DNA of 64,000 nucleotides from sequence record PQ615101. One strand, given 5' to 3'. Source of the DNA: Shigella phage SP21535. Numbering within the stretch: position 1 is the stretch's first letter; the number at the start of each line of letters is the position of its first letter. The notes under the pieces are model-generated. The model was given only the letters and a program-made list of their open reading frames with translations, did no database searches and had not been told where the DNA came from. Positions 1-64,000 of this stretch are shown here, piece by piece. The position numbers were made by a program, and so were the translations under genes.

Positions 1-167
1 TTATTGCGTATCTTTTTAATATAATCACCGGAACCTATATACTTGTCATTTTCTAAATCAAAATATCTAGATTCATGTTTACCAATATAAACACGTACTA
101 ATCCTTTCGGATTAGTAACGGTTGTTTTATATATGTATCTAAATTGAACAGTGTTAGATTTTTTCAT
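1..167 (-). CDS. GIY-YIG (seg-like) homing endonuclease, N-terminal part only; gene continues past window start
   Basis: Minus-strand ATG at 165-167 behind GAGGTG; translation MKKSNTVQFRYIYKTTVTNPKGLVRVYIGKHE..YIGSGDY resembles segB N-terminus. Confidence 0.55.
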   Translation of the reverse strand, partial: MKKSNTVQFRYIYKTTVTNPKGLVRVYIGKHESRYFDLENDKYIGSGDYIKKIRN

Positions 168-185
168 AATTCACCTCTGAATTAT

Positions 186-1916
186 TTATAAACCTACGTC
201 TATACGGCTACCATCAATTGTGTATTGACCAGATGAAATAGAACTCATAGATGCCATTTTTTCTGTCCAATCACCACCAACGTCCCAATCAACTGTCCCA
301 GCAACTTTCCAAGAAAGATTTCCATTTACTGTATTAGTCTGGTTTCCTTCAACTAAAGTGGTAGCATCCCCTTTAACTGTAATGTCAGCATTACCTTCAA
401 CTACAATAGTAACATTACCTTTAACTAGGATAGTTCCATTACCTTCAACTGTCTTAGTTTCATCGCCACGTACAAATATTGTATTGCTTCCATCTATTTG
501 GTGGAGACGATTATCCATGTTGTAATAAATTTCTGACCCACCGACGTTAGTCTTTTTATCGCCAGCTACCAAAAAATTACCATCAGCATTTGTTATATCA
601 TACAAATTATCAACAGTTTTTCTTGTTCTTCTTCCTGACGGTGATACTTCCTCATATGTTCCAGTCGGATGAACTAATCTGTATCGTTCTTGTCCCGGGG
701 TATCGTCAAATTCCTGAATATGACCGCTTTCAGTTTCCATTGTGTGAACATACGGATATTCACCTTTATATGAAGAAACAGGTTCTTTAAATAAAATTCT
801 CGAATCATTCGGAATAGGAGGGTCAGCTGGATCAGAAGACTTTGCTACAGCAGCAGCCATTGCTGACAAAGACCTAGCCGGTGTTTTCACTTCAATACCG
901 TATGATTCCAAATTACCGGTAAGAATAATCATGGTAACACGGGATGCACGGCCTTTTGTTTGTTGATACCACAATGAATCACGACCAGCTTTATATGCTT
1001 TTTCCCAATCTCCGGCTAACATAGCAGTTAACATTGTGTTAAATTTAGCTACACCGCCAACACCCATTTGGAATGCCATATTTTCTAATGCCATTTGACG
1101 AGAACGATTAACTGCCTGCCAAACTGGGCCAACTTTAGAATGTGATTTAATGTCACGTTGCATATCAGCTAAATCACGTTCAAATAAAGTTACCGCTTCT
1201 TCCATTGTAATAGAACCTGGATTTCCGGTAATTTCACGACCAACTTGTTTTGATAAAACTTTATTAATTTGGGCCATATCACGAACTGGCTGCTTCATGA
1301 TAAGATGACCAATACCAATTGTCGGATATCCTTCGGTATCCCAATAAACTTTTAGTCTTAATCCTTCATCGCGGCGAAGCATTTCAGCCATTGACATATT
1401 TGGATTATCATCAGTTGGAATCTCTGATAGTGGTCTATCATCAGGATTTATCGCAGTGTCTAAATTACTATCTTGGATAATATTAGAAGACGAATCATAT
1501 CCTACTTCTCCGCCTTGGTTTAATACGTTAGTATCATTTCCTAGACGTCTAGGATACTGTCCAGTCGGGTCAGAAAATCCTTCAAGTCTATTAGGCTTTT
1601 CGCGAACTATTCCACCATACGTGCCAAGGACAATTCCGTTAGTTTTCCATTTGTCTAAAAAATGACCATAAACTCTAGTTCCTTCTACCGGTCCAGTAAC
1701 AGAACCTCCAATTCCAGACATTGCTGCAGAAGTTATAGGTTGAATAACTGACATCCATGGTAATTTATCAGTTGGAATACCCATTACATCGCCTTGCGCT
1801 CTTTGAGGTGGATGCAGACCAACCACACGAACACGAACACGACCTAATTTTAATGGGTCCATTCTATCTTCAACAACACCAACAAACCAGTTGAGGTTAT
1901 TACTTATCATTTCCAT
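186..1916 (-). CDS. 5: baseplate hub / tail-associated lysozyme gp5
   Basis: 576 aa; internal T4-lysozyme-like domain (MAEMLRRDEGLRLKVYWDTEGYPTIGIGHL) and C-terminal VxGxxxxxV beta-helix repeats. Confidence 0.93.
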   Translation of the reverse strand: MEMISNNLNWFVGVVEDRMDPLKLGRVRVRVVGLHPPQRAQGDVMGIPTDKLPWMSVIQPITSAAMSGIGGSVTGPVEGTRVYGHFLDKWKTNGIVLGTYGGIVREKPNRLEGFSDPTGQYPRRLGNDTNVLNQGGEVGYDSSSNIIQDSNLDTAINPDDRPLSEIPTDDNPNMSMAEMLRRDEGLRLKVYWDTEGYPTIGIGHLIMKQPVRDMAQINKVLSKQVGREITGNPGSITMEEAVTLFERDLADMQRDIKSHSKVGPVWQAVNRSRQMALENMAFQMGVGGVAKFNTMLTAMLAGDWEKAYKAGRDSLWYQQTKGRASRVTMIILTGNLESYGIEVKTPARSLSAMAAAVAKSSDPADPPIPNDSRILFKEPVSSYKGEYPYVHTMETESGHIQEFDDTPGQERYRLVHPTGTYEEVSPSGRRTRKTVDNLYDITNADGNFLVAGDKKTNVGGSEIYYNMDNRLHQIDGSNTIFVRGDETKTVEGNGTILVKGNVTIVVEGNADITVKGDATTLVEGNQTNTVNGNLSWKVAGTVDWDVGGDWTEKMASMSSISSGQYTIDGSRIDVGL

Positions 1917-2490
1917 AAGATTTCTCCATTATACGTATAAGGTCGTTCATAAATGAATTAATGTCTGATTTTGCTATTATTTTTATTTGACGAAGTTTTT
2001 CATTTTCAAGAACAGCAGCTTCATACGTATCAACAGCAGCAAGTGCTCCTTCATATTGAGGATATTTTCTAGCTTTATCGCCTTTATCATACCAAACATA
2101 TGGATTATCATCGTATGATATTAAATTATAAAATTTTTCACCATTCTCATTCACGTGATATACTATTTGGTCTCCACCTACGTTTTTGTATTTTTGTATA
2201 GATGCTTGATAAGCAGCTTCTTGCGAAGTAATCCATCCATAATACGGATCATAATTATCATTACACATCAATAAAACCCAATACAACTGTGGATTTCCAT
2301 ATATAGCATTTGCTAATTCTTCCGGGCGTGGTGAACCTTTAATATAATAAGTACGTAAGCGGTATCCCGCAAGAGCGCGTTTGAAATAGTCTTTATAGTT
2401 TCTAAAAATATCTGTCATAGGAATAGTCGGCGCGTTTTTATTCACCGTTTTGGCCGCATATTCAATCGGATCAAAAAATGTAAAGAGCAT
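1900..2490 (-). CDS. 53: baseplate wedge protein gp53
   Basis: 196 aa (T4 gp53 is 196 aa), directly upstream of gene 5 on the same strand, late promoter in front. Confidence 0.8.
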   Translation of the reverse strand: MLFTFFDPIEYAAKTVNKNAPTIPMTDIFRNYKDYFKRALAGYRLRTYYIKGSPRPEELANAIYGNPQLYWVLLMCNDNYDPYYGWITSQEAAYQASIQKYKNVGGDQIVYHVNENGEKFYNLISYDDNPYVWYDKGDKARKYPQYEGALAAVDTYEAAVLENEKLRQIKIIAKSDINSFMNDLIRIMEKSYGNDK

Positions 2491-2503
2491 GGGCCCTCCT
2501 GTT

Positions 2504-2511
2504 TATAAATA
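2504..2511 (+). promoter_or_regulatory. late promoter TATAAATA for gene 4
   Basis: Exact TATAAATA 26 nt upstream of gene 4 ATG. Confidence 0.6.
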
Positions 2512-2518
2512 TATTATC

Positions 2519-2526
2519 TATTTATA
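2519..2526 (-). promoter_or_regulatory. late promoter TATAAATA (minus strand) for genes 53 and 5
   Basis: Reverse complement reads TATAAATA about 29 nt upstream of gene 53 start. Confidence 0.6.
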
Positions 2527-2537
2527 AGGAGAATCCA

Positions 2538-2990
2538 ATGGCATATTCTGGAAAATGGGTTCCTAAAAATATATCAAAATACAGAGGTGACCCTAAAAAA
2601 ATTACGTATAGATCAAATTGGGAAAAATTCTTTTTTGAATGGTTAGATAAAAATCCAGAAATTATTGCATGGGGTAGTGAAACAGCAGTAATTCCTTATT
2701 TTTGTAATGCAGAAGGGAAAAAACGTAGATACTTCATGGATATTTGGATGAAAGATTCTTCTGGACAAGAATTTTTTATTGAAATAAAACCTAAAAAAGA
2801 AACACAACCACCAGTTAAACCAGCACATCTAACAACTGCAGCGAAGAAAAGATTTATGAATGAAATTTATACATATTCCGTTAATACTGACAAATGGAAA
2901 GCAGCACAATCTTTAGCTGAAAAGCGTGGAATAAAATTTAGAATTTTAACAGAAGATGGATTACGAGCTCTTGGCTTTAAGGGGGCATAA
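2538..2990 (+). CDS. 4: head completion protein gp4
   Basis: 150 aa, matches T4 gp4 length and position between 53 and 2. Confidence 0.8.
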
Positions 2991-3814
2991 TGGCTATTTT
3001 TCAAATAATTAATGAAAGCACTCCCCAAGTTCCAAAGGTTAAGCAATCATTAAACGAAAAGAAATGGATTCAGATAGGTCTTGAATACAAAAAGGCCAAA
3101 GCAAAAGGAATGACAGGAAAGCAATTTGCTGAAGAAAGAGGAATCAAATACTCTACGTTTACTTCGGCAATGTCAAAATATGCTTCAGGAATTAAAACAG
3201 CCGAAAAGATTCAAAAACTTGAATCAAAACCAATGAATAAACTCAATAAGCAAGAAAGACAACTGCTTATGATAAATTCATTCAGACAAACATTGCGTGA
3301 TAAAATTCGTAATGAAGGTGCAGCAATTAATAATAAAACCAGAAAGTGGTTTGCTGAAACTATTAAGCAAGTAAAAGGACATAAAGTTGTTCGCCCGCAG
3401 CCGGGACGAATATATGCTTTTGCTTACGATGCTAAACACAAAGAAACTCTTCCTTACTGGGATAAATTTCCTTTGATAATTTACCTCGGTTTAGGTAAAC
3501 ATAATTTAATGTACGGATTGAACTTGCACTATATTCCACCTAAAGCTCGTCAGCAATTTCTAGAAGAGCTTTTAAAGCAATATTCAAATACACCTACTAT
3601 TACTAATAAAACGAAATTAAAAATTGATTGGAGTCAAGTGAAAGGATTTAGGGGTGCAGACCAAATGATTAAGGCATATATACCTGGTAATATTATGGGT
3701 AGCCTTGTTGAAATCGCCCCGAAAGACTGGGCGAACGTTGTGTTAATGCCACTCCAAAGCTTTTACTCCAAAGGAAAACGTTTCTCTGCAAACAAAGTCT
3801 GGTCAAATATCTAA
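2990..3814 (+). CDS. 2: DNA end protector protein gp2
   Basis: 274 aa, matches T4 gp2 length and synteny. Confidence 0.8.
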
Positions 3815-3920
3815 TTCTATTATCTTCCATTCTTTTCTGTTGTTTGTTCTAATTGGAATTGAATGGAAGGGACTTAGACCCATTATACCACCAACATTTA
3901 TAAAGCATTATGAGGAATAT

Positions 3921-4451
3921 ATGTCACAAGCTCTGCAACAAATTTTTAACCAAGCAAATACAACTAACTTTGTAGTATCAATACCACATAGTAATACTAC
4001 ATCTGCTTTTACTTTAAATGCTCAGTCAGTTCCTATTCCGGGAATTAGGATACCTGTTACTGATACCGTGACTGGGCCGTTTGGACTAGGCCGAGCACAG
4101 CGTCCAGGAGTTACATTTGAGTACGATCCACTCATCGTGAGATTTATAGTTGATGAAGAGCTTAAGTCATGGATAGGAATGTATGAATGGATGCTAGGAA
4201 CTAGTAACTATCTTACAGGCGAAAATACTGCCCAAAAAACAGGTCCTGAATACATTACGCTTTACATTTTAGATAATAGTAAAACTGAAATCGTGATGTC
4301 AATAAATTTTTATAAGCCCTGGGTTTCTGACCTGTCTGAAGTAGAATTTAGCTACACAGAAGATTCAGACCCAGCCTTAGTATGCACAGCAACGATTCCT
4401 TATACGTATTTTCAAGTAGAAAAAGATGGAAAAATTATAGCAGAAGTTTAA
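3921..4451 (+). CDS. 3: tail completion / sheath stabiliser gp3
   Basis: Track ORF 3840..4451; ATG at 3921 behind GAGG gives 176 aa as in T4 gp3. Confidence 0.75.
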   Translation: MSQALQQIFNQANTTNFVVSIPHSNTTSAFTLNAQSVPIPGIRIPVTDTVTGPFGLGRAQRPGVTFEYDPLIVRFIVDEELKSWIGMYEWMLGTSNYLTGENTAQKTGPEYITLYILDNSKTEIVMSINFYKPWVSDLSEVEFSYTEDSDPALVCTATIPYTYFQVEKDGKIIAEV

Positions 4452-4500
4452 TGCTTCAGTTTCATGTGTTATAATCTTAACTAAATTTGAGGAGAAACAT

Positions 4501-5213
4501 ATGAAACTAATCTTTTTAAGTGGTGTAAAGCGTAGTGGAAAAGATACTACTGCAGATTTTATTATGAATAATTATTCTGCAGTTAAATATCAACTTGCTG
4601 GTCCTATTAAGGATGCATTGGCTTATGCATGGGGTGTATTTGCAGCAAACACTGGCTATCCTTGTTTAACTCGTAAAGAGTTTGAAGGAATTGACTATGA
4701 TCGTGAAACTAATTTAAATCTGACTAAATTAGAAGTAATTACGATTATGGAACAAGCATTTTGCTATCTTAATAGTAAAAGCCCAATTAAAGATGTGTTT
4801 GTTTTTGATGACGCAGTTAATTTCGTAGCATTTAACAAGATTGCTGACGTTATAAATAATATTGAAGATCAATGGTCAGTCCGTCGTCTGATGCAAGCCC
4901 TAGGTACGGATTTGATTGTTAATAACTTCGACCGCATGTATTGGGTAAAATTATTTGCTTTAGATTATCTTGATAAATTTAACTCAGGTTATGATTATTA
5001 TATCGTTCCTGATACTCGTCAAGATCATGAAATGGATGCGGCTAGGGCGATGGGTGCTACAGTAATTCATGTAGTTCGTCCTGGTCAAAAATCCAATGAT
5101 ACACATATTACAGAAGCTGGATTGCCAATTCGTGATGGCGATTTAGTAATTACAAACGACGGTTCTCTTGAAGAACTTTTTTCTAAAATTAAAAATACAC
5201 TAAAGGTACTATA

Positions 5214-5214
<1 letters not shown>
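4501..5214 (+). CDS. 1: deoxynucleoside monophosphate kinase gp1
   Basis: 237 aa; position before 57A; T4 gp1 is 241 aa. Confidence 0.85.
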
Positions 5215-5911
<697 letters not shown>

Positions 5912-5923
5912 TTTCACAAAGTT

Positions 5924-5954
5924 GTTTACACGTTGATGAGGTAGTGATACTATT
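5924..5954 (+). promoter_or_regulatory. early promoter (GTTTAC -35, TGaTACTAT extended -10) inside inverted repeat
   Basis: GTTTAC then 15 nt then TGATACTAT; flanked by TTGATGAG / CTCATCAA inverted repeat. Confidence 0.6.
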
Positions 5955-5983
5955 ATCTCATCAAAATTAATTAGGAAAATAAA

Positions 5984-6271
5984 ATGAAAACTTTCAAAGA
6001 ATTTACTTCTACAACTACCCCGGTTTCTACTATTACCGAAGCTACTCTTACTTCTGAGGTTATTAAAGCAAATAAAGGACGAGAAGGTAAACCAATGATT
6101 AGTCTGGCTGATGGTGAAGAAATCAAAGGTACTGTTTACCTAGGTGATGGGTGGTCTGCTAAAAAGGATGGTGCTACAATCGTTATCTCTCCTGCTGAAG
6201 AAACTGCGTTGTTTAAAGCTAAACACATTTCTGCGGCACATCTCAAAATTATTGCTAAAAATCTTTTGTAA
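5984..6271 (+). CDS. ipI: internal protein at the ipI locus
   Basis: 95 aa (T4 IPI is 95 aa); N-terminus MKTFKEF.. resembles capsid targeting sequence; body differs from T4 IPI. Confidence 0.6.
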   Translation: MKTFKEFTSTTTPVSTITEATLTSEVIKANKGREGKPMISLADGEEIKGTVYLGDGWSAKKDGATIVISPAEETALFKAKHISAAHLKIIAKNLL

Positions 6272-6290
6272 TAAATAATTTCACAAAGTT

Positions 6291-6321
6291 GTTTACATAG
6301 GGTTTTAGTTGTGATACTATT
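6291..6321 (+). promoter_or_regulatory. early promoter
   Basis: ATTTCACAAAGTTGTTTACA upstream element shared with 5907-5929 and 37305-37329; TGATACTAT -10. Confidence 0.6.
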
Positions 6322-6348
6322 ACCCTATCAACTACTGAGGAGAATAAA

Positions 6349-6534
6349 ATGAAACGTTGTGAATTAATTCGAAATGTTGCTATTGCAATTTCTGCTTCCG
6401 CTTTTAGTTTTTCAATGTTTGTTGGATTTATATGTGGATTATTAACTACAGCAGAAAATGTGTTTTCACTTGTAGTAGCATTTTTAATTGGTTTAATTGC
6501 TATCGTTATGGATAAAATTTCTAAAGGTGAATAG
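6349..6534 (+). CDS. small hydrophobic membrane protein
   Basis: 61 aa, GGAG SD, two predicted TM segments. Confidence 0.55.
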   Translation: MKRCELIRNVAIAISASAFSFSMFVGFICGLLTTAENVFSLVVAFLIGLIAIVMDKISKGE

Positions 6535-6535
6535 A

Positions 6536-6916
6536 ATGTACAAAGTGTATGCGGATTATCAGGCTAATCCATCTGAAAAGCCAGGTTGTCAAATTGGATG
6601 GGCTCATGATACTTTGCTTGAAGCAGTAGATGCTGCTCAAAAATTGGGATATAAATATGTAGAGATTGTTCAACCGTCAGGAAAAGTTATTACTCTTGAA
6701 GAGTTCAATAACATTAAACCAAACTTTTTACTTTTTGCAGGTGATAATTATTATCCTCGTGGTGGATATGCTGATTTAATCGCGAAAGCCGCCACTGAAG
6801 ATGAACTCCGTGATATTATCAAAGAAAATGAAAATAAACCAGATTATGGTTCCAATCGTTTCGATTGGTGGCAAATTGTAAATGCCAATACTCATACTAT
6901 TGTTGATGAAGGCTGA
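6536..6916 (+). CDS. hypothetical protein
   Basis: Track ORF 6497..6916; first ATG at about 6536 (MYKVYADYQ..). Confidence 0.55.
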   Translation: MYKVYADYQANPSEKPGCQIGWAHDTLLEAVDAAQKLGYKYVEIVQPSGKVITLEEFNNIKPNFLLFAGDNYYPRGGYADLIAKAATEDELRDIIKENENKPDYGSNRFDWWQIVNANTHTIVDEG

Positions 6917-6918
6917 TA

Positions 6919-7206
6919 ATGATTCTTTATGCGAAAGTATCATCCATTGAAAATGGATATAAATATGATCAAGAAGCAGCTAAAGCCTTGATTGATGATT
7001 ATGGCGTTTTAACATGTTTTGAAGTTGAAAAGGTTTATGTTGACCGTTCATCTTCTCAAGTTAAATTAGTGAAGGAAGACCGTAAATTTAATACAGTAAA
7101 TTTTGATTTCTTTATTGAAACAGAAAAAGGTCCTCTTGAATATGATATTTTCAAGAATCCTTTGGGTCTTGAATGCATCGTAAGTATGTATCATCATAAA
7201 TGGTAA
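6919..7206 (+). CDS. hypothetical protein
   Basis: 95 aa ORF, ATG overlaps preceding stop region. Confidence 0.55.
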   Translation: MILYAKVSSIENGYKYDQEAAKALIDDYGVLTCFEVEKVYVDRSSSQVKLVKEDRKFNTVNFDFFIETEKGPLEYDIFKNPLGLECIVSMYHHKW

Positions 7207-7303
7207 ATATGCTTTAAGAATTATTTGTTATTATTAACTCATATCGCACTGATTAATACCCTCTATCATCAAGGGTTCTTGTTAGAGAGCCTTTGTTAAT
7301 AAT

Positions 7304-7376
7304 TGGGAATTAGCCAAGTTGGTAAGGCATAGCACTTTGACTGCTAGATGCAAAGGTTCGAGTCCTTTATTCCCAG
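7304..7376 (+). tRNA. tRNA-Gln (anticodon UUG)
   Basis: Cloverleaf folded by hand: acceptor TGGGAAT/ATTCCCA, anticodon loop cTTTGac, T-arm GGTTCGAGTCC. Confidence 0.8.
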
Positions 7377-7377
7377 C

Positions 7378-7464
7378 GCGAGAATGGTCAAATTGGTAAA
7401 GGCACAGCACTTAAAATGCTGCGGAATGATTTCCTTGTGGGTTCGAGTCCCACTTCTCGTACCA
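7378..7464 (+). tRNA. tRNA-Leu (anticodon UAA), long variable arm, CCA encoded
   Basis: Acceptor GCGAGAA/TTCTCGT, anticodon loop TTAA, T-arm GGTTCGAGTCC, ends ACCA. Confidence 0.75.
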
Positions 7465-7470
7465 AAGTTT

Positions 7471-7542
<72 letters not shown>

Positions 7543-7554
7543 AAATTTAATTTA

Positions 7555-7628
7555 CTCCGTGTAGCTCAGTTTGGTAGAGCGTCTGCTTTGGGAGCAGAAT
7601 GTCGCAGGTTCAAATCCTGCCGCGGAGA
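7555..7628 (+). tRNA. tRNA-Pro (anticodon UGG)
   Basis: Acceptor CTCCGTG/CGCGGAG, anticodon loop tTTGGga, T-arm GCAGGTTCAAATCCTGC. Confidence 0.8.
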
Positions 7629-7630
7629 CT

Positions 7631-7717
7631 GGAGGCGTGGCAGAGTGGTTTAATGCACCGGTCTTGAAAACCGGCAGTCGCTCCGGCGACTCATAGGTTC
7701 GAATCCTATCGCCTCCG
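7631..7717 (+). tRNA. tRNA-Ser (anticodon UGA), long variable arm
   Basis: Acceptor GGAGGCG/CGCCTCC, anticodon stem CCGGT/ACCGG loop CTTGAAA. Confidence 0.8.
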
Positions 7718-7724
7718 TAATTTC

Positions 7725-7797
7725 GCTGATTTAGCTCAGTAGGTAGAGCACCTCACTTGTAATGAGGACGTCGGCGGTTCGATTCCGTCAATCAGCA
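7725..7797 (+). tRNA. tRNA-Thr (anticodon UGU)
   Basis: Acceptor GCTGATT/AATCAGC, anticodon stem CCTCA/TGAGG loop CTTGTAA. Confidence 0.8.
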
Positions 7798-7803
7798 TAT
7801 CAA

Positions 7804-7875
7804 GGCCCTGTAGCTGGAAGGTTCAAGCAAGCGACTCATAATCGCCAGATGGTGGTTCAATTCCACCCAGGGCCA
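7804..7875 (+). tRNA. tRNA-Ile (anticodon CAU, presumably modified to read AUA as in T4)
   Basis: Acceptor GGCCCTG/CAGGGCC, anticodon loop cTCATAa, T-arm GGTTCAATTCC. Confidence 0.75.
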
Positions 7876-7916
7876 TATTTTGGGAACATAAATACTCTTA
7901 GAAATAGGAGATATTT

Positions 7917-8582
7917 ATGTTCCATTACACTTATAAAATAACAAATAAAATTAATAATAAAATTTATATTGGTGTGCATTCTACCGAAAATTTAGATGAT
8001 GGATATATGGGTTCTGGTAAATTATTAAAAAGAGCCCAAGACAAGTATGGTATAGAAAATTTCTCTAAAGAAATATTAGAGTATTTTGATGATAAAGAAT
8101 CTATGCTTGAAGCCGAGAAAAATATTGTCACAGAAGAGTTTTTAAATAGACCAGATGTGTATAATTTAAAACTTGGCGGTGAAGGTGGATGGGACCATAT
8201 AAATATTCCTGGGATGCTAAACCAGAAGAAAGATGCTAGCTTAAAAGGAGCTAAATCGTTTAAATCACGTTTTGAAAATGATATTTTACTTCAAGAAAAA
8301 TATCGTAAAATTGGTTCAAATGTATTTAAACGTTTGTGGTCAACTCCTGAATACAAGGAAAAATTTTTAAATAATAGCAGATTTTTAAATAAGCATCATA
8401 CTCCTGAAACTATTAATAAAATGAAAGAAATTCACGCTAAAAATAATCACCAGAAAGGAGAAAAGAATTCCCAATTTGGTATGATGTGGATTCATTCATT
8501 AGATGAAAAAGTTTCTAAACGTATTAAGAAAACTGACCCAATTCCAGAAGGATGGTTTAAAGGTCGAAAAATGAAATTTTAA
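7917..8582 (+). CDS. segB: GIY-YIG homing endonuclease SegB
   Basis: 221 aa inside the tRNA cluster as in T4; YKITNKINNKIYIGVHSTENLDDGYMGSG GIY-YIG motif. Confidence 0.85.
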   Translation: MFHYTYKITNKINNKIYIGVHSTENLDDGYMGSGKLLKRAQDKYGIENFSKEILEYFDDKESMLEAEKNIVTEEFLNRPDVYNLKLGGEGGWDHINIPGMLNQKKDASLKGAKSFKSRFENDILLQEKYRKIGSNVFKRLWSTPEYKEKFLNNSRFLNKHHTPETINKMKEIHAKNNHQKGEKNSQFGMMWIHSLDEKVSKRIKKTDPIPEGWFKGRKMKF

Positions 8583-8585
8583 TTA

Positions 8586-8662
<77 letters not shown>

Positions 8663-8975
8663 GACAAGAAACCGGGTCGCTACCGGTAAGTCGTCGGACT
8701 GATGTTCCCTGGGTAAGGAATTGCGTTAATAAATCTTTATGATTTGTTGATGCCCTCTTACATCACAGCAGAAACGGCGCACCGAATTATCGATTCGAGG
8801 AAATATCTTTGCCGTAAGCCGAGTAGCGTTTTTGACGGAACGTTCGGATATGGTCGAGATATGGCCTTTTAAAAATATTAAGTAGCGTCAACTGCTTAAT
8901 AACCGGGTTCGAATCCCGGCGTTTCGTACAAACACTTGCCTTAGCAGGTGGAACCCCGACAAGGTTGCCGCAAGG
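8663..8975 (+). ncRNA. structured non-coding region, probably the small stable RNAs that follow the T4 tRNA cluster
   Basis: No ORF; tRNA-like T-arm CCGGGTTCGAATCCCGG; ends at strong terminator; T4 encodes two stable RNAs here. Confidence 0.4.
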
Positions 8976-8980
8976 CTTTA

Positions 8981-9008
8981 GCCCCGACCGAAAGGTTGGG
9001 GCTTTTTG
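8981..9008 (+). terminator. rho-independent terminator (GAAA tetraloop hairpin + T-run)
   Basis: GCCCCGACC-GAAA-GGTTGGGGC followed by TTTTTGG. Confidence 0.8.
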
Positions 9009-9009
9009 G

Positions 9010-9017
9010 TATAAATA
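9010..9017 (+). promoter_or_regulatory. late promoter TATAAATA
   Basis: Exact TATAAATA 40 nt upstream of ATG 9057. Confidence 0.6.
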
Positions 9018-9056
9018 TAGTAGTATATTAAATCACGAATTAAAACAGGAAATAAG

Positions 9057-9515
9057 ATGAAATCATATGCTCAATTTTTAAATGAAGCATCCGCTTCAGA
9101 TGTTCGCGCTGTAGCAACTGCTGCTATTAAAGCTGGTAAATATTCTTATAAAGATGCTTCTGACGAATCTCGGTACAAGTTCTACGACGATATGAGAGCT
9201 GAAGGCTTTGTGGGTAACTATGTTACCACCGCCTGGAAAAGCCTGGTTGCTACTGGTGCGGCTTTCGAAAAACCTTCTGGTAAACCTGCTCCTAAGGCTG
9301 ACCCTAAAGCAGCACAAGAAAAAAATATTGCTAAAGGAATTATTTCTAGGTATGAAGCAATTCTTAAAGAACTTTTGGTAATTAAGACCGAAGGCCAGAA
9401 ACTTGCGCGAGCTCATAGTTTCAAAGATAACCCACATGCTCATGACCTAGAGTATGTTGAAGATCTCCAAAAAATCATCAAAGACCGCATTTGGTCTGCT
9501 AAACAAATTAAATAA
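9057..9515 (+). CDS. internal-protein-like protein with N-terminal capsid targeting sequence
   Basis: 152 aa; N-terminus MKSYAQFLNEA fits the MKTYQEFIAEA targeting motif of T4 internal proteins; late promoter upstream. Confidence 0.6.
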   Translation: MKSYAQFLNEASASDVRAVATAAIKAGKYSYKDASDESRYKFYDDMRAEGFVGNYVTTAWKSLVATGAAFEKPSGKPAPKADPKAAQEKNIAKGIISRYEAILKELLVIKTEGQKLARAHSFKDNPHAHDLEYVEDLQKIIKDRIWSAKQIK

Positions 9516-9523
9516 CATTCTTA

Positions 9524-9549
9524 GCCCCAGCCGAAAGGTTGGGGCTTTT
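9524..9549 (+). terminator. rho-independent terminator, near-duplicate of 8981-9008
   Basis: GCCCCAGCC-GAAA-GGTTGGGGC then TTTTGG. Confidence 0.8.
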
Positions 9550-9656
9550 GGTATCTAGGCCTTTCTGGACCTCTCTAGGCATCATTTAGTTTATACCCTT
9601 TATAATATATTATCCTATCCTTTAATTGCCCATCCCTGCCCTAGAATTCCCTAAAA

Positions 9657-9695
9657 CTTCCCCGTTCTTCCATGGTACTATACAACTATCAACTA
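9657..9695 (+). promoter_or_regulatory. early promoter module, repeated sequence family
   Basis: CTTCCCCGTTCTTCCATGGTACTATACAACTATCAACT; 35 nt of it is identical at 51384-51418; core TGGTACTATACAACTATC also at 20574, 24012, 25934. Confidence 0.55.
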
Positions 9696-9725
9696 CTGAT
9701 ACAGAAAAACAACTTGGAGAATGAA

Positions 9726-9989
9726 ATGGATAATTACGGCGAACTGTTCAACTTCTTTATGAAATGCGTTTCAGAAGATTTCGGTCGTACAGTGAATGAT
9801 ATTAAAGTTATCGGTCCTGATCATCCGATGTTTGAAACTTACGCAGTAATGGGTAATGAAGATGGTCAGTGGTATACTGTAAAGGTTGTGATTAACATGT
9901 TCACTGCTGAAAGTTATGTTAAACTGTCTTCTAAAGTTTACCATGATAACGACGAAATCGCAGAAGAATATTTCAATAATATGAAATAA
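9726..9989 (+). CDS. hypothetical protein
   Basis: Track ORF 9672..9989; likely start ATG 9726 behind GGAGAA, 87 aa. Confidence 0.55.
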   Translation: MDNYGELFNFFMKCVSEDFGRTVNDIKVIGPDHPMFETYAVMGNEDGQWYTVKVVINMFTAESYVKLSSKVYHDNDEIAEEYFNNMK

Positions 9990-10019
9990 GTTTACATAGG
10001 CTCATGATTGAGATATTAT
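9990..10019 (+). promoter_or_regulatory. early promoter with -10 inside a 10-bp inverted repeat
   Basis: GTTTAC .. ATAGGCTCAT gattgaga TATTAT GAGCCTAT. Confidence 0.55.
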
Positions 10020-10044
10020 GAGCCTATAATTTGAGGAAACTGTT

Positions 10045-10575
10045 ATGTCTCTTTATACCGAACTGAATGAAACTTCCGAAAAATCTTTTGATGGTATCTT
10101 ATCAATAATGCAAAAGCAGGTATTAGAACAGCTTAGTGAAGCCGCAAGCAACGGACATAAGGCTTGTCGAATCCCAAGCCCACATCGTCGCCTGTATGAA
10201 CGCCCTCTTATTAATTGGCTAGAAAGCGAAGGTCTTACAGTTAAGATTTGTCCTGCCAAATTTGATGTCCCACGTATTCTTAATATTTACTGGGATAAAC
10301 CGATTGAGAAACCGATTGAGAAAAGTGAACCTTGGGTTGTCAATGTAAAAACATATGATAATGGATGCTCACTTGAGGTGTCTGCTGTAATTAAAGGCAC
10401 TCACGGTGAAAAATCGTGGGGTTGGCCTGGTAAAGATAAAGAAATCGTGTTAAGTGTAAAAGCTACTAGTATTAGTACTCCTATAGCTAAAAGCATTATC
10501 GCCGCCGCTGTTGAAGAAGCTGAACGAATTTGTAAAATTAAAAATAGTTTACATCTCTTAAATAGCATGATATAA
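10045..10575 (+). CDS. hypothetical protein
   Basis: 176 aa; GAGG SD; contains an in-frame 12-bp tandem duplication (KPIEKPIE). Confidence 0.6.
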   Translation: MSLYTELNETSEKSFDGILSIMQKQVLEQLSEAASNGHKACRIPSPHRRLYERPLINWLESEGLTVKICPAKFDVPRILNIYWDKPIEKPIEKSEPWVVNVKTYDNGCSLEVSAVIKGTHGEKSWGWPGKDKEIVLSVKATSISTPIAKSIIAAAVEEAERICKIKNSLHLLNSMI

Positions 10576-10618
10576 TTCTTCCACAGATTTTAATTTTTAA
10601 TCAACCTAAGGAAATACT

Positions 10619-11212
10619 ATGAACACACTGAAGAAAATTGTTGAGTTTATTCGCACTAAACTTGGTTCTGCTATGGCTAAAAATCTATCTGTTGAAGAAC
10701 AGTATACTGCTGCAGCAGCAAAACTGCTTGATAAAATTAAAGATCTAAAAACTGCTTCTGTTAAATCTATTAATGAAGAAAAACGTATTCGTGAACTTGT
10801 TATCGAAAAGAATCGACAAGCCGAATCAAAAGAGCGTGAAATTCGCAAACTTCTTTCCGAAGGTCAAGATGTAACAATGCATGCTAAGCTCGGTTTACTA
10901 TATCGTCGAACAGCTGAGCAGTTGACTACTAAAGCTGATGGTTATGCTGAAATGCGAATTGAAATCGCCAAGAAAGTAGTTGAGTTAGATGATGCTCGTC
11001 AAGAACTTGCAGTTAAATTGGAATATATCCGTGAAACTCGTGCAGCAAATGCCCTTGGAATTAGTACTGCCGATGATGTAGTTGAAATCGCAGCGCTAAC
11101 TAAGGTTGATATTGAAGATACTCTTGCTCGAGTTGAAACCTTTAACGGTAATATTTCCGGGGTTGAAACTACCTCTGCCGATGTTCAGGAATACATTAAT
11201 TCTCTGAAATAA
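10619..11212 (+). CDS. PspA/IM30-like coiled-coil protein
   Basis: 197 aa, AAGGA SD; extended heptad-rich helices, segment [19 protein letters not shown] resembles PspA family. Confidence 0.5.
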
Positions 11213-11217
11213 TGATA

Positions 11218-11233
11218 AGGGGCTTCGGCCCCT
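11218..11233 (+). terminator. UUCG-tetraloop hairpin (terminator or RNA stability element)
   Basis: AGGGGC-TTCG-GCCCCT immediately after stop; weak T-run. Confidence 0.5.
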
Positions 11234-11253
11234 ATTACTTGGAGTAAATAGGA

Positions 11254-11862
11254 ATGAAAATGCAAAGTGATTTCAATTCAATGTTTGAAGAGTTCCAAAG
11301 ACAGGTTGATGTTCCAGACCAATTACTAAATGCTCTTAAACGTATGGCAGAAGGACGTAATTACTATTGGGGGTCTTCATATGAAACTGATGAAAGTCTT
11401 TCTGGAAGATTTTCTAGAGGTAAAAAGTCTTTAATACGTCCTGGAATACTCATTAAAAGTATTGAATCAATTCATTCATTGACGTGTGATTTTGATGTTG
11501 AATTTACTGATTTCATTTCTCCTGAATGGACGGTTTGTTATTTAAATGACGATTATGATTATCTTGGCGTTTATAGTTTAAGTGACGCATGGTTTAAACG
11601 TAATTTACAAAAGTCAAATTTGTTCTATATTGATACTACGGTAAAATTTCAGGGAAAGAAATATTTCTTTACTCTTATAGTTGATTCTGAAACAAAGCAT
11701 GAAAATAAACGTATTCTTAGTAAAAAGAATATCTTAACTATTGTTGATGATCTTTTTGATAAATTCGTGGAAAATCCTAATTTTGAAAGCGATTTATTAT
11801 TAGAAAAATTTGTTAAGGAATGTAGAGAATATGTCAAAGCCATCACTATACCTTCCAAGTAA
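11254..11862 (+). CDS. hypothetical protein; C-terminus FVKECREY motif
   Basis: 202 aa; first of four consecutive ORFs ending with F-x-x-(E/D/S)-(C/R)-(R/C)-(K/E). Confidence 0.6.
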   Translation: MKMQSDFNSMFEEFQRQVDVPDQLLNALKRMAEGRNYYWGSSYETDESLSGRFSRGKKSLIRPGILIKSIESIHSLTCDFDVEFTDFISPEWTVCYLNDDYDYLGVYSLSDAWFKRNLQKSNLFYIDTTVKFQGKKYFFTLIVDSETKHENKRILSKKNILTIVDDLFDKFVENPNFESDLLLEKFVKECREYVKAITIPSK

Positions 11863-12223
11863 ACCTGTGAAGTATGAACCAAAGCGTCAGCTAATTTCTA
11901 CTGATGTATTAATAGGTCCTGTTATACTCATATCATTTGTAATTCTATTGATTATTGGAGGTGTTTTAGATGTTATGACTGATATTGATTCTGGCGAAAT
12001 ACTTGTATTAATGCTAATTCTTCCATTAATAGTTCCATTTTTATTAGTACCTGTAAATTGGGTAGGATACTGGTATCAAGGAAGGCATTATCGTAAACGC
12101 GTACGTGATTGGAAAGCACAGTGTAAAAAGATTAAAAAGGAATATCAGCTTAAACTTGCTGCGTATGAATTTGATGAAATTATGAAATTTGTTAAGGAAT
12201 CACGATGCAAAAGCCAAAACTAA
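11831..12223 (+). CDS. membrane protein, paralogue family
   Basis: Track ORF 11810..12223 (TTG); ATG 11831; two TM helices; C-terminus FVKESRCK. Confidence 0.55.
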   Translation: MSKPSLYLPSKPVKYEPKRQLISTDVLIGPVILISFVILLIIGGVLDVMTDIDSGEILVLMLILPLIVPFLLVPVNWVGYWYQGRHYRKRVRDWKAQCKKIKKEYQLKLAAYEFDEIMKFVKESRCKSQN

Positions 12224-12570
12224 ATAAAGTCAAATATTCGCTTCCTGAGTCATTTTTAATTTTTGCTGTGGCGTTGGCTGCAGCTCTTGCGGGTAGTCTT
12301 TTTGGATTGTTAATTGACGACTGTTTTATTTTAAACATCGATGGCACAGTAAATATAATAGAAGTTTGGAGTGAACTTCGCTATACTAAAATTATTTCAT
12401 TATTTTCATTCTTTTGTATCATTCTATATTTTCATTATGATAATTTTAAAATAAATTGGCAAAGAAAAAAGGATTACAAAATACAATTAAAAGAATATAA
12501 TAGCTACATGTCTTATATTGAAAATGAATCAATGAAAGAGTTTGTGAGTGATTGTAGGAAAATCAGATGA
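12205..12570 (+). CDS. membrane protein, paralogue family
   Basis: 121 aa, TM helices, C-terminus FVSDCRKIR. Confidence 0.55.
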   Translation: MQKPKLNKVKYSLPESFLIFAVALAAALAGSLFGLLIDDCFILNIDGTVNIIEVWSELRYTKIISLFSFFCIILYFHYDNFKINWQRKKDYKIQLKEYNSYMSYIENESMKEFVSDCRKIR

Positions 12571-13055
12571 TTTTAAAAACTCGCTGGTATGATTTAGATG
12601 ATGGGGATGATGGCATTCCAGTTGATAGAGTTGACTGGAATGGCTGTTCCGAAGATATGAAAAATTTGCTGATTAGGGAGTTTAGAATGGGATATCAACC
12701 AGTTAAGCCATCTACTGCAACAGATGATAAATTCGTATGTATTCATAATGGTCGCGCTAAATTAACGAACGCTGATTGGTTCACAGATAAAATTATGATT
12801 CTGTGGTATATTATTAGTCTTCCTGTGACATCATTCGTATTTTACTTTTTTATAAAAAATCCAATGGACAGAATAGGAGATTGGATTCTTTTAACCATAC
12901 TTGTTAATATTTTTACAGCAGCAATATTATCTGGGATATGGTACACGTTCATTGAAATGCCATGGCGGCTACGCAGACAACAAAAGATTTTTGATGAAAA
13001 GAAATATACTCAAAATTTAAATAACTTTATCACTGAATGCAGGAAATTAAAATGA
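12567..13055 (+). CDS. membrane protein, paralogue family
   Basis: 162 aa, TM helices, C-terminus FITECRKLK. Confidence 0.55.
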   Translation: MILKTRWYDLDDGDDGIPVDRVDWNGCSEDMKNLLIREFRMGYQPVKPSTATDDKFVCIHNGRAKLTNADWFTDKIMILWYIISLPVTSFVFYFFIKNPMDRIGDWILLTILVNIFTAAILSGIWYTFIEMPWRLRRQQKIFDEKKYTQNLNNFITECRKLK

Positions 13056-13492
13056 AAACACTATCAGCTGGTATTATCTTTATGACAGAAGATAAAGATT
13101 TATTCATGGGACGGGTTACTGGTTCTCGTAAGCCTGGAATGATGGCACATCGCTGGGATATCCCAAAGGGCCGCGTAGAAAATTCTGATTTAAGCGCACT
13201 AGATGCAGCACGAAGAGAATGTTTAGAAGAGACTGGTTTTAGCAATTATAATCCAGACCTTCTAGAAGACCTAGGTGTATTTAAATATTCTAGTAATAAA
13301 GACTTACAGTTATTTTATTATACGATTCCAGTAGAGCATGAGATGTTTAGAAATTGCCATTGCGAGTCTTATTTTGAAAATAAAGATGGCGTTATGATTC
13401 CAGAGATGGACGCTTTTGCTCTTATTCCTCGTACTCAGTGGCAATATGTGATGGGTCCTTCACTTTACCGAATAATGAACAACCTCTTTTAA
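13052..13492 (+). CDS. nudE: Nudix hydrolase NudE
   Basis: Nudix box GRVENSDLSALDAARRECLEETGF; track ORF 13037..13492, ATG 13052 has the better SD. Confidence 0.85.
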   Translation: MKTLSAGIIFMTEDKDLFMGRVTGSRKPGMMAHRWDIPKGRVENSDLSALDAARRECLEETGFSNYNPDLLEDLGVFKYSSNKDLQLFYYTIPVEHEMFRNCHCESYFENKDGVMIPEMDAFALIPRTQWQYVMGPSLYRIMNNLF

Positions 13493-14023
<531 letters not shown>

Positions 14024-14027
14024 AGTT

Positions 14028-14057
14028 GTTTACTTTCTCCTAGAACTGTGATAGTAT
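14028..14057 (+). promoter_or_regulatory. early promoter with -10 inside inverted repeat
   Basis: GTTTAC..AACTGTGA TAGTATAT TCACAGTT. Confidence 0.55.
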
Positions 14058-14100
14058 ATTCACAGTTACTAATTAAAATATTTACATTTAAAGGAAACAT

Positions 14101-14575
14101 ATGAAAACATATCAAGAATTTATTACTGAAGCAGCTATTAATTCTCAAAATTATTGCTGAATCTTTTACTGATCTTTTGAAATTTAAAAAAGGACAGAAA
14201 ATTACTGCTGTATTAGATGATGGTACAGAAGTTGAGATGGATGTACAGGGATATAATTATGCAGTAGATGGAAAACTGTATAATAAATCTCATGCTAAAT
14301 TTGATTCATTTGATGATTTTGTTAATACAGTTGAAGATGAAAAAACTCGTCGATCCATTGCAACTGGTGATGCTAAGGTTCTTATGGCGCATGGACATGA
14401 ACGTATTCGCGCTAAACAGAATAAAATGGGTGAAGATAATTTCGCATTAGTTGGTTATCAATCTGGTAAACAAACTTATGGTTATCAGCGTACTGCTACC
14501 ATGTATAATAAAAATGGTAAAATCGCTTTCGTGAATAGTAAAGGTTCTATTCAGTACGTTAAATCGTTCAAATAA
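14101..14575 (+). pseudogene. internal-protein-like gene (MKTYQEFITEA targeting motif) interrupted by a frameshift
   Basis: ATG frame stops after 19 codons (..AINSQNYC*); downstream 132-aa frame is open from 14105 but has no ATG; shift maps near A4 run 14147-14150. Confidence 0.5.
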
Positions 14576-14716
14576 TATGGGAACAACCTGGACCTCATGA
14601 TTCTGTGAGGGATTCCCGCCAACCTGTAATAAGGTCGAGCCCAAGTGCGGTAATGGGTAAATACAGAAATGGACAATTCATGCGCCATGGAATGGCCCAA
14701 ATTTAGAGAGAATAAA

Positions 14717-15259
14717 ATGAGAACATTTTTAACTGGTCCTTATCTATCCCTGATGAATGCTTTTACACACCATTCTGATGCTAGAGTAGAAGAAATTTGT
14801 AATAGTGGATTTTATGTACCTGATTCGTCGCATTTATTTAAAGAATATTGTACACTTCGACTAGACGGTGGACGTCAATCCGGTAAATCAACTGCAGTAA
14901 CTAATTTTGCCGCTAATTGGTTGTATGATGGTGGAACAGTTATTGTTCTTTCTAATACTTCAGCTTACGCTAAAATTTCTGCGGGCCGCATTAAAAAAGA
15001 ATTTTCTCGTTATTCTAGCGATGATATTCGATTCCGTTTATTTACTGATTCTGTCCGTAGTTTTGTTGGTAATAGAGGTAGCAAGTTCAGAGGTTTATCG
15101 CTTTCTCGAATTTTGTATATAATCGATGAGCCTGTTAAATCTCCTGATATGGATAAAATTTACGATATTCATATTGAAACTGTGCAACACTGCTGCAATA
15201 GTAAATGCTGCATTGGTGGTATTACTCGTCCACAGTTTTTCATAATCGGAATGCAATGA
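14717..15259 (+). CDS. P-loop NTPase-like protein
   Basis: Walker A GGRQSGKST; track ORF 14669..15259, ATG 14717 has GAGAG SD. Confidence 0.55.
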   Translation: MRTFLTGPYLSLMNAFTHHSDARVEEICNSGFYVPDSSHLFKEYCTLRLDGGRQSGKSTAVTNFAANWLYDGGTVIVLSNTSAYAKISAGRIKKEFSRYSSDDIRFRLFTDSVRSFVGNRGSKFRGLSLSRILYIIDEPVKSPDMDKIYDIHIETVQHCCNSKCCIGGITRPQFFIIGMQ

Positions 15260-15585
15260 TGACAGACACGCAACTTTTCGAATATCTTTATTTTTCGCCA
15301 AAAACTATTAAAAATAAATTGGTGAATCATTTTGAAATTTTGGCAAATAACAACGTCTTGAGCGAATTTTATCCTAAGCAATACAAATTACAAAAAGGTG
15401 TATTTAAAGGATGTAGAGTTTTGTGTACTGCTCCTAATGCAAGGTTAATGAATAAAATTCCATATTTTACTATGGAATTTATTGATGGTCCTTTTAAAGG
15501 ACTAATCACCCAAAGTTTAATGGCATATGATTCTGAGCCATTTTTAATTAAAGAACAATCTTGGATAAATTTATTTTCTAATTGA
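15256..15585 (+). CDS. hypothetical protein
   Basis: Track ORF 15205..15585; ATG 15256 overlaps upstream stop. Confidence 0.5.
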   Translation: MMTDTQLFEYLYFSPKTIKNKLVNHFEILANNNVLSEFYPKQYKLQKGVFKGCRVLCTAPNARLMNKIPYFTMEFIDGPFKGLITQSLMAYDSEPFLIKEQSWINLFSN

Positions 15586-15591
15586 GGTTAT

Positions 15592-15954
15592 ATGAAAGCA
15601 TATCAAATTCTTGAAGGCACACATAAAGGTACTATTTATTTTGAAGACGGTATTCAAGCACGAATTATTGTCTCTAAAACTTTTAAAGAGGACTCTTTTG
15701 TAGACCCAGAAATTTTCTATGGTTTGCATGCCCGTGAAATTGAAATTGAAACACAACCTACAGTTAAAATTGAAGGTGGTCAGCACCTGAACGTTAACGT
15801 TCTGCGTCGTGAAACTCTGGAAGATGCAGTTAAGCATCCGGAAAAATATCCGCAGCTGACCATCCGTGTATCCGGATACGCAGTTCGCTTTAACTCTCTG
15901 ACTCCGGAACAGCAACGCGACGTTATTGCTCGTACCTTTACTGAGAGTTTGTAA
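15592..15954 (+). CDS. autonomous glycyl-radical cofactor (GrcA/YfiD-like)
   Basis: C-terminal 60 aa nearly identical to the E. coli YfiD glycyl radical domain: [55 protein letters not shown]. Confidence 0.85.
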
Positions 15955-16175
15955 TGGCAAAGATAATTATTGAAGGTTCTGAAGATGTGCTAAATGCTTT
16001 CGCCGAGTGGTTTAGTAATTCAGGCGAACAGCAATTTAATGAAGCGTGGAACATGGGTGATATTAGTGGAATTTATCCTACGACAGAAATTTCTGTTCAA
16101 GGATATGGAATTCATGAACCTATTCGTTTAGTTGAATATGATTTGGGAACAGGTGAGGAAGTAAAATATGATTGA
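15954..16175 (+). CDS. hypothetical protein
   Basis: 73 aa acidic ORF, translationally coupled to neighbours. Confidence 0.5.
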   Translation: MAKIIIEGSEDVLNAFAEWFSNSGEQQFNEAWNMGDISGIYPTTEISVQGYGIHEPIRLVEYDLGTGEEVKYD

Positions 16176-16434
16176 AGACATTAAAGGTTATAAGCCACAT
16201 ACTGACGATAAAATCAGTAAAGTGAATGCTATCAAAGACGCTGAAGTTCGTTTAGGACTTATCTTTGATGCTTTATACGATGAATTCTGGGAAGCATTAG
16301 ATAATTGTGAAGACTGCGAATTCGCAAAGAATTATGCTGAAAGCCTCGATCAGTTAACTATTGCTAAAACGAAACTCAAAGAAGCCAGTATGTGGGCTTG
16401 TCGTGCTGTGTTCCAACCAGAGGAAAAATACTAA
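16168..16434 (+). CDS. hypothetical protein
   Basis: 88 aa ORF. Confidence 0.5.
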   Translation: MIEDIKGYKPHTDDKISKVNAIKDAEVRLGLIFDALYDEFWEALDNCEDCEFAKNYAESLDQLTIAKTKLKEASMWACRAVFQPEEKY

Positions 16435-16711
16435 TGGCTCAATTAAGCGCAGGGTTTGGTTATGAGTATTATACTGCCCTCGTCGTGTATCTGTTGCTCC
16501 TAAGAAAATTCAAAGTCTTGATGACTTCCAGGAAGTAGTTCGTAACGCTTTCCAGGACTATGCACGTTATCTTAAAGAAGATTCACAGGACTGTCTCGAA
16601 GAAGATGAAATTGCTTACTATGAGCAGCGTCTTGAACAGCTCAAAAATCTACATGAGGTTCGTGCAGAAGTTTCAAAGTCTATGAATAAATTGATTAGAT
16701 TTAAAGAATAA
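16434..16711 (+). pseudogene. small gene upstream of regB with a frameshift (possible pseudogene, recoding site or sequence error)
   Basis: ATG 16434 frame stops after 34 codons; the -1 frame codes a clean 81-codon segment (..[31 protein letters not shown]..) with no start; junction near CCC run 16476-16478. Confidence 0.45.
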
Positions 16712-16713
16712 CT

Positions 16714-16743
16714 GTTTACTTTTCCTCTTGACTGTGGTATAAT
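16714..16743 (+). promoter_or_regulatory. early promoter
   Basis: GTTTAC / TTGACT then TGGTATAAT. Confidence 0.6.
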
Positions 16744-16770
16744 TTTTCTATCAGTTAAGAGGAGAATAAC

Positions 16771-17232
16771 ATGACTATCAATACAGAAGTTTTTATCCGT
16801 CGAAATAAGCTCCGTCGTCACTTTGAGTCGGAGTTTCGTCAAATTAACAATGAGATTCGTGAGGCATCAAAAGCAGCAGGGGTCTCATCGTTTCATCTAA
16901 AATATTCTCAACATCTTCTTGATCGTGCAATTCAACGGGAGATTGATGAGACATACGTTTTTGAATTATTCCATAAAATAAAAGACCATGTTTTAGAAGT
17001 TAATGAATTCCTGAGTATGCCTCCGCGTCCTGACATTGACGAGGATTTTATTGATGGGGTTGAATATCGTCCTGGACGTTTAGAAATCACAGATGGAAAT
17101 CTTTGGCTTGGATTTACAGTTTGTAAACCTAACGCGAAGTTCAAAGACCCGTCACTTCAATGTAGGATGGCAATTATCAACAGTCGTCGTTTACCAGGAA
17201 AGGCTTCTAAAGCAGTAATTAAAACTCAATGA
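16771..17232 (+). CDS. regB: RegB site-specific endoribonuclease
   Basis: 153 aa, matches T4 RegB as I recall it (MTINTEVFIRRNKLRRHFESEFRQ..). Confidence 0.9.
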   Translation: MTINTEVFIRRNKLRRHFESEFRQINNEIREASKAAGVSSFHLKYSQHLLDRAIQREIDETYVFELFHKIKDHVLEVNEFLSMPPRPDIDEDFIDGVEYRPGRLEITDGNLWLGFTVCKPNAKFKDPSLQCRMAIINSRRLPGKASKAVIKTQ

Positions 17233-17239
17233 GGTAAGC

Positions 17240-17785
17240 ATGAGAAAAGCACTACTCGCTGGTCTATTGGCCATTTCAATGATGGCACATAGCTCCGAGC
17301 ATACTTTCAGTAATGTCCAACTCGATAACATGCGTTACGCGTATCAATTCGGGGAACAGTTTTCTAAGGATGGAAAATATAAAACACATAAAAATATCCA
17401 CAAGAGCGGATTAGGTTATATAATGGCTGCTATTTTATGGCAAGAAAGCTCTGGCGGAGTTAATTTAAAATCTAAACCAAAGCATCACGCTTACGGAATG
17501 TTCCAAAATTATTTGCCTACTATGCGAGCGAGAGTTAAGGAACTTGGTTATAATATGACCGATGCTGAAATAAAAAGAATGTTGAATAAACGATCCAATT
17601 CAGCTTCCTGGGCGTACATTGAACTTTCTTATTGGTTAAATATACATAAGGGCGATATAAGAAAAGCAATATCCTCTTATAATTCGGGATGGAATGTTAA
17701 AGCTGGTTCTAAATATGCTTCTGAAGTCCTAGAAAAGGCTAATTACCTTAAAAATAATAAACTTTTGGAAATAGTAAATGACTAA
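17240..17785 (+). CDS. secreted lytic transglycosylase-like protein
   Basis: Signal peptide MRKALLAGLLAISMMAHS; WQESSGG motif typical of SLT domains. Confidence 0.6.
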   Translation: MRKALLAGLLAISMMAHSSEHTFSNVQLDNMRYAYQFGEQFSKDGKYKTHKNIHKSGLGYIMAAILWQESSGGVNLKSKPKHHAYGMFQNYLPTMRARVKELGYNMTDAEIKRMLNKRSNSASWAYIELSYWLNIHKGDIRKAISSYNSGWNVKAGSKYASEVLEKANYLKNNKLLEIVND

Positions 17786-18125
17786 AATTTTGGTTTTATG
17801 TATAGGATTAATTTCATTTTCTGCTTCTGCGTCAGCAGATACATCATATACTGAAATTAGAGAATATGTAAATCGCACTGCGGCAGATTATTGTGGGAAA
17901 AATAAAGCATGCCAAGCTGAATTTGCGCAGAAATTAATATATGCATATAAAGACGGAGAAAGAGATAAATCAAGCAGATACAAAAACGATACATTATTAA
18001 AACGATATGCTAAAAAGTGGAATACCTTAGAATGTTCAGTTGCGGAGGAGAAAGATAAAGCCGCTTGTCATTCAATGGTTGACCGTTTGGTAGATTCTTA
18101 TAATCGAGGATTGAGTACTAGATGA
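17778..18125 (+). CDS. vs: Vs (valyl-tRNA synthetase modifier) homologue
   Basis: 115 aa, same length as T4 Vs, positioned between regB and tk. Confidence 0.6.
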   Translation: MTKILVLCIGLISFSASASADTSYTEIREYVNRTAADYCGKNKACQAEFAQKLIYAYKDGERDKSSRYKNDTLLKRYAKKWNTLECSVAEEKDKAACHSMVDRLVDSYNRGLSTR

Positions 18126-18589
18126 TTGTAAAATATATCAAGGGCGATATTGTCGCCCTTTTCGCTGAAGGTAAAAATATTGCGCATGGATGCAATTGTT
18201 TTCATACTATGGGTTCAGGCGTAGCGGGTCAATTAACCAAAGCTTTCCCTAAAATTTTGGAAGCTGATAAATTACAGACTGAATGGGGTGATGTAACTAA
18301 ACTTGGTTCTTACTCAGTCTATGAAAAATACTTTAGGACTCATAAAGCGTATTGCTTCAACCTTTATACTCAATTTCAACCAGGGCCAAATTTTGAGTAT
18401 TCCGCTTTAATGAATTGTATGTTAGAATTAAATGAGTTTGGTGAAAATAAACTGATTAAACCTACAATCTATATGCCTAGGATTGGTGCAGGCATAGGTA
18501 AAGGGAACTGGGATATTATTGAGGGGATTTTAGATACATATTCCTCTAAATTAGAAATTGTGATTGTTGATTGGGAACCATTATTATGA
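18122..18589 (+). CDS. macro-domain-like protein
   Basis: NIAHGCNCFHTMGSGVAGQL resembles the macro domain glycine-rich motif; later YMPRIGAGIGKGNW resembles the second motif. Confidence 0.5.
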   Translation: MIVKYIKGDIVALFAEGKNIAHGCNCFHTMGSGVAGQLTKAFPKILEADKLQTEWGDVTKLGSYSVYEKYFRTHKAYCFNLYTQFQPGPNFEYSALMNCMLELNEFGENKLIKPTIYMPRIGAGIGKGNWDIIEGILDTYSSKLEIVIVDWEPLL

Positions 18590-18798
18590 ATATACATTAT
18601 CCACATCCATATGACCCAAAGAATAAGGCAGTAATTATTCGTCAATGGGAACGCATTTGCCGTACTAAATGTCCAATTAATAGTCCACACGATGTAGATA
18701 AAGACTACATTGGAACATTCGTTGAATATACCTTTATTGATAGGAAAGGTCGTAAACAACATGTAGAAGAATATTGCTTAAAGGTTACATGGTTATGA
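18586..18798 (+). CDS. hypothetical protein
   Basis: Track ORF 18571..18798 (TTG); ATG 18586 overlaps upstream stop. Confidence 0.5.
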   Translation: MNIHYPHPYDPKNKAVIIRQWERICRTKCPINSPHDVDKDYIGTFVEYTFIDRKGRKQHVEEYCLKVTWL

Positions 18799-18980
18799 GT
18801 CTGAGTAAAGAACAAAAAGATAAATTGTTTGAGCTTATCCATGAACTTCTAGATGAGCATACAGAAGCAAACACCTTTTATGATGAATACGGCCCGCTAT
18901 CTCCCGAACAGCAAGAAGAATTTGCTGACCGGTTTGATAAGAAAGAAAACGAATTAATAGCTTATGTGAATACGCTTTAA
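18789..18980 (+). CDS. hypothetical protein
   Basis: Track ORF 18774..18980 (TTG); ATG 18789 behind AAAGG. Confidence 0.5.
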   Translation: MVMSLSKEQKDKLFELIHELLDEHTEANTFYDEYGPLSPEQQEEFADRFDKKENELIAYVNTL

Positions 18981-18989
18981 GAAGGTGAT

Positions 18990-19571
18990 ATGGCGAGTTT
19001 AATTTTTACTTATGCAGCAATGAATGCTGGAAAATCTGCTTCTCTTTTGACTGCTGCGCATAATTATAAAGAACGCGGAATGGGTGTATTAGTTCTTAAA
19101 CCTGCTATTGATACTCGCGATTCTGTCTGTGAAGTCGTTTCTCGCATTGGAATTAAGCAGGAAGCAAATATTATTACAGATGATATGGATATTTTCGAGT
19201 TCTATAAATGGGCTGAAGCACAAAAAGATATTCATTGCGTATTTGTAGATGAAGCCCAGTTTTTAAAAACTGAACAGGTGCATCAATTGAGCCGAATTGT
19301 TGATACATATAATGTTCCTGTTATGGCCTATGGTCTAAGGACTGATTTCGCCGGAAAATTATTTGAAGGTTCTAAAGAACTTTTGGCGATTGCAGATAAA
19401 CTTATTGAACTAAAGGCAGTTTGTCATTGTGGTAAAAAAGCTATTATGACAGCTCGATTAATGGAAGATGGAACACCCGTTAAAGAAGGTAATCAAATCT
19501 GTATTGGTGATGAAATTTATGTTTCTTTGTGTAGAAAACATTGGAATGAATTAACTAAAAAGCTCGGTTAG
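18990..19571 (+). CDS. tk: thymidine kinase
   Basis: 193 aa (T4 Tk is 193 aa); P-loop NAGKSAS; zinc-ribbon cysteines near C-terminus. Confidence 0.9.
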   Translation: MASLIFTYAAMNAGKSASLLTAAHNYKERGMGVLVLKPAIDTRDSVCEVVSRIGIKQEANIITDDMDIFEFYKWAEAQKDIHCVFVDEAQFLKTEQVHQLSRIVDTYNVPVMAYGLRTDFAGKLFEGSKELLAIADKLIELKAVCHCGKKAIMTARLMEDGTPVKEGNQICIGDEIYVSLCRKHWNELTKKLG

Positions 19572-19613
19572 TGCAAAAGTTATAAATAGGTTTATCTAAC
19601 TAAAGGGGTATAT

Positions 19614-19826
19614 ATGCTACAATTAACTGAAAAGCAACTTCGCAATCTTACTGTTCTTCAATTAGATGAAATTCGTAGGGAAGTTGGAAATATCATTTCA
19701 GCTTTGCGTCGAGAAGTATCACTCAACCAATCTCCGGCAGACTATACTAGATTGCGAAATTTTGAAAAATACCTTGATAAAGTTAAGGCCGTGCATCGGC
19801 ATAAAGTAAATACAGGACAAAAATGA
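19614..19826 (+). CDS. hypothetical protein
   Basis: 70 aa ORF behind GGGG SD. Confidence 0.5.
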
Positions 19827-19838
19827 TAGGAGGCCTTT

Positions 19839-20132
19839 ATGGCCTTAAAAGCAACGGCACTATTTGCCATGCTAGGATTAGCGTTTGCTTTATCTCCACC
19901 GATTGAAGCGAATGTCGATCCTCATTTTGATAAATTTATGGAATCTGGTATTAGACACGTTTATATGCTTTTTGAAAACAAAAGCGTAGAATCATCTGAA
20001 CAGTTCTATAGTTTTATGCGAACGACTTATAAAAATGACCCGTGCTCTTCCGATTTTGAATGTATAGAGCGAGGCGCGGAGATGGCACAATCATACGCTA
20101 GAATTATGAACATTAAATTGGAGACTGAATGA
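19839..20132 (+). CDS. rI: lysis inhibition regulator RI
   Basis: 97 aa with signal-anchor MALKATALFAMLGLAFALS; near-identical to T4 RI as I recall it. Confidence 0.85.
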   Translation: MALKATALFAMLGLAFALSPPIEANVDPHFDKFMESGIRHVYMLFENKSVESSEQFYSFMRTTYKNDPCSSDFECIERGAEMAQSYARIMNIKLETE

Positions 20133-20515
20133 AATTCAGCGACTTTTCACAAAGTGGAAAACCTTCAAAGGCAGATGAATACTTAGGTTTATTAATGGCT
20201 GCACAAGCTTATTTTCATTCTGCACATTTTGAAACTAAAAATTATGCTAGACACAAAGCATACGATTTTATTTTCTCCGAGTTGCCAGATTTGATTGATA
20301 AATTTGGTGAGCAATATTTGGGGTATTCTGGTAGAAAATACACGCCGTCAATTCCGGATGCCAGTAAACTTCCTACCGACACAATTAAAATGATTGATCG
20401 TATACTAGACCAATCTAACAGCATTTATAAAGAAATGCCTCCAGCCATTCAAAGCACGATAGATGATATTACTGGAATGTTTTACCAGAGCAAGTATCTT
20501 CTTTCCCTCGAATAA
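20129..20515 (+). CDS. hypothetical protein
   Basis: 128 aa ORF coupled to rI. Confidence 0.55.
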
Positions 20516-20519
20516 CATT

Positions 20520-20542
20520 AGTCTCCTTCGGGAGACTTTTTT
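20520..20542 (+). terminator. rho-independent terminator
   Basis: AGTCTCC-TTCG-GGAGACT followed by TTTTTT. Confidence 0.8.
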
Positions 20543-20552
20543 CATTTTACCG

Positions 20553-20591
20553 GTTTACTTTCCGTTTGAGCTGTGGTACTATACAACTATC
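20553..20591 (+). promoter_or_regulatory. early promoter module (TGGTACTATACAACTATC family)
   Basis: GTTTAC, 15 nt, TGGTACTAT; downstream identical to other family members. Confidence 0.6.
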
Positions 20592-20610
20592 GGATAAAGA
20601 GGAGAACATC

Positions 20611-20799
20611 ATGAAAATTGAAGCACTTAATCAAGAAGGAAATATCTACGTCATCATTAATGGTGATTTTTTCGTCGACATGGATGAAGTTACCAGTGAA
20701 GAACTTGTAGAACTTCTTAAGAAACGTTATAATATGTGTGATGAAGTTGCAACTCACATGGCGTGTGCAATATTCTCTCTTTCATATGTGGTGGAATAA
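20611..20799 (+). CDS. small hypothetical protein
   Basis: Track ORF 20566..20799; ATG 20611 behind GAGGAG; 62 aa. Confidence 0.5.
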
Positions 20800-20981
20800 T
20801 GATTAGTATCGAACAAGCAGATAAAATCAAGGAATTAGTGGCTTTAATTCGTAAAGCAGATGAGGAACGCATTAACTTTGCCTTATCAGGTATTGAAGAA
20901 TTTGAAGATAAAGTTAACAATGCTGTAGAAGCGTTAGATATGTTTCTTGATGAAATTATCGATCATAATACGAGAGTTTAA
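20799..20981 (+). CDS. small helical protein, paralogue family
   Basis: 60 aa [20 protein letters not shown]..; ATG behind GGTGGA. Confidence 0.5.
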   Translation: MISIEQADKIKELVALIRKADEERINFALSGIEEFEDKVNNAVEALDMFLDEIIDHNTRV

Positions 20982-20983
20982 GT

Positions 20984-21178
20984 ATGCTAACACGCGAACA
21001 GTTTGAAAAAATCATTAAATTAGCACGTGATATTGAAATAGATTCATATCAATTAGCAGTTGAGCATTGTGAAGGATATTCATACGACGGTATAGAAGCA
21101 GCTAAAAGGGATTTGGATAAATCCAAAGCTAAGTTAGTTCAATATCTTGAAATGATTAGGTGGAATAATGAAAACTGA
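20984..21178 (+). CDS. small helical protein, paralogue family
   Basis: 64 aa MLTREQFEKIIKLARDIE.. Confidence 0.5.
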   Translation: MLTREQFEKIIKLARDIEIDSYQLAVEHCEGYSYDGIEAAKRDLDKSKAKLVQYLEMIRWNNEN

Positions 21179-21341
21179 AAAGCAGATGTTTTTAATGAAG
21201 CTAATTGAAGAATATGCTAATGCAGTTTCTGACTATGAGTGTTCTTCTCGGGAAAGAGGTATAGCTTTCGCAAAGGAAGAAATGAAAATCATGGTTGATG
21301 CTCACACAAAGCTTCAGAATTTTATTGAAAACGTCATTTAA
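21168..21341 (+). CDS. small helical protein, paralogue family
   Basis: 57 aa by manual translation MKTEKQMFLMKLIEEYANAV..; below ORF-track size cutoff. Confidence 0.45.
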   Translation: MKTEKQMFLMKLIEEYANAVSDYECSSRERGIAFAKEEMKIMVDAHTKLQNFIENVI

Positions 21342-21343
21342 TG

Positions 21344-21374
21344 GTTTACAAGTTGGCAAGGTTATGGTATAGTA
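21344..21374 (+). promoter_or_regulatory. early promoter
   Basis: GTTTAC, 15 nt, TGGTATAGT; imperfect inverted repeat CAAGGTTA / TAATCTTG around -10. Confidence 0.55.
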
Positions 21375-21505
21375 ATCTTGTCAACTGCCAAGGAGAAGAG
21401 AATGAAAATTTTGTTTGTTGTGTATGTGATGATTCAATATAATTACCCAATGTTTACTTATAATCTAGTGAACAACATTATTGATATTATTCAGAGGAGT
21501 ATGTA

Positions 21506-21691
21506 ATGACAAGTGAGCAGGCTTTTAAATTAAGAGAATTAATTGAGATGTATAGTAAAGCTGTTCATACATCAACAATTATTGATGAATCAGCTTTCTC
21601 CGGACATGCTAACAAGATTAAATACAAAACTCTTATGGAAGAAGCTAAAGTAAATCTTGATTCTTATATTGAAACTTTAATTGGTGAATAA
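21506..21691 (+). CDS. small helical protein, paralogue family
   Basis: 61 aa MTSEQAFKLRELIEMYSKAV.. Confidence 0.5.
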   Translation: MTSEQAFKLRELIEMYSKAVHTSTIIDESAFSGHANKIKYKTLMEEAKVNLDSYIETLIGE

Positions 21692-21692
21692 C

Positions 21693-21959
21693 ATGGGCTT
21701 TCCTAAATTAGAAGTAGGTGATTTAGTTTTAACAAAATTATGGAATGGTGTTCAATCAGTAGAAATCTGCCAATATCGTGGAGCAACAGGTAATTTGATG
21801 TACACGATTTATAATCCAGAAATTTTGTTAGAGTGTCATTTGGAACGCTTTATAAAAGACACCGATAGTATGCCTTATAGTGTATCAATTGTACGTAAAT
21901 CTGATACAAAGGAATATTCTAAAATTTTAGAACAAATTCGTGCCAATAAAAAGGATTAA
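21693..21959 (+). CDS. hypothetical protein
   Basis: Track ORF 21681..21959; ATG 21693; 88 aa. Confidence 0.5.
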   Translation: MGFPKLEVGDLVLTKLWNGVQSVEICQYRGATGNLMYTIYNPEILLECHLERFIKDTDSMPYSVSIVRKSDTKEYSKILEQIRANKKD

Positions 21960-21960
21960 T

Positions 21961-22500
21961 ATGAAACGATTAGTATTAGAAGTTAGTTCACTTTTTGGTG
22001 AATTGGCTATAGAAAAAGTAAATAATATGTATCGTTTGACGCAAGAAGATGATATGCTATATTTTACGCCTAGTGAAATCATTCATTTAACCCAAATTGA
22101 AAATCCTTATACTGATAAAATTGTAAGCATTAATGATGAGCATAAAATTCATTTTTATTCTTCATGCCCAGGATTTAATATTGAAAGCGAGTCAATATGC
22201 TTATCAGTTATCCATTGGGATAGTTTTATAGATAAGATTAAATATTTTTATTATTCTAATGAAAGAAAACATAGTTTAAAATGGCTTAAAAATTGCAATG
22301 CTATTATTACTAACGCTTGTGATCAGTGCGATCAGAATGATGAAACTGATACTTATATGTGTGTTTTAAAAGCTGGTGGTGACCGTCATCCGGATTTTAT
22401 TTCTATTCGTCAAAACAATGGAGAAATTTCATTATCAAAATCAGAAGCTGAAGCTATGATTAAGTATTTAACAACTGTTACACCTTCAATGAAAGGATGA
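21961..22500 (+). CDS. hypothetical protein
   Basis: Track ORF 21940..22500; ATG 21961 behind AAGGA; 179 aa. Confidence 0.5.
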   Translation: MKRLVLEVSSLFGELAIEKVNNMYRLTQEDDMLYFTPSEIIHLTQIENPYTDKIVSINDEHKIHFYSSCPGFNIESESICLSVIHWDSFIDKIKYFYYSNERKHSLKWLKNCNAIITNACDQCDQNDETDTYMCVLKAGGDRHPDFISIRQNNGEISLSKSEAEAMIKYLTTVTPSMKG

Positions 22501-22982
22501 TTATAATTATGATTATTAATGAAAACTCTTGGCACTATAAAATTTACTCGGCATTTAATAGCACATGGAATCGTCCAAAAACGTTATGTGCTTATTTTTG
22601 GAAAACGTTTCTCCCGGTATTAGCTGTTTCAATTGTTGGATTTGCAACTTTAGCAGGTGCCGCAATAATTGGCCAAGAAATTTTAATTAAATTCTTTGTC
22701 TTTAGTAGTCTATGGACATTAGTTCCGGCTTCAATTGGTATAGGCATTTTAGCATTATCGGTTATGGTTCTTATTGCTGTCGGGGCGGTAATTGGTCCTT
22801 CCTGGTTGTTAGACAAATATAACGACCGAAAGCTCAATAAAGAAATTGAGTTCATTGTACAAAACGAAGAACGAATCAAAAATGGACTTGAGCCTATTCA
22901 ACCCAAGAAATCGATTATCGTTGAATTTTTAAAAGCTCGTAAAGCTAAAGTATGTCCTGTTATTGAATATAAGGCTGAATGA
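22497..22982 (+). CDS. membrane protein
   Basis: 161 aa with multiple hydrophobic helices. Confidence 0.55.
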   Translation: MIIIMIINENSWHYKIYSAFNSTWNRPKTLCAYFWKTFLPVLAVSIVGFATLAGAAIIGQEILIKFFVFSSLWTLVPASIGIGILALSVMVLIAVGAVIGPSWLLDKYNDRKLNKEIEFIVQNEERIKNGLEPIQPKKSIIVEFLKARKAKVCPVIEYKAE

Positions 22983-23992
22983 TGAAAACAGTAATGAAAA
23001 GTTATTTTGGTAGTCATCTTTATGGAACTTCTACCCCAGAATCTGATGTAGATTTTAAAGAAATCTTTGTTCCTCCTGCTCGCGATATTCTTATTGGAAA
23101 TGTTAAAGAGCACATGAGTAAAAACACTAACAACACATCATCTAAAAACACTAAAGATGATATTGACCACGAATTGTATAGTCTTAAGTATTTCTTTAAA
23201 TTAGCAGCAGATGGTGAAACTGTAGCATTAGATATGCTTCACACTCCACCTGAGCTAGTGGTTAAATCTGATTTGCCTGATGTGTGGAAGTTTATTCAAG
23301 ACAACCGTTCTCGTTTTTATACGACTAACATGAAATCCTATTTAGGATATGTCCGTAAGCAAGCTTCTAAATACGGTGTCAAGGGTTCTCGTTTGGCCGC
23401 ATTACGTGATGTATTGAAAGTAGTTAATCAAATCCCTGACCAGTGGGTCGACTATCAAGAAGGAATCCCTGATAGACTTCGTCGCACTAAAGTTGAAGAT
23501 ATTAAGCATCGTCTTCCAGAAAACGAGTTCTGTGAATGGGTGTTCCATAATTATGAGAAAACAGGCCCGCAAATGTTCTACACTGTGTTGGGTCGTAAAT
23601 ATCAGACAACGCTTTCTCTTATTGAGCTTAAGCAGTCACTGAACAAATTAGATGCTGAATATGGTGAACGTGCCCGTAAGGCCGAAGCCAACGAAGGTAT
23701 TGACTGGAAAGCTCTGAGCCATGCTTGTCGTGGTGGACTTCAACTATTGGAAATTTACAAAACTGGTGACTTGGTTTATCCACTTCAAGACGCTCCATTT
23801 ATTCTTGACGTGAAGTTGGGTAAACATCCATTTAAAACGGTTCAAGAGTTTTTGGAAGATGTGGTCGATCAAGTAGAAGCAGCATCTACTGAAGCTTCTA
23901 AGAACGGTATGCCTAAAACAGTAGACATGAGTTTCTGGGATGACTTCCTTGAGAAGGTCTATCTTGAAAACCACCGAAGTTATTATAAATGA
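22979..23992 (+). CDS. predicted nucleotidyltransferase (Pol-beta superfamily-like)
   Basis: 337 aa; N-terminal FGSHLYGTSTPESDVDF fits the NTase signature hG[GS]x9-13[DE]h[DE]h. Confidence 0.5.
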   Translation: MMKTVMKSYFGSHLYGTSTPESDVDFKEIFVPPARDILIGNVKEHMSKNTNNTSSKNTKDDIDHELYSLKYFFKLAADGETVALDMLHTPPELVVKSDLPDVWKFIQDNRSRFYTTNMKSYLGYVRKQASKYGVKGSRLAALRDVLKVVNQIPDQWVDYQEGIPDRLRRTKVEDIKHRLPENEFCEWVFHNYEKTGPQMFYTVLGRKYQTTLSLIELKQSLNKLDAEYGERARKAEANEGIDWKALSHACRGGLQLLEIYKTGDLVYPLQDAPFILDVKLGKHPFKTVQEFLEDVVDQVEAASTEASKNGMPKTVDMSFWDDFLEKVYLENHRSYYK

Positions 23993-24057
23993 TAGGGAGC
24001 CTTCGGGCTTATGGTACTATACAACTATCAAAACAAACACTTAAACGGAAAAACAAA

Positions 24058-24207
24058 ATGAAAATTACACCAATTGAAGTAAAAAAGTTGATTGATACAG
24101 AAGAAATTTCAGAGTGTTTTGAAAGTTTCTTAGAAGATGCAACTGAAGATAATGCAGTTTATCTCGCTCAGAAAATTATCGAAACTTATTTGGAGAAGAA
24201 TCAATGA
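24058..24207 (+). CDS. small hypothetical protein
   Basis: Track ORF 23989..24207; first ATG after the promoter at 24058; 49 aa. Confidence 0.4.
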   Translation: MKITPIEVKKLIDTEEISECFESFLEDATEDNAVYLAQKIIETYLEKNQ

Positions 24208-24467
24208 CAGTTTACGTAGATGTTTTAATGAATCATGGATGGAAACTTCGCGGTCATCCAACTAAAAATTGTCATATGTTCACTGATGGAGATATTGAAG
24301 AGCTTCACGAAATGGCAGAAGCAATAGGAATGAAACGTTCTTGGTTTCAAGATAAACGCATTAAACATTATGACTTACACGCTCGGCGACGCCAAAAAGC
24401 TGTAGAACTTGGAGCTGTAGAAGTATCTCGTCGCGAAGCAGTAAAAATTTGGCAAACATTAAAATAA
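24204..24467 (+). CDS. hypothetical protein
   Basis: 87 aa ORF. Confidence 0.5.
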   Translation: MTVYVDVLMNHGWKLRGHPTKNCHMFTDGDIEELHEMAEAIGMKRSWFQDKRIKHYDLHARRRQKAVELGAVEVSRREAVKIWQTLK

Positions 24468-24470
24468 ATT

Positions 24471-24501
24471 GTTTACAGCAGGGTAGTAGTGTGATACTAT
24501 T
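24471..24501 (+). promoter_or_regulatory. early promoter with -10 in inverted repeat
   Basis: GTTTAC..AGGGTAGTAG TGTGATAC TATTACCCT. Confidence 0.55.
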
Positions 24502-24536
24502 ACCCTATCAAAACAAATGTAAAATTGGAGAATAAA

Positions 24537-25505
24537 ATGAAAACTGTAACTATCAATAAGGGTATCTACTTCGGTAAAGAAATCTCTGGAACTTTTGAGC
24601 TCTTAGGCGAATGGTTCCCAGATAATGCTCCGGTAGATGTACAAGGAGATGGTAAAGTTTTTGTTGAAATTGACGGTAAACGTCGCGGTGTTTGGGTTTA
24701 CAAATCAGACATTTCATATGATGGTGTAAAAGTTGAAGAAGTTAAAGAATCGTATGAAGATATGAAAACCCGCATTAATAAAAGATTTAATGTTATGGGA
24801 ATGATGACGAATGGTATTATTAATGGAAACATTCGTTCATTAATTATCTCTGGTGCGGCGGGTATTGGTAAAACGTATTCTTTAGATAAAGCTTTGAATA
24901 AAGCAAATGATAATGGATACATTGAATATAAAAGCATTAACGGTAAAATCTCTGGTATTGGTCTTTATGAGCAGCTTTGGAATAATCGTGAAGAGAATTC
25001 TGTCCTTTTGATTGATGATGTGGATGTTTTCTCTGATATGGACATTCTTAATCTTCTAAAAGCCGCTCTGGACACTGGAGAGACCCGTAAAGTCTGCTGG
25101 AGCACTGCATCTTCTTACTTAGAAGAAAAAGGCATTGAGCGTGAGTTTGAATTTAAAGGAACGATTGTTTTTATCACAAACGTTGACATTGACCGCGAAT
25201 TAGACCGTGGTACTAAACTTGCTCCACATTTACAAGCATTAGTATCCCGCTCAGTTTATTTGGATTTGGGTGTTCACACTAATGAAGAAATTATGGTCAG
25301 GGTTGAAGATGTTATTCTTTCAACCGACATGATGCAAAAGCGCGGTCTTTCTGATGAAGAAACTTATAAAGCATTATCATGGATGAAAGTCAATGTTAAT
25401 CGTTTACGCAATGTTTCACTGCGTACTGCACTTTATCTTGCTGACTTTATTATGACCGACAAAAACGGTTGGCAAGAAATTGCTGAGGTTACTCTTCTGA
25501 AATAA
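24537..25505 (+). CDS. AAA-type P-loop ATPase
   Basis: Walker A GAAGIGKT and Walker B LLIDDVD; track ORF 24525..25505 (TTG), ATG 24537 behind GGAG. Confidence 0.6.
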   Translation: MKTVTINKGIYFGKEISGTFELLGEWFPDNAPVDVQGDGKVFVEIDGKRRGVWVYKSDISYDGVKVEEVKESYEDMKTRINKRFNVMGMMTNGIINGNIRSLIISGAAGIGKTYSLDKALNKANDNGYIEYKSINGKISGIGLYEQLWNNREENSVLLIDDVDVFSDMDILNLLKAALDTGETRKVCWSTASSYLEEKGIEREFEFKGTIVFITNVDIDRELDRGTKLAPHLQALVSRSVYLDLGVHTNEEIMVRVEDVILSTDMMQKRGLSDEETYKALSWMKVNVNRLRNVSLRTALYLADFIMTDKNGWQEIAEVTLLK

Positions 25506-25607
25506 TTCATAAGAGGACTTCTATGACAAAAAAGGCAGTTCAGAAATAGATTATATGGACTGCCATTAAAAAGATGACTAGAATTAAACTGGTAAATGGA
25601 GGTAGTG

Positions 25608-25910
25608 ATGTTATACTCAAAGGCTCGTGAAATTTACGAAACTAAGATTAAAGAAGCTGTATTTCAATTCGCAACGACAATGCGATGGACAAATGACTGG
25701 GAGTATTCAAAAAATCATAAGAAGCCCATGGTGACAAGAAAGGCTCATATGTTAGTGTTAATAGACCGTGAGCAGATTAAAGCCCGAGAAGCCCTCCAGA
25801 ATCATAAAAAGGCTGCCTTTGAATGGTTTATGGATAACACTGCTCCTGAGACTAAGAAAGCAGTGAGCGCATGGTTCAGTGGAAAAAAATGTGAAAGAAG
25901 TTTCTTTTAG
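25608..25910 (+). CDS. hypothetical protein
   Basis: Track ORF 25596..25910; ATG 25608 has GGAGG SD; 100 aa. Confidence 0.5.
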   Translation: MLYSKAREIYETKIKEAVFQFATTMRWTNDWEYSKNHKKPMVTRKAHMLVLIDREQIKAREALQNHKKAAFEWFMDNTAPETKKAVSAWFSGKKCERSFF

Positions 25911-25912
25911 TG

Positions 25913-25951
25913 GTTTACAAGACTGTTCCTCTGTGGTACTATACAACTATC
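25913..25951 (+). promoter_or_regulatory. early promoter module (TGGTACTATACAACTATC family)
   Basis: GTTTAC, 15 nt, TGGTACTATACAACTATC. Confidence 0.6.
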
Positions 25952-25970
25952 AACTACGGAGGAACAGAAA

Positions 25971-26498
25971 ATGAACGCTAAAGATATTTTCAACCTGGTA
26001 AATTACAACGATGGTAAATTTAAATCAGAAGCACAAAGCAAGTTCTTTAATGACATCTCAATCGAAGGTGAAATCACGGTTGACGGAGGACAAATTTATA
26101 AATCCCGTTGGAATTGGATCGTTATTATCGATGAGATTGGTATTGTAGAAATTTACAAGAATACGAATAAAAATCGTACATTACACTGGTCTCGTGATAC
26201 TAACGAACAGTACAAAAAGGATAAAGCATCTAAATTATCTCGTGTAACTCAAGAAGATATTGAGTTCATCAAGAAAGATATTTTGATGTATGATAACTTA
26301 ATTGCTGAAGAGCAAGCTGTTATTGATAAATTTGACGAGATTAAAGCTTCTCATGAAATTCCTGATTTTATGAAAGAATCAGTAAATGAACGATACACTC
26401 TCATTTCAGAGCGTATTGAAACTTACAAAAAGCAAAGAGCTGAACGCCAGAACACTCTTCGGAAATTTGAAGAACGGTTAAAGACGGTACTCGCATAA
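25971..26498 (+). CDS. hypothetical protein
   Basis: 175 aa ORF behind GGAGG SD. Confidence 0.55.
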   Translation: MNAKDIFNLVNYNDGKFKSEAQSKFFNDISIEGEITVDGGQIYKSRWNWIVIIDEIGIVEIYKNTNKNRTLHWSRDTNEQYKKDKASKLSRVTQEDIEFIKKDILMYDNLIAEEQAVIDKFDEIKASHEIPDFMKESVNERYTLISERIETYKKQRAERQNTLRKFEERLKTVLA

Positions 26499-26553
26499 CC
26501 GCTTTATACCAAGGATGGTATAATGGTTCTAAGCCCTTTTAATTGAGATTATT

Positions 26554-26961
26554 ATGAAACAGTTGATAATTAAAAGATTGAATTTATTGATATGTTGTTT
26601 ATGTATAGCAATTGCATACGGTTATTACGCAATTAATGATTATATGCATTATAAAGATTATGATGTTACTGTAGTTAATACCATTACAGGAACACAAGGA
26701 AAAGGGTCTAGTTTATCGTTTATTGCTGTATATGAACTCAAAGACGGTTATAGATTTAGTGAATATATTTCCCCAGAGATGTATTCTTCAATAGAAAAAG
26801 GTGATAATATTACTGTAAGTTTACGTCCTTTCGACGTAAAACAGACACTGTTTGATAATATTGTTTGGTTCTTTGGGATGGTATTAGTTCAATCTGTGTG
26901 CGGTGCTTATGTAGTCTGTTCAATCATATTCTGTGTATTTAGTAAAATTGAAATTGAGTGA
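26554..26961 (+). CDS. membrane protein
   Basis: 135 aa with N- and C-terminal hydrophobic helices. Confidence 0.55.
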   Translation: MKQLIIKRLNLLICCLCIAIAYGYYAINDYMHYKDYDVTVVNTITGTQGKGSSLSFIAVYELKDGYRFSEYISPEMYSSIEKGDNITVSLRPFDVKQTLFDNIVWFFGMVLVQSVCGAYVVCSIIFCVFSKIEIE

Positions 26962-26968
26962 GGAAAAT

Positions 26969-27856
26969 ATGTCAGTAGCAATTAATAATGTCAATGCAGT
27001 AATTAAATCTTTAGTTAATAAAAAATCAAATGAATGGACTGTACTTCGCCGTGGAGAGCCAGATAAATTTTTTCATAGATTTAACCCAACTTTGGATTTG
27101 AATGTTATCGACAAAGATGTTCATGCTGAAATTTTAGATAAATTTAAAGTTGATATTGGATTTGGATTAGAAAAACATTTACAGCGACCAAACGGGTCTG
27201 GAATGCTTTTATCTAAACGCATTATGAAAGCCCTTAATAAAATTGGAGCGTTGTCTCGTATTAATGCGAGCGAAATCCTTCGTAATTATAATAAAGGATA
27301 TGACCTTTACGGTCGACTAATGCCAAAATTATCATTCGATCAAATGATTGCGGATTTGTGGGAAAATCAACGACGATTATTAGCATTAGGCGCTCGATTA
27401 GCTAAAGGTCTAGATAAACAAATGATTTTTAAGACCAATAATACAGAAGACCTTAAATGCTTTAAATTTAGTATTCGCGGAGATGATTATTACATCAGAG
27501 CTCGCTCTACAGATTATGTTAATATGGGGCATCATCTCTGTTTAGCTTTTGAAGTTTTAAAAGAAGCTGGAACATTAGAATATTCATCTGGTGCAAAATG
27601 CCCTATTGGTTCAAGTTGTATTTTAATTTATCGCCCGAATGAATCCAGTTCAACTACATTGCCTACAAAACCTGTACCGGTTCGTAGTAATGAAAAACAT
27701 TCTGAACAAATTGATTATTTTAATAAGCAAATTGAAGAACTGAATATTTCTATTCAACAATATGATGATGAAATTTTCAGACTATCTGGATTGAGTAGTA
27801 AAGCTAAATCTGAGCGTGAAAAGTTAATTAAAATTGTTGATTTACTTAAATCTTAA
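26969..27856 (+). CDS. hypothetical protein with C-terminal coiled coil
   Basis: Track ORF 26933..27856; ATG 26969 behind GAGG; Pro/Lys linker then coiled coil. Confidence 0.55.
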   Translation: MSVAINNVNAVIKSLVNKKSNEWTVLRRGEPDKFFHRFNPTLDLNVIDKDVHAEILDKFKVDIGFGLEKHLQRPNGSGMLLSKRIMKALNKIGALSRINASEILRNYNKGYDLYGRLMPKLSFDQMIADLWENQRRLLALGARLAKGLDKQMIFKTNNTEDLKCFKFSIRGDDYYIRARSTDYVNMGHHLCLAFEVLKEAGTLEYSSGAKCPIGSSCILIYRPNESSSTTLPTKPVPVRSNEKHSEQIDYFNKQIEELNISIQQYDDEIFRLSGLSSKAKSEREKLIKIVDLLKS

Positions 27857-27864
27857 GGAACACC

Positions 27865-28872
27865 ATGAAAACTCGTTCTCAAATTGAAGATATGGTTCGT
27901 AATGCCAGTTATACTCGTGATGTTATGACATTTTTGTGTGAAAATAATTTAGACCCTGATAAAGTTAATCGTGTTATTCATCACTTTAAGTATACGAATA
28001 GCAGTGAATGGGTGCGTAATTTTAGTAAAGCGGGATATATTACACAAATGACTGCTCGTGAGCAGCTCACCGATTTCTGTAAAACTATTGATTATAAAAA
28101 TCCTCTATTTGTTCAAGGCGTTGGTCAAAGTAAGGTCGATTTATCATCTGGATTTTTCAATCCAAATCATTATCGTATTGAATGGAGATTTATTGCTCTG
28201 TTCCGTAGACAATTAAAGCAAATTTTATCAACTGCGAGTCGATTAAAAGGTTCTGATATTAACTTAAAGAATCTGAAATTTGATGGTTATACTCTTCAGA
28301 TGGAAGTAAGACCATTAAAAGAAAATAATAGAACTGCACGAATTAGCTTTAAACCTAATACAAAAAATTCTCTTTCAATTTGCGAATGCCTTAAATCACA
28401 GTTGACAGAAGCATTTAAGTATATGGATGTTGTTGCTGCTGTTCAATCTAAGATTTTACCTCGTTTTGAGCGAAATTGGGAACATACAACAACATATGAA
28501 CTTGATATGATCGTTTCATTTAAATACGATTTTTTGAGAAAGGACGAAGTCCCGCAAGAGAAAAAACCTGAACCCCAAACTAATTACTCATCAAACGATC
28601 CTAAATTTTGGATGTATAGTTCAGGTAATAAAGATGCATGGAAATTCAATAAAGTGAATTTTCTTTCTGTTGAAAATCCGAGTCTTAAACCTGTTGAAAA
28701 ATGGTACGCGGATGCGATTGAGAAGTCCCTTAAGGCAGTAGATGATGAACTCGTTAAAGCGACCAATGAAGTGCTAGAAGCTGAAAAGGCGTTAGAACAA
28801 GCTCAGTCAAGGGTTCAAAATCTGACAAAGCAACGTTCTAAACTGAACAATGCACTAAATGCACTGAACTAG
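27865..28872 (+). CDS. hypothetical protein with C-terminal coiled coil
   Basis: 335 aa; same architecture as 26969 and 28930 ORFs. Confidence 0.55.
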   Translation: MKTRSQIEDMVRNASYTRDVMTFLCENNLDPDKVNRVIHHFKYTNSSEWVRNFSKAGYITQMTAREQLTDFCKTIDYKNPLFVQGVGQSKVDLSSGFFNPNHYRIEWRFIALFRRQLKQILSTASRLKGSDINLKNLKFDGYTLQMEVRPLKENNRTARISFKPNTKNSLSICECLKSQLTEAFKYMDVVAAVQSKILPRFERNWEHTTTYELDMIVSFKYDFLRKDEVPQEKKPEPQTNYSSNDPKFWMYSSGNKDAWKFNKVNFLSVENPSLKPVEKWYADAIEKSLKAVDDELVKATNEVLEAEKALEQAQSRVQNLTKQRSKLNNALNALN

Positions 28873-28929
28873 TTTACTTTGCCACAAGGATGTGGTATAA
28901 TGTTCTTACTTTCTACTGAGGAGATTAAT

Positions 28930-29856
28930 ATGACTCGTAAACACTATATTGATTATTTTGACAGTCTTATTACTAAACATCGTAATTATCAGATCGGGCA
29001 CAGAGCAGTAATCAATAATATTCTTCGTGATTTCCTTCAATATGTTGACCAGGAAAATCATATCTGTAAAGATACTCAAAACGCTTATTCTCATTCGTTA
29101 GGCAATTTGCTTGAATGGTTTAAACGTTCTCGTATGTTATCTTCTACTGTAGCTCGCGATAACATTAAAAACTTTATGAAGCCGAGCTTCATTAAATCTG
29201 AGACATCTATAACCGATTTGGTTGAATTTACTATTGTTAACGATGTTAAAAAGACCCATTTGGCTGATTGGTTATCTACCATTCCTGAAACTAAATTTGC
29301 TGATAAATTTGCTTGTCAATTCAATGACCAAGTGAATATGCTTTTTAAGCATGCTCGTAAACTATTTACCGCGGGCGATGACCGTACAAATACAGTTCAT
29401 GTTAAGGATTGGGTTATTGCTGATGAAGTAACACACAAGCCAGGTGGTTCATCAGTGTTAATTAATATCCAGGTTCCTTATTATTACTCACGTAATCTCG
29501 GCACCATGAACTCTAGAGAAATTAATAAGCACAACAAAACTATTCGTTCATTGTCTTATAAACTCCGCATGATGTTAAAAATCATGGACGTAGTAGAAAT
29601 GTATGATGAAACCGAAGATAATGGTTCAATGTTATACAGTTCACGCATTCTAATTAAACTGAAGAACCCTAATACGTATAAGCCAGTTGTAAAAGAACCT
29701 AAAGTAGAAAAGATTGATAACCTGAGTGAAGAACGCGAATATCTTAATACACGCTTAATTGAAGTTGAAGCCCAAATTGCAGAACACACCAAATTGTTAA
29801 AAGCTCTTAATGCAAAAGCAAATGGTTTACGTAATGCTATTGAGGTATTGAAATGA
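28930..29856 (+). CDS. hypothetical protein with C-terminal coiled coil
   Basis: Track ORF 28879..29856; ATG 28930 behind GAGGAG. Confidence 0.55.
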   Translation: MTRKHYIDYFDSLITKHRNYQIGHRAVINNILRDFLQYVDQENHICKDTQNAYSHSLGNLLEWFKRSRMLSSTVARDNIKNFMKPSFIKSETSITDLVEFTIVNDVKKTHLADWLSTIPETKFADKFACQFNDQVNMLFKHARKLFTAGDDRTNTVHVKDWVIADEVTHKPGGSSVLINIQVPYYYSRNLGTMNSREINKHNKTIRSLSYKLRMMLKIMDVVEMYDETEDNGSMLYSSRILIKLKNPNTYKPVVKEPKVEKIDNLSEEREYLNTRLIEVEAQIAEHTKLLKALNAKANGLRNAIEVLK

Positions 29857-30170
29857 AAAAGCGCTTATTAGAAGATATTGCAGCTTCAAGTAATTCCAGT
29901 CTAATTAAAATTATTATGGCTGGTGAAGAAGACGATTTAGAAATGCGTGGAAAGATTCATGGCTGTGACGATCTAGACTTTAAACCTCCTGCTTGGGATG
30001 CCATTACGGTTATGGTTGAACGCCGCGAAAGGGCTTCTAAGAATGTTCCGAACTGCCCAAAATGTGGTACTGAACAGGTCCAATTGATTAACTGGCGTAA
30101 ACCAGAGCTTGAATATAAATGTCGTCATTGTAAACATCGATTTGACCGAGAAGAAAATGACAAAGCGTAA
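29853..30170 (+). CDS. zinc-ribbon protein
   Basis: 105 aa with CPKCG..CRHCKH cysteine pairs. Confidence 0.55.
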
Positions 30171-30330
30171 AGAATATATGGAGACTGCTGAAAAGGCAGT
30201 CCGTGAATTAGCAATAGCTTATTATAATGAACATGGTAAATTTCCTGATAGATACAGCGTGCTTAAATCAGCTTTAACTCGTTCATATAAAAATATGCTA
30301 TCAGAAGTAAGTGATATTATACAAACATAA
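30157..30330 (+). CDS. small hypothetical protein
   Basis: Track ORF 30109..30330; internal ATG 30157 ([10 protein letters not shown]..). Confidence 0.4.
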
Positions 30331-30398
30331 AGAACAAACGGGCCAAAGTCTTGATTACGACGAGACTTTTAAACAAGTATTAGGAATTAAGGAATAAT

Positions 30399-30662
30399 AT
30401 GTTTAAAGTATATGGTTATGATAGCAACATTCATAAATGCGTGTATTGTGATAATGCAAAACGTCTCTTGACTGTGAAGAAACAGCCGTTTGAATTTATC
30501 AACATTATGCCGGAAAAAGGTGTTTTTGATGATGAGAAAATTGCTGAGCTTCTGACTAAACTAGGTCGTGATACTCAAATCGGATTGACGATGCCTCAGG
30601 TATTTGCTCCTGATGGAAGTCATATTGGTGGATTTGACCAATTGCGGGAATACTTTAAATGA
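30399..30662 (+). CDS. nrdC: thioredoxin/glutaredoxin NrdC
   Basis: 87 aa (T4 NrdC is 87 aa); CVYC redox motif. Confidence 0.85.
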   Translation: MFKVYGYDSNIHKCVYCDNAKRLLTVKKQPFEFINIMPEKGVFDDEKIAELLTKLGRDTQIGLTMPQVFAPDGSHIGGFDQLREYFK

Positions 30663-30874
30663 TGCTTGAAGGAACTGATTATATCCATGACTACCGCGGA
30701 AGCGCGGTATATGTAGGTGATGAGGTTGCAGTTTATTATGGGTATGGAACTTTGATGACAGCAAAGGTTATTCAAATTAAAAATAATCGTGCTAAACTTG
30801 AAGTTTATTATTCTAACGGTGAAAAGTCTATTTCTAAATGGAAATACGGCGATTGTATGGTCAAACTGGGGTAA
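30659..30874 (+). CDS. hypothetical protein
   Basis: 71 aa ORF coupled to nrdC. Confidence 0.5.
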   Translation: MMLEGTDYIHDYRGSAVYVGDEVAVYYGYGTLMTAKVIQIKNNRAKLEVYYSNGEKSISKWKYGDCMVKLG

Positions 30875-30876
30875 AT

Positions 30877-31047
30877 ATGATTTACGATATTAGTGTATCA
30901 AGAACTCCGTCAATGGTTACTATTCCAGCTGAAGAATTAGATCGTCTTCAGAAAATTGAAGAACTTCTTTGGGAAATTGAATATGATTTGCCATCAGGAC
31001 TAGAATCCTGGATTGATTATGAAGAACTTAATAAGCTTCGGGGTTAA
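30877..31047 (+). CDS. small hypothetical protein
   Basis: Track ORF 30838..31047; ATG 30877. Confidence 0.45.
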   Translation: MIYDISVSRTPSMVTIPAEELDRLQKIEELLWEIEYDLPSGLESWIDYEELNKLRG

Positions 31048-31169
31048 ACCTTGGTGGGCGGCTAGATGGGAAACTGTAGAGCCAGAGCCGGAAGAACCGG
31101 TTTACACTGATGAAGAAACAGTATATAATGAACCTACGATAAATGACTTAATTGATACGGAGATGGGAC

Positions 31170-31616
31170 ATGATTACAGTAGATAAGTGGTTTAGAATTA
31201 ATCGTGCTGATACCGGGCTGTGTAATTATTGGCCGGAACTTAGTGCAGGTACTGTCTTTAAAGTTCGTGAACTCGCAAAAGAATGCGAAGATGATATAGA
31301 ACCTGATACTGGAATTATTGAAATTGAACTTTCTGATGGAAAGATTATTAACATCTACGATAAGCCAATTACGTATTGGTGCTTATGGAATACTGAATCA
31401 GTAGAAAATGGCGAAATTGAAGAAGTTGTAGAACGAGCTGATCAAGCTCTTCATAAACCTAAAGCCGCTTTTCAAGGTGAACGCATTTCATACGCATTAG
31501 CTAAATTAGCTGCACAAGAAAATAACGATGGTTATGAAGGAAATTTGATGCAAGCTGCGGCAGAATATATTGAATGGCTTGAAACTCAAATTTCTTTTTC
31601 TGACCGAGCGTTTTAA
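31170..31616 (+). CDS. hypothetical protein (possibly Pin-like)
   Basis: Track ORF 31152..31616 (TTG); ATG 31170; sits where T4 carries pin, next to gene 49. Confidence 0.45.
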   Translation: MITVDKWFRINRADTGLCNYWPELSAGTVFKVRELAKECEDDIEPDTGIIEIELSDGKIINIYDKPITYWCLWNTESVENGEIEEVVERADQALHKPKAAFQGERISYALAKLAAQENNDGYEGNLMQAAAEYIEWLETQISFSDRAF

Positions 31617-31665
31617 TACTTGAAAATAATAAATACCCTTATCTATTTAAGGTAAGGGTTTTATT

Positions 31666-32139
31666 ATGTTATTGACTGGCAAATTATACAAAGAAGAAAA
31701 ACAGAAATTTTATGATGCACAAAACGGTAAATGCTTAATTTGCCAACGAGAACTAAATCCTGATGTTCAAGCTAATCACCTTGACCATGACCATGAATTA
31801 AATGGACCAAAAGCAGGAAAGGTACGTGGATTGCTCTGTAATCTCTGTAATGCAGCAGAAGGTCAAATGAAGCATAAATTCAATCGTTCTGGCTTAAAGG
31901 GACAAGGTGTTGATTATCTTGAATGGTTAGAAAATTTACTTACTTATTTAAAATCCGATTACACCCAAAATAATATTCACCCTAACTTTGTTGGAGATAA
32001 ATCAAAGGAATTTTCTCGTTTAGGAAAAGAGGAAATGATGGCTGAGATGCTTCAAAGAGGATTTGAATATAATGAATCTGACACTAAAACACAATTAATA
32101 GCTTCATTTAAGAAGCAGCTTAGAAAGAGTTTAAAATGA
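31666..32139 (+). CDS. 49: endonuclease VII (Holliday junction resolvase)
   Basis: 157 aa; matches T4 EndoVII as I recall it, including zinc-binding CLICQ..CNLC. Confidence 0.9.
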   Translation: MLLTGKLYKEEKQKFYDAQNGKCLICQRELNPDVQANHLDHDHELNGPKAGKVRGLLCNLCNAAEGQMKHKFNRSGLKGQGVDYLEWLENLLTYLKSDYTQNNIHPNFVGDKSKEFSRLGKEEMMAEMLQRGFEYNESDTKTQLIASFKKQLRKSLK

Positions 32140-32673
32140 CGATTGAAAAAGAAATTGAAGGATTAATTCATAAAACTAATAAAGACCTTTTAAACGAGAA
32201 TGCTAATAAAGATTCTCGTGTTTTTCCAACTCAACGGGACCTTATGGCTGGTATTGTGTCTAAACATATTGCCAAAAATATGGTCCCGTCTTTTATTATG
32301 AAAGCGCATGAAAGCGGAATTATTCACGTGCACGATATTGATTATTCCCCTGCTCTTCCATTTACTAATTGCTGTTTAGTAGATTTAAAAGGAATGCTTG
32401 AGAATGGATTTAAGCTCGGTAATGCACAGATTGAAACTCCTAAATCAATCGGTGTTGCTACTGCAATTATGGCACAAATTACTGCGCAGGTTGCTTCTCA
32501 TCAATATGGCGGAACGACTTTTGCGAATGTAGATAAAGTACTTTCTCCTTATGTTAAACGCACCTACGCAAAACATATTGAGGATGCGGAAAAATGGCAA
32601 ATCGCTGATGCATTGAATTATGCTCAATCTAAAACAGAAAAAGACGTATACGATGCATTCCAGGCGTATGAGT
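32136..32673 (+). CDS. nrdD: anaerobic ribonucleotide reductase NrdD, exon 1
   Basis: ORF 32136..32681; 5-prime splice site placed after U32673 by a 6-bp P1 pairing of exon AUGAGU with GCUCAU in the intron. Confidence 0.75.
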
Positions 32674-33706
32674 TAATTTAATTCAGGCTCATGTAAAACC
32701 GGTCTAAACGGGGAACCTCTCTAGTAGACAATCCCGTGCTAAATGTTCTTTTGAACTAAATGCCTAACGACTAACCGTGATGAATGTAGCGGTGTAGAAT
32801 AGAAGCTAATGCTATTCGAAACGGCCGGCATCGAAAGATGAAGATATAGTCTAATCTGCATGGCGACATGCAGCAGTCATCTTGTATAAATAAGATTATC
32901 TTATGAATACGAGGTGAAACAATGAAATGGATAAAAAGACGTTGTACTAAAATAAAAGATAAAGACGCATTTACATACTTAGTTAAGTTTTCTAATGGCG
33001 ACATTTATATCGGTTATAAAAAATTTAGAACAATTAAAAACAAGCCCACAAACTGGAAAACTTACACAACGTCATCTAAGTATATAAATGAACGCTTAAA
33101 AACTGATACACCTACTAAATGGATAATTTTAAAAACATTTGATAGTTATAAAGATGCATTAAAACATGAAGAAGAGGTCATACGTAAATATTTTTATAGC
33201 AAAAAATGTTTAAATAAATCCATAGGCGGTAAAAAGTTTTATAAGCATCCGGATACTGAAGAACATATTCAAAAATTAAGAGATGCTCATAAGGGTAAAG
33301 TGTTATCCGAATCTCATAAAAACAATATAAAATCTTCTGTAGCTGAATATTATGCTAAAAACGGAAGATCTAAGGAACATGTGCAAAATAATATCAATAG
33401 TCGAAAAAGTAAAAAACAAGTATCGATAAAGCTTAAAAATAAAACTTTTAGAAGTTTTAAAAAAGCAGCGGAATATTTAAATTGCACTGAAAGTGAAGTC
33501 GAAACTCATCCTCTTGTTTTGAGTATTAAGACTACTATTCATAAAGTTCCTGAATATGTGGTTGTTGACGGTATTAAGTATACGTCTTATATAGAAGCAG
33601 CTAAAGCGCTAAATTTTCATCCTAGCACTATAAAAGAACGTTGCATATCTATGGACTATCCAAATTTTGTTGTTTCATATAAACGGGCATGAATTTGCGA
33701 CTCATG
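32674..33706 (+). mobile_element. group I intron in nrdD (T4 nrdD/sunY-type) carrying I-TevII
   Basis: Starts UAAUU like the T4 td intron; core CUAAACGGGGAACCUCUCUAGUAGACAAUCCCGUGCUAAAU; inferred length 1033 nt equals the T4 nrdD intron. Confidence 0.75.
32922..33692 (+). CDS. I-TevII: intron-encoded GIY-YIG homing endonuclease I-TevII
   Basis: 256 aa ORF inside the intron; FTYLVKFSNGDIYIGYKK motif. Confidence 0.8.
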   Translation: MKWIKRRCTKIKDKDAFTYLVKFSNGDIYIGYKKFRTIKNKPTNWKTYTTSSKYINERLKTDTPTKWIILKTFDSYKDALKHEEEVIRKYFYSKKCLNKSIGGKKFYKHPDTEEHIQKLRDAHKGKVLSESHKNNIKSSVAEYYAKNGRSKEHVQNNINSRKSKKQVSIKLKNKTFRSFKKAAEYLNCTESEVETHPLVLSIKTTIHKVPEYVVVDGIKYTSYIEAAKALNFHPSTIKERCISMDYPNFVVSYKRA

Positions 33707-34998
33707 CTGAATATAATGATGAAGTAAATACACTTTTCAGCTCTAATGGACAAACGCCTTTTGTAACAATTACATTTGGTACGGGAACTGACTGGACTGA
33801 ACGAATGATTCAGAAAGCAATTCTGAAAAATCGTATTAAAGGTCTTGGTCGTGATGGGATAACTCCTATTTTCCCTAAGCTTGTTATGTTCGTTGAAGAA
33901 GGTGTTAATCTTTATAAAGACGATCCGAACTATGATATTAAGCAGCTTGCTCTAGAGTGCGCAAGCAAAAGAATGTATCCTGATATTATTTCAGCTAAGA
34001 ACAATAAAGCTATCACTGGTTCATCTGTTCCTGTTTCTCCGATGGGATGCCGTAGTTTCTTGAGCGTATGGAAAGATTCGACTGGCAATGAAATTCTTGA
34101 TGGACGTAATAATCTTGGTGTTGTAACATTGAATCTTCCTCGCATCGCGTTAGATTCTTATATTGGAACACAGTTCAATGAACAGAAATTTGTTGAATTG
34201 TTCAATGAGCGAATGGATTTATGTTTTGAAGCTTTGATGTGTAGAATTAGTTCCTTAAAAGGAGTTAAAGCGACTGTTGCTCCTATTCTTTACCAAGAAG
34301 GTGCATTCGGGGTTCGTCTTAAACCTGATGACGATATAATTGAGTTATTTAAAAACGGCAGAAGTTCAGTGTCTTTGGGATACATTGGTATTCACGAATT
34401 AAATATTCTTGTCGGTCGTGATATTGGACAAGAAATTTTAACTAAAATGAATGCTCATCTTAAACAGTGGACTGAAAGAACCGGATTTGCTTTTAGTTTA
34501 TATTCGACTCCTGCTGAAAACCTTTGTTACCGCTTCTGTAAACTTGATACAGAAAAATATGGAAGTGTAAAAGATGTTACCGATAAAGGCTGGTACACTA
34601 ATAGTTTCCATGTTTCAGTAGAAGAAAATATTACTCCGTTTGAAAAGATTTCTCGTGAAGCGCCATATCATTTCATTGCGACAGGTGGTCACATTTCTTA
34701 TGTTGAACTTCCTGATATGAAAAATAACTTAAAAGGCCTTGAGGCCGTGTGGGATTATGCTGCACAACATTTAGATTATTTTGGTGTTAATATGCCAGTA
34801 GATAAATGTTTTACATGCGGAAGCACCCATGAAATGACTCCTACTGAAAACGGATTTGTTTGTTCTATTTGTGGAGAAACTGATCCTAAAAAGATGAATA
34901 CAATAAGAAGAACATGCGGATATCTTGGAACTCCTAGCGTTGTTCCATGGAATTTAGGTAAAATGAAAGAAATGGTAAAACGAGTAAAACATGCATAG
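33707..34998 (+). CDS. nrdD: anaerobic ribonucleotide reductase NrdD, exon 2
   Basis: 3-prime splice after G33706, exon 2 begins CUGAA (P10 pairing); C-terminal glycyl radical motif RRTCGYLG; combined product about 609 aa. Confidence 0.75.
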
Positions 34999-35821
34999 GT
35001 ATTATATAATTTATAAAATAACAAATATAATTAATTCAAAGGAATATATCGGTGCGCATAGCACCGATAACATAAATGACGGTTATATGGGGTCAGGAAC
35101 ATTGATTCGTGCCGCTTTATTAAAATATGGTAGAAAAAATTTTAATAAAGAAATTTTACATGTTTTTGATAATGAAAAACAAATGTATGATAAAGAAGCT
35201 GAACTTGTAACCGAAGAGTATTGTCTAAAAGAAAATACATATAATATTAAACCTGGTGGAAAAGGTGGAACTGCCTATGAACAGACACTTGAACATCGCC
35301 GCAAAAATAGTTTAGCAAATAAAGGTAAAAAGAGAACAGAAGAAACTAAAATAGCTATTTCACGTGCTTTAAAGAAATATAAACGTACGCCAGAGCATCA
35401 AGCAAATTTAAATAAAGCCGTAAGCATAGCTATGAAGCGAAAAGATGTTAGAAGTAAATTAGCTGGAGAGCGGTCTGAGAAAGATAAATTATCTATATCA
35501 AACGGTGTTAAAAAATATTACAATTCTTTGAGTGAAGAAGAACGCGAACTTCATCGCAAGCGAATTATTGAAGGTAAAAAGAATTCTCCCATGTCATTGG
35601 AATCTAGACAAAAGCTTTCAAAAGCTTTAAAAGGACTTCAAGTTGGTTCAAAAAATCCAATGTATGGAAAAATTTCTCCAACTAGCAAAACCGTTTCAGT
35701 TGACGGTATTAAATATGATTCAATTAAAAAGTGCTCAAATGCCATAAAAGTTTCTAGACATCTTATACTAAAACGCTGTAATTCTACTGATGAAGCTTGG
35801 AAAAATTGGATATTATTATGA
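34991..35821 (+). CDS. free-standing GIY-YIG homing endonuclease, SegB paralogue
   Basis: 276 aa; N-terminus YKITNIINSKEYIGAHSTDNINDGYMGSG closely parallels segB; NUMOD-like repeats; sits between nrdD and nrdG. Confidence 0.75.
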   Translation: MHRYYIIYKITNIINSKEYIGAHSTDNINDGYMGSGTLIRAALLKYGRKNFNKEILHVFDNEKQMYDKEAELVTEEYCLKENTYNIKPGGKGGTAYEQTLEHRRKNSLANKGKKRTEETKIAISRALKKYKRTPEHQANLNKAVSIAMKRKDVRSKLAGERSEKDKLSISNGVKKYYNSLSEEERELHRKRIIEGKKNSPMSLESRQKLSKALKGLQVGSKNPMYGKISPTSKTVSVDGIKYDSIKKCSNAIKVSRHLILKRCNSTDEAWKNWILL

Positions 35822-36288
35822 ATTATGACAGAATATATCCGTGCTGCTTTGTTAATGGTCCTGGATGCAGGACAGTTCTTTTCGTTACAGGTTGTTTGCA
35901 TAAATGCGAAGGGTGTTATAATAAATCAACATGGAATGCTAGAAATGGCGTTCCATTTACTGGTGAAACACTAGAACAATTAATTGAATGTTTGAATAAT
36001 GATTATATAGAAGGATTAACTATAACTGGAGGTGACCCTCTTTATCCTGATAACCGAGATGATGTTCATTGCATTGTTCAAACTGTAAAAAATCTTTATC
36101 CAAATAAAAGCATTTGGTTGTGGACAGGGTACAAGTTTGAAGATATTAAACAACTAGAAATGCTTAAATATGTTGATGTTATTATTGATGGGAAGTATGA
36201 GAAAAATCTTCCAACCAAAAAGCTGTGGCGAGGTTCAGATAATCAGCGACTTTGGTCAAATACCGATGGGGTGTGGAAACATGATTAA
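35818..36288 (+). CDS. nrdG: anaerobic RNR activating enzyme NrdG
   Basis: Radical-SAM cysteine cluster CRTVLFVTGCLHKCEGC; ATG 35818 overlaps upstream stop (ATGA); 156 aa. Confidence 0.85.
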   Translation: MNYDRIYPCCFVNGPGCRTVLFVTGCLHKCEGCYNKSTWNARNGVPFTGETLEQLIECLNNDYIEGLTITGGDPLYPDNRDDVHCIVQTVKNLYPNKSIWLWTGYKFEDIKQLEMLKYVDVIIDGKYEKNLPTKKLWRGSDNQRLWSNTDGVWKHD

Positions 36289-36402
36289 ACTGAATTATAT
36301 TATTGATACTATAAATGATATGATTTTTCATTTTGGTCCAGAATTTTATTCGCAGTATAGTTTAGTACTTATCAATGCTTGGTTAATCAATTAAGGGTAA
36401 AT

Positions 36403-36618
36403 ATGTATAAATTTCGTAAAGGTTTAGCTGATTTTCTTACAACTGTAACGTTCTTTTTGTTTATGGCAGTTGGTGCTATTTTTCTTATTCCTTTTATTGC
36501 TATATTTTTCGTAATTAGCTTAATTTCTCCAGAAAAAGGCTTATCTTCTAGCGAGTTCAATGAGCGTCTGGATAAAATTACTAACAAGCTTAATGCAGTT
36601 CTTGATAAAAAGGCTTAA
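36403..36618 (+). CDS. small membrane protein
   Basis: Track ORF 36379..36618; ATG 36403; hydrophobic core. Confidence 0.5.
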   Translation: MYKFRKGLADFLTTVTFFLFMAVGAIFLIPFIAIFFVISLISPEKGLSSSEFNERLDKITNKLNAVLDKKA

Positions 36619-36620
36619 TT

Positions 36621-36932
36621 ATGATTAGTTTTGAGCAGTATGTGGTAGAGAGTTGGAAGGGGTTTGATATGTTTGGTAATGACTATTATTTCTATGAATG
36701 TAGTCTAAATCCTAGTTTTTGGGCTGGACGTGAACGAGATCTCGAAGAAATTAATGCTCGTGCTGAATTGTTAGGTGAACTGCCTACGGTTTATTTTACC
36801 TTTGATGCATCTGGATTTGTTATCCAGGTTTATTTTCCTGAAGAAAATTCTGGCGATGATTCTGTTAACCCGCCATACTGGGCTTATCAAGGAATTATTT
36901 CTCGTGGAACAAAACTCGAACTTAAAGAATAA
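36621..36932 (+). CDS. hypothetical protein
   Basis: 103 aa ORF. Confidence 0.5.
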   Translation: MISFEQYVVESWKGFDMFGNDYYFYECSLNPSFWAGRERDLEEINARAELLGELPTVYFTFDASGFVIQVYFPEENSGDDSVNPPYWAYQGIISRGTKLELKE

Positions 36933-37227
36933 GATTGAAGTCTATGGAATTCCAGATGAAGTAGGTCGTTGTCCTGGATGTCAATCAGTTACAAAACTTC
37001 TAAAGGAGCTCAATGCTCCTTTTACTTTCTATAAAGTTCTTACAAATAATGGTAAGATTGAGTATGATCGTCCACTGATTGTATCTCTTGCTAAACGAGC
37101 TGGATTCACATCTCTTAACATTCGTTATCCAGTCATTTTCATTAATGATTCTAGACAAAAGAACATTAAACACTTCAAAGAAACTCTCATTTCACTTGGA
37201 TATGATAGAGATATCATAGAAGACTAA
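36856..37227 (+). CDS. glutaredoxin-like protein (NrdH-like); start uncertain
   Basis: Redox motif GRCPGC; first ATG 36856 lies inside upstream ORF, GTG 36904 is an alternative start. Confidence 0.55.
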   Translation: MILLTRHTGLIKELFLVEQNSNLKNKIEVYGIPDEVGRCPGCQSVTKLLKELNAPFTFYKVLTNNGKIEYDRPLIVSLAKRAGFTSLNIRYPVIFINDSRQKNIKHFKETLISLGYDRDIIED

Positions 37228-37230
37228 GAC

Positions 37231-37250
37231 GGGCCCTCTGGGCCTTTCTT
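37231..37250 (+). terminator. hairpin terminator
   Basis: GGCCC-TCT-GGGCC followed by TTTCTTTCTC. Confidence 0.5.
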
Positions 37251-37323
37251 TCTCACATTCTGTATATTACCATTCTAACTATCATTCACTTCTTATCATT
37301 CCCTAAAATAATTTCACAAAGTT

Positions 37324-37353
37324 GTTTACAACAAGTTCAAACTGTGGTATTAT
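37324..37353 (+). promoter_or_regulatory. early promoter
   Basis: ATTTCACAAAGTTGTTTACA element then TGGTATTAT. Confidence 0.6.
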
Positions 37354-37383
37354 TAACATATGAATTGCCTTTGAGGATTTGAT

Positions 37384-37566
37384 ATGGTTGTGGTTGATAA
37401 AGAAATTAAAAAGGGACAATATTATTTTATTAATGGTAATGTTGTTCGTGTTACTTACGTAAACGGTTTTGAAGTTTATTATCTTATACTCAAGTTACAT
37501 AAACAGATGATTTGTGATCGTGCTGTATTTAGTTCAGTTGCTAAGGAAATTAAACTCCATGGGTAA
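37384..37566 (+). CDS. small hypothetical protein
   Basis: 60 aa ORF behind GAGGA SD. Confidence 0.5.
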   Translation: MVVVDKEIKKGQYYFINGNVVRVTYVNGFEVYYLILKLHKQMICDRAVFSSVAKEIKLHG

Positions 37567-37852
37567 AACATATCGTCGTAAAGATTTAAAAGTACGTGAT
37601 TATGACTATTTTGGAAAGCGCAAAGCTCCTGATGGTGTAAGTCATAAAGATATGGTTGAAAACATTTTTCGCTCAGATAAATGGCGTAGAATGAAAGGCA
37701 TTGATTCAGAAGTTAAAGATGAGCTAAATCGTCAATTACGTAGTGAAGTAAGAAAGTTGAAAAAATCAGTTTACATTGACGATGATTTTGATTATAATAC
37801 TTCTCAACGAGTTGCTAAACGTAAATCAAACGAGTGTTATCGTTACAGCTGA
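37559..37852 (+). CDS. basic hypothetical protein
   Basis: Track ORF 37514..37852; ATG 37559 (MGKTYRRKDLK..). Confidence 0.5.
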   Translation: MGKTYRRKDLKVRDYDYFGKRKAPDGVSHKDMVENIFRSDKWRRMKGIDSEVKDELNRQLRSEVRKLKKSVYIDDDFDYNTSQRVAKRKSNECYRYS

Positions 37853-37994
37853 GGAAAATATGAATATCAAACGAATGCTTTTTAAACAAGGATTATACAC
37901 TTTAAATGTTACTCCAAAAGGTGATACAACTAAGTGGTCAGTAAATGACTGGATTAAATTCATTGATGAAAACGGTAACTGGTGGAAAATTTAA

Positions 37995-38195
37995 ATGAAT
38001 CCTGAATCTAAATTATCACAACGAATTGCTGAAGAACGTGCCAAATTTTTCCAGAACATGAAACACAATGGTATTGAAGATGAAGTTTTTCTAAATTGGT
38101 TCTGGAATAATAAGTATGCAGCATGTGAAGGAGCTCTGTCATTGTCAGTTGCAATGATGTACGAAGGCTGGAAGGGTGCCAAAAAGTTTAGCTAA
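37995..38195 (+). CDS. hypothetical protein
   Basis: 66 aa ORF. Confidence 0.5.
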   Translation: MNPESKLSQRIAEERAKFFQNMKHNGIEDEVFLNWFWNNKYAACEGALSLSVAMMYEGWKGAKKFS

Positions 38196-38213
38196 GGGCT
38201 TCGGCCCTTTTTG
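38194..38213 (+). terminator. rho-independent terminator
   Basis: AAGGGC-TTCG-GCCCTT followed by TTTGG. Confidence 0.75.
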
Positions 38214-38247
38214 GATAATAAAATTTTAACGTAATTGAGGATAATGT

Positions 38248-38574
38248 ATGACTATTCAAATTAAAAACGTCATTAATTCTTACGCATATGATAAAGTAGT
38301 TTCTTTGCTAGAAAAAGGCGATATTGTAACTCCTCAAATTTTGGATAAATGGGAAAAAGAGCTTCATCAAATGATGAAACAGAATGATCAGAAGATTGGA
38401 CGCAATACTGTCCGTGAATTGTTGGTTCAATATATCTTGTCAGAATTTGATGTTAAAGCTTTTGGTGTAGAATCTAAAGCTTATCAAAAGCATGAAATTT
38501 CCGATAAAACTATTCGTCGCATGAAAAATCAACGCAAGAAAAAATTTGCAGACCGGAAAATTGCTAAGGTATAA
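38248..38574 (+). CDS. hypothetical protein
   Basis: 108 aa ORF behind GAGGA SD. Confidence 0.55.
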   Translation: MTIQIKNVINSYAYDKVVSLLEKGDIVTPQILDKWEKELHQMMKQNDQKIGRNTVRELLVQYILSEFDVKAFGVESKAYQKHEISDKTIRRMKNQRKKKFADRKIAKV

Positions 38575-38576
38575 TT

Positions 38577-38792
38577 ATGAACGAAGCTCTTATTAACGAT
38601 TTGCGTCTTGCTGGATATGAAGTAAATACAAACGGTATTGGTTTAACTCAAATTGAAGGAAATGGATTCATCCTTGAGTATGAATTTAGCCAATGGTGGT
38701 TATACGCTAATTACGGCGAATTGATTGAATACGTTGACCAATTTGATTCACTAGATGCAGCTCTTGAAGCGGCTAAGTTGATGAATGCATGA
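38577..38792 (+). CDS. hypothetical protein
   Basis: 71 aa ORF. Confidence 0.5.
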   Translation: MNEALINDLRLAGYEVNTNGIGLTQIEGNGFILEYEFSQWWLYANYGELIEYVDQFDSLDAALEAAKLMNA

Positions 38793-39058
38793 AATTAATT
38801 AATATTTCTATTGCTATTGAAAATTTTGGTATTTTCTATGTTGACCAATATATGAAAATTTCATTTTTCCCAAATAAGACTGGTGTTGGATATTGGGAAA
38901 GCCATGTTTCTGAATTAAATGAAAGTAAATATTCTAACACCCATAAAAAGTTTTTAGACTTTTTATATCGTGCTGATATTAATGATCATTATATAGATAT
39001 TCATGAATTTAAAAAGATGATGGAGAAAGTATTCCAAGCATACTGTTTACTTAGATAA
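38789..39058 (+). CDS. hypothetical protein
   Basis: 89 aa ORF. Confidence 0.5.
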   Translation: MKLINISIAIENFGIFYVDQYMKISFFPNKTGVGYWESHVSELNESKYSNTHKKFLDFLYRADINDHYIDIHEFKKMMEKVFQAYCLLR

Positions 39059-39136
39059 CTGATATCCTCTATGCTTTAAGATAGATCTTCAAATATTATG
39101 ATATAATAGATCTATGAATTGAGCTAAGAGGTGAAA

Positions 39137-39694
39137 ATGTCAGAAACTAAGCCTAAATATAATTACGTAAACAATAAAGAGCTTTTACAAGCTATTATTG
39201 ATTGGAAAACAGAATTAGCAAATAATAAAGACCCAAATAAAGTAGTTCGTCAGAATGATACTATCGGATTAGCCATTATGCTTATTGCAGAAGGCTTATC
39301 TAAACGTTTCAACTTTTCAGGATACACCCAGTCTTGGAAACAAGAAATGATTGCAGATGGTATAGAAGCTTCTATTAAGGGGCTTCATAATTTTGATGAA
39401 ACGAAATATAAAAACCCACATGCGTATATAACTCAAGCTTGTTTTAATGCATTCGTCCAGCGTATTAAAAAAGAACGTAAGGAAGTTGCAAAGAAATATA
39501 GTTACTTCGTTCACAATGTCTATGACAGCCGTGACGACGATATGGTTGCGTTAGTAGATGAAACTTTTATTCAAGACATCTACGATAAAATGACGCATTA
39601 CGAAGAATCAACCTATAGAACACCGGGGGCTGAAAAGAAAAGTGTTGTAGACGATTCTCCTAGTTTGGATTTTTTATATGAGGCTAACGATTAA
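39137..39694 (+). CDS. 55: late-transcription sigma factor gp55
   Basis: Track ORF 39131..39694 (GTG); ATG 39137 gives 185 aa as in T4 gp55. Confidence 0.85.
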
Positions 39695-39896
39695 CCTCTC
39701 CGGATTCTTGGAAGAAATACCTGAAGTTGAAGCTATTCCCTATTTACTTAAAATGTATCTCAGGGAAGTTTTAGCTCTTGACATTGATATTGATCCAGAA
39801 AATCCGTATGATACCGCTTTTAAATCTAATGGTGTAGAATTAAACTATCGGTATCATTTAACAGATGATGATTTTTATTTTATATTAGAGAAATAA
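39678..39896 (+). CDS. hypothetical protein
   Basis: 72 aa ORF overlapping the end of gene 55. Confidence 0.45.
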
Positions 39897-39897
39897 T

Positions 39898-40215
39898 ATG
39901 ACTGATAAACCCGAAATTAATGATGAAGTGGAAAAGCTTATTTCTTCTATTGAAGAAAAGAACCGTCTTGAAGCAGAAAGAAAAGCAAATAAGTTATTGT
40001 CTAAAAACAAACGCGAACTGAATCGTCTTTATAAGCATGCTCAGATTGCGGCTGAAAATAATAATTTTGCTCAATACGAATATGCTATCAAGAAAAGTCG
40101 GGATATTCTAAAACAGCCATATAACGATGAACTCATCAGTATTCTTTGGAAGACTACTAGATCGCAAATTGAGGATATGATTGATGCTTACACACGTAAA
40201 ATTCAAGCGTCTTAA
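39898..40215 (+). CDS. hypothetical protein
   Basis: 105 aa ORF. Confidence 0.5.
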   Translation: MTDKPEINDEVEKLISSIEEKNRLEAERKANKLLSKNKRELNRLYKHAQIAAENNNFAQYEYAIKKSRDILKQPYNDELISILWKTTRSQIEDMIDAYTRKIQAS

Positions 40216-40387
40216 AATTAATGCAGGATTTACTGAATCTTTGAATGGTCATCTTTGTGTGAAAATTTCTGAAAAAGAATACCATGATAGTTCAATTAAA
40301 GAAGTTAATCCTCCTATTGTAAGAGCAGACCCTAATATGAAAGTGTGGGTTGATTCTTATCAAGTCAAAAAATGGTGGCAACTGTGA
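40184..40387 (+). CDS. hypothetical protein
   Basis: Track ORF 40181..40387 (TTG); ATG 40184. Confidence 0.45.
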   Translation: MLTHVKFKRLKINAGFTESLNGHLCVKISEKEYHDSSIKEVNPPIVRADPNMKVWVDSYQVKKWWQL

Positions 40388-40390
40388 AAG

Positions 40391-40561
40391 ATGAACACCC
40401 AGACTTCTGAAAATTTCGATAAAATCCGTAAAGGCAAAGCAGAAAGAATGAGACGTTTTAAAGAGTCTTATGATAAAGCTAAAGCCGAAGGAACTATTAC
40501 GTACAAGCCCATTCGATTTAAAAGTTCAAATGAGCCTCTGTATGACGTATTATGTGGATAG
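40391..40561 (+). CDS. small basic protein
   Basis: 56 aa by manual translation (MNTQTSENFDKIRKGKAERMRRF..), ends at hairpin GGAGC-TTCG-GCTCC. Confidence 0.4.
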   Translation: MNTQTSENFDKIRKGKAERMRRFKESYDKAKAEGTITYKPIRFKSSNEPLYDVLCG

Positions 40562-40627
40562 GAGCTTCGGCTCCTATATTGCTTTATAAATTTTTGGTAA
40601 AATAAACCAAAACAAAGAGGATATTAA

Positions 40628-41830
40628 ATGAAAGTATGTATTTTTATGGCTCGAGGTCTTGAAGGTTGTGGTGTAACAAAATTCTCACTCGAGCAACGTG
40701 ATTGGTTTATTAAAAATGGTCATGAAGTGACTTTGGTTTATGCTAAAGATAAATCATTTACTCGTAATTGCGCGCATGATTATAAATCATTTTCAATTCC
40801 AGTTTTATTGGCAAAAGAATACGATAAAACACTTAAGCTGGTAAATGATTGTGATATTCTAATTATCAATTCAGTTCCTGCTACTTCGGTTGAAGAAGAC
40901 ACTATTAATAACTATAAAAAAATTATTGATAACATTAAACCTTCTGTTCGTGTTGTAGTTTATCAACATGACCATTCTTCTCTTTCTTTACGCCGAAATT
41001 TGGGATTAGAAGAAACTGTTCGTCGAGCTGATGTTATTTTTAGTCATTCTGACAATGGTGATTTTAATAAAGTTTTAATGAAAGAATGGTATCCAGAAAC
41101 AGTTTCTCTGTTTGATGATATTGAAGAAGCACCGACAGTATATAACTTTCAGCCTCCTATGGATATTGCGAAGGTTCGATCAACCTACTGGAAAGATGTT
41201 TCTGAAATTAACATGAATATCAACCGTTGGATTGGTCGTACGACTACATGGAAAGGCTTTTATCAGATGTTTGATTTTCATGAAAAACATCTTAAACCTG
41301 CAGGACTAAGTACTATTATGGAAGGTCTGGAACGTTCTCCAGCGTTCATTCCTATTAAAGAAAAAGGAATTCCATACGAGTATTATCGTCTTCATCAAGT
41401 AGACCAAATTAAAATTGCTCCTAATTTGCCAACGCAAATTCTCGACCGTTATGTAAATAGCGAAATGCTTGAACGCATGAGTAAATCCGGATTTGGTTAT
41501 CAGCTGAGTAAATTAGATAAAAAATATCTACAACGTTCTTTAGAATATACTCATCTCGAGCTTGGTGCATGCGGAACAATTCCAGTATTTTGGAAATCTA
41601 CGGGCGAAAATTTGAAATTCCGTGTTGATAACACTCCGTTAATTTCTCATGATAGCGGTATCGTTTGGTTTGATGAAAATGACATGGAATCAACATTTGA
41701 ACGTATTAAAGAACTGTCATCTGACCGAGCTCTTTATGACCGTGAACGCGAAAAAGCTTATGAATTTTTGTATCAGCATCAAGATTCAAGCTTCTGCTTT
41801 AAAGAACAGTTTGACATTATTACAAAATAA
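40628..41830 (+). CDS. agt: DNA alpha-glucosyltransferase
   Basis: 400 aa, same length and position as T4 alpha-gt. Confidence 0.85.
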   Translation: MKVCIFMARGLEGCGVTKFSLEQRDWFIKNGHEVTLVYAKDKSFTRNCAHDYKSFSIPVLLAKEYDKTLKLVNDCDILIINSVPATSVEEDTINNYKKIIDNIKPSVRVVVYQHDHSSLSLRRNLGLEETVRRADVIFSHSDNGDFNKVLMKEWYPETVSLFDDIEEAPTVYNFQPPMDIAKVRSTYWKDVSEINMNINRWIGRTTTWKGFYQMFDFHEKHLKPAGLSTIMEGLERSPAFIPIKEKGIPYEYYRLHQVDQIKIAPNLPTQILDRYVNSEMLERMSKSGFGYQLSKLDKKYLQRSLEYTHLELGACGTIPVFWKSTGENLKFRVDNTPLISHDSGIVWFDENDMESTFERIKELSSDRALYDREREKAYEFLYQHQDSSFCFKEQFDIITK

Positions 41831-41846
41831 AGGGCTTCGGCCCTTT
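41830..41846 (+). terminator. UUCG hairpin terminator
   Basis: AAGGGC-TTCG-GCCCTT directly after the a-gt stop. Confidence 0.7.
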
Positions 41847-41869
41847 AGCTTTATACGGAGTTTGATATA

Positions 41870-42010
41870 ATGATATTTCTTGGATATGTGATACTTTTTC
41901 TTGCATTTTATCTATTCACTAGAGCATGCTGGATTGGGTTCTTTAGCACTTCAGATGGATTTATTTCAATAATTTTATTTTGCATTTCAATGACGGTTCT
42001 TGATATATGA
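41870..42010 (+). CDS. small hydrophobic peptide
   Basis: 46 aa by manual translation (MIFLGYVILFLAFYLF..), stop overlaps gene 47 ATG. Confidence 0.4.
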   Translation: MIFLGYVILFLAFYLFTRACWIGFFSTSDGFISIILFCISMTVLDI

Positions 42011-43026
42011 AAATTTTAAATTTAGGTGATTGGCATTTAGGCGTTAAAGCTGATGATGAATGGATTCGCGGTATTCAAATTGATGGAATTAAACAAGCAA
42101 TAGAATATTCTAAGAAAAATGGAATTACTACCTGGATTCAATACGGTGATATTTTTGATGTACGAAAAGCGATCACGCATAAAACTATGGAGTTTGCTCG
42201 TGAAATAGTTCAAATGCTTGATGACGTTGGAATCACATTACATACTATTGTAGGAAATCACGATCTCCACTATAAAAATGTAATGCATCCAAATGCCTCT
42301 ACTGAGCTTTTGGCTAAATATCCTAATGTTAAAGTATATGATAAGCCTACTACAGTAGATTTTGACGGATGTTTGATTGATTTAATTCCTTGGATGTGCG
42401 AAGAAAATACTGGTGAAATTCTTGAACACATCAAAACTTCATCTGCTTCTTTTTGTGTTGGTCACTGGGAGTTGAATGGATTTTATTTTTATAAAGGAAT
42501 GAAATCTCACGGTCTTGAACCTGATTTCCTTAAGACTTATAAAGAGGTGTGGTCTGGTCACTTCCATACTATCTCTGAGGCTGCTAACGTCAGATATATT
42601 GGGACACCATGGACACTAACTGCAGGTGACGAGAATGACCCTCGCGGGTTCTGGATGTTTGATACAGAAACAGAACGAATGGAATTTATTCCAAACAACA
42701 CTACCTGGCATCGTCGAATTCAATATCCATTTAAGGGAAAAATTGACTATAAAGATTTTACAAATCTGTCAGTACGTGTTATAGTAACTGAGGTAGACAA
42801 AAATCTGACGAAGTTCGAATCTGAACTAGAAAAAGTTGTGCATTCATTACGAGTTGTGTCAAAGATTGATAACTCTGTCGAGTCAGATGATAGTGAAGAA
42901 GTTGAAGTTCAATCTCTTCAGACGTTGATGGAAGAATACATTAATGCAATTCCAGACATCACTGATTCTGATCGCGAAGCACTTATTCAATATGCAAATC
43001 AGTTATATGTAGAGGCAACACAATGA
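42007..43026 (+). CDS. 47: recombination nuclease subunit gp47 (SbcD/Mre11-like)
   Basis: 339 aa as T4 gp47; phosphoesterase motifs GDWH, GNHD. Confidence 0.9.
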   Translation: MKILNLGDWHLGVKADDEWIRGIQIDGIKQAIEYSKKNGITTWIQYGDIFDVRKAITHKTMEFAREIVQMLDDVGITLHTIVGNHDLHYKNVMHPNASTELLAKYPNVKVYDKPTTVDFDGCLIDLIPWMCEENTGEILEHIKTSSASFCVGHWELNGFYFYKGMKSHGLEPDFLKTYKEVWSGHFHTISEAANVRYIGTPWTLTAGDENDPRGFWMFDTETERMEFIPNNTTWHRRIQYPFKGKIDYKDFTNLSVRVIVTEVDKNLTKFESELEKVVHSLRVVSKIDNSVESDDSEEVEVQSLQTLMEEYINAIPDITDSDREALIQYANQLYVEATQ

Positions 43027-43286
43027 CTTTTGATGAATTTAAAAATGTTATGATGAGTCAGCATTTTGAATGTGAAGTAAAAGATGATATTGGGCATAAA
43101 GAAATTATTGAATATTGGTTTGAACCCCTAGAGGTTGAAGATAATTGTATTAAAAAGGTTACGGTATGCACTGACTGGGCTGTATCTTTTAACTTCAACA
43201 TTTTAGATAATGACACGCCTAAATCATTGCGAGATATGGCTGTATCTTGTATTAAGGATGCATACTGTGAAGTTTTCGACATTTGA
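43023..43286 (+). CDS. hypothetical protein
   Basis: 87 aa ORF between 47 and 46. Confidence 0.5.
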   Translation: MTFDEFKNVMMSQHFECEVKDDIGHKEIIEYWFEPLEVEDNCIKKVTVCTDWAVSFNFNILDNDTPKSLRDMAVSCIKDAYCEVFDI

Positions 43287-43473
43287 CATTAACGATGAAT
43301 TCATAGCAAATATTGATTACACCGAAGAAGATTCTAGATATGTTGGAATAATTTATATCACATCAAAAGCAGCGCAAGGTGTTGTTTGCATGGCTGAATT
43401 TGATGAATACTTTTTAGATTATGATGATATGATAGAATGGTCTAAAAGATACATTAAAAGGAATCTTTTGTGA
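43261..43473 (+). CDS. hypothetical protein
   Basis: Track ORF 43210..43473; internal ATG 43261. Confidence 0.45.
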   Translation, partial: HTVKFSTFDINDEFIANIDYTEEDSRYVGIIYITSKAAQGVVCMAEFDEYFLDYDDMIEWSKRYIKRNLL

Positions 43474-45152
43474 AGAATTTTAAACTTAATAGAGTAAAAT
43501 ATAAAAATATAATGTCAGTTGGTCAAAATGGGATTGACATTCAATTAGATAAGGTTCAAAAAACTCTTATTACTGGACGAAATGGCGGTGGTAAGTCTAC
43601 TATGTTAGAAGCCATCACATTCGGGCTTTTTGGCAAGCCATTCCGTGATGTAAAGAAAGGTCAATTAATAAACAGCACAAATAAGAAAGAACTTTTAGTT
43701 GAACTGTGGATGGAATATGATGAGAAAAAGTACTATATCAAAAGAGGACAAAAACCAAACGTTTTCGAAATCACCGTTAACGGTACACGTCTTAATGAAT
43801 CTGCCAGCAGTAAAGATTTCCAAGCAGAATTTGAACAGCTTATCGGAATGTCATATGCCAGTTTCAAGCAGATTGTTGTCCTTGGTACAGCAGGGTATAC
43901 CCCTTTCATGGGCCTGTCGACCCCTGCGCGAAGAAAGCTTGTGGAAGACCTGCTCGAAGTAGGAACATTAGCTGAAATGGATAAGCTTAATAAAGCACTA
44001 ATACGTGAATTAAATTCGCAGAACCAAGTGCTTGATGTTAAAAAAGATAGTATTATCCAACAAATTAAAATATATAATGATAACGTTGAACGCCAGAAAA
44101 AATTAACTGGTGACAACCTTACTCGTCTACAAAATATGTATGATGATTTGGCAAAAGAAGCTAGAACGCTAAAATCGGAAATAGAAGAAGCTAATGAAAG
44201 ATTAGTTAATATTGTTTTAGACGAAGACCCGACTGATGCATTTAATAAAATCGGTCAAGAAGCAGTTTTAATTAAATCAAAAATTGACTCGTATAATAAA
44301 GTCATTAATATGTATCACGAAGGTGGATTATGTCCAACCTGCTTGTCACAATTAAGTTCCGGTGATAAAGTTGTTTCTAAAATTAAAGATAAAGTTTCTG
44401 AATGTACGCATTCGTTTGAACAGCTTTCAACACATCGTGATAATTTAAAAGTTCTTGTTGATGAATACCGAGATAATATTAAAACCCAACAGTCGTTGGC
44501 AAATGATATTCGCAATAAAAAGCAATCTCTAATCACGACGGTAGATAAAGCCAAAAAAGTTAAAGCAGCTATAGAAAAAGCATCTTCTGAGTTTATTGAC
44601 CATGCTGATGAAATAGCACTGCTTCAAGAAGAACTTGATAAAATTGTTAAGACAAAAACTAATTTAGTAATGGAAAAATACCACCGAGGAATTTTGACTG
44701 ATATGCTCAAAGATTCTGGTATTAAAGGTGCTATTATTAAAAAGTACATTCCATTATTTAATAAGCAGATTAACCATTATCTTAAAATAATGGAAGCGGA
44801 TTATGTGTTTACATTAGATGAAGAATTTAATGAGACAATTAAATCCCGTGGTCGTGAAGATTTTAGTTATGCTTCATTTAGTGAAGGTGAAAAAGCACGA
44901 ATTGATATTGCTCTTTTATTTACTTGGCGTGATATTGCTTCTATCGTATCTGGTGTTAGTATTAGTACATTAATTCTTGATGAAGTGTTTGATGGGTCAT
45001 TTGATGCCGAAGGTATTAAAGGCGTAGCTAATATTATAAATTCAATGAAAAATACTAATGTTTTTATAATTTCGCATAAAGACCATGACCCGCAAGAATA
45101 TGGTCAGCATCTTCAAATGAAGAAAGTTGGTCGGTTTACTGTAATGGTTTAA
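43470..45152 (+). CDS. 46: recombination ATPase subunit gp46 (SbcC/Rad50-like)
   Basis: 560 aa as T4 gp46; GTG start overlapping upstream stop; Walker A GRNGGGKST; CxxC zinc hook. Confidence 0.9.
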   Translation: MKNFKLNRVKYKNIMSVGQNGIDIQLDKVQKTLITGRNGGGKSTMLEAITFGLFGKPFRDVKKGQLINSTNKKELLVELWMEYDEKKYYIKRGQKPNVFEITVNGTRLNESASSKDFQAEFEQLIGMSYASFKQIVVLGTAGYTPFMGLSTPARRKLVEDLLEVGTLAEMDKLNKALIRELNSQNQVLDVKKDSIIQQIKIYNDNVERQKKLTGDNLTRLQNMYDDLAKEARTLKSEIEEANERLVNIVLDEDPTDAFNKIGQEAVLIKSKIDSYNKVINMYHEGGLCPTCLSQLSSGDKVVSKIKDKVSECTHSFEQLSTHRDNLKVLVDEYRDNIKTQQSLANDIRNKKQSLITTVDKAKKVKAAIEKASSEFIDHADEIALLQEELDKIVKTKTNLVMEKYHRGILTDMLKDSGIKGAIIKKYIPLFNKQINHYLKIMEADYVFTLDEEFNETIKSRGREDFSYASFSEGEKARIDIALLFTWRDIASIVSGVSISTLILDEVFDGSFDAEGIKGVANIINSMKNTNVFIISHKDHDPQEYGQHLQMKKVGRFTVMV

Positions 45153-45207
45153 TTTATAAGAGATTATGCTTTAATTTATTAGAGTATAATCTCTATGGAG
45201 GAAAAAC

Positions 45208-45396
45208 ATGGAATATTCAACTGGACAGCATCTATTAACTATTCCTGAAATAAAACGATATATTCTGAGAAATAATTTTTCTAATGAAGAGCATATAGTT
45301 ACTGAATCTATGCTTAAGAATGCATTTAAATCAGAATATACGAAAATAATGTCCAACAGAAATGAAGCTTGGACTGTTACTGATTATTATGACTAA
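45208..45396 (+). CDS. hypothetical protein
   Basis: 62 aa ORF behind GGAGG SD. Confidence 0.5.
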   Translation: MEYSTGQHLLTIPEIKRYILRNNFSNEEHIVTESMLKNAFKSEYTKIMSNRNEAWTVTDYYD

Positions 45397-45405
45397 AGGT
45401 GTATT

Positions 45406-45795
45406 ATGACTAAAATTACTGTGAATTATACTGTTGATGTAAAAGATATTCAGCCAAAACACGTGCGTTCTGATTCAAATCCACAAAACCAAAATAAAAT
45501 TCGTCGAGCATGGGTTTTGTCTCTTTCTGATAACGCAATGGAAGTTATTCAGAACAAAATTAAATCTGCACCTGCTCGTCATGTGTATTATGAAGCTATC
45601 GATCGTGAAGTAAGTAATAAATGGATTGAACTAATGCGCAAACATACTACAGAATCCCTAAACGCCGGTGCTAAATTTATTATGACTTCATGTGGTGAAC
45701 GCCTTGAAGATGAATATTGCGGTAATGCAGATGAACGTCTAATTGTTGCTGCTCAACTTGTTGCGGAAACAATTGCGGCTGATTTTAATCGTTAA
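45406..45795 (+). CDS. rpbA: RNA polymerase binding protein RpbA
   Basis: 129 aa, same length and position as T4 RpbA. Confidence 0.75.
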
Positions 45796-45850
45796 TTGCT
45801 TTATTAAATTAGTTATAAAATTAAATCTCATTTGAATTGAAGGAAATTAC

Positions 45851-46537
45851 ATGAAACTGTCTAAAGATACGCTGAATATTTTGAAAAATTTCGCTACTAT
45901 TAACTCCGGTATTATGCTTAAATCTGGTCAATTTATTATGACTCGCGCGGTTAATGGTACCACTTATGCGGAAGCAAATATTTCTGACGTTATTGATTTT
46001 GATGTAGCGATTTACGATTTGAACGGTTTTCTCGGTATTCTGTCTCTAGTTAATGATGATGCAGAAATTTCCCAGTCAGAAGATGGTAATATTAAAATTG
46101 CTGATGCTCGCTCAACAATTTTTTGGCCAGCAGCCGATCCGAGTACAGTAGTTGCTCCTAATAAACCAATTCCATTCCCGGTAGCATCTGTTGTTACTGA
46201 AATTAAAGCTGAAGACCTTCAACAGCTGTTGCGTGTATCTCGTGGTCTGCAGATTGATACAATTGCTATCACAGTAAAAGAAGGTAAAATCGTAATTAAT
46301 GGTTTTAATAAAGTGGAAGATTCTGCTTTGACTCGTGTTAAATATTCTTTGACTCTTGGTGATTATGATGGTGAAAATACATTTAATTTCATTATCAATA
46401 TGGCAAATATGAAAATGCAACCAGGAAATTATAAACTTCTGCTCTGGGCAAAAGGTAAACAAGGTGCTGCTAAATTTGAAGGTGAACACGCGAATTATGT
46501 AGTAGCTCTTGAAGCTGATTCTACCCACGATTTTTAA
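45851..46537 (+). CDS. 45: sliding clamp gp45
   Basis: 228 aa as T4 gp45. Confidence 0.9.
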   Translation: MKLSKDTLNILKNFATINSGIMLKSGQFIMTRAVNGTTYAEANISDVIDFDVAIYDLNGFLGILSLVNDDAEISQSEDGNIKIADARSTIFWPAADPSTVVAPNKPIPFPVASVVTEIKAEDLQQLLRVSRGLQIDTIAITVKEGKIVINGFNKVEDSALTRVKYSLTLGDYDGENTFNFIINMANMKMQPGNYKLLLWAKGKQGAAKFEGEHANYVVALEADSTHDF

Positions 46538-46540
46538 TAG

Positions 46541-46556
46541 AGGGCTTCGGCCCTTT
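46541..46556 (+). terminator. UUCG hairpin
   Basis: AGGGC-TTCG-GCCCT after gene 45 stop. Confidence 0.6.
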
Positions 46557-46588
46557 ATAATTTACACTAAAACTTGAATGAGGAAATT

Positions 46589-47548
46589 ATGATTACTGTA
46601 AATGAAAAAGAACACATTCTTGAACAGAAATATCGTCCATCTACTATCGATGAATGTATTCTTCCCGCCTTTGATAAAGAAACCTTTAAATCTATTACAA
46701 GTAAAGGTAAAATTCCACATATTATTCTTCATTCTCCTTCTCCAGGAACAGGTAAAACAACCGTAGCAAAAGCATTATGTCATGATGTAAATGCTGATAT
46801 GATGTTTGTGAATGGGTCAGATTGTAAAATTGATTTCGTTCGCGGTCCTTTGACTAATTTTGCTAGTGCAGCTTCATTTGATGGTCGTCAAAAAGTAATT
46901 GTTATTGATGAATTTGACCGTTCAGGGTTAGCAGAGTCTCAGCGACATCTTCGTTCCTTTATGGAAGCTTATAGTTCAAACTGTAGTATTATTATTACTG
47001 CTAACAATATTGATGGTATTATTAAACCGCTTCAGTCACGCTGCCGAGTTATTACGTTCGGTCAACCGACCGATGAAGATAAAATTGAAATGATGAAGCA
47101 GATGATTCGTCGATTGACTGAAATCTGTAAGCATGAAGGAATTGCTATAGCTGATATGAAAGTTGTAGCAGCTTTGGTTAAAAAGAATTTTCCTGATTTT
47201 CGTAAAACTATTGGCGAGCTCGATAGTTATTCATCTAAAGGTGTTTTGGATGCTGGTATTTTATCACTGGTTACTAACGATCGTGGTGCTATTGATGATG
47301 TTCTTGAGTCTCTCAAAAATAAAGATGTTAAACAACTCAGAGCTTTAGCACCAAAATATGCGGCTGATTATTCGTGGTTCGTTGGTAAACTTGCCGAAGA
47401 AATTTATACACGCGTAACTCCACAAAGTATTATTCGTATGTATGAAATTGTTGGTGAAAATAACCAGTATCATGGAATTGCGGCTAATACGGAATTACAT
47501 TTAGCATATCTTTTCATTCAATTGGCATGTGAAATGCAGTGGAAGTGA
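46589..47548 (+). CDS. 44: clamp loader large subunit gp44
   Basis: Track ORF 46574..47548; ATG 46589 gives 319 aa as T4 gp44; Walker [11 protein letters not shown]. Confidence 0.9.
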
Positions 47549-47549
47549 T

Positions 47550-48113
47550 ATGAGCTTATTTGAAGATGATATTCAATTAAACGAGCATCAAGTTGCTTGG
47601 TATTCTAAAGATTGGACAGCTGTCCAATCCGCTGCTGATTCTTTTAAAGAAAAAGCTGAAAATGAGTTTTTTGAAATAATTGGAGCTATTAATAATAAAA
47701 CTAAATGCTCTATTGCTCAAAAAGATTATTCAAAATACATGGTTGAGAATGCATTATCACAATTTCCTGAATGCATGCCAGCTGTATATGCTATGAATTT
47801 AATTGGATCAGGTTTAAGCGATGAAGCCCATTTTAATTATCTGATGGCTGCTGTTCCTCGGGGTAAAAGATATGGTAAATGGGCAAAACTGGTCGAAGAT
47901 TCTACCGAAGTATTGATTATTAAGTTACTTGCTAAGCGGTATCAAGTTAATACAAATGATGCAATTAACTATAAATCAATTCTTACTAAAAATGGAAAAC
48001 TTCCTTTAGTATTAAAAGAACTAAAAGGTTTAGTCACGGATGATTTTTTGAAAGAAGTGACTAAGAACGTAAAAGAACAGAAACAACTTAAAAAACTAGC
48101 ATTGGAATGGTAA
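47550..48113 (+). CDS. 62: clamp loader small subunit gp62
   Basis: Track ORF 47529..48113; ATG 47550 gives 187 aa as T4 gp62. Confidence 0.85.
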
Positions 48114-48114
48114 A

Positions 48115-48483
48115 ATGATTGAAATTACTCTTAAAAAACCTGAAGATTTTCTGAAAGTAAAAGAAACTTTGACTCGTATGGGAATTGCTAATAATAAAGA
48201 TAAAGTTCTGTATCAGTCCTGCCACATTCTTCAGAAAAAAGGACTATACTATATCGTTCATTTTAAAGAAATGCTTCGTATGGATGGTCGTCAAGTTGAA
48301 ATGACAGAAGAAGATGAAGTTCGTCGTGATTCGATTGCATGGCTGTTAGAAGATTGGGGACTGATTGAAATCGTTCCTGGTCAAAGAACTTTTATGAAAG
48401 ATTTAACTAATAACTTCCGAGTTATTTCTTTTAAACAAAAACACGAATGGAAACTCGTTCCTAAATATACGATTGGTAATTAA
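48115..48483 (+). CDS. regA: translational repressor RegA
   Basis: 122 aa as T4 RegA, between 62 and 43. Confidence 0.85.
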   Translation: MIEITLKKPEDFLKVKETLTRMGIANNKDKVLYQSCHILQKKGLYYIVHFKEMLRMDGRQVEMTEEDEVRRDSIAWLLEDWGLIEIVPGQRTFMKDLTNNFRVISFKQKHEWKLVPKYTIGN

Positions 48484-48485
48484 GC

Positions 48486-48503
48486 AAGGGGCTTCGGCCC
48501 CTT
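48486..48503 (+). terminator. UUCG hairpin
   Basis: AAGGGGC-TTCG-GCCCCTT after regA. Confidence 0.6.
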
Positions 48504-48561
48504 ATTTGGAGTATAATATATCAAGAGCCTAATAACTCGGGCTATAAACTAAGGAATATCT

Positions 48562-51258
48562 ATGAAAGAATTTTATATCTCTATCGAAACAGTCGGAAAT
48601 AATATTGTTGAGCGTTATATTGATGAAAACGGAAAGGAACGTACTCGTGAAGTAGAATATCTTCCGACTATGTTTAGGCACTGTAAGGAAGAGTCAAAGT
48701 ACAAAGACATTTATGGTAAAAATTGCGCTCCTCAAAAATTTCCATCAATGAAAGATGCACGAGACTGGATGAAGCGAATGGAAGACATCGGTCTCGAAGC
48801 TCTTGGTATGAACGATTTTAAACTCGCTTATATCAGTGATACATATGGTTCAGAAATTGTTTATGACCGAAAATTTGTTCGTATAGCTAACTGTGACATT
48901 GAGGTTACTGGTGATAAATTTCCTGACCCAATGAAAGCAGAATATGAAATTGATGCTATCACTCATTACGATTCAATTGACGATCGTTTTTATGTTTTCG
49001 ACCTTTTGAATTCAATGTACGGTTCAGTATCAAAATGGGATGCAAAGTTAGCTGCTAAGCTTGACTGTGAAGGTGGTGATGAAGTTCCTCAAGAAATTCT
49101 TGACCGAGTAATTTATATGCCATTCGATAATGAGCGTGATATGCTCATGGAATATATTAATCTCTGGGAACAGAAACGACCGGCTATTTTTACCGGTTGG
49201 AACATTGAGGGATTTGACGTTCCGTATATCATGAATCGTGTTAAAATGGTTCTCGGCGAACGTAGTATGAAACGTTTCTCTCCAATCGGTCGGGTAAAAT
49301 CTAAACTAATTCAAAATGTGTACGGTAGCAAAGAAATTTATTCTATTGATGGCGTATCTATTCTTGATTATTTAGATTTGTACAAGAAATTCGCATTTAC
49401 TAATTTGCCGTCATTCTCTTTGGAATCAGTTGCTCAACATGAAACCAAAAAAGGTAAATTACCATACGACGGTCCTATTAATAAACTTCGTGAGACTAAT
49501 CATCAACGATACATTAGTTATAACATCATTGACGTAGAATCAGTTCAAGCAATTGATAAAATTCGCGGGTTTATCGATCTAGTTTTAAGTATGTCTTATT
49601 ACGCTAAAATGCCTTTTTCTGGTGTAATGAGTCCTATTAAAACTTGGGATGCTATTATTTTTAACTCATTGAAAGGTGAACATAAGGTTATTCCTCAACA
49701 GGGTTCGCACGTTAAACAGAGTTTTCCGGGTGCATTTGTGTTTGAACCTAAACCAATTGCTCGTCGATATATTATGAGTTTTGACTTGACGTCTCTGTAT
49801 CCTAGCATTATTCGTCAGGTTAACATTAGTCCTGAGACTATTCGTGGGCAGTTTAAAGTTCATCCAATTCATGAATATATTGCAGGAACAGCTCCTAAGC
49901 CAAGTGATGAATATTCTTGCTCTCCGAATGGATGGATGTATGATAAGCATCAAGAAGGTATCATTCCAAAGGAAATCGCTAAAGTATTTTTCCAGCGTAA
50001 AGATTGGAAAAAGAAAATGTTCGCTGAAGAAATGAATGCCGAAGCTATTAAAAAGATTATTATGAAAGGCGCAGGGTCTTGTTCAACTAAACCAGAAGTT
50101 GAACGATATGTTAAGTTCAGTGATGATTTCTTAAATGAACTATCAAATTACACCGAATCTGTTCTTAATAGTCTGATCGAAGAATGTGAAAAAGCAGCTA
50201 CACTTGCTAACACAAATCAGCTGAACCGTAAAATTCTTATCAACAGTCTTTATGGTGCTCTTGGTAATATTCATTTCCGTTACTATGATTTGCGAAATGC
50301 TACTGCTATCACAATTTTCGGTCAAGTTGGTATTCAGTGGATTGCTCGTAAAATTAATGAATACCTGAATAAGGTGTGTGGAACTGATGGTGAAGATTTC
50401 ATCGCGGCGGGTGATACTGATTCGGTATATGTTTGTGTAGATAAAGTAATTGAAAAAGTAGGTCTTGACCGCTTTAAAGAACAAAATGATTTAGTTGAAT
50501 TCATGAATCAGTTCGGTAAGAAAAAGATGGAACCTATGATTGATGTTGCATATCGTGAGTTATGTGATTATATGAATAACCGCGAGCATCTGATGCATAT
50601 GGACCGTGAAGCTATTTCTTGCCCTCCGCTTGGTTCAAAGGGTGTTGGTGGATTTTGGAAAGCGAAAAAACGTTATGCTCTGAACGTTTATGATATGGAA
50701 GATAAGCGATTTGCTGAACCACATCTAAAAATCATGGGTATGGAAACTCAGCAGAGTTCAACACCAAAAGCAGTACAAGAAGCTCTCGAAGAAAGTATTC
50801 GTCGTATTCTTCAGGAAGGCGAAGAGTCTGTCCAAGAATACTATAAGAACTTTGAGAAAGAATATCGTCAACTTGATTATAAAGTTATTGCTGAAGTAAA
50901 AACCGCGAACGATATAGCGAAATATGATGATAAAGGTTGGCCAGGGTTTAAATGCCCGTTCCATATTCGTGGGGTGCTAACTTATCGTCGAGCTGTTAGT
51001 GGTTTAGGTGTAGCTCCAATTTTGGATGGAAATAAGGTAATGGTTCTTCCATTACGTGAGGGAAATCCATTTGGTGACAAGTGCATTGCTTGGCCATCGG
51101 GTACGGAACTTCCAAAAGAAATTCGTTCTGATGTACTGTCTTGGATTGACTACTCAACTTTGTTCCAAAAATCGTTTGTTAAACCACTTGCGGGCATGTG
51201 TGAATCGGCAGGTATGGACTATGAGGAAAAAGCTTCGTTAGACTTCCTGTTTGGCTGA
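48562..51258 (+). CDS. 43: DNA polymerase gp43
   Basis: 898 aa as T4 gp43; family B motifs DxxSLYPS and YGDTDS. Confidence 0.95.
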   Translation: MKEFYISIETVGNNIVERYIDENGKERTREVEYLPTMFRHCKEESKYKDIYGKNCAPQKFPSMKDARDWMKRMEDIGLEALGMNDFKLAYISDTYGSEIVYDRKFVRIANCDIEVTGDKFPDPMKAEYEIDAITHYDSIDDRFYVFDLLNSMYGSVSKWDAKLAAKLDCEGGDEVPQEILDRVIYMPFDNERDMLMEYINLWEQKRPAIFTGWNIEGFDVPYIMNRVKMVLGERSMKRFSPIGRVKSKLIQNVYGSKEIYSIDGVSILDYLDLYKKFAFTNLPSFSLESVAQHETKKGKLPYDGPINKLRETNHQRYISYNIIDVESVQAIDKIRGFIDLVLSMSYYAKMPFSGVMSPIKTWDAIIFNSLKGEHKVIPQQGSHVKQSFPGAFVFEPKPIARRYIMSFDLTSLYPSIIRQVNISPETIRGQFKVHPIHEYIAGTAPKPSDEYSCSPNGWMYDKHQEGIIPKEIAKVFFQRKDWKKKMFAEEMNAEAIKKIIMKGAGSCSTKPEVERYVKFSDDFLNELSNYTESVLNSLIEECEKAATLANTNQLNRKILINSLYGALGNIHFRYYDLRNATAITIFGQVGIQWIARKINEYLNKVCGTDGEDFIAAGDTDSVYVCVDKVIEKVGLDRFKEQNDLVEFMNQFGKKKMEPMIDVAYRELCDYMNNREHLMHMDREAISCPPLGSKGVGGFWKAKKRYALNVYDMEDKRFAEPHLKIMGMETQQSSTPKAVQEALEESIRRILQEGEESVQEYYKNFEKEYRQLDYKVIAEVKTANDIAKYDDKGWPGFKCPFHIRGVLTYRRAVSGLGVAPILDGNKVMVLPLREGNPFGDKCIAWPSGTELPKEIRSDVLSWIDYSTLFQKSFVKPLAGMCESAGMDYEEKASLDFLFG

Positions 51259-51270
51259 TAGAATAAATCT

Positions 51271-51292
51271 AGGGACCTCCGGGTCCCTTTTT
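51271..51292 (+). terminator. rho-independent terminator
   Basis: AGGGACC-TCCG-GGTCCCT followed by TTTTTC. Confidence 0.8.
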
Positions 51293-51383
51293 CATACAAG
51301 TAATATAAATCTATACTTAGGAAAAATAGATGATTCTGGACCTCTGGAATTCATTAAAAATTTTTTCACAAAACTGTTTACAT

Positions 51384-51418
51384 CCCCGTTCTTCCATGGT
51401 ACTATACAACTATCAACT
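51384..51418 (+). promoter_or_regulatory. early promoter module, 35-nt exact repeat of 9661-9695
   Basis: CCCCGTTCTTCCATGGTACTATACAACTATCAACT identical to the 9661-9695 copy; GTTTAC 15 nt upstream of TGG. Confidence 0.6.
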
Positions 51419-51439
51419 GATACGGATTTGGAGAATAAA

Positions 51440-51820
51440 ATGAAAATCGCTATTTTGGTTATTGCATTGGGTCTTACTGGTTGTGTAGCTCAAGGACCGG
51501 TAGTAAATCAATCTGATGTAGGAAAAATTGTAAACTGTTCAAGCAAATTTTATAATCCTAATGTTAAGTGTTATAAAGAAGCTCCAAAACAGACAGTAGA
51601 ACAAATGCAGGCGAATTTTGACGAAGCTATTCGTCCAGATGAATCTGCCCAAGCATATCGTAATTCAGATGTAATTACACGCGAAGAAAAAATTGAAAGC
51701 TACTGCGCTGAACTTTGGGCAAATTGGGCTAATAATTACCAATGGCGTACTGGTAAAAATGCTCCGATGGAGTATGTAGTGAATTCTTATAATTCATGTG
51801 TAAAAAATTTGACTAAGTGA
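51440..51820 (+). CDS. lipoprotein
   Basis: Track ORF 51251..51820; ATG 51440 behind GGAGAA; signal peptide with lipobox LTGC. Confidence 0.6.
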   Translation: MKIAILVIALGLTGCVAQGPVVNQSDVGKIVNCSSKFYNPNVKCYKEAPKQTVEQMQANFDEAIRPDESAQAYRNSDVITREEKIESYCAELWANWANNYQWRTGKNAPMEYVVNSYNSCVKNLTK

Positions 51821-51827
51821 GGAAAAC

Positions 51828-52079
51828 ATGGAAACTTTAGTAGCAGGTTCAATTTTTATGGTTTTAGTTTCAGGCGTGTTGGCTATTATTATATACATGC
51901 TTCCATGGTTCATCGCCTTGATGCGTGGGTCAAAATCGACAGTAGGAATCTTTTTCACATCTTTACTGTTTAACTGGTCAATCATTGGTTGGTTTATTAC
52001 TTTTATTTGGTCAATTGCTGGTGAAACTAAAAAGTCAACACAGCCAAATCAGGTAATTATCATCAGAGAGAAGGAATGA
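51828..52079 (+). CDS. imm: superinfection immunity protein Imm
   Basis: 83 aa two-TM membrane protein, same size and position as T4 Imm. Confidence 0.8.
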   Translation: METLVAGSIFMVLVSGVLAIIIYMLPWFIALMRGSKSTVGIFFTSLLFNWSIIGWFITFIWSIAGETKKSTQPNQVIIIREKE

Positions 52080-52232
52080 AAAGCAAAATTTTAGCAGTAT
52101 TGCTTTTAATCTTGATGATTATAATAAGTATATACTATAGTGTAACAGTTCCTTGTATGATTCCAACACTTATTATAGGGTGGAGTTTATTACTGTTACA
52201 AGTTAAATATGAATGCATCAATTGAGGTTTAA

Positions 52233-52973
52233 ATGATTAATAACTCTATGACAGTTGAAGAAATCCGTCTTTATTTGGGAATTGCATTAAAGGAAAAAGA
52301 TTTCGTAATTGATAAAACCGGTGTTAAAACTATTGAAATTATTGGTGCATCATTTGTAGCAGATGAACCTTTTATTTTTGGCGCTCTTAATGATGAATAC
52401 ATTCAGCGTGAACTTGAATGGTATAAGTCTCAAAGTTTGTTTGTTAAAGATATTCCAGGTGAAACGCCAAAGATTTGGCAACAGGTAGCATCTTCTAAAG
52501 GCGAAATTAACTCGAATTATGGTTGGGCCATCTGGTCAGAAGATAACTATGCTCAGTATGACATGTGTTTAGCTGAACTTGGTCAAAATCCTGATTCTCG
52601 ACGTGGTATCATGATTTATACTCGTCCATCTATGCAGTTTGACTACAATAAAGATGGTATGTCAGATTTCATGTGTACGAATACAGTACAGTACCTGATT
52701 CGTGATAAGAAAGTCAATGCAGTGGTTAACATGAGAAGTAATGATTGCTGGGCAGGCTATCGTAATGATTATGCATGGCAAAAATATGTACTAGATAAAT
52801 TAGTATCTGATTTGAATGCAGGTGATTCAACTCGTCAGTATAAAGCAGGTTCCATTATATGGAATGTCGGGAGCCTTCATGTGTATTCCCGTCATTTTTA
52901 TTTGGTTGACCATTGGTGGAAAACTGGCGAAACTCATATTGCGAAAAAAGATTATAACGGTGAGTGGAAATGA
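52233..52973 (+). CDS. 42: dCMP hydroxymethylase gp42
   Basis: 246 aa as T4 gp42; thymidylate-synthase-like fold. Confidence 0.85.
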   Translation: MINNSMTVEEIRLYLGIALKEKDFVIDKTGVKTIEIIGASFVADEPFIFGALNDEYIQRELEWYKSQSLFVKDIPGETPKIWQQVASSKGEINSNYGWAIWSEDNYAQYDMCLAELGQNPDSRRGIMIYTRPSMQFDYNKDGMSDFMCTNTVQYLIRDKKVNAVVNMRSNDCWAGYRNDYAWQKYVLDKLVSDLNAGDSTRQYKAGSIIWNVGSLHVYSRHFYLVDHWWKTGETHIAKKDYNGEWK

Positions 52974-53812
52974 TTCAATTCGTAATTCCAAGCTATCAAC
53001 GCGTAGGGGCAGTTTCTGCCCTTGATATGTTTCCGACTGATTATGAACCTCATATTGTAGTACGTGAACATGAAGAAAAAGCTTATTATGACGCTTACGG
53101 GTCTAGAGCTAAAATTATAACTATTCCTGATGATGTTAATGGAATTGCTGGTACTCGTAAAGCAATTACTGATATGTATGCAGGTCAACGAATTTGGATG
53201 ATTGATGATGATACTACTATTCGTATGAGTTCAATACGAAAGAGAGACGATAAACGGCGTGTAGATAAAGTCAATCAATTGACTCGTGAGCAATTCTATG
53301 AATTAATTCAATACGTTGAGGATGCAATGGATTGCGGGTATTATCATGGTCATGCTCGTTTACCAATTTTTAAAATTACTTCATCTTGGGGTAATTATCG
53401 TGAAAATTCATATGGATTCACGAATACATGGTATGATTTAGGAAAACTTACAACAGAACAAATTGGGTATGGAAAAATTGATTTATGTGAAGATATGTAT
53501 GCATTTCTCAATTTAATTAATCAAGGTTATCCGCATTTGGCCTTGTTCAAATATCTAGTTGTATCTGGAAAAGCACAAGCTCCTGGCGGATGTAGTTCAA
53601 TTCGTAGTAATTCAAAACATAATAGAGCTCTTGAGCAAATCAATAGAGAGTTTCCAGAGCAAGCTCGTTGGAAAACATCGAATATTGAAAAACGAAAATC
53701 GTTGGGTGAAGAAGATGAACCGCTAAAGGTTCTTCGCATGTGTGTTTCGCGTAAAGAAAAATCAGAAGCATTTCATAAGTTTAATGCTATTCATCCAATA
53801 GCAGTTGATTAA
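52970..53812 (+). CDS. glycosyltransferase (DxD type), not T4 beta-gt
   Basis: Track ORF 52964..53812; ATG 52970 overlaps gene 42 stop; IWMIDDD motif; unlike the 351-aa T4 beta-gt that occupies this locus. Confidence 0.6.
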   Translation: MIQFVIPSYQRVGAVSALDMFPTDYEPHIVVREHEEKAYYDAYGSRAKIITIPDDVNGIAGTRKAITDMYAGQRIWMIDDDTTIRMSSIRKRDDKRRVDKVNQLTREQFYELIQYVEDAMDCGYYHGHARLPIFKITSSWGNYRENSYGFTNTWYDLGKLTTEQIGYGKIDLCEDMYAFLNLINQGYPHLALFKYLVVSGKAQAPGGCSSIRSNSKHNRALEQINREFPEQARWKTSNIEKRKSLGEEDEPLKVLRMCVSRKEKSEAFHKFNAIHPIAVD

Positions 53813-53889
53813 TGCCTAAATTTATTGTGTTATAATTACCCTATCTTTAACCAGTGAGGAAAATATAATGATGCTTATGGAAAAAATGA

Positions 53890-54819
53890 ATGTCTATTGC
53901 AGATTTAAAATCCCGTTTGATTAAAGCTTCCACTTCTAAAATGACTGCTGAACTGACTACATCTAAATTCTTTAATGAAAAGGATGTAATCCGTACAAAA
54001 ATCCCAATGCTTAATATCGCTATTTCTGGCGCGATTGATGGCGGCATGCAGTCTGGTTTAACTATTTTCGCAGGGCCTTCTAAACACTTTAAATCAAATA
54101 TGTCTTTGACTATGGTTGCGGCATATTTAAACAAATATCATGACGCAGTTTGTCTATTCTATGATAGCGAATTTGGTATTACTCCAGCTTATTTGCGATC
54201 CATGGGAGTTGACCCGGAACGAGTAATTCATACGCCAATTCAGTCAGTTGAACAGCTGAAAATTGATATGGTGAACCAGCTTGAAGCTATTGAGCGTGGT
54301 GAAAAGGTTATTGTATTCATCGACTCAATCGGTAATATGGCTTCTAAGAAAGAAACGGAAGATGCCTTGAATGAAAAATCTGTGGCAGATATGACTCGTG
54401 CTAAATCACTGAAGTCATTATTCCGTATTGTTACTCCTTATTTTAGCATTAAAAATATTCCATGTGTTGCGGTTAACCATACAATTGAAACAATTGAACT
54501 GTTTAGTAAAACCGTGATGACAGGTGGTTGTGTTATTGCTGGTACTAAAATCCAGATGTCCGATGGTTCTACTAAAGCAGTTGAAGATATTCGTCCAGGT
54601 GAGCGTGTTAAAACCATGGTCGGTGATAATGAAGTAACTTATGTTTGGGACCCCGAAACTCTGGCTGAAGGTACTCCTGAATGTTTCGAAATTGAATTCG
54701 AAGACGGTTATAAAGTAACTACTTCAGATACTCACAAGTTCCTGGTAATGGTTAAAGACATTCCAACTTGGGTTGAAGCTAAAGATTTAGTAGCTGGAAT
54801 GGATTGTGTTGTAAGGTAA
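53890..54819 (+). CDS. uvsX: UvsX recombinase N-terminal fragment (residues 1-213) fused in frame to a putative intein N-half
   Basis: First 213 aa match T4 UvsX up to ..FSKTVMTGG (Walker A GPSKHFKS); then 96 aa starting with Cys; ends TAA TAA. Confidence 0.85.
   Translation: MSIADLKSRLIKASTSKMTAELTTSKFFNEKDVIRTKIPMLNIAISGAIDGGMQSGLTIFAGPSKHFKSNMSLTMVAAYLNKYHDAVCLFYDSEFGITPAYLRSMGVDPERVIHTPIQSVEQLKIDMVNQLEAIERGEKVIVFIDSIGNMASKKETEDALNEKSVADMTRAKSLKSLFRIVTPYFSIKNIPCVAVNHTIETIELFSKTVMTGGCVIAGTKIQMSDGSTKAVEDIRPGERVKTMVGDNEVTYVWDPETLAEGTPECFEIEFEDGYKVTTSDTHKFLVMVKDIPTWVEAKDLVAGMDCVVR
54529..54816 (+). other. putative split-intein N-terminal half (Int-N, 96 aa)
   Basis: Begins CVIAGTKIQMSDGS (block A Cys1), contains TTSDTHKF (block B TxxH); absent from T4 uvsX. 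Confidence 0.65.
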
Positions 54820-54822
54820 TAA

Positions 54823-54864
54823 ATATGGGTACCGGACTAATGTATATTTTTGAGGTACCCATAT
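54823..54864 (+). promoter_or_regulatory. hairpin sequestering the endonuclease RBS and start codon
   Basis: Perfect 11-bp inverted repeat ATATGGGTACC (54823-54833) / GGTACCCATAT (54854-54864), 20-nt loop; 3-prime arm covers GAGG SD and A,T of ATG 54863. Confidence 0.6.
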
Positions 54865-55585
54865 GAATTTTGTCTATAAAATTGTGTTCAACGATAGAAT
54901 TAAAAACGGCACTCCGCCATATTACTACATAGGGAGCAAGACAAATGCTTCTTATGTAGATGGTAAGATTATTGACGCCCACGGTCGTGAGTACTATGGC
55001 TCATCGAGATATCCCGGATATCATGATTTTATCAATAATGTTACTGTTGAAATATTGGAGCAATATGATGATATTAAACACACTAAACTGCTAGAGCGCG
55101 AAAATTTCTATCAGAAACAAGTAAATGTTAAAACAAATCCAGATTATTTTAATTTAGATTATGCTTGTGGGCATAATTCATATGCTAATGCTGATTTTGC
55201 ATCATACAAGCATTATATAACAGGTAAATGTATTCGTCTTGAAAGAAACCATCCGCTTGTTAAATCTGGTGTGTATGTTGGCGTCACAAAAGGCGTGAAA
55301 TCTTCTGATGAACACCGCAAGCACATATCAGAAGGTATTACCGGAGAAAACAATGGGTTCTATGGTAAGAAACACACTAAAGAAACAATTAATAAAATAT
55401 CAGAAAAAGCAAAGAAAAGATTAAAGCATTCCCATCCTAGACAAAAAGGTGTTATCATAAACGGTATTGAATACCGGGGCGTCAGACCTGCTGCAAGAGC
55501 GTTGGGAATTAATCCTAACACAATTATCAACAAAATTAAAGCTAATATAAAAGGATGGGCTTATGCAGTAGATGCACGCGGTTAA
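54863..55585 (+). CDS. free-standing GIY-YIG homing endonuclease between the two uvsX fragments
   Basis: 240 aa; VYKIVF..YYIGSK GIY-YIG-type N-terminus, NUMOD-like linker repeats, C-terminal helix-turn-helix-like region. Confidence 0.75.
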   Translation: MNFVYKIVFNDRIKNGTPPYYYIGSKTNASYVDGKIIDAHGREYYGSSRYPGYHDFINNVTVEILEQYDDIKHTKLLERENFYQKQVNVKTNPDYFNLDYACGHNSYANADFASYKHYITGKCIRLERNHPLVKSGVYVGVTKGVKSSDEHRKHISEGITGENNGFYGKKHTKETINKISEKAKKRLKHSHPRQKGVIINGIEYRGVRPAARALGINPNTIINKIKANIKGWAYAVDARG

Positions 55586-55693
55586 GGCATTCGAAGATAT
55601 GGTAAAAGAATTTGGAATGAACATGACAATCAAGATTATGCTTTCATGAAATATGTATATTGAAACTAGCTACTACGAAACACAAGGTAAAGT

Positions 55694-55798
55694 ATGAAAA
55701 TTAAATCTGTTAAATCTGTTGGTAAAAAAGAAGTCTATGATTTGTCTGTTGCTGACGTCGAGCATTATGTTTTAGAAAATGGTATCGTTACACACAAC
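55694..55798 (+). other. putative split-intein C-terminal half (Int-C, 35 aa)
   Basis: Ends His-Asn followed by Thr +1 extein residue; block F/G-like VYDLSVADVEHYVLENGIVTHN. Confidence 0.65.
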
Positions 55799-56341
55799 AC
55801 AGGCGTAATGTATTCGGCTGATACTGTATTCATTATCGGTAAGCGCCAGATTAAAGATGGTTCTGATCTTCAGGGGTATCAATTTGTTCTAAATGTAGAA
55901 AAATCTCGTACCGTTAAAGAAAAAAGTAAATTCTTTATTGATGTTAAATTTGACGGTGGCATCGATCCTTATTCTGGATTGTTAGATATGGCTCTTGAAT
56001 TAGGATTTGTGGTAAAACCTAAAAATGGCTGGTATGCTCGTGAATTTCTTGACGAAGAAACAGGCGAGATGATTCGCGAAGAAAAATCTTGGCGTGCAAA
56101 AGATACCAACTGCACTACATTCTGGGGTCCTTTATTTAAGCATCAGCCATTCCGAGATGCTATTAAACGTGCTTATCAGTTAGGTGCTATTGATAGTAAT
56201 GAAATTGTTGAAGCTGAAGTTGATGAATTAATTAACTCAAAGGTTGAAAAATTTAAATCTCCAGAAAGTAAAAGTAAATCAGCAGCTGATTTAGAAACTG
56301 ACCTAGATCAGTTAAGTGATATGGAAGAATTTAATGAATAA
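55694..56341 (+). CDS. uvsX: putative intein C-half (35 aa) fused in frame to UvsX C-terminal fragment (180 aa)
   Basis: Own AAGG SD and ATG; ..VYDLSVADVEHYVLENGIVTHN then TGVMYSADTVFIIGKRQ.. matching T4 UvsX C-terminal region. Confidence 0.85.
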   Translation: MKIKSVKSVGKKEVYDLSVADVEHYVLENGIVTHNTGVMYSADTVFIIGKRQIKDGSDLQGYQFVLNVEKSRTVKEKSKFFIDVKFDGGIDPYSGLLDMALELGFVVKPKNGWYAREFLDEETGEMIREEKSWRAKDTNCTTFWGPLFKHQPFRDAIKRAYQLGAIDSNEIVEAEVDELINSKVEKFKSPESKSKSAADLETDLDQLSDMEEFNE

Positions 56342-56678
56342 AGATGATTTAGATTTAGATCTAGAAATTATCGATGAATCCCCCTCTTCGGAGGGGGAAG
56401 AAGAAAGAAAAGAGCGTCTTTTTAATGAATCTCTTAAGATAATTAAATCTGCTATGGAAAATGTTATCCAGGAGATTGTCATTAAACTAGAAGATGGTTC
56501 TACACATATAGTGTATGTAACTAAACTGGATTGGGTTGATGGAAAGGTTGTAATGGACTTTGCTGTTCTTGACCAAGAAAGAAAAGCTGAGTTAGCTCCT
56601 CATGTAGAAAAATGTATTACAATGCAACTACAAGATGCATTTAATAAAAGGTCAAAGAAAAAATTTAAATTCTTTTAA
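56334..56678 (+). CDS. 40: gp40-like protein (position of T4 gene 40)
   Basis: Track ORF 56316..56678; ATG 56334 overlaps uvsX stop; 114 aa, between uvsX and 41. Confidence 0.65.
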   Translation: MNKDDLDLDLEIIDESPSSEGEEERKERLFNESLKIIKSAMENVIQEIVIKLEDGSTHIVYVTKLDWVDGKVVMDFAVLDQERKAELAPHVEKCITMQLQDAFNKRSKKKFKFF

Positions 56679-56687
56679 GGAGTAAGT

Positions 56688-58115
56688 GTGGTAGAAATTA
56701 TTCTTTCTCATCTCATATTTGATCAAGCTTATTTTTCAAAAGTTTGGCCATATATGGATTCAGAATATTTTGAAAGTGGTCCAGCTAAAAATACATTCAA
56801 ATTAATTAAATCTCATGTCAATGAGTATCATAGCGTTCCATCTATTAATGCGTTAAATGTTGCATTAGAAAATAGTTCATTTACTGAAACAGAATATTCT
56901 GGTGTAAAAACACTTATTTCAAAACTGGCTGATTCTCCGGAAGACCACAGCTGGTTAGTAAAAGAAACAGAAAAATATGTTCAGCAAAGGGCGATGTTTA
57001 ATGCTACGTCTAAAATAATCGAAATTCAAACTAATGCTGAGCTTTCTCCGGAAAAACGAAATAAGAAAATGCCGGATGTTGGTGCTATTCCTGACATCAT
57101 GCGCCAAGCATTATCAATTTCATTTGATAGCTACGTTGGTCATGATTGGATGGATGACTACGAAGCACGTTGGCTATCTTATATGAATAAAGCTCGTAAG
57201 GTTCCATTTAAACTCAAAATTCTAAATAAAATTACTAAAGGCGGAGCTGAGACTGGAACACTGAACGTTTTAATGGCTGGTGTTAACGTTGGTAAGTCAT
57301 TAGGTCTATGTTCATTGGCAGCAGATTATTTGCAGCTCGGACATAATGTTCTTTACATTTCCATGGAAATGGCTGAAGAAGTTTGTGCTAAACGTATTGA
57401 CGCTAATATGCTTGATGTTTCTCTTGATGACATTGATGATGGGCATATTTCTTACGCTGAATATAAAGGAAAAATGGAAAAATGGCGTGAGAAATCTACT
57501 CTTGGTCGTTTAATCGTTAAACAGTATCCTACTGGTGGAGCAGATGCTAACACATTCAGGTCTCTCTTGAATGAATTGAAGCTCAAGAAGAATTTTGTTC
57601 CAACAATCATTATTGTCGACTATCTAGGTATTTGTAAATCTTGCCGCATTAGAATTTATTCAGAAAATAGTTACACAACTGTTAAAGCTATTGCAGAAGA
57701 ATTGCGTGCTCTGGCTGTTGAAACCGAAACTGTTCTTTGGACTGCAGCACAGGTTGGTAAACAAGCTTGGGATTCTTCTGATGTTAACATGAGTGATATT
57801 GCAGAATCCGCCGGTCTTCCAGCAACAGCCGATTTTATGCTTGCGGTCATTGAAACTGAGGAGTTAGCAGCTGCTGAACAACAACTCATTAAGCAAATCA
57901 AATCACGATATGGTGATAAGAATAAATGGAATAAGTTTTTGATGGGTGTTCAAAAAGGAAATCAAAAATGGGTAGAAATTGAGCAAGATTCTACTCCAAC
58001 TGAAGTGAACGAAGTAACAGGTTCACAACAGATACAAGCTGAGCAGAATCGCTATCAAAGAAATGAATCTACTCGAGCCCAGTTAGATGCTTTAGCAAAT
58101 GAATTAAAATTTTAG
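56688..58115 (+). CDS. 41: replicative DNA helicase gp41
   Basis: 475 aa as T4 gp41; GTG start behind AGGAG; Walker A GVNVGKS. Confidence 0.9.
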   Translation: MVEIILSHLIFDQAYFSKVWPYMDSEYFESGPAKNTFKLIKSHVNEYHSVPSINALNVALENSSFTETEYSGVKTLISKLADSPEDHSWLVKETEKYVQQRAMFNATSKIIEIQTNAELSPEKRNKKMPDVGAIPDIMRQALSISFDSYVGHDWMDDYEARWLSYMNKARKVPFKLKILNKITKGGAETGTLNVLMAGVNVGKSLGLCSLAADYLQLGHNVLYISMEMAEEVCAKRIDANMLDVSLDDIDDGHISYAEYKGKMEKWREKSTLGRLIVKQYPTGGADANTFRSLLNELKLKKNFVPTIIIVDYLGICKSCRIRIYSENSYTTVKAIAEELRALAVETETVLWTAAQVGKQAWDSSDVNMSDIAESAGLPATADFMLAVIETEELAAAEQQLIKQIKSRYGDKNKWNKFLMGVQKGNQKWVEIEQDSTPTEVNEVTGSQQIQAEQNRYQRNESTRAQLDALANELKF

Positions 58116-58144
58116 TTTACAAGCTGACAAGACTATGGTATAGT
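58115..58144 (+). promoter_or_regulatory. early promoter with -10 inside hairpin
   Basis: GTTTAC..CAAGACTA TGGTATAG TAGTCTTG, 8-bp perfect inverted repeat. Confidence 0.55.
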
Positions 58145-58172
58145 AGTCTTGTTGGTTAAATGAGGAGATGTT

Positions 58173-58355
58173 ATGGAATTGGTAAAGGTAGTTTTTATGG
58201 GGTGGTTTAAGAATAAAAGCATGTTTACTAAAGAAATCACAATGATGAAAGATGACGTTCAATGGGCTACTACTCAATATGCTGAAGTTAATAAAGCATT
58301 AGTTAAAGCTTTCATTGATGGCAAGAAAGTATGTGAAGTTGATTGTCGAGGGTAA
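58173..58355 (+). CDS. dmd: Dmd (antitoxin against RnlA/LsoA)
   Basis: 60 aa; near-identical to T4 Dmd as I recall it (MELVKVVFMGWFKNKSMFTKEITMMKDD..). Confidence 0.8.
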   Translation: MELVKVVFMGWFKNKSMFTKEITMMKDDVQWATTQYAEVNKALVKAFIDGKKVCEVDCRG

Positions 58356-58356
58356 T

Positions 58357-58614
58357 ATGCATATTGTTTTATTTAAACCTACTCCGTATAATGTCAGGAA
58401 AAATACTCAATTCAAAGCACTTGTTGCAGATACGTGGGAATTGGTGTTAGATATTCCACCAGAAGAAAGTCCTCCATTTGGTCGAGTGGAATTTATTAAG
58501 TTTGCTGTTCGCCCTACGAAGCGGCAGATTCGTCAGTGTAAAAGGTATTTTCGTAAGATCGTTAAGCTAGAGAAACAGTTTGTAACATGTGATTACGCAA
58601 AAGTTTTAAAATAA
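58357..58614 (+). CDS. hypothetical protein
   Basis: Track ORF 58315..58614 overlaps dmd; ATG 58357 behind GAGGG right after dmd stop. Confidence 0.5.
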   Translation: MHIVLFKPTPYNVRKNTQFKALVADTWELVLDIPPEESPPFGRVEFIKFAVRPTKRQIRQCKRYFRKIVKLEKQFVTCDYAKVLK

Positions 58615-58636
58615 CTGTTTACTTTTATTGGAAATT
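58607..58636 (+). promoter_or_regulatory. early promoter
   Basis: GTTTAC, 15 nt, AGATACTAT. Confidence 0.5.
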
Positions 58637-58675
58637 GAGATACTATATAAACATAAACTACTGAGGAGATTAATC

Positions 58676-58969
58676 ATGAAAAAATTTATCTTTGCTACAA
58701 TTTTTGCTTTAGCTTCTTGTGCTGCTCAGCCTGCTATGGCAGGTTATGATAAAGATTTGTGCGAATGGTCTATGACTGCGGATCAGACTGAGGTTGAAAC
58801 TCAAATTGAAGCGGATATTATGAATATCGTTGAACGTGATCGTCCTGAAATGAAAGCTGAAGTGCAAAAACAGCTTAAGTCTGGTGGTGTAATGCAGTAT
58901 AATTATGTTCTATATTGCGATAAAAACTTTAATAATAAAAATATCATCGCTGAAGTGGTAGGTGAGTAA
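58676..58969 (+). CDS. sp: Spackle-like periplasmic protein
   Basis: Track ORF 58628..58969; ATG 58676 behind GAGGAG; 97 aa with signal peptide, same size as T4 Sp. Confidence 0.65.
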   Translation: MKKFIFATIFALASCAAQPAMAGYDKDLCEWSMTADQTEVETQIEADIMNIVERDRPEMKAEVQKQLKSGGVMQYNYVLYCDKNFNNKNIIAEVVGE

Positions 58970-58981
58970 TTAGAGGTTAAT

Positions 58982-59338
58982 ATGTATAGTTCTGAATTTT
59001 CATATTTAAAAATGGAAAAAATTTCATACGATTTTATAGATGAAAAGGTTTATTACAGTTTCCATGAACCGCGTTTTAATAGTGAGGTTGGGTTTATTGT
59101 AGTAAAAGACAATTTCATTTTAAAAATATATTCAGCATTAAAGGATTTTCATTACGAAAATATTAACCTAAAATTTAATAAAGAAAACGTTCGTAATTGC
59201 GCAGTAACAATTACAGGAAATAAAGGTACATGTGTTATGCTATCTGATGAAATTAATGATTTGCTAAATGATGCAGAAAATATTACTGCACCATCTATTG
59301 ATGACCAAATTTTTAATGCTTTTATGAATAGAGGTTAA
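58982..59338 (+). CDS. hypothetical protein
   Basis: 118 aa ORF. Confidence 0.5.
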   Translation: MYSSEFSYLKMEKISYDFIDEKVYYSFHEPRFNSEVGFIVVKDNFILKIYSALKDFHYENINLKFNKENVRNCAVTITGNKGTCVMLSDEINDLLNDAENITAPSIDDQIFNAFMNRG

Positions 59339-59339
59339 T

Positions 59340-59504
59340 ATGAAAACATATAAAGAATTTATTAAAGAAGATATGGTAGCTGGAGATTCAGGTGGTAATC
59401 CTGAAAATATCTCTACTGGAACAACGTCAGGCGCTGTAGTAAATAAAGGTCCTGAACAGATTCCTAAAAAGAAAAAAGAGGAATCTAAAGAAAAAGAAGA
59501 GTAA
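59340..59504 (+). CDS. small acidic protein with capsid-targeting-like N-terminus
   Basis: 54 aa by manual translation; MKTYKEFIKED.. resembles the MKTYQEFIAEA targeting motif. Confidence 0.4.
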   Translation: MKTYKEFIKEDMVAGDSGGNPENISTGTTSGAVVNKGPEQIPKKKKEESKEKEE

Positions 59505-59507
59505 AAA

Positions 59508-60536
59508 ATGTCATCAATACCTTGGATTGATAATGAGTTTGCATATCGTGCGCTAGCTCATTTACCTAAATTCACACAAGTAAATAATAGTTCAACTTTT
59601 AAATTACGGTTTAGATGCCCTGTTTGTGGAGATTCAAAAACCGATCAAAATAAAGCCCGTGGATGGTATTATGGTGATAACAATGAAGGAAATATTCATT
59701 GTTATAACTGTAACTATCATGCACCAATCGGAATATATCTAAAGGAGTTTGAACCTGATTTATATCGTGAGTATATCTTTGAAATAAGAAAAGAAAAAGG
59801 TAAAAGTCGTCCAGTAGAAAAACCTAAAGAACTTCCTAAACAACCTGAGAAGAAAATAATTAAATCTCTTCCGTCATGTGTTAGATTAGATAAACTGGCG
59901 GAAGACCATCCAATTATAAAATATGTAAAAGCTCGTTGTATTCCAAAGGATAAATGGAAATATCTTTGGTTTACAACCGAATGGCCTAAATTGGTTAATA
60001 GCATAGTACCGGGAACATATAAAAAGGAAATTTCTGAGCCTCGTCTTGTTATTCCAATTTATAATGCTAATGGAAAGGCTGAGTCTTTTCAAGGACGCGC
60101 ATTAAAGAAAGATGCTCCACAAAAGTATATCACCATCAAAGCTTATCCTGAGGCAACAAAAATCTATGGAGTCGAACGAGTTAAAGATGGTGATGTATAT
60201 GTTCTAGAAGGACCTATAGATTCACTTTTTATTGAAAATGGTATAGCCATTACGGGTGGTCAATTAGACCTAGAAGTTGTTCCATTTAAAGATAGACGAG
60301 TGTGGGTCTTAGATAATGAACCTCGTCACCCTGACACTATTAAACGAATGACTAAATTAGTTGATGCAGGAGAAAGGGTTATGTTTTGGGATAAATCTCC
60401 CTGGAAATCAAAAGATGTTAATGATATGATTAGAAAGGAAGGTGCAACCCCTGAACAAATTATGGAATATATGAAAAATAATATTGCCCAGGGGTTAATG
60501 GCTAAAATGCGGTTATCTAAATATGCTAAGATTTAA
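59508..60536 (+). CDS. 61: DNA primase gp61
   Basis: 342 aa as T4 gp61; zinc ribbon CPVCGDS..CYNC; Toprim-like core. Confidence 0.9.
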   Translation: MSSIPWIDNEFAYRALAHLPKFTQVNNSSTFKLRFRCPVCGDSKTDQNKARGWYYGDNNEGNIHCYNCNYHAPIGIYLKEFEPDLYREYIFEIRKEKGKSRPVEKPKELPKQPEKKIIKSLPSCVRLDKLAEDHPIIKYVKARCIPKDKWKYLWFTTEWPKLVNSIVPGTYKKEISEPRLVIPIYNANGKAESFQGRALKKDAPQKYITIKAYPEATKIYGVERVKDGDVYVLEGPIDSLFIENGIAITGGQLDLEVVPFKDRRVWVLDNEPRHPDTIKRMTKLVDAGERVMFWDKSPWKSKDVNDMIRKEGATPEQIMEYMKNNIAQGLMAKMRLSKYAKI

Positions 60537-60733
60537 ATTAACCCAACTAAAGCAAATGCTAAATCTACGAATGTATCAAGAGTAACTACTGGAATACTAA
60601 CGCCATGAGCAATAGCAACTGGCGATAAAACAAAATTCCAAAGTAAAATTCCTATCATAGCAGAAATAGTAAAAGCTATACGTTTCTTATTACCTTTGAT
60701 GGCATTAACAAGTGCCATTAATTTTTGTACCAT
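60533..60733 (-). CDS. small membrane protein on the opposite strand
   Basis: 66 aa, two hydrophobic helices; strong SD AAGGAGG 4 nt before ATG; only intergenic minus-strand ORF in the early region. Confidence 0.5.
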   Translation of the reverse strand: MVQKLMALVNAIKGNKKRIAFTISAMIGILLWNFVLSPVAIAHGVSIPVVTLDTFVDLAFALVGLI

Positions 60734-60768
60734 ATGTCCTCCTTTAAATTAATATTTATCATAAATTT

Positions 60769-60798
60769 GTTTACTTTCTCAGCTTGTTATGGTATTAT
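60769..60798 (+). promoter_or_regulatory. early promoter with flanking inverted repeat
   Basis: GTTTAC..CTCAGC..TGGTATTAT..GCTGAG upstream of ATG 60824. Confidence 0.55.
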
Positions 60799-60823
60799 AA
60801 AATAAATTGCTGAGGATGATATA

Positions 60824-62163
<1,340 letters not shown>

Positions 62164-62223
62164 TTGCTTACATACTCAAATGATATAATTATTTAACTTA
62201 TTAATGAATTGAAAGGAAAACTA

Positions 62224-62742
62224 ATGGCTCACTTTAATGAATGCGCTCATTTGATCGAAGGTGTTGATAAAGCAAATCGTGCATATGCTGAGTATATTAT
62301 GCACAGTATTGACCCATTGCAGGTTATGCTTGACATGCAGCGGCATTTACAGATTCGTTTGGCTAATGATAAACCAGAAACAAATCGTCATCCCGATTCA
62401 CTTGAAACTGCAGGAGAAGTTCTTGCTTGGCTGCGAAACCAAGACGATTATATCGCAGACGAAACTCGCGAGTTATATACTTCTCTTGGTGGTATGAGTA
62501 ATGGTGAAAAAGAAGCTTCTGCTGTATGGAAACCTTGGAAGAAACGTTATTCTGAAATGCAATCCAAGAAAATTCAAGATTTATCTCCTGAAGATCAACT
62601 TGAAATTAAATTTGAACTGATTGATCAATTTCACTTTTTCATGAATAAATTCATTGCTCTTGGAATGTCAGCTGAAGAAATCTTTAAACTTTATTATCTG
62701 AAAAATGCTGAAAATTTCGCTCGTCAAGACCGAGGTTATTAA
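62224..62742 (+). CDS. 56: dCTPase/dUTPase gp56
   Basis: Track ORF 62209..62742; ATG 62224 behind AAAGGAAA gives 172 aa (T4 gp56 171 aa). Confidence 0.75.
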   Translation: MAHFNECAHLIEGVDKANRAYAEYIMHSIDPLQVMLDMQRHLQIRLANDKPETNRHPDSLETAGEVLAWLRNQDDYIADETRELYTSLGGMSNGEKEASAVWKPWKKRYSEMQSKKIQDLSPEDQLEIKFELIDQFHFFMNKFIALGMSAEEIFKLYYLKNAENFARQDRGY

Positions 62743-62942
62743 TGGCTCGTTTAAATAAACGTCAACTTAAGAAAGCCCACAAGAAACGTATTGACCAGCT
62801 ATTTAAAGATTATGACAAGGAGCTCACATATGAGCTCTTATCTAATCAGCTTCGTATGGTTGATTGGGTTGCAGAAGAAAGCCCTGACGAAATTTTTGTA
62901 AGTGAAGAAGCCTTAAAATTAATTATAGAGCATTCAAAATGA
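62742..62942 (+). CDS. hypothetical protein
   Basis: 66 aa ORF coupled to gene 56. Confidence 0.5.
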   Translation: MARLNKRQLKKAHKKRIDQLFKDYDKELTYELLSNQLRMVDWVAEESPDEIFVSEEALKLIIEHSK

Positions 62943-63112
62943 AAATATCCAAAGAAGAATTTATTAGACGTCAAAAAGCTTTAATTAATTTACATGAGTG
63001 GTATGCTTATCAACTTAAAGTAGATAGCTCTAACATAAATGCTGTAATGGCTTTATATAAACAAATTCAAGATGAGCATGAATTCCTGGCACAAGTTTTC
63101 ATTGAAGATTGA
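62939..63112 (+). CDS. small hypothetical protein
   Basis: 57 aa by manual translation (MKISKEEFIRRQKALINLHEW..). Confidence 0.4.
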   Translation: MKISKEEFIRRQKALINLHEWYAYQLKVDSSNINAVMALYKQIQDEHEFLAQVFIED

Positions 63113-63120
63113 TATAAATA
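63113..63120 (+). promoter_or_regulatory. late promoter TATAAATA for soc
   Basis: Exact TATAAATA 32 nt upstream of soc ATG. Confidence 0.6.
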
Positions 63121-63151
63121 CATCTGTAATTAAACAATAAAGGAGTTTATT

Positions 63152-63388
63152 ATGGGTGGTTTCGTTAACATCAAGACCTTTACTCATCCAGCGGGTGAAG
63201 GCAAAGAAGTTAAAGGTATGGAAGTTTCTGTTCCGTTTGAAATTTATTCTAACGAGCATCGTATTGCAGATTCTCATTATCAGACCTTTCCTTCTGAAAA
63301 GGCGGCATATTCTACTGTAGTTTCTGATGCAGCTGACTGGAAAACTAAGAATGCTGCAATGTTTACGCCTACAACAATAGGTGGTTAA
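63152..63388 (+). CDS. soc: small outer capsid protein Soc
   Basis: 78 aa; shares ..HYQTFPSEKAAYSTV.. with T4 Soc; late promoter upstream. Confidence 0.8.
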   Translation: MGGFVNIKTFTHPAGEGKEVKGMEVSVPFEIYSNEHRIADSHYQTFPSEKAAYSTVVSDAADWKTKNAAMFTPTTIGG

Positions 63389-63395
63389 TAATTCA

Positions 63396-63421
63396 AGGAC
63401 TCCTTCGGGAGTCCTTTTTTC
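63396..63421 (+). terminator. rho-independent terminator
   Basis: AGGACTCC-TTCG-GGAGTCCT followed by TTTTTTC. Confidence 0.8.
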
Positions 63422-63429
63422 ATTTTATG

Positions 63430-63459
63430 GTTTACTTTCCAAAATGAGTATGGTATAAT
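63430..63459 (+). promoter_or_regulatory. early promoter
   Basis: GTTTAC, spacer, TGGTATAAT. Confidence 0.6.
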
Positions 63460-63485
63460 AGAATTATCTTATAGAGGAGAGCACT

Positions 63486-63698
63486 ATGTTAAATCGTTGG
63501 ATTAAACCAAATGAAGACCTTCAGAAGGTTCTTGATAAAGCTATCTCTGATAAATGGGGTATGAAAAGCTGGGATTGTGATGTCGTCACGCATTCATTCA
63601 TGATGCATGCAGATGGTTCAGTCGAGTTCAATGCTGAAATGCGATATACTGACTGGGGTGGATTTCAAAGAGTCGAATTTCAAAGAGGCTTTTTGTAA
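63486..63698 (+). CDS. hypothetical protein
   Basis: 70 aa ORF behind GGAGAG SD. Confidence 0.5.
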   Translation: MLNRWIKPNEDLQKVLDKAISDKWGMKSWDCDVVTHSFMMHADGSVEFNAEMRYTDWGGFQRVEFQRGFL

Positions 63699-64000
63699 TG
63701 TTTATCTTTAATTGGTTTAAAAGTTTCTTTACGGATTTTTTCTCTACGACTCCTGGAGAAGGTGTAGTTCCTATTTCAAATGACTACCTTCCTTTAACTG
63801 TAGTTGAGTATGTTTATATGGGAGATGGAACAGTAGAAGCAGTTACTATGACTTATGAAGAAGCCCAAGAATATTATAAAAATCCTTGGCGCTGGTCAAC
63901 ACCTACTACATCATCTAACACACAGTCTAGTTCTGATTCATATGATACAAATGTCCCTGTTCATGTATGGGCAGGTGATTCATGCGGAAGTTCTTGTGAT
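63698..64000 (+). CDS. hypothetical protein, 5-prime part only; runs off window end
   Basis: ATG 63698 overlaps upstream stop (TAATG); open for 101 codons to the window edge. Confidence 0.45.
   Translation, partial: MFIFNWFKSFFTDFFSTTPGEGVVPISNDYLPLTVVEYVYMGDGTVEAVTMTYEEAQEYYKNPWRWSTPTTSSNTQSSSDSYDTNVPVHVWAGDSCGSSCD

What the first reader, a model, noticed from the sequence alone, without database searches (positions are those of the whole stretch)
34991..35821. Second SegB-like GIY-YIG endonuclease between nrdD and nrdG, where T4 carries mobE
The 276-aa ORF has an N-terminal domain closely similar to segB in this window (YKITNIINSKEYIGAHSTDNINDGYMGSG against YKITNKINNKIYIGVHSTENLDDGYMGSG) followed by NUMOD-like repeats. 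As I recall, T4 has the HNH-type mobE at this position, so a different endonuclease family occupies the same inter-gene slot, consistent with competing homing elements. Its ATG overlaps the nrdD stop region and its stop overlaps the nrdG start.
Basis: partly seen in the sequence, partly recalled or inferred. Interest (0 to 1): 0.5.

Follow-up and report, generated by a model that had tools for sequence, protein, structure and literature searches.

The report
Known SegH homing endonuclease gene

Summary
The ORF at 34991-35821 (+) is real. It overlaps the nrdD stop by 8 nt and the nrdG start by ATGA. Its first 90 residues are 53% identical to the SegB encoded in this window (E=4e-31). Its product is 100% identical to SegH of phage RB3 (GenBank ABI48949.1), which sits in the same nrdD/nrdG slot with the same overlaps. 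SegH was named and described as a homing endonuclease by Sandegren, Nord and Sjoberg (NAR 2005). Seventy-two phage records carry the gene at 90% identity or more.

T4 holds the HNH gene mobC here; mobE lies between nrdA and nrdB.

Comparative work here gives a typical homing footprint:
- The slot is empty in roughly 577 related records. It holds segH in 72, T4-type mobC in 32 and a second MobC-like HNH gene in 32.
- The block 34900-35837 differs by 0-1 base from RB3 and CE1, while the flanking nrdD and nrdG differ by 3-8%.
- The block includes a heavily recoded last 77 nt of nrdD, which also occurs in a few mobC phages.

Novelty: already known. Interest: low.

The parts
34991..35821 (+). segH ORF (276 aa plus stop), a free-standing GIY-YIG homing endonuclease gene
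   Evidence: ORF list and sequence. 100% aa identity to RB3 SegH ABI48949.1. 72 phage records at 90% nt identity or more, annotated segH or homing endonuclease, all between nrdD and nrdG. phrog_314 'homing endonuclease', E=2.4e-60.
34991..35260 (+). N-terminal GIY-YIG catalytic domain (aa 1-90; IIY at 6-8, YIG at 19-21, Glu69/71, Asn85)
   Evidence: 53% identity to window SegB over 90 aa. TIGR01453 group I intron endonuclease, E=3.3e-13, 50.2 bits, below the 56.05 cut-off. A profile alignment to I-TevI 1LN0/1MK0 pairs Y8/Y19/G21/N85 with I-TevI Y6/Y17/G19/N90. Foldseek top hits are 1LN0 and 1MK0, prob 1.00, TMt 0.62-0.64.
35285..35674 (+). Linker with NUMOD3-type repeats (aa 99-228); the copy at aa 200-228 is the significant one
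   Evidence: Pfam NUMOD3 at 200-228, 33.8 bits against a cut-off of 20.4. Pattern matches at aa 99, 133 and 202. Helical and of low confidence in the model.
35666..35809 (+). C-terminal I-TevI-like helix-turn-helix DNA-binding domain (aa 226-273)
   Evidence: Pfam I-TevI_DNA-bd, E=3e-4, 21.1 bits, below the cut-off of 27. pLDDT 77-86 for aa 231-276. Foldseek hit 1I3J, the I-TevI DNA-binding domain, prob 0.99. Alignable with the C-terminus of the intron ORF, VDGIKY...RC.
34914..34990 (+). Recoded 3' end of nrdD, inherited together with segH (NrdD ends ...CGYLGTPSVVPWNLGKMKEMVKRVKHA*)
   Evidence: Identity to T2/CM8/PST/T4 drops from about 48/50 to 35/50 here. There are 12 synonymous and 11 non-synonymous codon changes in the last 29 codons. 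The tract is found in 80 records, the 72 segH records plus a few mobC hybrids. The next-best NrdD C-terminus is only 74% identical in aa. It shows 0 mismatches to RB3 and CE1.
34991..34998 (+). 8-nt overlap of the segH start with the nrdD end (ATGCATAG); no promoter or good Shine-Dalgarno of its own
   Evidence: Sequence. Same overlap in AY262138.2. No TATAAATA and no sigma-70-like site upstream.
35818..35821 (+). ATGA overlap of the segH stop with the nrdG start
   Evidence: Sequence. nrdG reads MNYDRIYPCCFVNGPG... from 35818.
35818..36288 (+). nrdG (anaerobic RNR activase). Its first ~57 nt are a variant allele shared with phages carrying the PST-type HNH gene
   Evidence: 40/50 identity to T2/CM8 but 49/50 to PST in the first 50 nt. 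This variant is found in only 35 records.
32136..34998 (+). nrdD, interrupted by a ~1.05-kb intervening sequence (about 32663-33718) that carries an I-TevII-like ORF (32922..33692)
   Evidence: ORFs. Gap relative to the intron-less T2 nrdD. T4 annotation of nrdD as a two-piece join with I-TevII inside. The intron ORF is 56% identical to T4 I-TevII.

Best explanation
This is segH, a free-standing GIY-YIG homing endonuclease gene of T-even-type phages. It has an I-TevI-like architecture: an N-terminal GIY-YIG nuclease domain, a flexible linker with NUMOD3 repeats, and a C-terminal helix-turn-helix DNA-binding domain.

The gene has no promoter of its own. It is read from the nrdD-nrdG transcript and is probably translated at a low level by re-initiation at the 8-nt overlap with the nrdD stop (inferred).

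When a segH phage and a relative lacking segH infect the same cell, SegH makes a double-strand break close to the nrdD/nrdG junction of the other genome. Recombination-dependent repair then copies segH, plus a short stretch of its flanks, from the segH genome. The gene therefore spreads faster than its host genome (established for Seg endonucleases, reported for SegH; the footprint is seen here).

In T4 the same slot holds the unrelated HNH gene mobC.
For: Shown here:
- 100% protein identity to RB3 SegH, with the same position and overlaps.
- 72 records carry the gene at this slot.
- The slot is polymorphic. It is empty in about 577 records (single-piece junction hits, nrdD stop overlapping nrdG ATG). 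It holds T4-type mobC in 32 records and a PST-type MobC-like HNH gene in 32.
- The block 34900-35837 has 0-1 mismatch to RB3 and CE1. Over the six full-length comparisons (RB3, CE1, T6, HY03, Pu-Krd-SF6, TH58), nrdD upstream differs at 30-67 of 1100 positions and nrdG at 16-36 of 467 (22 of 391 for RB3).
- The ORF is intact in all seven copies checked, with 0-6 aa changes.
- GIY-YIG and I-TevI-like domains are supported by sequence and fold.

From the literature:
- The title of Sandegren et al. 2005 (PMID 16257983) calls SegH a homing endonuclease whose gene replaces mobC.
- bioRxiv 10.1101/2022.08.31.505936 states that T4 MobC lies between nrdD and nrdG and is replaced by segH in related genomes.

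From my memory of the 2005 abstract (not readable here): SegH cleaved DNA near its locus and homed in mixed infections.
Against: - Nothing here measures cleavage or homing.
- The primary paper could not be opened, so the cleavage site is not known to me.
- The Pfam GIY-YIG model PF01541 does not hit SegH. The SegE_GIY-YIG and TIGR01453 hits are below their curated cut-offs.
- The equivalent of the catalytic Arg27 of I-TevI is not identifiable in the alignment.
- The structure model has low mean confidence (pLDDT 61).
- As I recall the 2005 abstract, SegH also cuts segH-containing DNA in vitro. That argues against simple target-site immunity from the recoded nrdD tail.
Confidence: 0.93

Rival explanations
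1. SegH is kept mainly because it benefits the phage, not only because it is selfish. By cutting co-infecting relatives it would exclude their markers around the anaerobic RNR genes. Alternatively, like SegB in a 2026 report, its breaks could drive local amplification or rearrangement that helps the phage.
For: The ORF is intact and nearly invariant in seven copies from different backgrounds, including two Mosigvirus records. PMC13096335 reports that SegB promotes amplification of anti-defence loci (abstract). The recalled 2005 abstract discusses a selective advantage of cutting both kinds of genome.
Against: Only about 10% of related records carry segH. No defence or anti-defence gene is evident next to it; the neighbours are nrdD and nrdG. 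Near-identity across backgrounds is equally expected from recent selfish spread.
Confidence: 0.2
2. In this particular genome the gene is an inactive relic: it keeps its reading frame but no longer acts.
For: Many phage homing endonuclease genes decay after fixation, for example I-TevIII in T4 (PMC2790892). There is no own promoter or clear ribosome-binding site.
Against: The protein is identical, residue for residue, to the RB3 SegH deposited with the 2005 study that described SegH as a homing endonuclease. There is no stop or frameshift. The motif residues are present.
Confidence: 0.04
3. The ORF is a new SegB paralogue that arose by duplication within this genome, rather than a laterally acquired cassette.
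For: 53% identity with SegB over the first 90 residues.
Against: The similarity stops at residue ~93 and the C-terminal two-thirds are unrelated. The same gene, at 99% identity or more, sits at the same site in dozens of phages whose flanks differ by 3-8%. The slot is empty in most relatives.
Confidence: 0.02

Closest known systems
SegH of phages RB3, T6 and LZ2 (GenBank AY262138.2, AY262137.2, AY262139.2; Sandegren, Nord and Sjoberg, Nucleic Acids Res 2005, PMID 16257983)
   Same: Protein 100% identical to RB3 SegH. Same slot between nrdD and nrdG, same 8-nt and 4-nt overlaps, and the same recoded nrdD tail.
   Different: Nothing in the gene itself. The genome around it is a different mosaic. 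This window has the nrdD intron, which RB3 lacks, and an nrdG 5' allele that differs from RB3's at 22 of 391 positions.
SegB of T4-type phages (GIY-YIG, tRNA gene region; also encoded in this window at 7917..8582)
   Same: N-terminal catalytic domain 53% identical. Both are free-standing Seg-type genes.
   Different: The C-terminal DNA-binding parts are unrelated, so target and locus differ. SegB reaches the Pfam GIY-YIG threshold and SegH does not.
I-TevI (td intron endonuclease of T4; structures 1LN0, 1MK0, 1I3J)
   Same: Two-domain plan: a GIY-YIG nuclease, a long linker and a C-terminal HTH. These are the best structural matches for both ends of the SegH model. The GIY, YIG and Asn positions align.
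   Different: About 25% identity. SegH is free-standing rather than intron-encoded. Its linker has NUMOD3 repeats instead of the I-TevI zinc finger; no Cys cluster is visible in the SegH linker.
MobC of T4 (HNH, T4p075) and the MobC-like HNH gene of Yersinia phage PST
   Same: They occupy the same nrdD/nrdG slot.
   Different: Different nuclease family (Pfam HNH PF01844, phrog_655) with no significant similarity to SegH. They are also inserted differently. Both mob ORFs begin with nrdG's own first 7-13 codons and are followed by a second copy of the nrdG start. segH begins inside the nrdD end.
MobE of T4
   Same: A free-standing HNH gene between two ribonucleotide reductase genes.
   Different: It lies between nrdA and nrdB (aerobic RNR), not between nrdD and nrdG (Table 1 of PMC2988022).

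Membership tests
SegH (named gene of T-even-type phages) | Sequence identity to the reference SegH protein | tested here: met
   276/276 identical to ABI48949.1 of RB3; 831/831 nt identical to PP01, EC121 and F2.
SegH (named gene of T-even-type phages) | Located between nrdD and nrdG, in the place of T4 mobC | tested here: met
   the overlaps are the same as in AY262138.2.
SegH (named gene of T-even-type phages) | Site-specific cleavage near its own locus, and homing in mixed infection | not testable with these tools
   Reported in PMID 16257983 (title seen; abstract recalled from memory). The paper is not held.
GIY-YIG nuclease superfamily | GIY and YIG motifs on the first two strands | tested here: met
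   IIY (6-8) and YIG (19-21) lie on predicted strands 5-12 and 18-24. They align with I-TevI Y6 and Y17-G19.
GIY-YIG nuclease superfamily | Catalytic Arg, Glu and Asn (I-TevI R27, E75, N90) | tested here: inconclusive
   N85 aligns with N90. E75 aligns with A70, which is flanked by E69 and E71; E69 is invariant among SegH, SegB and the intron ORF. No residue aligns with R27.
GIY-YIG nuclease superfamily | Score above the curated cut-off of a family model | tested here: not met
   No PF01541 hit. PF19835 scores 18.6 against 25 and TIGR01453 scores 50.2 against 56.05, although its E-value is 3.3e-13. Membership instead rests on 53% identity to SegB, which does pass PF01541, and on fold.
GIY-YIG nuclease superfamily | GIY-YIG alpha/beta fold | tested here: met
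   The top three Foldseek PDB hits are I-TevI catalytic domain chains (1LN0_B, 1MK0, 1LN0_A), prob 1.00, TMt 0.62-0.64, E=6e-3 to 1.3e-2. The model was built from a 3-sequence alignment, with pLDDT 52-85 in this domain.
NUMOD3 / I-TevI-type DNA-binding modules | NUMOD3 motif above the Pfam cut-off; C-terminal HTH like I-TevI | tested here: met
   NUMOD3 scores 33.8 against 20.4. The I-TevI_DNA-bd model is below its cut-off (21.1 against 27), but the fold hit to 1I3J has prob 0.99 and the domain has pLDDT of about 80.
Free-standing homing endonuclease gene (mobile cassette) | Presence/absence polymorphism at one precise site among close relatives | tested here: met
   Empty junctions in T2 and CM8, and in about 577 records by junction search. 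segH is present in 72 records.
Free-standing homing endonuclease gene (mobile cassette) | Cassette much less diverged than its flanks (recent lateral spread with short co-conversion tracts) | tested here: met
   0-2 mismatches in 831 nt against RB3, CE1, Pu-Krd-SF6 and TH58, compared with 3-8% divergence in the flanks. A crossover lies inside the nrdD tail in Pu-Krd-SF6.
Mob (HNH) endonucleases: MobC / MobE | HNH motif and similarity to Mob proteins | tested here: not met
   No HNH hit for SegH. BLASTP against T4 MobC gives a best E of 0.55, and against PST MobC-like 0.13.

The most novel reading that the evidence does not exclude
The recoded last 60-77 nt of nrdD may be a separable protection patch against SegH rather than passive baggage.

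It is always linked to segH. It has no close counterpart in any other sequenced NrdD. It also turns up in about eight records that carry mobC instead of segH; the one examined, SHFML-11, has it joined at a shared 10-mer, CATGCATAGG. The nrdD/nrdG junction would then record serial invasions by three endonuclease genes, with resistance alleles able to spread without the endonuclease.

This may already be discussed in the 2005 paper, which I could not read.
Probability: 0.2. Interest if true: 0.3.

Novelty: already known. Interest (0 to 1): 0.1.

Why it matters
It matters little as a discovery. The gene, its family, its position and its replacement of T4 mobC were published in 2005 and are annotated in dozens of genomes.

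Its use is as a clean worked example. One phage locus shows three unrelated or distantly related endonuclease genes competing for a 15-nt slot. The sequence footprints are sharp: a near-identical cassette sits in flanks diverged by 3-8%. The report also corrects the mobE/mobC confusion.

Tried and rejected
- Reading the primary paper by PMC id and by DOI: not held. Five citing papers were searched for details of the SegH cleavage site, and in most of them segH appears only in the reference list.
- phmmer of SegH against PDB sequences: no meaningful hit. A three-sequence profile gave only weak I-TevI hits (E=0.4-0.6), used solely for residue correspondence.
- Rfam scan of 32400-36400 at gathering thresholds: nothing, not even the nrdD group I intron.
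- Search for a T4 late promoter (TATAAATA) or a sigma-70-like promoter in front of segH: none. The nearest late-promoter match, at 32885, belongs to the intron ORF.
- RNA fold of the segH start region: a stable 9-bp hairpin at 35047-35069, but it does not cover the start codon and the overall z-score is only -1.97. No regulatory claim is made.
- MAFFT placed a 16-nt gap in the nrdD tail. A codon-wise alignment shows that the two NrdD ends have equal length with no indel. I therefore do not claim an insertion. The shared CATGCATAGG, and the SHFML-11 hybrid joined there, remain unexplained in detail.
- Search for a donor lineage of the recoded NrdD tail by tblastn: none. The next best is 74% aa identity.
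- Rejected: an origin of segH by duplication of segB within this genome. See the rival explanations.

Full report
**1. Observation**

The ORF list gives 34991..35821 (+), ATG start, 276 aa. The raw sequence shows nrdD ending ...AAA CAT GCA TAG at 34998, with the ORF's ATG at 34991, an 8-nt overlap. The ORF's TGA at 35819-35821 overlaps the nrdG ATG at 35818 as ATGA.

Both quoted peptides are present, at 35012 and at 7932. The second lies in a 221-aa SegB-like ORF at 7917..8582. BLASTP between the two proteins gives 48/90 identities, E=4e-31, confined to the first ~93 residues.

Pfam finds one NUMOD3 motif above threshold (aa 200-228). It also gives sub-threshold hits to the I-TevI DNA-binding domain and to SegE_GIY-YIG.

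**2. Identity**

Megablast of the ORF against 50,697 phage records finds 72 records. Seventy of them cover at least 80% of the ORF, and 54 are at 99% identity or more. The hits checked lie between nrdD and nrdG and are annotated 'segH', 'SegH' or 'homing endonuclease'.

GenBank AY262138.2 (phage RB3) annotates nrdD 1..1505, segH 1498..2328 and nrdG 2325.., which are the same overlaps as here. Its SegH protein ABI48949.1 is 276/276 identical to the window's product.

[quoted passage not shown] The paper is not in the held library. [quoted passage not shown]

**3. What T4 has**

In NC_000866 the gene between nrdD and nrdG is mobC (T4p075, 211 aa, HNH family). The T4 endonuclease table in PMC2988022 lists mobC at nrdG/nrdD and mobE at nrdB/nrdA.

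SegH and MobC share no significant similarity. MobC hits Pfam HNH and SegH does not.

**4. Protein anatomy**

*N-terminal domain (aa 1-90).*
- IIY (6-8) and YIG (19-21) lie on two predicted strands.
- A profile alignment pairs them with I-TevI Y6 and Y17-G19, and pairs N85 with N90.
- I-TevI E75 falls on A70, between E69 and E71.
- No counterpart of R27 is evident.

*Family models.*
- TIGR01453 'group I intron endonuclease' matches with E=3.3e-13, but at 50.2 bits it is below its 56.05 cut-off.
- PHROG 314 'homing endonuclease' matches at 2.4e-60.

*Fold.* An AlphaFold2 model from a three-sequence alignment is only moderately confident: mean pLDDT 61, the two terminal domains 52-86, the linker below 50. 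Even so, the four best Foldseek hits in the PDB are the I-TevI catalytic domain (1LN0_B, 1MK0 and 1LN0_A; prob 1.00, TMt 0.62-0.64) and the I-TevI DNA-binding domain (1I3J; prob 0.99).

*Linker.* The linker (aa ~99-228) holds one significant and several degenerate NUMOD3 repeats.

SegH therefore works like I-TevI and the Seg proteins: a sequence-tolerant GIY-YIG nuclease tethered to a C-terminal DNA-binding module. That last step follows from established knowledge of I-TevI and is not shown here.

**5. Expression context**

There is no T4 late-promoter box and no sigma-70-like site ahead of segH. The nearest TATAAATA, at 32885, precedes the intron ORF. With the 8-nt overlap, this fits the 'promoter-less cassette, translationally coupled' class described for several T4 free-standing endonucleases in PMC2988022. 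This is an inference.

**6. Slot occupancy**

A junction query (the last 501 nt of nrdD joined to nrdG) matches 842 records, 687 of them over at least 80% of the query.
- The 577 records in the 90-95% identity band are single-piece hits of 965-968 nt in every sampled row. These are empty slots in which the nrdD stop overlaps the nrdG ATG, as in T2 and CM8.
- segH is in 72 records.
- T4-type mobC is in 32.
- A third occupant is in 32 records, ten of them Klebsiella phages at 86% identity. It is a 279-aa MobC-like HNH gene (phrog_655), annotated 'mobC' in Yersinia phage PST.

These counts include RefSeq/GenBank duplicates and partial records.

**7. Homing footprint**

*Against RB3.* The window has 40 mismatches in nrdD 33800-34899 and 22 in 391 nt of nrdG. 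Between 34900 and 35837 (938 nt) it has only one.

*Against other segH phages.* The same pattern holds for CE1 (0 in the cassette), Pu-Krd-SF6 (1) and the Mosigvirus record TH58 (2). T6 and HY03 carry somewhat older copies, with 8 and 20 differences. All copies are intact, with 0-6 amino-acid changes.

*Recoded nrdD tail.* The near-identical block includes the last 77 nt of nrdD.
- Compared with T2, CM8, PST and T4, identity is 46-50 matches per 50 nt up to 34899 and then falls to 34-35 per 50.
- Codon by codon, the last 29 codons carry 12 synonymous and 11 non-synonymous changes, with no length change.
- The divergence starts just after the glycyl-radical motif RRTCGY.
- The tail occurs in 80 records, that is the segH records plus about eight others.
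- No other sequenced NrdD comes closer than 74% in this segment.
- In Pu-Krd-SF6 the first 13 nt of the tail are T2-like, so a crossover lies between 34926 and 34931.

A cassette that travels with a short, strongly diverged piece of its target gene is what double-strand-break repair with co-conversion produces. The tail may also reduce self-cleavage. As I recall the 2005 abstract, however, SegH cuts segH-bearing DNA as well, so I rate the immunity idea as unproven.

**8. Other junction details**

- T4 MobC begins MNYDRIY and the PST HNH protein begins MNYDRFYPCDFVN. These are nrdG's own first codons, and a second, variant nrdG start follows each mob gene. The mob elements therefore sit inside the 5' end of nrdG, whereas segH sits in the 3' end of nrdD.
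- The window's nrdG 5' allele (PCCFVNGPGCRT) is the PST-type variant: 49/50 identity to PST against 40/50 to T2. It is present in only 35 records.
- Shigella phage SHFML-11 joins the segH-type nrdD tail to a remnant of the ordinary nrdD end, and then to T4-type mobC, at a shared CATGCATAGG.

These hybrids point to repeated replacement among the occupants. I did not resolve the order of events.

**9. Verdict**

The feature is real and correctly classed as a Seg-type GIY-YIG endonuclease gene occupying a slot that T4 fills with an HNH gene. It is the already characterised segH, and the T4 gene is mobC, not mobE.

The comparative footprints found here agree with the published homing function and add only detail. 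Novelty: already known. Interest: about 0.1.

Noticed in passing
window 32922-33692 (+), inside the nrdD intervening sequence at about 32663-33718: The nrdD intron ORF is only 56% identical (144/257) to T4 I-TevII, so it is a divergent I-TevII-type GIY-YIG endonuclease. HY03 and CE1 annotate an ORF of the same length at the same offset. A TATAAATA late-promoter box sits at 32885-32892, just upstream. Rfam did not detect the group I intron at gathering threshold.
   Followed up: partly
L006 (Shigella phage SHFML-11) 1501-1640; compare window 34914-34999: Hybrid junction: the segH-type recoded nrdD tail is followed by a remnant of the ordinary nrdD end (GGGTTAAACACCA) and then T4-type mobC. The two parts are joined at a 10-mer (CATGCATAGG) shared by both alleles. 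About 8 of the 80 records with the recoded tail lack segH.
   Followed up: partly
L004 (Yersinia phage PST) 1998-2837: A third occupant of the nrdD/nrdG slot: a 279-aa MobC-like HNH gene (phrog_655) annotated 'mobC', with no megablast match to T4 mobC. It is found in 32 records, including Klebsiella phages at 86% identity. Its ORF starts with nrdG's first 13 codons.
   Followed up: partly
L001 (T4) 4907-5539 (-) compared with window 35818-35840: T4 MobC begins MNYDRIY, identical to the N-terminus of NrdG. mobC is therefore inserted inside the 5' end of nrdG and uses its start codon, and a duplicated nrdG start follows the gene.
   Followed up: partly
L007 (Escherichia phage FL18, Mosigvirus) 1409-2077: At this locus FL18 has no nrdD body. 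A 223-aa Seg-like ORF directly after gene 49 is fused in frame to the last ~22 codons of the recoded nrdD tail, and segH and nrdG follow. The Seg-like gene normally sits between gene 49 and nrdD in about 50 phages, for example Pu-Krd-SF6. It is absent from this window, where gene 49 overlaps nrdD directly.
   Followed up: partly
window 35047-35069: A perfect 9-bp inverted repeat with a 5-nt loop (TATCGGTGC GCATA GCACCGATA) lies inside segH, over the codons for YIGAHSTD. It forms the dominant hairpin in the predicted mRNA fold but does not cover the start codon. It could be chance: roughly 1-2 such repeats are expected per 64 kb.
   Followed up: partly
window 35822-35878: The first ~57 nt of nrdG are a minority allele (NrdG PCCFVNGPGCRT). 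It is shared with PST-type HNH phages and some segH phages, but not with RB3-type segH phages or with empty-slot phages. No record matches it 100%.
   Followed up: partly
window 22000-46000: The window is not identical to any record in the phage collection. The best match over these 24 kb is phage CE1 (97% coverage, 96.9% identity), so this is a Tequatrovirus mosaic not represented there.
   Followed up: no

Follow-up and report, generated by a model that had tools for sequence, protein, structure and literature searches.

A probable T2/T6-type beta-glucosyl-HMC-alpha-glucosyltransferase gene between gene 42 and uvsX of Shigella phage SP21535

Our results indicate that an open reading frame (ORF) of Shigella phage SP21535, at 52970..53812 (+) of the 64,000-nucleotide stretch of DNA analysed (record PQ615101; the whole stretch is called the window below), very probably encodes a beta-glucosyl-HMC-alpha-glucosyltransferase of the T2/T6 type (ba-GT; gene ba-gt or ggt; TAGT in Pfam), which makes gentiobiosyl-hmC from alpha-glucosyl-hmC. 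A preliminary description of this DNA had read the locus as the T2/T6-type arrangement, in which a second glucose is added to alpha-glucosyl-hmC, and in substance it was right. The enzyme is long known, and Winkler and Rueger reportedly cloned the T2 and T6 genes in 1993. What we describe is the usual gene at its usual place with its usual partners, and it is already published as such. The window comes from a Tequatrovirus and is identical to no record; compared over 24 kb, it is closest to HY03 (95.5% identity, 98% coverage), BYEP01 (96.3%, 96%) and T2 (96.2%, 93%). Gene identity, context, conserved residues, fold and selection were established in this analysis, and the chemistry and the defence phenotypes are taken from the literature.

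The ORF is uninterrupted and codes for 280 aa counted from the ATG at 52970. A protein of 282 aa had been proposed for 52970-53812; the position holds and the length does not, since 282 aa is reached only from an upstream GTG at 52964, two codons outside those limits. The ATG was preferred, and the GTG start dropped, because this ATG and the TGA stop of gene 42 overlap (ATGA), a Shine-Dalgarno-like GGTGA stretch precedes it, and it corresponds to the start of all the annotated homologues examined, those of T2, EL, HY03 and fPS-2, each of which begins at the equivalent ATG and spans 843 nt. A GC-rich hairpin (GGGGCAG-TTT-CTGCCCT; 53004..53024, +) lies 35 nt into the ORF, directly before the codon for an in-frame Met20. 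It was picked up by a terminator scan, and in Yersinia phage fPS-2 the matching region at the 5' end of the ORF bears a terminator annotation. The surrounding 91 nt fold no better than shuffled sequence (z=-1.09), and the hairpin was rejected as a feature on that ground.

The placement of the gene between gene 42 (52233..52973, +) and uvsX (from 53890) was correctly described. The same gene order surrounds ba-gt in T2, T6, EL and HY03, and EL shares with the window the order 43, imm, 42, TAGT, uvsX. HY03 and fPS-2 have an additional ORF of ~213 aa that separates gene 42 from ba-gt (353..994 of the compared segment in HY03; g042c, 1..304 of the compared segment, in fPS-2). This ORF, possibly a mobile insert, is lacking in the window, T2, T6 and EL, where gene 42 and ba-gt overlap by ATGA.

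Alignment to the T2 and T6 enzymes bears out the proposed kinship. Over 280 aa the window protein has 98% amino acid identity to the T2 copy (AP018813) and 98% to the copies in both T6 records (AP018814 and MH550421), from which it is separated by 5-7 substitutions. The T2 and T6 enzymes also share with it the length of 280 aa, the start, the ATGA overlap, the position before uvsX, the alpha-gt partner and the conserved motifs. Identity to the copy of phage EL (vB_Eco_EL, OZ034682, Durham collection) is 99% (276/280); EL has S202-H203 before a conserved GG, as opposed to A202-Q203 in the window, T2 and T6. The protein matches Pfam PF20691 (TAGT) with 41.2 bits, above the curated cut-off of 27.5, and the PHROG 842 profile, named beta-glucosyl-HMC-alpha-glucosyltransferase, with E=1.3e-88. 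No NCBIfam model matched it, and a PDB sequence search returned no solved relative, even up to E 1.

Searching 1.84 billion representatives with a profile gave 2143 members of the TAGT family at E<=1e-3, 743 of them at E<=1e-10, and conservation was assessed in an alignment of 100 diverse members, down to ~20% identity, all matching PF20691. R11, D80, D175, G186 and G207 are invariant in this alignment (100/100), and D79 (98/100), D81 (99/100), G206 and R212 are kept in 98-99% of the members. The window protein has every one of these residues. The IWMIDDD motif reported earlier is present at residues 75-81 (R-I-W-M-I-D-D-D, residues 74-81), and its triplet D79-D80-D81 is encoded by GAT GAT GAT at 53204..53212 (+). 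The conservation of this triplet, together with the GT-A-type architecture discussed below, agrees with the description of the protein as a DxD-type glycosyltransferase. D79-D81 would form the site that binds the metal and the diphosphate of the UDP-sugar. E174-D175 is encoded by GAA GAT at 53489..53494 (+); E174 is kept in 78/100 members, and the invariant D175, which lies where helix 174-184 begins in the structural model, is a candidate for the catalytic base in an inverting GT-A mechanism. These catalytic roles of individual residues are putative and follow from the way inverting GT-A enzymes usually work.

The AF2 model built from 100 sequences (pLDDT 95.1) is a single domain that resembles GT-A enzymes most closely in structure, so that in the model the fold is that of the GT-A nucleotide-diphospho-sugar transferases. 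A first model from 10 sequences was of moderate quality (pLDDT 73.5), and the rerun with 100 sequences left the conclusion unchanged. GT-A enzymes of the GT2 family, such as SpsA, TarS/TarP and the cellulose and hyaluronan synthases, have only 7-16% identity to the window protein, and the acceptor of ba-GT is a sugar on DNA. The Pfam GT2 profile PF00535 does not match the window protein, and only 1 of the 100 family members matches it. Judging from the model, ba-GT works like a GT2 enzyme and has a similar fold, but it is filed separately. Compared with T2, T6, EL and HY03, the window gene has 30-38 synonymous and 5-8 non-synonymous differences (dN/dS 0.04-0.06), values that point to strong purifying selection.

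At the syntenic place T4 carries its 351-aa beta-gt, as had been noted, and segA is found there too. The lack of resemblance between the window protein and T4 beta-gt was confirmed, with a best BLASTP match of E=3.0 and no match to PF09198, and a tblastn search of the whole 64-kb window with T4 beta-gt gave nothing better than E=9.6; homology to T4 beta-gt was rejected on these results. The two enzymes share the place between gene 42 and uvsX, the use of UDP-glucose and the beta linkage made on modified phage DNA (PMC13216743), but T4 beta-GT (PF09198) is a GT-B enzyme with two Rossmann domains, whereas the window ba-GT is modelled as a single-domain GT-A enzyme, and T4 beta-GT acts on bare hmC, whereas the acceptor of ba-GT is alpha-glucosyl-hmC. 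The preliminary description took T4 as the reference state and the window as a departure from it, and this has to be reversed. Megablast finds ba-gt, with 90-99% identity, in 479 phage records from T4-like phages of Escherichia, Shigella, Yersinia, Salmonella and Citrobacter, and T4 beta-gt in only 29. A 2026 survey found that the common arrangement is alpha-GT or beta-GT plus TAGT, and that alpha-GT occurs with beta-GT in only 6 of 753 genomes (PMC13216743). T4 is therefore the exception, and ba-gt is the Tequatrovirus norm.

The position shared with T4 beta-gt would fit a functional substitute for beta-GT, an enzyme that beta-glucosylates bare hmC directly. It has also been reported that many phages with neither alpha-GT nor beta-GT have a solitary TAGT homologue (PMC13216743), so some members of the family must use another acceptor. 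For the window enzyme such an activity is very improbable, given that phages with a 95-99% identical gene show no beta-glucosyl-hmC by HPLC/MS (PMC13390438), and that T6 and T2 keep ~25% bare hmC, which a beta-GT-like activity would fill (PMC11078745; bioRxiv 10.64898/2026.02.25.707755). Moreover, the deletion mutants T6 delta-ba-gt (its DNA included) and T6 delta-g-gt have the properties of alpha-monoglucosylated phages (PMC11078745; bioRxiv 10.64898/2026.02.25.707755).

The reading of the gene as a ba-GT that extends alpha-glucosyl-hmC places it in a pathway whose other genes lie in the window. Gene 42 encodes the dCMP hydroxymethylase that supplies the hmC precursor, a protein of the thymidylate-synthase fold (PF00303, E=3.6e-15; 94.7% identity to T6 gp42 over 246 aa). 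Gene 56 (62224..62742, +) encodes the dCTPase/dUTPase that excludes unmodified dCTP from the precursor pool (tblastn with T6 gp56: 97.7% over 172 aa, 62224..62739). The DNA alpha-glucosyltransferase gene alpha-gt (40628..41830, +; PF11440, E=2.4e-236) is conserved, as had been claimed, with 99% identity to the T2 protein and 91.5% to that of T6. A homologue of the Dam methyltransferase is encoded at 61384..62163 (+; 95.8% to T4 Dam over 259 aa). In the proposed sequence of events, gp42 would make hm-dCMP and gp56 would remove dCTP, so that hmC replaces C in replicated DNA; alpha-GT would attach glucose from UDP-glucose to hmC through an alpha linkage; and ba-GT, an inverting GT-A enzyme with the DDD motif, would add the second glucose from UDP-glucose, beta-1,6, onto the alpha-glucose to give gentiobiosyl-hmC. 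This last reaction is established for the T6 enzyme by biochemical work and by deletion mutants (PMC13216743, PMC11078745; bioRxiv 10.64898/2026.02.25.707755), and the 98-99% identity to the enzymes of characterised relatives suggests that the window enzyme performs it as well. GT-A/TAGT enzymes are diverse, and the related T4-like Mosigvirus phages use arabinosyltransferases (PMC13216743, PMC13390438), but the chance that the window enzyme transfers a different sugar (arabinose or another hexose) or uses a non-DNA acceptor is close to nil when its nearest relatives, at that same level of identity, belong to phages with chemically defined gentiobiosyl-hmC; furthermore, no sugar-nucleotide biosynthesis genes were noticed adjoining ba-gt.

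Several studies give the composition of DNA in phages with this gene set. Gentiobiosyl-hmC has been measured in EL and nine other Tequatrovirus phages (PMC13390438). In EL, HPLC/MS found hmC, alpha-glucosyl-hmC and gentiobiosyl-hmC at ~1:2:2 and no beta-glucosyl-hmC, and seven other Tequatrovirus phages with alpha-GT and TAGT have ~1/3 hmC and 2/3 gentiobiosyl-hmC (PMC13390438). Carriage of a Dam-like gene was reported to set the group of EL, BGP and Geo, with the ~1:2:2 ratio of hmC, alpha-glucosyl-hmC and gentiobiosyl-hmC, apart from the Tequatrovirus phages with near-fully gentiobiosyl-hmC DNA (PMC13390438), and the window has a dam homologue too. The classical values for gentiobiosyl-hmC are 5% in T2 and 72% in T6 (PMC11078745). 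From the nucleoside data of EL and the other phages with alpha-GT and TAGT, the virion DNA of the window phage is predicted to be a mixture of hmC, alpha-glucosyl-hmC and gentiobiosyl-hmC, with gentiobiosyl-hmC as a major component and unglucosylated hmC making up roughly a quarter to a third; the actual modification ratio we infer. Beta-glucosyl-hmC is predicted to be absent, as no beta-GT is encoded within the 64-kb window; a beta-gt in the rest of the genome is improbable, given how rarely alpha-GT and beta-GT occur together (6 of 753 genomes).

How far diglucosylation goes is not determined by the gene alone, given that T2 and T6 differ so widely with ~98% identical proteins and that the Durham phages form two classes by ratio. 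It might then be proposed that ba-gt contributes little in the window phage, through low expression or a weak allele, and that its DNA is T2-like, mostly alpha-monoglucosylated with a few percent gentiobiosyl-hmC. T2 itself, with a 98%-identical gene and classically ~5% gentiobiosyl-hmC, lends this some support, as does the closer likeness of the window alpha-gt to that of T2 than to that of T6. Nevertheless, we regard a weak contribution as unlikely. The enzyme has 99% identity to the one of EL, a phage with ~40% gentiobiosyl-hmC in its DNA, and ba-gt is under strongly purifying selection. In addition, the four T2 records examined all have His at position 11, whereas the window enzyme has Arg, as do T6, EL and HY03.

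The change of Arg11 to His in T2 affects a residue that is kept by all 100 members of the diverse alignment. It was found in all four T2 records, at 7283-8125 (-), 286-1128 (-), 295-1137 (-) and 2228-3070 (+) of the respective segments, and we hypothesise that R11H could explain the classical ~5% gentiobiosyl-hmC of T2 against the 72% of T6. Both T6 records carry lesions of their own. In MH550421 (ba-gt at 7138-7980 (-) of the compared segment) codon 10 is changed from CAG to TAG, and the annotated product is a protein of 261 aa that starts from Met20; in AP018814 (7135-7974 (-) of the compared segment) one GAT of the GATGATGAT run is lost, which reduces DDD to DD. These lesions are odd, T6 being the phage that defines the gentiobiosyl phenotype, and they may be stock-specific mutations or sequencing errors. 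The window gene is free of both the amber codon 10 and the DDD-to-DD deletion. It is tempting to propose, tentatively and as a reading less likely to be true than false, that ba-gt alleles, natural and laboratory ones alike, set the ratio of mono- to diglucosylated hmC and that the gene has been repeatedly weakened or lost: the 5% of T2 would come from R11H, the T6 stocks would have been independently damaged, and the intact window allele would lead to high diglucosylation like that of T6 or EL. If this is true, the window gene would still be an ordinary one, and what is new would be the rule that links allele to phenotype.

The neighbouring uvsX is uninterrupted in EL, whereas in the window (53890..56341, +) it is a fractured gene, with a split intein and a free-standing homing endonuclease. 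The first part (53890..54819, +) codes for residues 1-213 of UvsX and, after them, an N-intein of 96 aa with Cys as its first residue. The last part (55694..56341, +) codes for a C-intein of 35 aa with HN at its end, after which come Thr and residues 214-393 of UvsX; compared with T2 UvsX, the two exteins meet precisely at G213|T214. Between them, at 54863..55585 (+), lies the gene for an endonuclease of 240 aa with an N-terminal motif of GIY-YIG-like type (YYYIGS, recognised in the sequence), a Pfam NUMOD3 match and matches to homing-endonuclease PHROGs. Its derivation as a copy of T4 SegA was rejected (E=0.023). The same arrangement was found in 8 of 411 matched phage records, which represent six phages (two of them in both GenBank and RefSeq), namely SYGD1, BYEP01, HY03, ELT1, pSe_SNUABM_01 and RPN226, with more distant instances in some phages of Enterobacter, Salmonella and Klebsiella. 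The RefSeq record of HY03 annotates the pieces and leaves the intein unmentioned. Fractured genes of this kind are known, and UvsX is absent from the host proteins listed by Dassa et al. 2009 (PMC2677866); our literature search found no paper on a split-intein UvsX. Elsewhere in the window, a T4-type cluster of eight tRNA genes (7304..8662, +) comprises those for Gln, Leu, Gly, Pro, Ser, Thr, Met-CAT and Arg, and a 221-aa ORF (7917..8582) lies between the CAT-anticodon tRNA and tRNA-Arg, the place of the homing endonuclease segB in T4.

The earlier suggestion that the modification would alter restriction sensitivity is supported by published work on T6. The T6 delta-ba-gt phage is more sensitive to Brig1, and its DNA can be degraded in vitro by this glycosylase (PMC11078745). 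The deglucosylase BapA does not remove glucose from gentiobiosyl-hmC, and the DNA of ba-gt-deleted T6 is its substrate (bioRxiv 10.64898/2026.02.25.707755). The disaccharide would hide alpha-glucosyl-hmC from defences that recognise the monosaccharide, and it protects against Brig1 (in vitro) and BapA. GmrSD-type enzymes still cut such DNA, and the residual hmC of a phage without beta-GT leaves it open to hmC-specific enzymes such as Brig3 (PMC13216743, PMC11078745, PMC13390438; bioRxiv 10.64898/2026.02.25.707755). The finding adds no new biology, and its use lies in annotation and in the choice of therapeutic phages. The presence of ba-gt predicts the chemistry of the DNA, and through it the fate of the phage against modification-dependent defences.

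Follow-up and report, generated by a model that had tools for sequence, protein, structure and literature searches.

The recombinase gene uvsX of Shigella phage SP21535 (PQ615101) is divided into two open reading frames that bracket a third one coding for an endonuclease, and it is highly likely that the recombinase is restored by protein trans-splicing while the interrupting cassette spreads by endonuclease homing. All features described here lie on the plus strand of the analysed window, a stretch of 64,000 nucleotides. Judged by its sequence features, the cassette is a naturally split class-1 intein of canonical type together with a free-standing Seg-type GIY-YIG endonuclease gene. We infer the need for trans-splicing from residue conservation; active UvsX must very probably be joined post-translationally. 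A fractured gene, i.e. a split intein plus a separate endonuclease, had been predicted from the open reading frames, and anatomy and homology indeed fit the architecture described by Dassa 2009.

Anatomy of the uvsX locus and its cassette

Direct reading of the sequence confirmed the composition of both uvsX fragments in the original prediction. The first ORF (53890-54819) encodes 309 aa, comprising UvsX residues 1-213 (..FSKTVMTGG) and an extension of 96 aa that starts with CVIAGTKIQM, includes ..TTSDTHKF.. and closes with TAA TAA (54817-54822), the first stop codon at 54817-54819 being directly followed by the second. The second ORF (55694-56341, 215 aa) is preceded by its own Shine-Dalgarno sequence, AAGG at 55684-55687, and consists of 35 aa closing with ..IVTHN and the 180 aa of the UvsX C-terminus, whose first residue, Thr, occupies the position of the +1 nucleophile. 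The N-extein (codons 1-213, 53890..54528) aligned without gaps to T4 UvsX 1-211 and matched Pfam RecA as well as phrog_97 and phrog_8337. The C-extein (TGVMYSADTV.., 55799..56341 with the stop codon) matched T4_UVSX_C with 1.9e-39 and is nearly identical to T4 UvsX 212-391. Joined, the exteins yield 213 + 180 = 393 aa, which align end-to-end with the 391 aa of T4 UvsX, with 353 identities in 393 positions and an ungapped junction. The protein without insert has 99.5% identity to intact UvsX of other Tequatroviruses, and PDB entry 3IO5 was matched across the extein junction (4e-77). The break had been assigned to the DNA-binding loop region of the RecA fold; it is located at loop L2, but not inside the loop proper. 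It falls directly after the conserved Gly-Gly 3' of RecA L2, as seen in the alignment with M. smegmatis RecA (..ETTTGG|KALKFYAS).

The cassette of 1,270 bp (54529..55798) runs from the TGT codon of Cys1 through the AAC codon of Asn and is inserted exactly at Gly213|Thr214, equivalent to T4 Gly211|Thr212. It is missing from empty-site uvsX alleles: phages teqhal and AdolfPortmann have an uninterrupted GGT|ACA with otherwise identical flanks. The boundaries are identical in six Tequatrovirus carriers, and the spacer between the endonuclease gene and the C-terminal intein half (55586..55693), which contains the Shine-Dalgarno sequence of the C-fragment, is variable. It is 34 bp longer in HY03, pSe_SNUABM_01 and ELT1 and carries a deletion of 77 bp in RPN226, and in Lion_ER11, UFV01 and SEA1 the stop codon of the endonuclease gene overlaps the start of the C-terminal half. 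Upstream of uvsX, a tentative T4-type middle promoter was read from the sequence at 53813..53836, composed of a MotA-box-like TGCCTAA (53813-53819), a spacer of 11 nt and TATAAT (53831-53836). A scan for sigma-70 promoters and terminators found fewer promoter-like sites than shuffled sequences; T4 middle and late promoters are outside its range.

Intein halves and endonuclease gene

The N-terminal intein half, IntN (54529..54819), has 96 aa with Cys1 and a block B of S66-D-T-H69; the C-terminal half, IntC (55694..55798), has 35 aa, MKIKSVKSVGKKEVYDLSVADVEHYVLENGIVTHN, with the block F Asp and the His-Asn of block G. Class-1 inteins are characterized by Cys or Ser at position 1, T/S-x-x-H in block B, Asp in block F, a terminal His-Asn and Cys, Ser or Thr at +1, and the halves in the window possess every one of these features. 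The split point lies between blocks B and F, the canonical point of endonuclease insertion. Profile searches had been proposed as a check on the predicted intein halves: IntC scored above the cut-off (TIGR01443, 29.9 bits versus 15.6), as did the fused halves (Pfam Intein_splicing PF14890, 43.1 bits versus a gathering score of 35.8), while IntN remained slightly under it (TIGR01445, 22.4 bits versus 24.5). A phmmer search of PDB with the intein retrieved Npu DnaE (1e-5) and gp41-1 (3e-4). A profile of 12 alleles matched gp41-1 best (9.6e-10), followed by Npu DnaE (4e-9), and also the Mtu RecA intein 3IFJ (2.4e-4) and the Pho RadA intein 4E2U (1e-3); nearly all of its 35 matches were inteins or HINT domains. 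For P0001, a contiguous homologue with 54% identity, an AF2 model was calculated from a rebuilt family alignment and was used as supporting evidence only, with a mean pLDDT of 62 and blocks F and G below 50. In Foldseek the top matches of this moderate-confidence homologue model were all inteins, gp41-1 having a target-normalised TM score of 0.68-0.72. Together, TIGR01443, PF14890, the allele profile and these structural matches identify the inserted segments as intein halves. The PDB matches of Tako8 were rejected as repeat-driven artefacts, consisting of seven weak stretches with no single one significant.

Eighteen intein alleles that diverge to ~55% identity were compared, together with the contiguous relative. 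Invariant were C1, G5, T6, S66 and H69 in IntN and D112, H130 and N131 in IntC, and the +1 residue was Thr, or Ser in L015, P0069 and P0131. IntN varies between 92 and 97 aa and IntC has 35 aa in every allele. Strong purifying selection acts on the exteins and on both halves of the intein, with dN/dS of 0.02-0.25 overall and the halves as low as the exteins; against other carriers the values were 0.02-0.18 for the N-extein, 0.02-0.19 for IntN and 0.02-0.18 for IntC. IntN is acidic (net charge -9) and the N-terminal strand of IntC is basic (+4).

The middle ORF (54863..55585, 240 aa) had been predicted to encode a GIY-YIG endonuclease, an assignment now refined to a free-standing, SegG-like homing endonuclease of the Seg type with an I-TevI-like DNA-binding tail. 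The nuclease domain (residues 1-103) contains VYK...YYIGSK at residues 4-26, which fits GIY-(10-11 aa)-YIG, and has 46% identity to T4 SegG over 105 aa (E 1e-27), an experimentally active endonuclease (PMC2988022, Table 1). NUMOD3 follows at residues 146-180 (3.3e-10), and the tail with a C-terminal helix-turn-helix aligns with the I-TevI DNA-binding domain 1I3J (2e-4). TIGR01453 reached 53.9 bits versus a cut-off of 56.05. Pfam GIY-YIG PF01541 did not match the protein at E<=1, because the SegG subfamily diverges from this profile: T4 SegG as control was likewise missed, while SegA was recognized. A dN/dS of 0.07-0.19 indicates purifying selection on the endonuclease.

At the 5' end of the endonuclease gene the RNA may form a hairpin (54823..54864) with a perfect 11-bp stem, in which 54823-54833 pairs with 54854-54864 around a loop of 20 nt. 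It covers the end of the Shine-Dalgarno sequence (GAGG, 54852-54855) and the AU of the start codon and is thus predicted to sequester the ribosome-binding site. Compensatory changes maintain the stem in RPN226, Lion_ER11 and UFV01 (GGAUACC/GGUAUCC) and in Pm5461 (AGAUACC/GGUAUCU). The case for the hairpin is built on the stem and these changes, as the fold z-score of the surrounding 86-nt region (-1.37) was not significant. A putative late promoter, AATAAATA (54818..54825), agrees in seven of eight positions with the T4 late consensus TATAAATA and overlaps the beginning of the hairpin's 5' arm; in PspYZU05 and L015 the match to TATAAATA is exact and lies shortly upstream of the endonuclease gene. 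Hairpins at ribosome-binding sites are known for endonuclease genes of fractured genes and of T4 (PMC2677866).

Proposed mechanism and alternative explanations

In the proposed mechanism, a single transcript would span both uvsX halves and the endonuclease gene, and separate translation would provide an N-precursor of 34.2 kDa (UvsX 1-213 and IntN) and a C-precursor of 24.5 kDa (IntC and UvsX 214-393). The acidic IntN would pair with the basic strand at the N-terminus of IntC to give a HINT fold, and splicing would proceed by the acyl shift at Cys1, attack by Thr+1, cyclisation of Asn131 and an O-N shift. Ligation at ..TVMTGG-TGVMYS.. would yield UvsX of 44.1 kDa, and the ligated 44-kDa protein would contain the peptide TVMTGGTGVMYSADTVFIIGK. 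With Thr at +1, the nucleophile is weaker than Cys or Ser would be, hence the splicing rate could be low. The hairpin over Shine-Dalgarno sequence and AUG would restrain translation of the endonuclease, which would probably be freed on a late-promoter transcript initiated within the 5' arm. In mixed infections the endonuclease would cut intein-less uvsX alleles, and repair would copy in the whole cassette. In this scheme, splicing, activity and target of the endonuclease and the timing of expression are inferred steps.

Instead of being spliced, the halves might assemble non-covalently via the intein fragments to a two-chain recombinase, like Aeh1 NrdA around mobE. T4-like phages have split genes whose products work unligated, as known from Aeh1 nrdA/mobE (PMC2677866, PMC10448857), the tight binding of split-intein halves could serve as a dimerisation module, and charge complementarity fits association as well as splicing. 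However, association needs neither Cys1, the block B His, the block F Asp and His-Asn nor Thr or Ser at +1, all invariant at ~55% identity. A HINT domain of 131 aa at the Gly-Gly beside L2 would probably block the filament groove, and the full-length UvsX proteins with a contiguous mini-intein at the same site become a normal recombinase only by splicing. A recombinase of two unligated chains is considered improbable. Still less credible is a dead uvsX, disrupted by insertion of a homing endonuclease gene and flanked by decaying, merely intein-like remnants. uvsX is non-essential in T4 and uvsX mutants are viable, so the viability of carriers alone is no proof of splicing, and the truncated endonuclease ORFs in TG1 (201 aa) and vB_VmeM-32 (133 aa) demonstrate that parts of the cassette can decay; but the purifying selection on exteins and intein halves contradicts a dead gene, as do the start codon and Shine-Dalgarno sequence retained by each half and the ORFs, all intact in ~18 phages of nine host genera.

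Self-splicing RNA introns of T4 offer another model, since its group I introns bear GIY-YIG endonucleases (I-TevI, I-TevII) and the best NCBIfam match of the endonuclease ORF, TIGR01453, is named 'group I intron endonuclease'. A group I or II intron, with the intein features as coincidence, is nevertheless very hard to reconcile with boundaries that match Cys1 and Asn131 to the codon in a protein scoring as intein, and with flanks that are both translated in frame with the exteins under protein-level purifying selection; an Rfam search of 54300-56000 gave no family at E<=1. Sequencing frameshifts do break uvsX in some deposits, but in Pu-Krd-SF4 and CPRSA the fragments are adjacent and without insert, and these 'split' genes were set aside as unrelated frameshift fragmentation. 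The 1,270-bp cassette, on the contrary, occurs in three sequence variants in phages whose genomes were sequenced independently, with origins including China, Korea and Thailand, and also in many metagenomes. The predicted interruption is therefore real, and the probability of an assembly artefact or of a frameshifted, misassembled uvsX is practically negligible.

Distribution, related systems and significance

The same arrangement was found in eight deposited records of six phages with 94-99% DNA identity. Cultured carriers amount to ~18 Straboviridae phages from nine host genera, none of them annotated as intein; the distribution is sporadic, with the cassette in 6 of ~750 Tequatrovirus-like records. 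Most cultured carriers have a SegG-like GIY-YIG endonuclease, Thanatos-1 an unrelated GIY-YIG enzyme and L012 and L015 an HNH endonuclease. Metagenomes contain many further alleles of the cassette, contiguous mini-inteins at the same site within full-length UvsX proteins, and some uvsX genes in three pieces. In the three-piece gene of L012, two different split inteins are only 13 aa apart, and the second split intein of such alleles is probably orthogonal. Between genera the dS of the intein was lower than that of the exteins (0.82 versus 1.96; 0.74 versus 1.68), which indicates horizontal transfer. Together with the purifying selection and the sporadic distribution, this low dS indirectly supports trans-splicing of the host protein and homing of the cassette. 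In a neighbour-joining tree of the short IntN sequences, calculated without support values, split and contiguous forms interleave. Carrier sequences are already present in GenBank under accessions of the KP/KR series (HY03, Pm5461, TG1), and each half is represented by a family in PHROGs; among the carriers and the two families the halves are treated as genes of their own, with the labels 'RecA', 'DNA repair protein', 'recombinase' and even 'portal protein'. The annotation should be corrected in both PHROG families and in the ~18 genomes of cultured carriers.

Fractured genes as such are already known (Dassa 2009; Aes123 PolB1; MIJ3 PolB). The metagenomic genes gp41-1, gp41-8, NrdJ-1, IMPDH-1 and NrdA-2 (PMC2677866) share with uvsX the three-ORF architecture, with N-extein and IntN, free-standing endonuclease, and IntC and C-extein following each other on one strand in one operon. 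In both cases a T4-like phage has one of its DNA-metabolism genes interrupted, and the endonuclease gene, GIY-YIG in uvsX and GIY-YIG or other in those genes, starts with a hairpin, accompanied in those genes by late-promoter-like motifs and in the window by the putative late promoter. Despite being the best profile and structural match, gp41-1 has only ~23% identity to the uvsX intein; the +1 Thr is a difference from the earlier fractured genes. uvsX was absent from their eight host types, UvsX being only a neighbouring ORF (PMC2677866). The split intein of Aes123 PolB1 from T4-like Aeromonas phages (PMC11923092) likewise resides in a replication gene of a cultured myovirus, but is cysteine-less, unlike the uvsX intein with Cys1, and its host is DNA polymerase B. 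The putative split intein in PolB of jumbo phage MIJ3 (PMC6892783) has an endonuclease ORF between its halves as well, though of HNH type and in DNA polymerase B. Npu and Ssp DnaE agree in the canonical split (IntN ~100 aa, IntC ~35 aa), Cys1, class-1 blocks and charge-complementary halves; they differ in distant loci without an endonuclease in between, a +1 Cys and a cyanobacterial host. Like uvsX, nrdA of the T4-like phage Aeh1 is a DNA-metabolism gene split by a free-standing endonuclease gene, in its case mobE, yet NrdA has no intein. RecA-family recombinases also harbour the M. tuberculosis RecA intein (PI-MtuI) and the P. horikoshii RadA intein, both contiguous, cis-splicing and at other sites, that of M. 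tuberculosis being further C-terminal. The M. leprae RecA intein probably lies a few residues upstream, inside L2. The RadA intein site is in the ATPase domain, and conditional splicing has been shown for this intein (PMC4513877). In T4, segA is situated beside an intact uvsX and not within it, as originally stated, and SegA targets uvsX (PMC2988022, Table 1); by its Pfam GIY-YIG match it belongs to a different Seg lineage from the endonuclease in the window, whose closest characterised relative is T4 SegG.

In the literature searched, no report of an intein or of a fractured-gene arrangement in uvsX was found, in line with the original prediction. The definition of fractured genes was based on metagenomic reads of marine and freshwater origin (PMC2677866), whereas the uvsX cassette is present in cultured phages, among them members of the T4 genus that grow readily on E. 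coli K-12, and thus provides an experimental system. Near-isogenic empty-site relatives, e.g., teqhal and AdolfPortmann, are at hand, and standard T4 genetics could quantify in vivo trans-splicing, the specificity of the endonuclease, co-conversion and what it costs a phage in fitness to have its recombinase fractured. With dozens of natural cis and trans variants, the split intein family (Cys1/Thr+1, 35-aa IntC, Gly-Gly/Thr-Gly junction) may become a tool for protein engineering. To our knowledge, there is no precedent for a natural protein that two trans-splicing reactions assemble out of three polypeptides. It is an unlikely proposition that uvsX is an undescribed intein hotspot and that trans-splicing is more than neutral repair of a parasitic insertion. 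If true, the supply of recombinase would be gated post-translationally, possibly conditionally, by association and splicing of two polypeptides. T4-type homing depends on the recombinase (PMC2988022), and an element that interrupts the recombinase catalysing its homing is a case for studying the dependence of a selfish element on its host gene; such gating would reach the element's own mobility as well as recombination-dependent replication.

Architecture of the interrupted uvsX locus

The uvsX gene of the window is a fractured gene, and the three-ORF layout put forward in the original prediction was matched exactly by reading of the frames. On the plus strand, the first ORF (53890-54819, 309 aa) comprised UvsX residues 1-213 (..FSKTVMTGG), continued with 96 aa from CVIAGTKIQM (IntN) and ended at TAA TAA. 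The endonuclease ORF (54863-55585, +) encoded 240 aa, and the third ORF (55694-56341, +; 215 aa) started with 35 aa ending in ..IVTHN (IntC), followed by TGVMYSADTV.. and the remaining UvsX. Without both inserted segments, UvsX had 393 aa and aligned to T4 UvsX (391 aa) with 353 identities and no gap at the junction, where T4 UvsX reads ..TVMGGG/TGPMYS.. (slash, insertion point). The observation on uvsX was thus confirmed. A DNA comparison with the empty-site phages teqhal and AdolfPortmann revealed GGT/ACA in place of 1,270 extra bases in the window (54529-55798); this cassette starts precisely with the Cys1 codon (TGT) and ends with that of the terminal Asn (AAC). Alignments to solved structures located the junction at G211/T212 of T4 UvsX (3IO5) and at G214/K215 of M. 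smegmatis RecA (..GVMFGSPETTTGG/KALKFYAS), which we take to be the conserved Gly-Gly immediately past the DNA-binding loop L2.

An assembly artefact was ruled out, as megablast detected the complete arrangement in six phages from several countries (BYEP01, SYGD1, HY03, pSe_SNUABM_01, ELT1, RPN226; eight deposited records); about 750 further records had an uninterrupted uvsX. The cassette occurred in three sequence variants that differed mainly in the endonuclease gene and in the indel-prone spacer between this gene and IntC. The 'split' uvsX of Pu-Krd-SF4 and CPRSA is unrelated, a plain frameshift fragmentation. Upstream of uvsX, a 282-aa glucosyltransferase of the beta-glucosyl-HMC-alpha-glucosyltransferase type is encoded (52964-53812, +), following gene 42. 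T2/T6-like phages have this type, whereas T4 has b-gt; T4 also carries segA beside uvsX, which is missing between the glucosyltransferase gene and uvsX of the window. An additional small ORF between gene 42 and the glucosyltransferase gene was present in HY03, SYGD1, ELT1 and RPN226.

Predicted intein halves and their conservation

By profile comparison, the flanking segments are intein halves. IntC alone passed the curated cut-off of TIGR01443 (29.9 versus 15.6 bits), IntN alone stayed slightly under that of TIGR01445 (22.4 versus 24.5 bits), and the halves joined in silico passed Pfam Intein_splicing (43.1 versus 35.8 bits). The joined halves matched the solved inteins Npu DnaE (1e-5), gp41-1 (3e-4) and Pho RadA. 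A profile from twelve paired alleles matched gp41-1 over nearly the full length (9.6e-10) and Npu DnaE (4e-9); practically all of its 35 matches were inteins or HINT domains, and matches to Tako8 were a repeat artefact. A structure was modelled for P0001, a natural contiguous relative 54% identical to the fused halves of the window. The best model reached a mean pLDDT of only 62, a moderate value, with about 74-84 in the core and poor values in blocks F/G; all its top Foldseek matches were inteins, gp41-1 first (TM 0.68-0.72, target-normalised). The reading of the cassette as an RNA intron was excluded because it matched no Rfam family.

Cys1, the block-B Ser/Thr-x-x-His, the block-F Asp and the terminal His-Asn were invariant in 18 alleles and the contiguous relative, down to about 55% identity, and the first C-extein residue (+1) was always Thr or Ser. 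In the window, His69, Asp112, His130, Asn131 and Thr+1 occupy these positions besides Cys1. Pairwise dN/dS values against the window were 0.02-0.19 for IntN and 0.02-0.18 for IntC, similar to 0.02-0.25 for the exteins; the intein halves are therefore constrained as strongly as the recombinase. Such a constraint would be expected if splicing is required. Were the halves a decaying remnant, or retained as a mere dimerisation tag, dN/dS values as low as those of the exteins would not be expected in either case. Intein profiles, empty-site alleles and conservation support the proposed split intein in a fractured uvsX, and it is highly probable that the recombinase is restored by protein trans-splicing. 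Spliced UvsX would have 44.1 kDa and yield TVMTGGTGVMYSADTVFIIGK (about 2148.5 Da) as the tryptic peptide across the junction; its precursors would have 34.2 and 24.5 kDa, and the released IntN and IntC 10.7 and 3.9 kDa.

Searched exhaustively by phmmer, IntN matched 423 cluster representatives at E<=1e-3, 49 of them at E<=1e-10. Cis- and trans-splicing forms of one predicted intein family coexist at this uvsX site, because six full-length UvsX homologues of 477-514 aa (P0045, P0050, P0056, P0069, P0131, P0160) carry a contiguous mini-intein at exactly the insertion site of the cassette (..GGG/C..HN/TG..). In a neighbour-joining tree of IntN, calculated without support values, all cultured carriers of the cassette formed one all-split clade, and metagenomic split and contiguous forms were interleaved. 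Further UvsX inteins were located in the P-loop (P0057, P0034; GPS[KR]HFK/C..HN/T) and, at two positions of the L2 region, few residues upstream (P0041, P0038, P0048; ..ADMG/C..HN/SMFPK and ..F/SKTVVSGG). A metagenome contig (SRR30164251_478334; L012:4346-7747, also L013 and L014, three independent samples) had uvsX in three pieces: the N-piece with a first IntN (..VVNHTYQ/CGTEDMM..), an HNH endonuclease, a middle ORF of 142 aa consisting of the first IntC, the 13-aa extein TQEMYSKTVVSGG and a second IntN, an HNH/NUMOD3 endonuclease, and the second IntC with the C-piece. Two different split inteins were thus 13 residues apart, and the first, when fused, passed Pfam Intein_splicing (40.9 versus 35.8). 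These sequences suggest that uvsX is a hotspot with several intein insertion sites.

P0001 is encoded at L015:6001-6486, directly 3' of a split uvsX C-piece (5502-6053) whose end it overlaps; the halves of this uvsX are separated by two large ORFs of HNH type, with 554 and 500 aa. The 161-aa ORF is nearly all contiguous mini-intein, with 'exteins' of just 27 aa and 4 aa, and its origin by fusion of split halves is suggested by the Met retained at the IntN/IntC junction (..TIDG-MLKVTS..). In Salmonella phage SEA1, uvsW is also fractured (L027:1811-4540), and the same match was obtained in S16, STP4-a, CF-SP2 and related Gelderlandviruses. The order is ..GLMMNDE/CFDGDT.. (IntN), a 291-aa NUMOD3 ORF and MRLKSIKE..GALAHN/CHLATGKS.. 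(IntC and UvsW C-part), with the intein inside helicase motif II (DE/CH). With uvsX and uvsW both interrupted, SEA1 has two fractured recombination genes.

The endonuclease gene and its putative regulation

The assignment of the middle ORF, which encodes a 27.4-kDa protein, as GIY-YIG endonuclease was confirmed: residues 1-103 were 46% identical to T4 SegG (E 1e-27), the VY..YYIGSK motif was present, and residues 146-234 included a NUMOD3 motif and aligned to the I-TevI DNA-binding domain 1I3J. A review of T4 mobile elements includes SegG among the active GIY-YIG homing endonucleases (PMC2988022, Table 1). The Pfam GIY-YIG profile matched SegA and neither the window endonuclease nor SegG, so the miss is a property of the SegG-like subfamily. 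Purifying selection acts on the endonuclease gene (dN/dS 0.07-0.19). Against RPN226, it was far more diverged (dS 0.56) than the intein halves (0.20 and 0.05), and the partner enzyme differs between alleles: SegG-like in most cultured carriers, an unrelated GIY-YIG in Thanatos-1 and HNH in two metagenomic loci. Intein and endonuclease thus have partly separate histories.

Three more free-standing Seg-type GIY-YIG ORFs lie in the window (7908-8579, 32907-33689, 34988-35818, all +), with Pfam GIY-YIG or SegE_GIY-YIG and NUMOD1, NUMOD3 or I-TevI DNA-binding domains; a local HMM scan detected no further intein-like segments in the 64 kb. In Proteus phage Pm5461, another homing endonuclease of 459 aa is annotated (L021:5192-6571), immediately following the uvsX C-piece and ahead of gene 40; this carrier thus has endonuclease genes inside and beside uvsX.

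A perfect 11-bp hairpin (54823-54833 pairing with 54854-54864) spans the end of the Shine-Dalgarno sequence and the AU of the endonuclease AUG. Compensatory changes preserve the stem in RPN226, Lion_ER11 and UFV01 (GGAUACC/GGUAUCC) and in Pm5461 (AGAUACC/GGUAUCU). Where the 5' arm begins, AATAAATA (54818-54825) matches the T4 late-promoter consensus in 7/8 positions; we infer that it may be the late promoter of the endonuclease. In PspYZU05 and L015, the sequence immediately 5' of the endonuclease genes includes an exact TATAAATA. The same arrangement of hairpin and late-promoter motif is known from fractured-gene endonucleases, with the ribosome binding site sequestered in read-through transcripts and free in late transcripts (PMC2677866, Figure 4).

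Distribution, mobility and significance

A tblastn search with IntN yielded 27 phage records. In 24 of them, from about 18 different phages in culture, the match lay in uvsX; in the remaining three it was weak (34-36% identity) and fell in a terminase or hypothetical gene. The carriers fall within Tequatrovirus, Karamvirus, Gelderlandvirus, Bragavirus, Jiangsuvirus, Tegunavirus, Emmerichvirinae and unclassified Straboviridae, with the hosts Escherichia, Salmonella, Klebsiella, Enterobacter, Proteus, Shewanella, Pseudomonas, Yersinia and Vibrio. An intein annotation was absent from every cultured carrier record; vB_VmeM-32 has a note 'conserved domain HintC', and in PHROGs separate families match each half including the intein part (phrog_8337, phrog_18112). 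GenBank names for the halves are inconsistent ('protein RecA', 'DNA repair protein', 'recombinase', 'hypothetical protein'; for the SYGD1 C-half 'portal protein').

Between genera, synonymous divergence was lower in the intein than in the surrounding uvsX: against the window, IntN and N-extein dS were 0.82 and 1.96 for Lion_ER11 and 0.74 and 1.68 for SEA1. The cassette is rare within Tequatrovirus, where six of about 750 records have it, and its copies are almost identical in different uvsX backgrounds. Together, these observations point to horizontal spread, most probably by the cassette's own Seg-type endonuclease. A sharp co-conversion boundary near the insertion was looked for and none was found, and we do not claim a homing tract.

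The full-text literature search, which included carrier phage names, revealed no description of a uvsX intein, in line with the original prediction; subscription journals and InBase were outside its coverage, and the status as unreported is provisional. The genome papers of related or carrier phages that were checked did not mention it. Hosts in the founding paper on fractured genes are gp41, IMPDH, DnaE, NrdA, NrdJ, ligase and terminase, with UvsX as neighbouring ORF only (PMC2677866). Precedents in cultured phages are PolB1 of T4-like Aeromonas phages, with the split intein Aes123 (PMC11923092), and PolB of jumbo phage MIJ3, with a putative split intein and an HNH endonuclease (PMC6892783). 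This kind of arrangement is already known, and the value of the uvsX locus is practical and comparative: it offers a genetically tractable coliphage system for studying fractured genes, a predicted split-intein family with many natural variants, and evidence for uvsX as a multi-site intein hotspot.

What the first reader, a model, noticed from the sequence alone, without database searches (positions are those of the whole stretch)
54818..54865. Hairpin masks the RBS of the uvsX-embedded endonuclease, with a late-promoter-like box just upstream
A perfect 11-bp inverted repeat (ATATGGGTACC at 54823-54833, GGTACCCATAT at 54854-54864) pairs the GAGG SD and part of the ATG of the endonuclease gene. 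Immediately upstream, AATAAATA (54818-54825) is one mismatch from the late promoter consensus TATAAATA. A late transcript starting inside the 5-prime arm could not form the stem, so the endonuclease would be translated only late. This is the logic described for I-TevI in the T4 td intron.
Basis: partly seen in the sequence, partly recalled or inferred. Interest (0 to 1): 0.6.

Follow-up and report, generated by a model that had tools for sequence, protein, structure and literature searches.

The report
Late-switch hairpin on uvsX homing endonuclease
A conserved RNA hairpin, with a phage late-promoter box built into its upstream arm, most likely keeps a selfish DNA-cutting enzyme gene inside the phage recombinase gene uvsX silent until late in infection; this control is already well known from phage T4, so this is a new example rather than a new mechanism.

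Summary
A perfect 11-bp inverted repeat (54823-54833 / 54854-54864, 20-nt loop, about -16 kcal/mol) pairs the last two bases of the GAGG Shine-Dalgarno, the spacer and the AU of the ATG at 54863. AATAAATA (54818-54825) overlaps its 5' arm.

AATAAATA is the commonest natural variant of the T4 late promoter (A at -13 in 9 of 50 T4 sites). It puts the predicted +1 at 54831, inside the 5' arm.

The stem is under selection. Five diverged relatives keep it through four compensatory pair changes. In 22 distinct loci with the same interrupted uvsX, a late-type box sits in or at a hairpin over the endonuclease start, and 20 of 22 have +1 inside or past the masking arm.

The same window holds the textbook versions: lysozyme e, gene 49 (also AATAAATA), an I-TevII-like gene and a segB-like gene.

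uvsX is a "fractured gene": a split intein (96 + 35 aa) with a free-standing I-TevI-like endonuclease between the halves, an arrangement described by Dassa et al. 2009.

One extra lead: the hairpin loop mimics the intein-less uvsX junction (15/18), like the I-TevI operator.

Verdict: real and probably functional, a new member of a known kind. No expression data exist.

The parts
53890..54528 (+). uvsX N-extein (residues 1-213, ends ...SKTVMTGG)
   Evidence: Aligns residue for residue with the uninterrupted RB27 UvsX up to G213. Pfam RecA match.
54529..54819 (+). N-terminal half of the split intein (96 codons, Cys1 = 54529-54531, block B TSDTH), ending in TAA 54817-54819 followed by an in-frame TAA
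   Evidence: Hint / intein_Nterm matches, TIGR01445 at 22.4 bits against a cut-off of 24.5. Same 96-97 aa half at the same site in all 11 phage loci analysed.
54818..54825 (+). AATAAATA, a T4-type (gp55) late-promoter box with A at -13; overlaps the stop codon and the first 3 nt of the 5' arm
   Evidence: The A(-13) variant occurs at 9 of 50 T4 late promoters (PMC2988020). The box spans -13 to -6 (PMC1524935).
54831..54831 (+). Predicted late transcription start (+1, an A), inside the 5' arm
   Evidence: Inferred from the box position. Not measured.
54823..54833 (+). 5' arm of the hairpin (ATATGGGTACC)
   Evidence: covariation.
54834..54853 (+). 20-nt loop; contains the conserved TAATG.A motif and the GA of the SD
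   Evidence: Loop columns are invariant while the stem covaries.
54854..54864 (+). 3' arm (GGTACCCATAT): the GG of the SD, the spacer and the AU of the start codon
54852..54855 (+). Shine-Dalgarno GAGG, 7 nt before the ATG
   Evidence: The start codon is confirmed by the conserved MNFVYK N-termini of homologues.
54828..54845 (+). Mimic of the intein-less uvsX junction (GGTACCGGACTAATGTAT against GGT|ACAGGCGTAATGTAT, 15/18); candidate operator
   Evidence: shuffle p 0.003-0.008. Function is inferred only.
54863..55585 (+). Free-standing homing endonuclease gene (240 aa): GIY-YIG-like N-terminal domain, then an I-TevI-like NUMOD3 + helix-turn-helix DNA-binding domain
   Evidence: NUMOD3 3.3e-10. 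PHROG 'homing endonuclease'. TIGR01453 at 53.9 bits against a cut-off of 56.05. PDB 1I3J, the I-TevI DNA-binding domain, E 1.7e-4.
55694..55798 (+). C-terminal half of the split intein (35 codons, ends ...VTHN)
   Evidence: TIGR01443 intein_Cterm at 29.9 bits against a cut-off of 15.6.
55799..56341 (+). uvsX C-extein (starts TGVMYSADTV)
   Evidence: Aligns with RB27 UvsX from T214 onward. Pfam T4_UVSX_C 1.9e-39.

Best explanation
The hairpin is a temporal translation switch of the T4 type. It controls a free-standing, I-TevI-like homing endonuclease gene that sits between the two halves of a split intein in uvsX.

Early and middle transcripts that read through from uvsX carry both arms. The 11-bp stem then buries half of the Shine-Dalgarno, the spacer and most of the start codon, so 30S subunits load poorly and little endonuclease is made.

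Late in infection, gp55-RNA polymerase recognises AATAAATA (54818-54825) and starts at about 54831, inside the 5' arm. These shorter transcripts cannot form the stem, and the endonuclease is translated.

Shown here: the stem exists and is kept by compensatory evolution; the box is a bona fide late-promoter variant in the right register; and the layout is conserved across the family and matches validated T4 cases in this same window.

Inferred: promoter activity, the position of +1, and the size and timing of the translational effect.
For: 1. Structure. The stem is a perfect 11 bp, -15.8 kcal/mol, and is both MFE and centroid in read-through RNAs.
2. Late transcript. RNA starting at 54831 keeps only about -0.9 to -5 kcal/mol of alternative structure, and the unpaired probability of -12..+3 rises from 0.26 to 0.62.
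3. Covariation. Across window, RPN226, Pm5461, CF-SP2 and SEA1, 96% of cells are paired and 4 of 11 pairs show changes on both sides (G-C to A-U twice, U-A to C-G, A-U to G-C). One U·G wobble favours RNA over DNA. 0 of 500 shuffles reach the observed values, and slid registers collapse to 19-55% paired.
4. Family-wide layout. All 22 distinct fractured-uvsX loci from phage genomes, IMG/VR and metagenomes have a late-type box 14-48 nt before the endonuclease ATG. Sixteen are NATAAATA, ten of them perfect TATAAATA. In 20 of 22 the predicted +1 lies inside or 3' of the arm that pairs with the initiation region, although the stems are unrelated in sequence.
5. Promoter plausibility. A(-13) is the commonest T4 late-promoter variant, at 9 of 50 sites (PMC2988020). 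AATAAATA is depleted in the window, 4 against 15.3 expected. Of its 3 plus-strand copies, one lies in the 5' arm of the gene 49 hairpin and one is this site.
6. Internal positive controls with the same geometry: lysozyme e (ATG 13529), endonuclease VII gene 49 (ATG 31666), an I-TevII-like gene (ATG 32922) and a segB-like gene (ATG 7917). Reviews describe these as experimentally established or implicated cases (PMC2988022, PMC3014915).
7. Read-through context. No plus-strand terminator and no sigma-70-like promoter lies between uvsX-N and the endonuclease, so the gene sits on read-through transcripts.
8. Precedent. Dassa et al. found hairpins upstream of 15 of 16 endonucleases in fractured genes, 10 of them with TATAAATA (PMC2677866).
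Against: - No transcript mapping or protein data exist for this phage or any relative.
- The 10 nt after the box (TGGGTACCGG) are 7/10 G+C, against 1-5/10 for the other late boxes in the window. T4 late promoters are AT-rich there (PMC2988020), so the promoter may be weak.
- In the closest relatives the box is never the perfect consensus: AATAAATA, GATAAATA, ATTAAATA, and AATAAATG in SEA1.
- The stem leaves GA of the SD unpaired, and occlusion is only moderate by ensemble measures (rank 20 of 115).
- The stop codon of uvsX-N ends 3 nt before the 5' arm. A terminating ribosome would melt roughly 3-7 bp, which weakens the stem to -12.9, -8.2 or -1.9 kcal/mol for 3, 5 or 7 nt removed. Some early, coupled translation is therefore possible.
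- In SEA1 the stem no longer overlaps the start codon.
Confidence: 0.6

Rival explanations
1. Constitutive attenuator. The hairpin simply keeps endonuclease translation low at all times on uvsX read-through mRNA. In this phage the AATAAATA box is not an active promoter; it is an AT-rich remnant that overlaps the tandem stop codons.
For: The initiation region after the box is GC-rich. The close relatives all carry non-consensus boxes, and SEA1 has AATAAATG. Seven T4 free-standing endonucleases are promoter-less cassettes (PMC2988022).
Against: A(-13) boxes are accepted T4 late promoters. The word is strongly avoided elsewhere in the window. The box-in-hairpin register is kept in 20 of 22 family members, including ten with perfect TATAAATA. 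Gene 49 in the same window uses AATAAATA in the same geometry.
Confidence: 0.2
2. Translational coupling. Ribosomes terminating at the uvsX-N/intein stop codon (54817-54819) open the base of the stem and allow re-initiation or fresh initiation at 54863. Endonuclease synthesis would then follow uvsX-N translation (early and middle) rather than late transcription.
For: The stop codon is 3 nt from the 5' arm. Removing 3, 5 or 7 nt of the arm weakens the stem to -12.9, -8.2 or -1.9 kcal/mol. In about 10 of the 15 family loci I compared by hand, using the stop and arm positions, the arm begins within 8 nt of the stop or overlaps it.
Against: In PM2, L051 and L082 the arm starts 17-19 nt after the stop, yet the box-in-hairpin layout persists. 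The gene e hairpin in this window also abuts an upstream stop, and the T4 e hairpin is reported to reduce early lysozyme synthesis about 100-fold (PMC3014915). The GG of the SD stays paired unless more than 8 nt are melted.
Confidence: 0.12
3. DNA-level element. The inverted repeat is a palindromic protein-binding site, or a cruciform or recombination signal at the edge of the mobile cassette, and not an RNA structure.
For: Each arm contains the palindrome GGTACC. The loop and 5' arm resemble the endonuclease's presumed DNA target.
Against: In RPN226 and CF-SP2 the arms become GGATACC and GGTATCC. These are no longer palindromes or direct repeats, yet they remain complementary to each other. 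Pm5461 uses a U·G pair, which is valid only in RNA. Unrelated stems in other lineages always involve the SD or AUG.
Confidence: 0.04
4. Chance inverted repeat, or a transcription terminator or processing site, with no role in translation.
For: The 111-nt region as a whole is not unusually stable (z = -0.93).
Against: Perfect repeats of this size are about 4-fold over-represented and rare. The stem shows compensatory evolution. There is no T-run after the stem, and the terminator scan finds nothing on the plus strand. An 11-bp stem is too short for RNase III (established knowledge).
Confidence: 0.02

Closest known systems
I-TevI in the T4 td group I intron (also I-TevII and I-TevIII)
   Same: The RBS is sequestered by a hairpin on early and middle read-through transcripts. 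A late promoter sits immediately upstream, placed so that late transcripts lack the inhibitory 5' strand (PMC2988022, PMC3014915). The endonuclease's DNA-binding domain is homologous (PDB 1I3J/1T2T, E 1.7e-4). There is a possible operator that resembles the homing site next to the late promoter.
   Different: Here the gene lies between the halves of a split intein, not in a self-splicing intron. The published rationale for I-TevI (keeping ribosomes out of the folding intron) therefore cannot apply. The box is the A(-13) variant. The GIY-YIG catalytic domain is only weakly recognisable. Autorepression is untested.
Fractured genes: split intein plus free-standing homing endonuclease (Dassa et al. 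2009, PMC2677866)
   Same: The host gene is in two adjacent ORFs carrying N- and C-intein halves, with a free-standing GIY-YIG/NUMOD endonuclease between them. A hairpin upstream of the endonuclease start often contains TATAAATA (15 of 16 hairpins, 10 with the box).
   Different: Their loci were metagenomic (gp41, IMPDH, NrdA, NrdJ, DnaE and others), and uvsX appears only as a neighbouring gene. Here the host gene is uvsX itself, in cultured phages of E. coli, Salmonella, Proteus, Klebsiella, Enterobacter, Yersinia, Pseudomonas and Vibrio.
mobE in the nrdA gene of Aeromonas phage Aeh1 (Gibb and Edgell 2007, 2009, as summarised in PMC2988022 and PMC3014915)
   Same: A free-standing endonuclease splits an essential gene into two ORFs. 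An RNA hairpin sequesters its RBS, and a late promoter is embedded in it.
   Different: mobE is an HNH enzyme. nrdA is split without an intein, and the two halves reassemble non-covalently. The Aeh1 late consensus is CTAAATA.
T4 genes e, 49 and soc, and segB
   Same: The same late-promoter-in-hairpin switch. The e, 49 and segB-like copies are present in this window with the same geometry, and gene 49 also uses AATAAATA.
   Different: e, 49 and soc are ordinary phage genes rather than a mobile endonuclease inside another gene. Their stems cover the SD more completely (unpaired probability 0.07-0.08 against 0.26).

Membership tests
T4-type late-promoter / RBS-hairpin translational switch (e, 49, soc, I-TevI/II/III, segB, Aeh1 mobE) | A stem-loop pairs the Shine-Dalgarno and/or start codon in read-through transcripts | tested here: met
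   The 11-bp stem pairs GG of GAGG, the spacer and AU of AUG. It is both MFE and centroid.
T4-type late-promoter / RBS-hairpin translational switch (e, 49, soc, I-TevI/II/III, segB, Aeh1 mobE) | The stem is maintained by selection (covariation in relatives) | tested here: met
   4 of 11 pairs have compensatory changes, 96% of cells are paired and 0 of 500 shuffles reach this. Only 5 sequences.
T4-type late-promoter / RBS-hairpin translational switch (e, 49, soc, I-TevI/II/III, segB, Aeh1 mobE) | A gp55-type box (TATAAATA at -13 to -6) placed so that +1 falls within or after the 5' strand of the stem | tested here: met
   AATAAATA at 54818-54825 gives +1 at 54831 inside the arm 54823-54833. The A(-13) variant occurs at 9 of 50 T4 late promoters. 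The register holds in 20 of 22 family loci.
T4-type late-promoter / RBS-hairpin translational switch (e, 49, soc, I-TevI/II/III, segB, Aeh1 mobE) | An AT-rich segment immediately downstream of the box, the region that melts | tested here: not met
   TGGGTACCGG is 7/10 G+C, against 1-5/10 at the other late boxes in the window. This is a typical rather than a strictly defining property (PMC2988020).
T4-type late-promoter / RBS-hairpin translational switch (e, 49, soc, I-TevI/II/III, segB, Aeh1 mobE) | The gene lies on longer early or middle transcripts | tested here: inconclusive
   No plus-strand terminator or sigma-70-like promoter lies between uvsX-N and the endonuclease. Transcripts were not measured.
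T4-type late-promoter / RBS-hairpin translational switch (e, 49, soc, I-TevI/II/III, segB, Aeh1 mobE) | Late-only 5' ends and late-only translation in infection | not testable with these tools
   Needs 5'-end mapping and protein time courses.
Fractured gene (split intein + free-standing homing endonuclease; Dassa 2009) | The host gene is split into two adjacent same-strand ORFs at a precise point | tested here: met
   The uvsX halves join exactly at G213|T214 of RB27 UvsX.
Fractured gene (split intein + free-standing homing endonuclease; Dassa 2009) | N- and C-intein halves carrying the splicing motifs | tested here: met
   Cys1, block B TxxH (TSDTH), terminal HN and Thr+1 are present. TIGR01443 scores 29.9 bits against a cut-off of 15.6. 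TIGR01445 scores 22.4 against 24.5, just below.
Fractured gene (split intein + free-standing homing endonuclease; Dassa 2009) | A free-standing endonuclease ORF between the halves | tested here: met
   The 240-aa NUMOD3 / I-TevI-like ORF at 54863-55585.
Fractured gene (split intein + free-standing homing endonuclease; Dassa 2009) | Protein trans-splicing restores full-length UvsX | not testable with these tools
   Needs co-expression of the two halves and a western blot or mass spectrometry.
I-TevI-type GIY-YIG homing endonuclease with autorepression | An I-TevI-like DNA-binding domain (NUMOD3 helix + helix-turn-helix) | tested here: met
   A profile of 8 homologues hits PDB 1I3J/1T2T over residues 154-235, E 1.7e-4. 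NUMOD3 3.3e-10. TIGR01453 scores 53.9 bits against a cut-off of 56.05.
I-TevI-type GIY-YIG homing endonuclease with autorepression | A GIY-YIG catalytic domain | tested here: inconclusive
   No Pfam GIY-YIG hit in any of 8 homologues. A weak profile alignment to the segB-like GIY-YIG protein lines up the YIG, GS, E and N motifs (E 0.0025, probability 12%).
I-TevI-type GIY-YIG homing endonuclease with autorepression | Encoded inside a self-splicing group I intron | tested here: not met
   The gene lies between split-intein halves, with no Rfam intron match in 54600-55800.
I-TevI-type GIY-YIG homing endonuclease with autorepression | An operator resembling the homing site at the late promoter | tested here: inconclusive
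   54828-54845 matches the reconstructed intein-less junction 15/18 (p 0.003-0.008). 6 of 20 loci reach p<0.05, and the best hit falls between the junction and +27 of the C-extein in 15 of 20. Binding is untested.

The most novel reading that the evidence does not exclude
The 48-nt leader may be a three-in-one control module kept in fractured uvsX genes across the Straboviridae. It would combine a late promoter, an RBS-masking stem, and a mimic of the intein-less uvsX junction in the 5' arm and loop. The endonuclease's I-TevI-like DNA-binding domain would bind that mimic and repress its own late promoter. This would extend I-TevI-style autorepression from intron-borne to intein-associated endonucleases. 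It would do so in culturable coliphages, where the natural split intein, homing and regulation can all be tested genetically.
Probability: 0.3. Interest if true: 0.5.

Novelty: new member of a known kind. Interest (0 to 1): 0.3.

Why it matters
The mechanism is textbook T4 biology, so the hairpin does not change understanding. Its value is as a clean and well-conserved further example.

- The late-promoter-in-hairpin switch accompanies this endonuclease family wherever it sits in uvsX, across at least seven phage genera and many environmental contigs.
- For I-TevI the accepted rationale is protecting intron folding from ribosomes. That cannot apply between split-intein halves, so the same switch here argues for a more general reason to delay endonuclease synthesis.
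- The carriers (BYEP01, SYGD1, ELT1, HY03, pSe_SNUABM_01, RPN226) are ordinary lab-culturable T4-like phages. They have intein-less sister phages about 98% identical over the parts of the uvsX region they share. This gives a tractable system for testing regulation, homing and natural protein trans-splicing of an essential recombinase.

Tried and rejected
- Whole-segment folding z-score: not significant, so stability of the region is not the argument. The local stem and its covariation are.
- Ensemble occlusion ranking of all 115 plus-strand starts: the endonuclease ranks only 20th because half of the SD sits in the loop. I kept this as a caveat.
- Sigma-70-like promoter and intrinsic terminator scan: nothing relevant on the plus strand near the site. 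I also saw no TGCTT MotA box in 54700-54830 by eye in the sequence.
- Rfam: no family.
- Pfam on 8 homologues: no GIY-YIG hit, so the catalytic family remains only weakly supported.
- Literature searches for a described uvsX split intein or uvsX-embedded endonuclease found only Dassa 2009, where uvsX is a neighbour and not the host. From memory, not verified here, atypically split 'VidaL UvsX' inteins from metagenomes exist.
- The two primary mobE papers (PMC2655525, PMC1913452) are not held, so I relied on the reviews.
- A control for the homing-site mimic, using a uvsX segment 150 nt downstream, gave a mean best score of 6.9 against 7.8 for the junction. That is only a modest difference, so the operator idea stays a hypothesis.
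Full report
**1. The observation**

The sequence reads ...GGTAATAAATATGGGTACCGGACTAATGTATATTTTTGAGGTACCCATATGAAT.... ATATGGGTACC (54823-54833) and GGTACCCATAT (54854-54864) are exact reverse complements separated by 20 nt. GAGG is at 54852-54855, the ATG at 54863 and AATAAATA at 54818-54825. The repeat finder reports the same arms.

Folded as RNA, the stem is the centroid and part of the MFE structure of read-through segments. Alone it is worth -15.8 kcal/mol. Perfect inverted repeats of at least 11 bp with a loop of 30 nt or less are rare: 5 distinct in 64 kb against 1.2 expected. Two of the five lie exactly over the start of a homing-endonuclease gene.

Two refinements apply. Only GG of the SD, the spacer and AU of the AUG are in the stem. 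The wider 111-nt segment is not unusually stable (z = -0.93).

**2. What is really there**

The window is a T4-like coliphage (Tequatrovirus), 98.8% identical to phage BYEP01 across this region.

uvsX is not merely carrying an embedded endonuclease. It is a fractured gene made of three parts:
- ORF 53890-54819 is UvsX residues 1-213 followed by a 96-aa N-intein (Cys1, block B TSDTH).
- ORF 55694-56341 is a 35-aa C-intein ending in HN, followed by UvsX from Thr214.
- The exteins abut exactly when compared with the uninterrupted RB27 UvsX. intein_Cterm passes its curated cut-off and intein_Nterm falls just below.

Between the halves lies a 240-aa free-standing endonuclease (54863-55585):
- NUMOD3 at 3.3e-10.
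- PHROG 'homing endonuclease'.
- TIGR01453 'group I intron endonuclease' at 53.9 bits against a 56.05 cut-off.
- The C-terminal half is homologous to the solved I-TevI DNA-binding domain (1I3J/1T2T, E 1.7e-4).
- The N-terminal domain has GIY-YIG-like motifs, but only weak profile support.

Of 759 phage records matching the region, only 8 (6 distinct phages) cover at least 80% of the query and so carry the insertion. Homologous endonucleases in the same split-intein context occur in Gelderlandvirus, Karamvirus, Bragavirus, Tegunavirus and Jiangsuvirus, in a Vibrio phage, and in many IMG/VR and metagenome contigs. In all 11 phage loci analysed, the intein halves are the same length at the same site.

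**3. Is the hairpin functional?**

In the closest relatives the region is identical. The most diverged Tequatrovirus copy (RPN226) has G54829A together with C54858T, a G-C to A-U swap. Pm5461, CF-SP2 and SEA1 add further double changes.

On the five-sequence alignment, 96% of cells pair and 4 of 11 pairs show changes on both sides. One pair is a U·G wobble. No shuffle reaches the observed values, and slid registers collapse to 19-55% paired. Both GGTACC palindromes become GGATACC and GGTATCC. This rules out a repeated DNA word and supports base-pairing.

More distant loci have stems with no sequence similarity. Across 22 distinct loci a late-type box lies 14-48 nt before the ATG. In 20 of the 22 the predicted +1 lies inside or 3' of the strand that pairs with the initiation region.

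**4. Is the box a late promoter?**

Reviews state that the T4 late promoter is TATAAATA at -13 to -6 (PMC1524935). Of 50 T4 sites, 32 are perfect and nine have A at -13 (PMC2988020). AATAAATA is therefore the commonest natural variant, not a near miss.

In the window AATAAATA occurs 4 times against 15.3 expected. One of its three plus-strand copies lies in the 5' arm of the gene 49 hairpin, and another is this site.

With +1 at 54831, the late RNA keeps three nucleotides of the arm. The local structure falls from -16.5 to -0.9 kcal/mol. The unpaired probability of -12..+3 rises from 0.26 to 0.62.

**5. Internal positive controls**

The same scan recovers the T4 cases in this very window (identities from Pfam; scans):
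- Lysozyme e: ATG 13529, with two TATAAATA boxes in the 5' strand.
- Endonuclease VII, gene 49: ATG 31666, with AATAAATA at 31628.
- An I-TevII-like gene: ATG 32922, with TATAAATA at 32885.
- A segB-like gene: ATG 7917, with CATAAATA at 7887 inside a 12-bp perfect repeat.

Reviews describe these as shown or implicated examples of RBS sequestration relieved by late transcription (PMC2988022; PMC3014915).

**6. Mechanism and rivals**

Points against it:
- The 10 nt after the box are 7/10 G+C, against 1-5/10 elsewhere in the window.
- The near relatives never carry the perfect consensus.
- The uvsX-N stop codon is 3 nt from the 5' arm. Terminating ribosomes would melt part of the stem, giving -12.9, -8.2 or -1.9 kcal/mol after removing 3, 5 or 7 nt.

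These points sustain two rivals:
- A constitutive attenuator with an inactive box (about 0.2).
- Termination-coupled translation (about 0.12).

Against coupling as the main route, several relatives place the stem 17-19 nt from the stop and still keep the box. The gene e hairpin also abuts an upstream stop, and the T4 e hairpin is reported to repress about 100-fold (PMC3014915).

A DNA-level palindrome, a terminator or chance are each unlikely.

**7. An additional lead**

The 5' arm and loop (54828-54845, GGTACCGGACTAATGTAT) match the reconstructed intein-less uvsX junction (GGT|ACAGGCGTAATGTAT) at 15 of 18 positions, spanning the junction itself (shuffle p 0.003-0.008).

- Loop columns (TAATG.A) are invariant while the stem covaries.
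- Pm5461, UFV01 and an independent lineage (L052) show junction matches in the same orientation.
- PM2 and L082 have significant matches in inverted orientation. EniLVp02 and PspYZU05 show similar but non-significant inverted matches. By my reading of the leaders, these inverted copies lie upstream of the box.
- Overall 6 of 20 loci reach p<0.05, and the best hit falls between the junction and +27 of the C-extein in 15 of 20.

I-TevI autorepresses through an operator that resembles its homing site and overlaps its late promoter (PMC2988022). This enzyme has an I-TevI-like DNA-binding domain. An operator is therefore a reasonable hypothesis (about 0.3). A control uvsX segment scored only modestly lower (6.9 against 7.8), so the idea is not established.

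**8. Comparison with what is known, and novelty**

The regulatory logic is that of I-TevI/II/III, segB, Aeh1 mobE and T4 e, 49 and soc. The genomic arrangement is the 'fractured gene' of Dassa et al. 2009 (PMC2677866), who already noted hairpins with TATAAATA upstream of the intervening endonucleases.

I found no paper describing uvsX as the fractured host or this particular hairpin. The finding is therefore a new member of a known kind: real, very probably functional, and mechanistically ordinary.

Interest is 0.3. It is raised slightly by three things: the family-wide conservation, the availability of culturable carrier phages with nearly identical intein-less sisters, and the possible operator.

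Noticed in passing
window 53890-56341: uvsX is a fractured gene. A split intein (N half 96 aa, C half 35 aa; Cys1, HN, Thr+1) is inserted between G213 and T214, with a free-standing endonuclease between the halves. The same arrangement occurs in at least seven Straboviridae genera and in many environmental contigs. I found no paper describing it for uvsX.
   Followed up: yes
window 54828-54845, compared with 54526-54528 + 55799-55813: The hairpin's 5' arm and loop match the reconstructed intein-less uvsX junction at 15 of 18 positions. Similar matches occur in other lineages, in direct or inverted orientation. This may be an I-TevI-style operator for the endonuclease.
   Followed up: partly
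window 7883-7923 (ATG 7917): A 12-bp perfect inverted repeat, with CATAAATA in its 5' arm, covers the SD and ATG of a segB-like GIY-YIG gene immediately after a tRNA 3' end. It is the strongest example in the window of the same switch (unpaired probability 0.07 rising to 0.57).
   Followed up: partly
window 31626-31668 (gene 49, ATG 31666): The endonuclease VII gene has an RBS-masking hairpin whose 5' arm contains AATAAATA (31628-31635), the same A(-13) variant as at the uvsX endonuclease.
   Followed up: partly
window 13490-13531 (gene e) and 32885-32925 (I-TevII-like gene): The lysozyme gene has two tandem TATAAATA boxes inside the 5' strand of its RBS hairpin. The I-TevII-like GIY-YIG gene has TATAAATA at 32885 in the same geometry.
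   Followed up: partly
whole window: AATAAATA is strongly depleted (4 copies against 15.3 expected, with every shuffle having at least 4). TATAAATA is strand-biased (11 of 13 copies on the plus strand), and most plus-strand copies lie 13-39 nt upstream of a start codon.
   Followed up: partly
window 55586-55693; L003, L004, L005 and L006: The spacer between the endonuclease stop and the uvsX-C start is variable. ELT1, HY03 and pSe_SNUABM_01 carry an extra 34 bp, and RPN226 lacks most of the spacer. In Gelderlandvirus and Karamvirus relatives the two ORFs overlap (ATGA). The spacer contains a MotA-box-like TGCTTTCA (55639-55646) followed 9-10 nt later by TATATT (55656-55661), a possible middle promoter for uvsX-C.
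   Followed up: no
window 34991-35821: This is another NUMOD3 / I-TevI-DNA-binding-like endonuclease ORF (276 aa). It has a 12-bp perfect inverted repeat inside its coding sequence (35115-35150).
   Followed up: no
window 44749-44795 and 59677-59705: Two further perfect 11-bp inverted repeats lie inside long ORFs. Their function is unknown.
   Followed up: no
alignment A4: The endonuclease family shares one N-terminal domain but has two different C-terminal DNA-binding modules: NUMOD3 + HTH in the Tequatrovirus, Gelderlandvirus and Pm5461 group, and NUMOD3 repeats + a CPHC zinc finger in PM2, PspYZU05 and EniLVp02. The split coincides with the direct versus inverted orientation of the junction mimic.
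   Followed up: no
L045 (Salmonella phage SEA1) 1239-1303: In SEA1 the box is degraded to AATAAATG. The stem (GCGGATAC/GTATCCGC) no longer reaches the start codon, which also lacks a clear SD. This may be a decaying copy of the switch.
   Followed up: no
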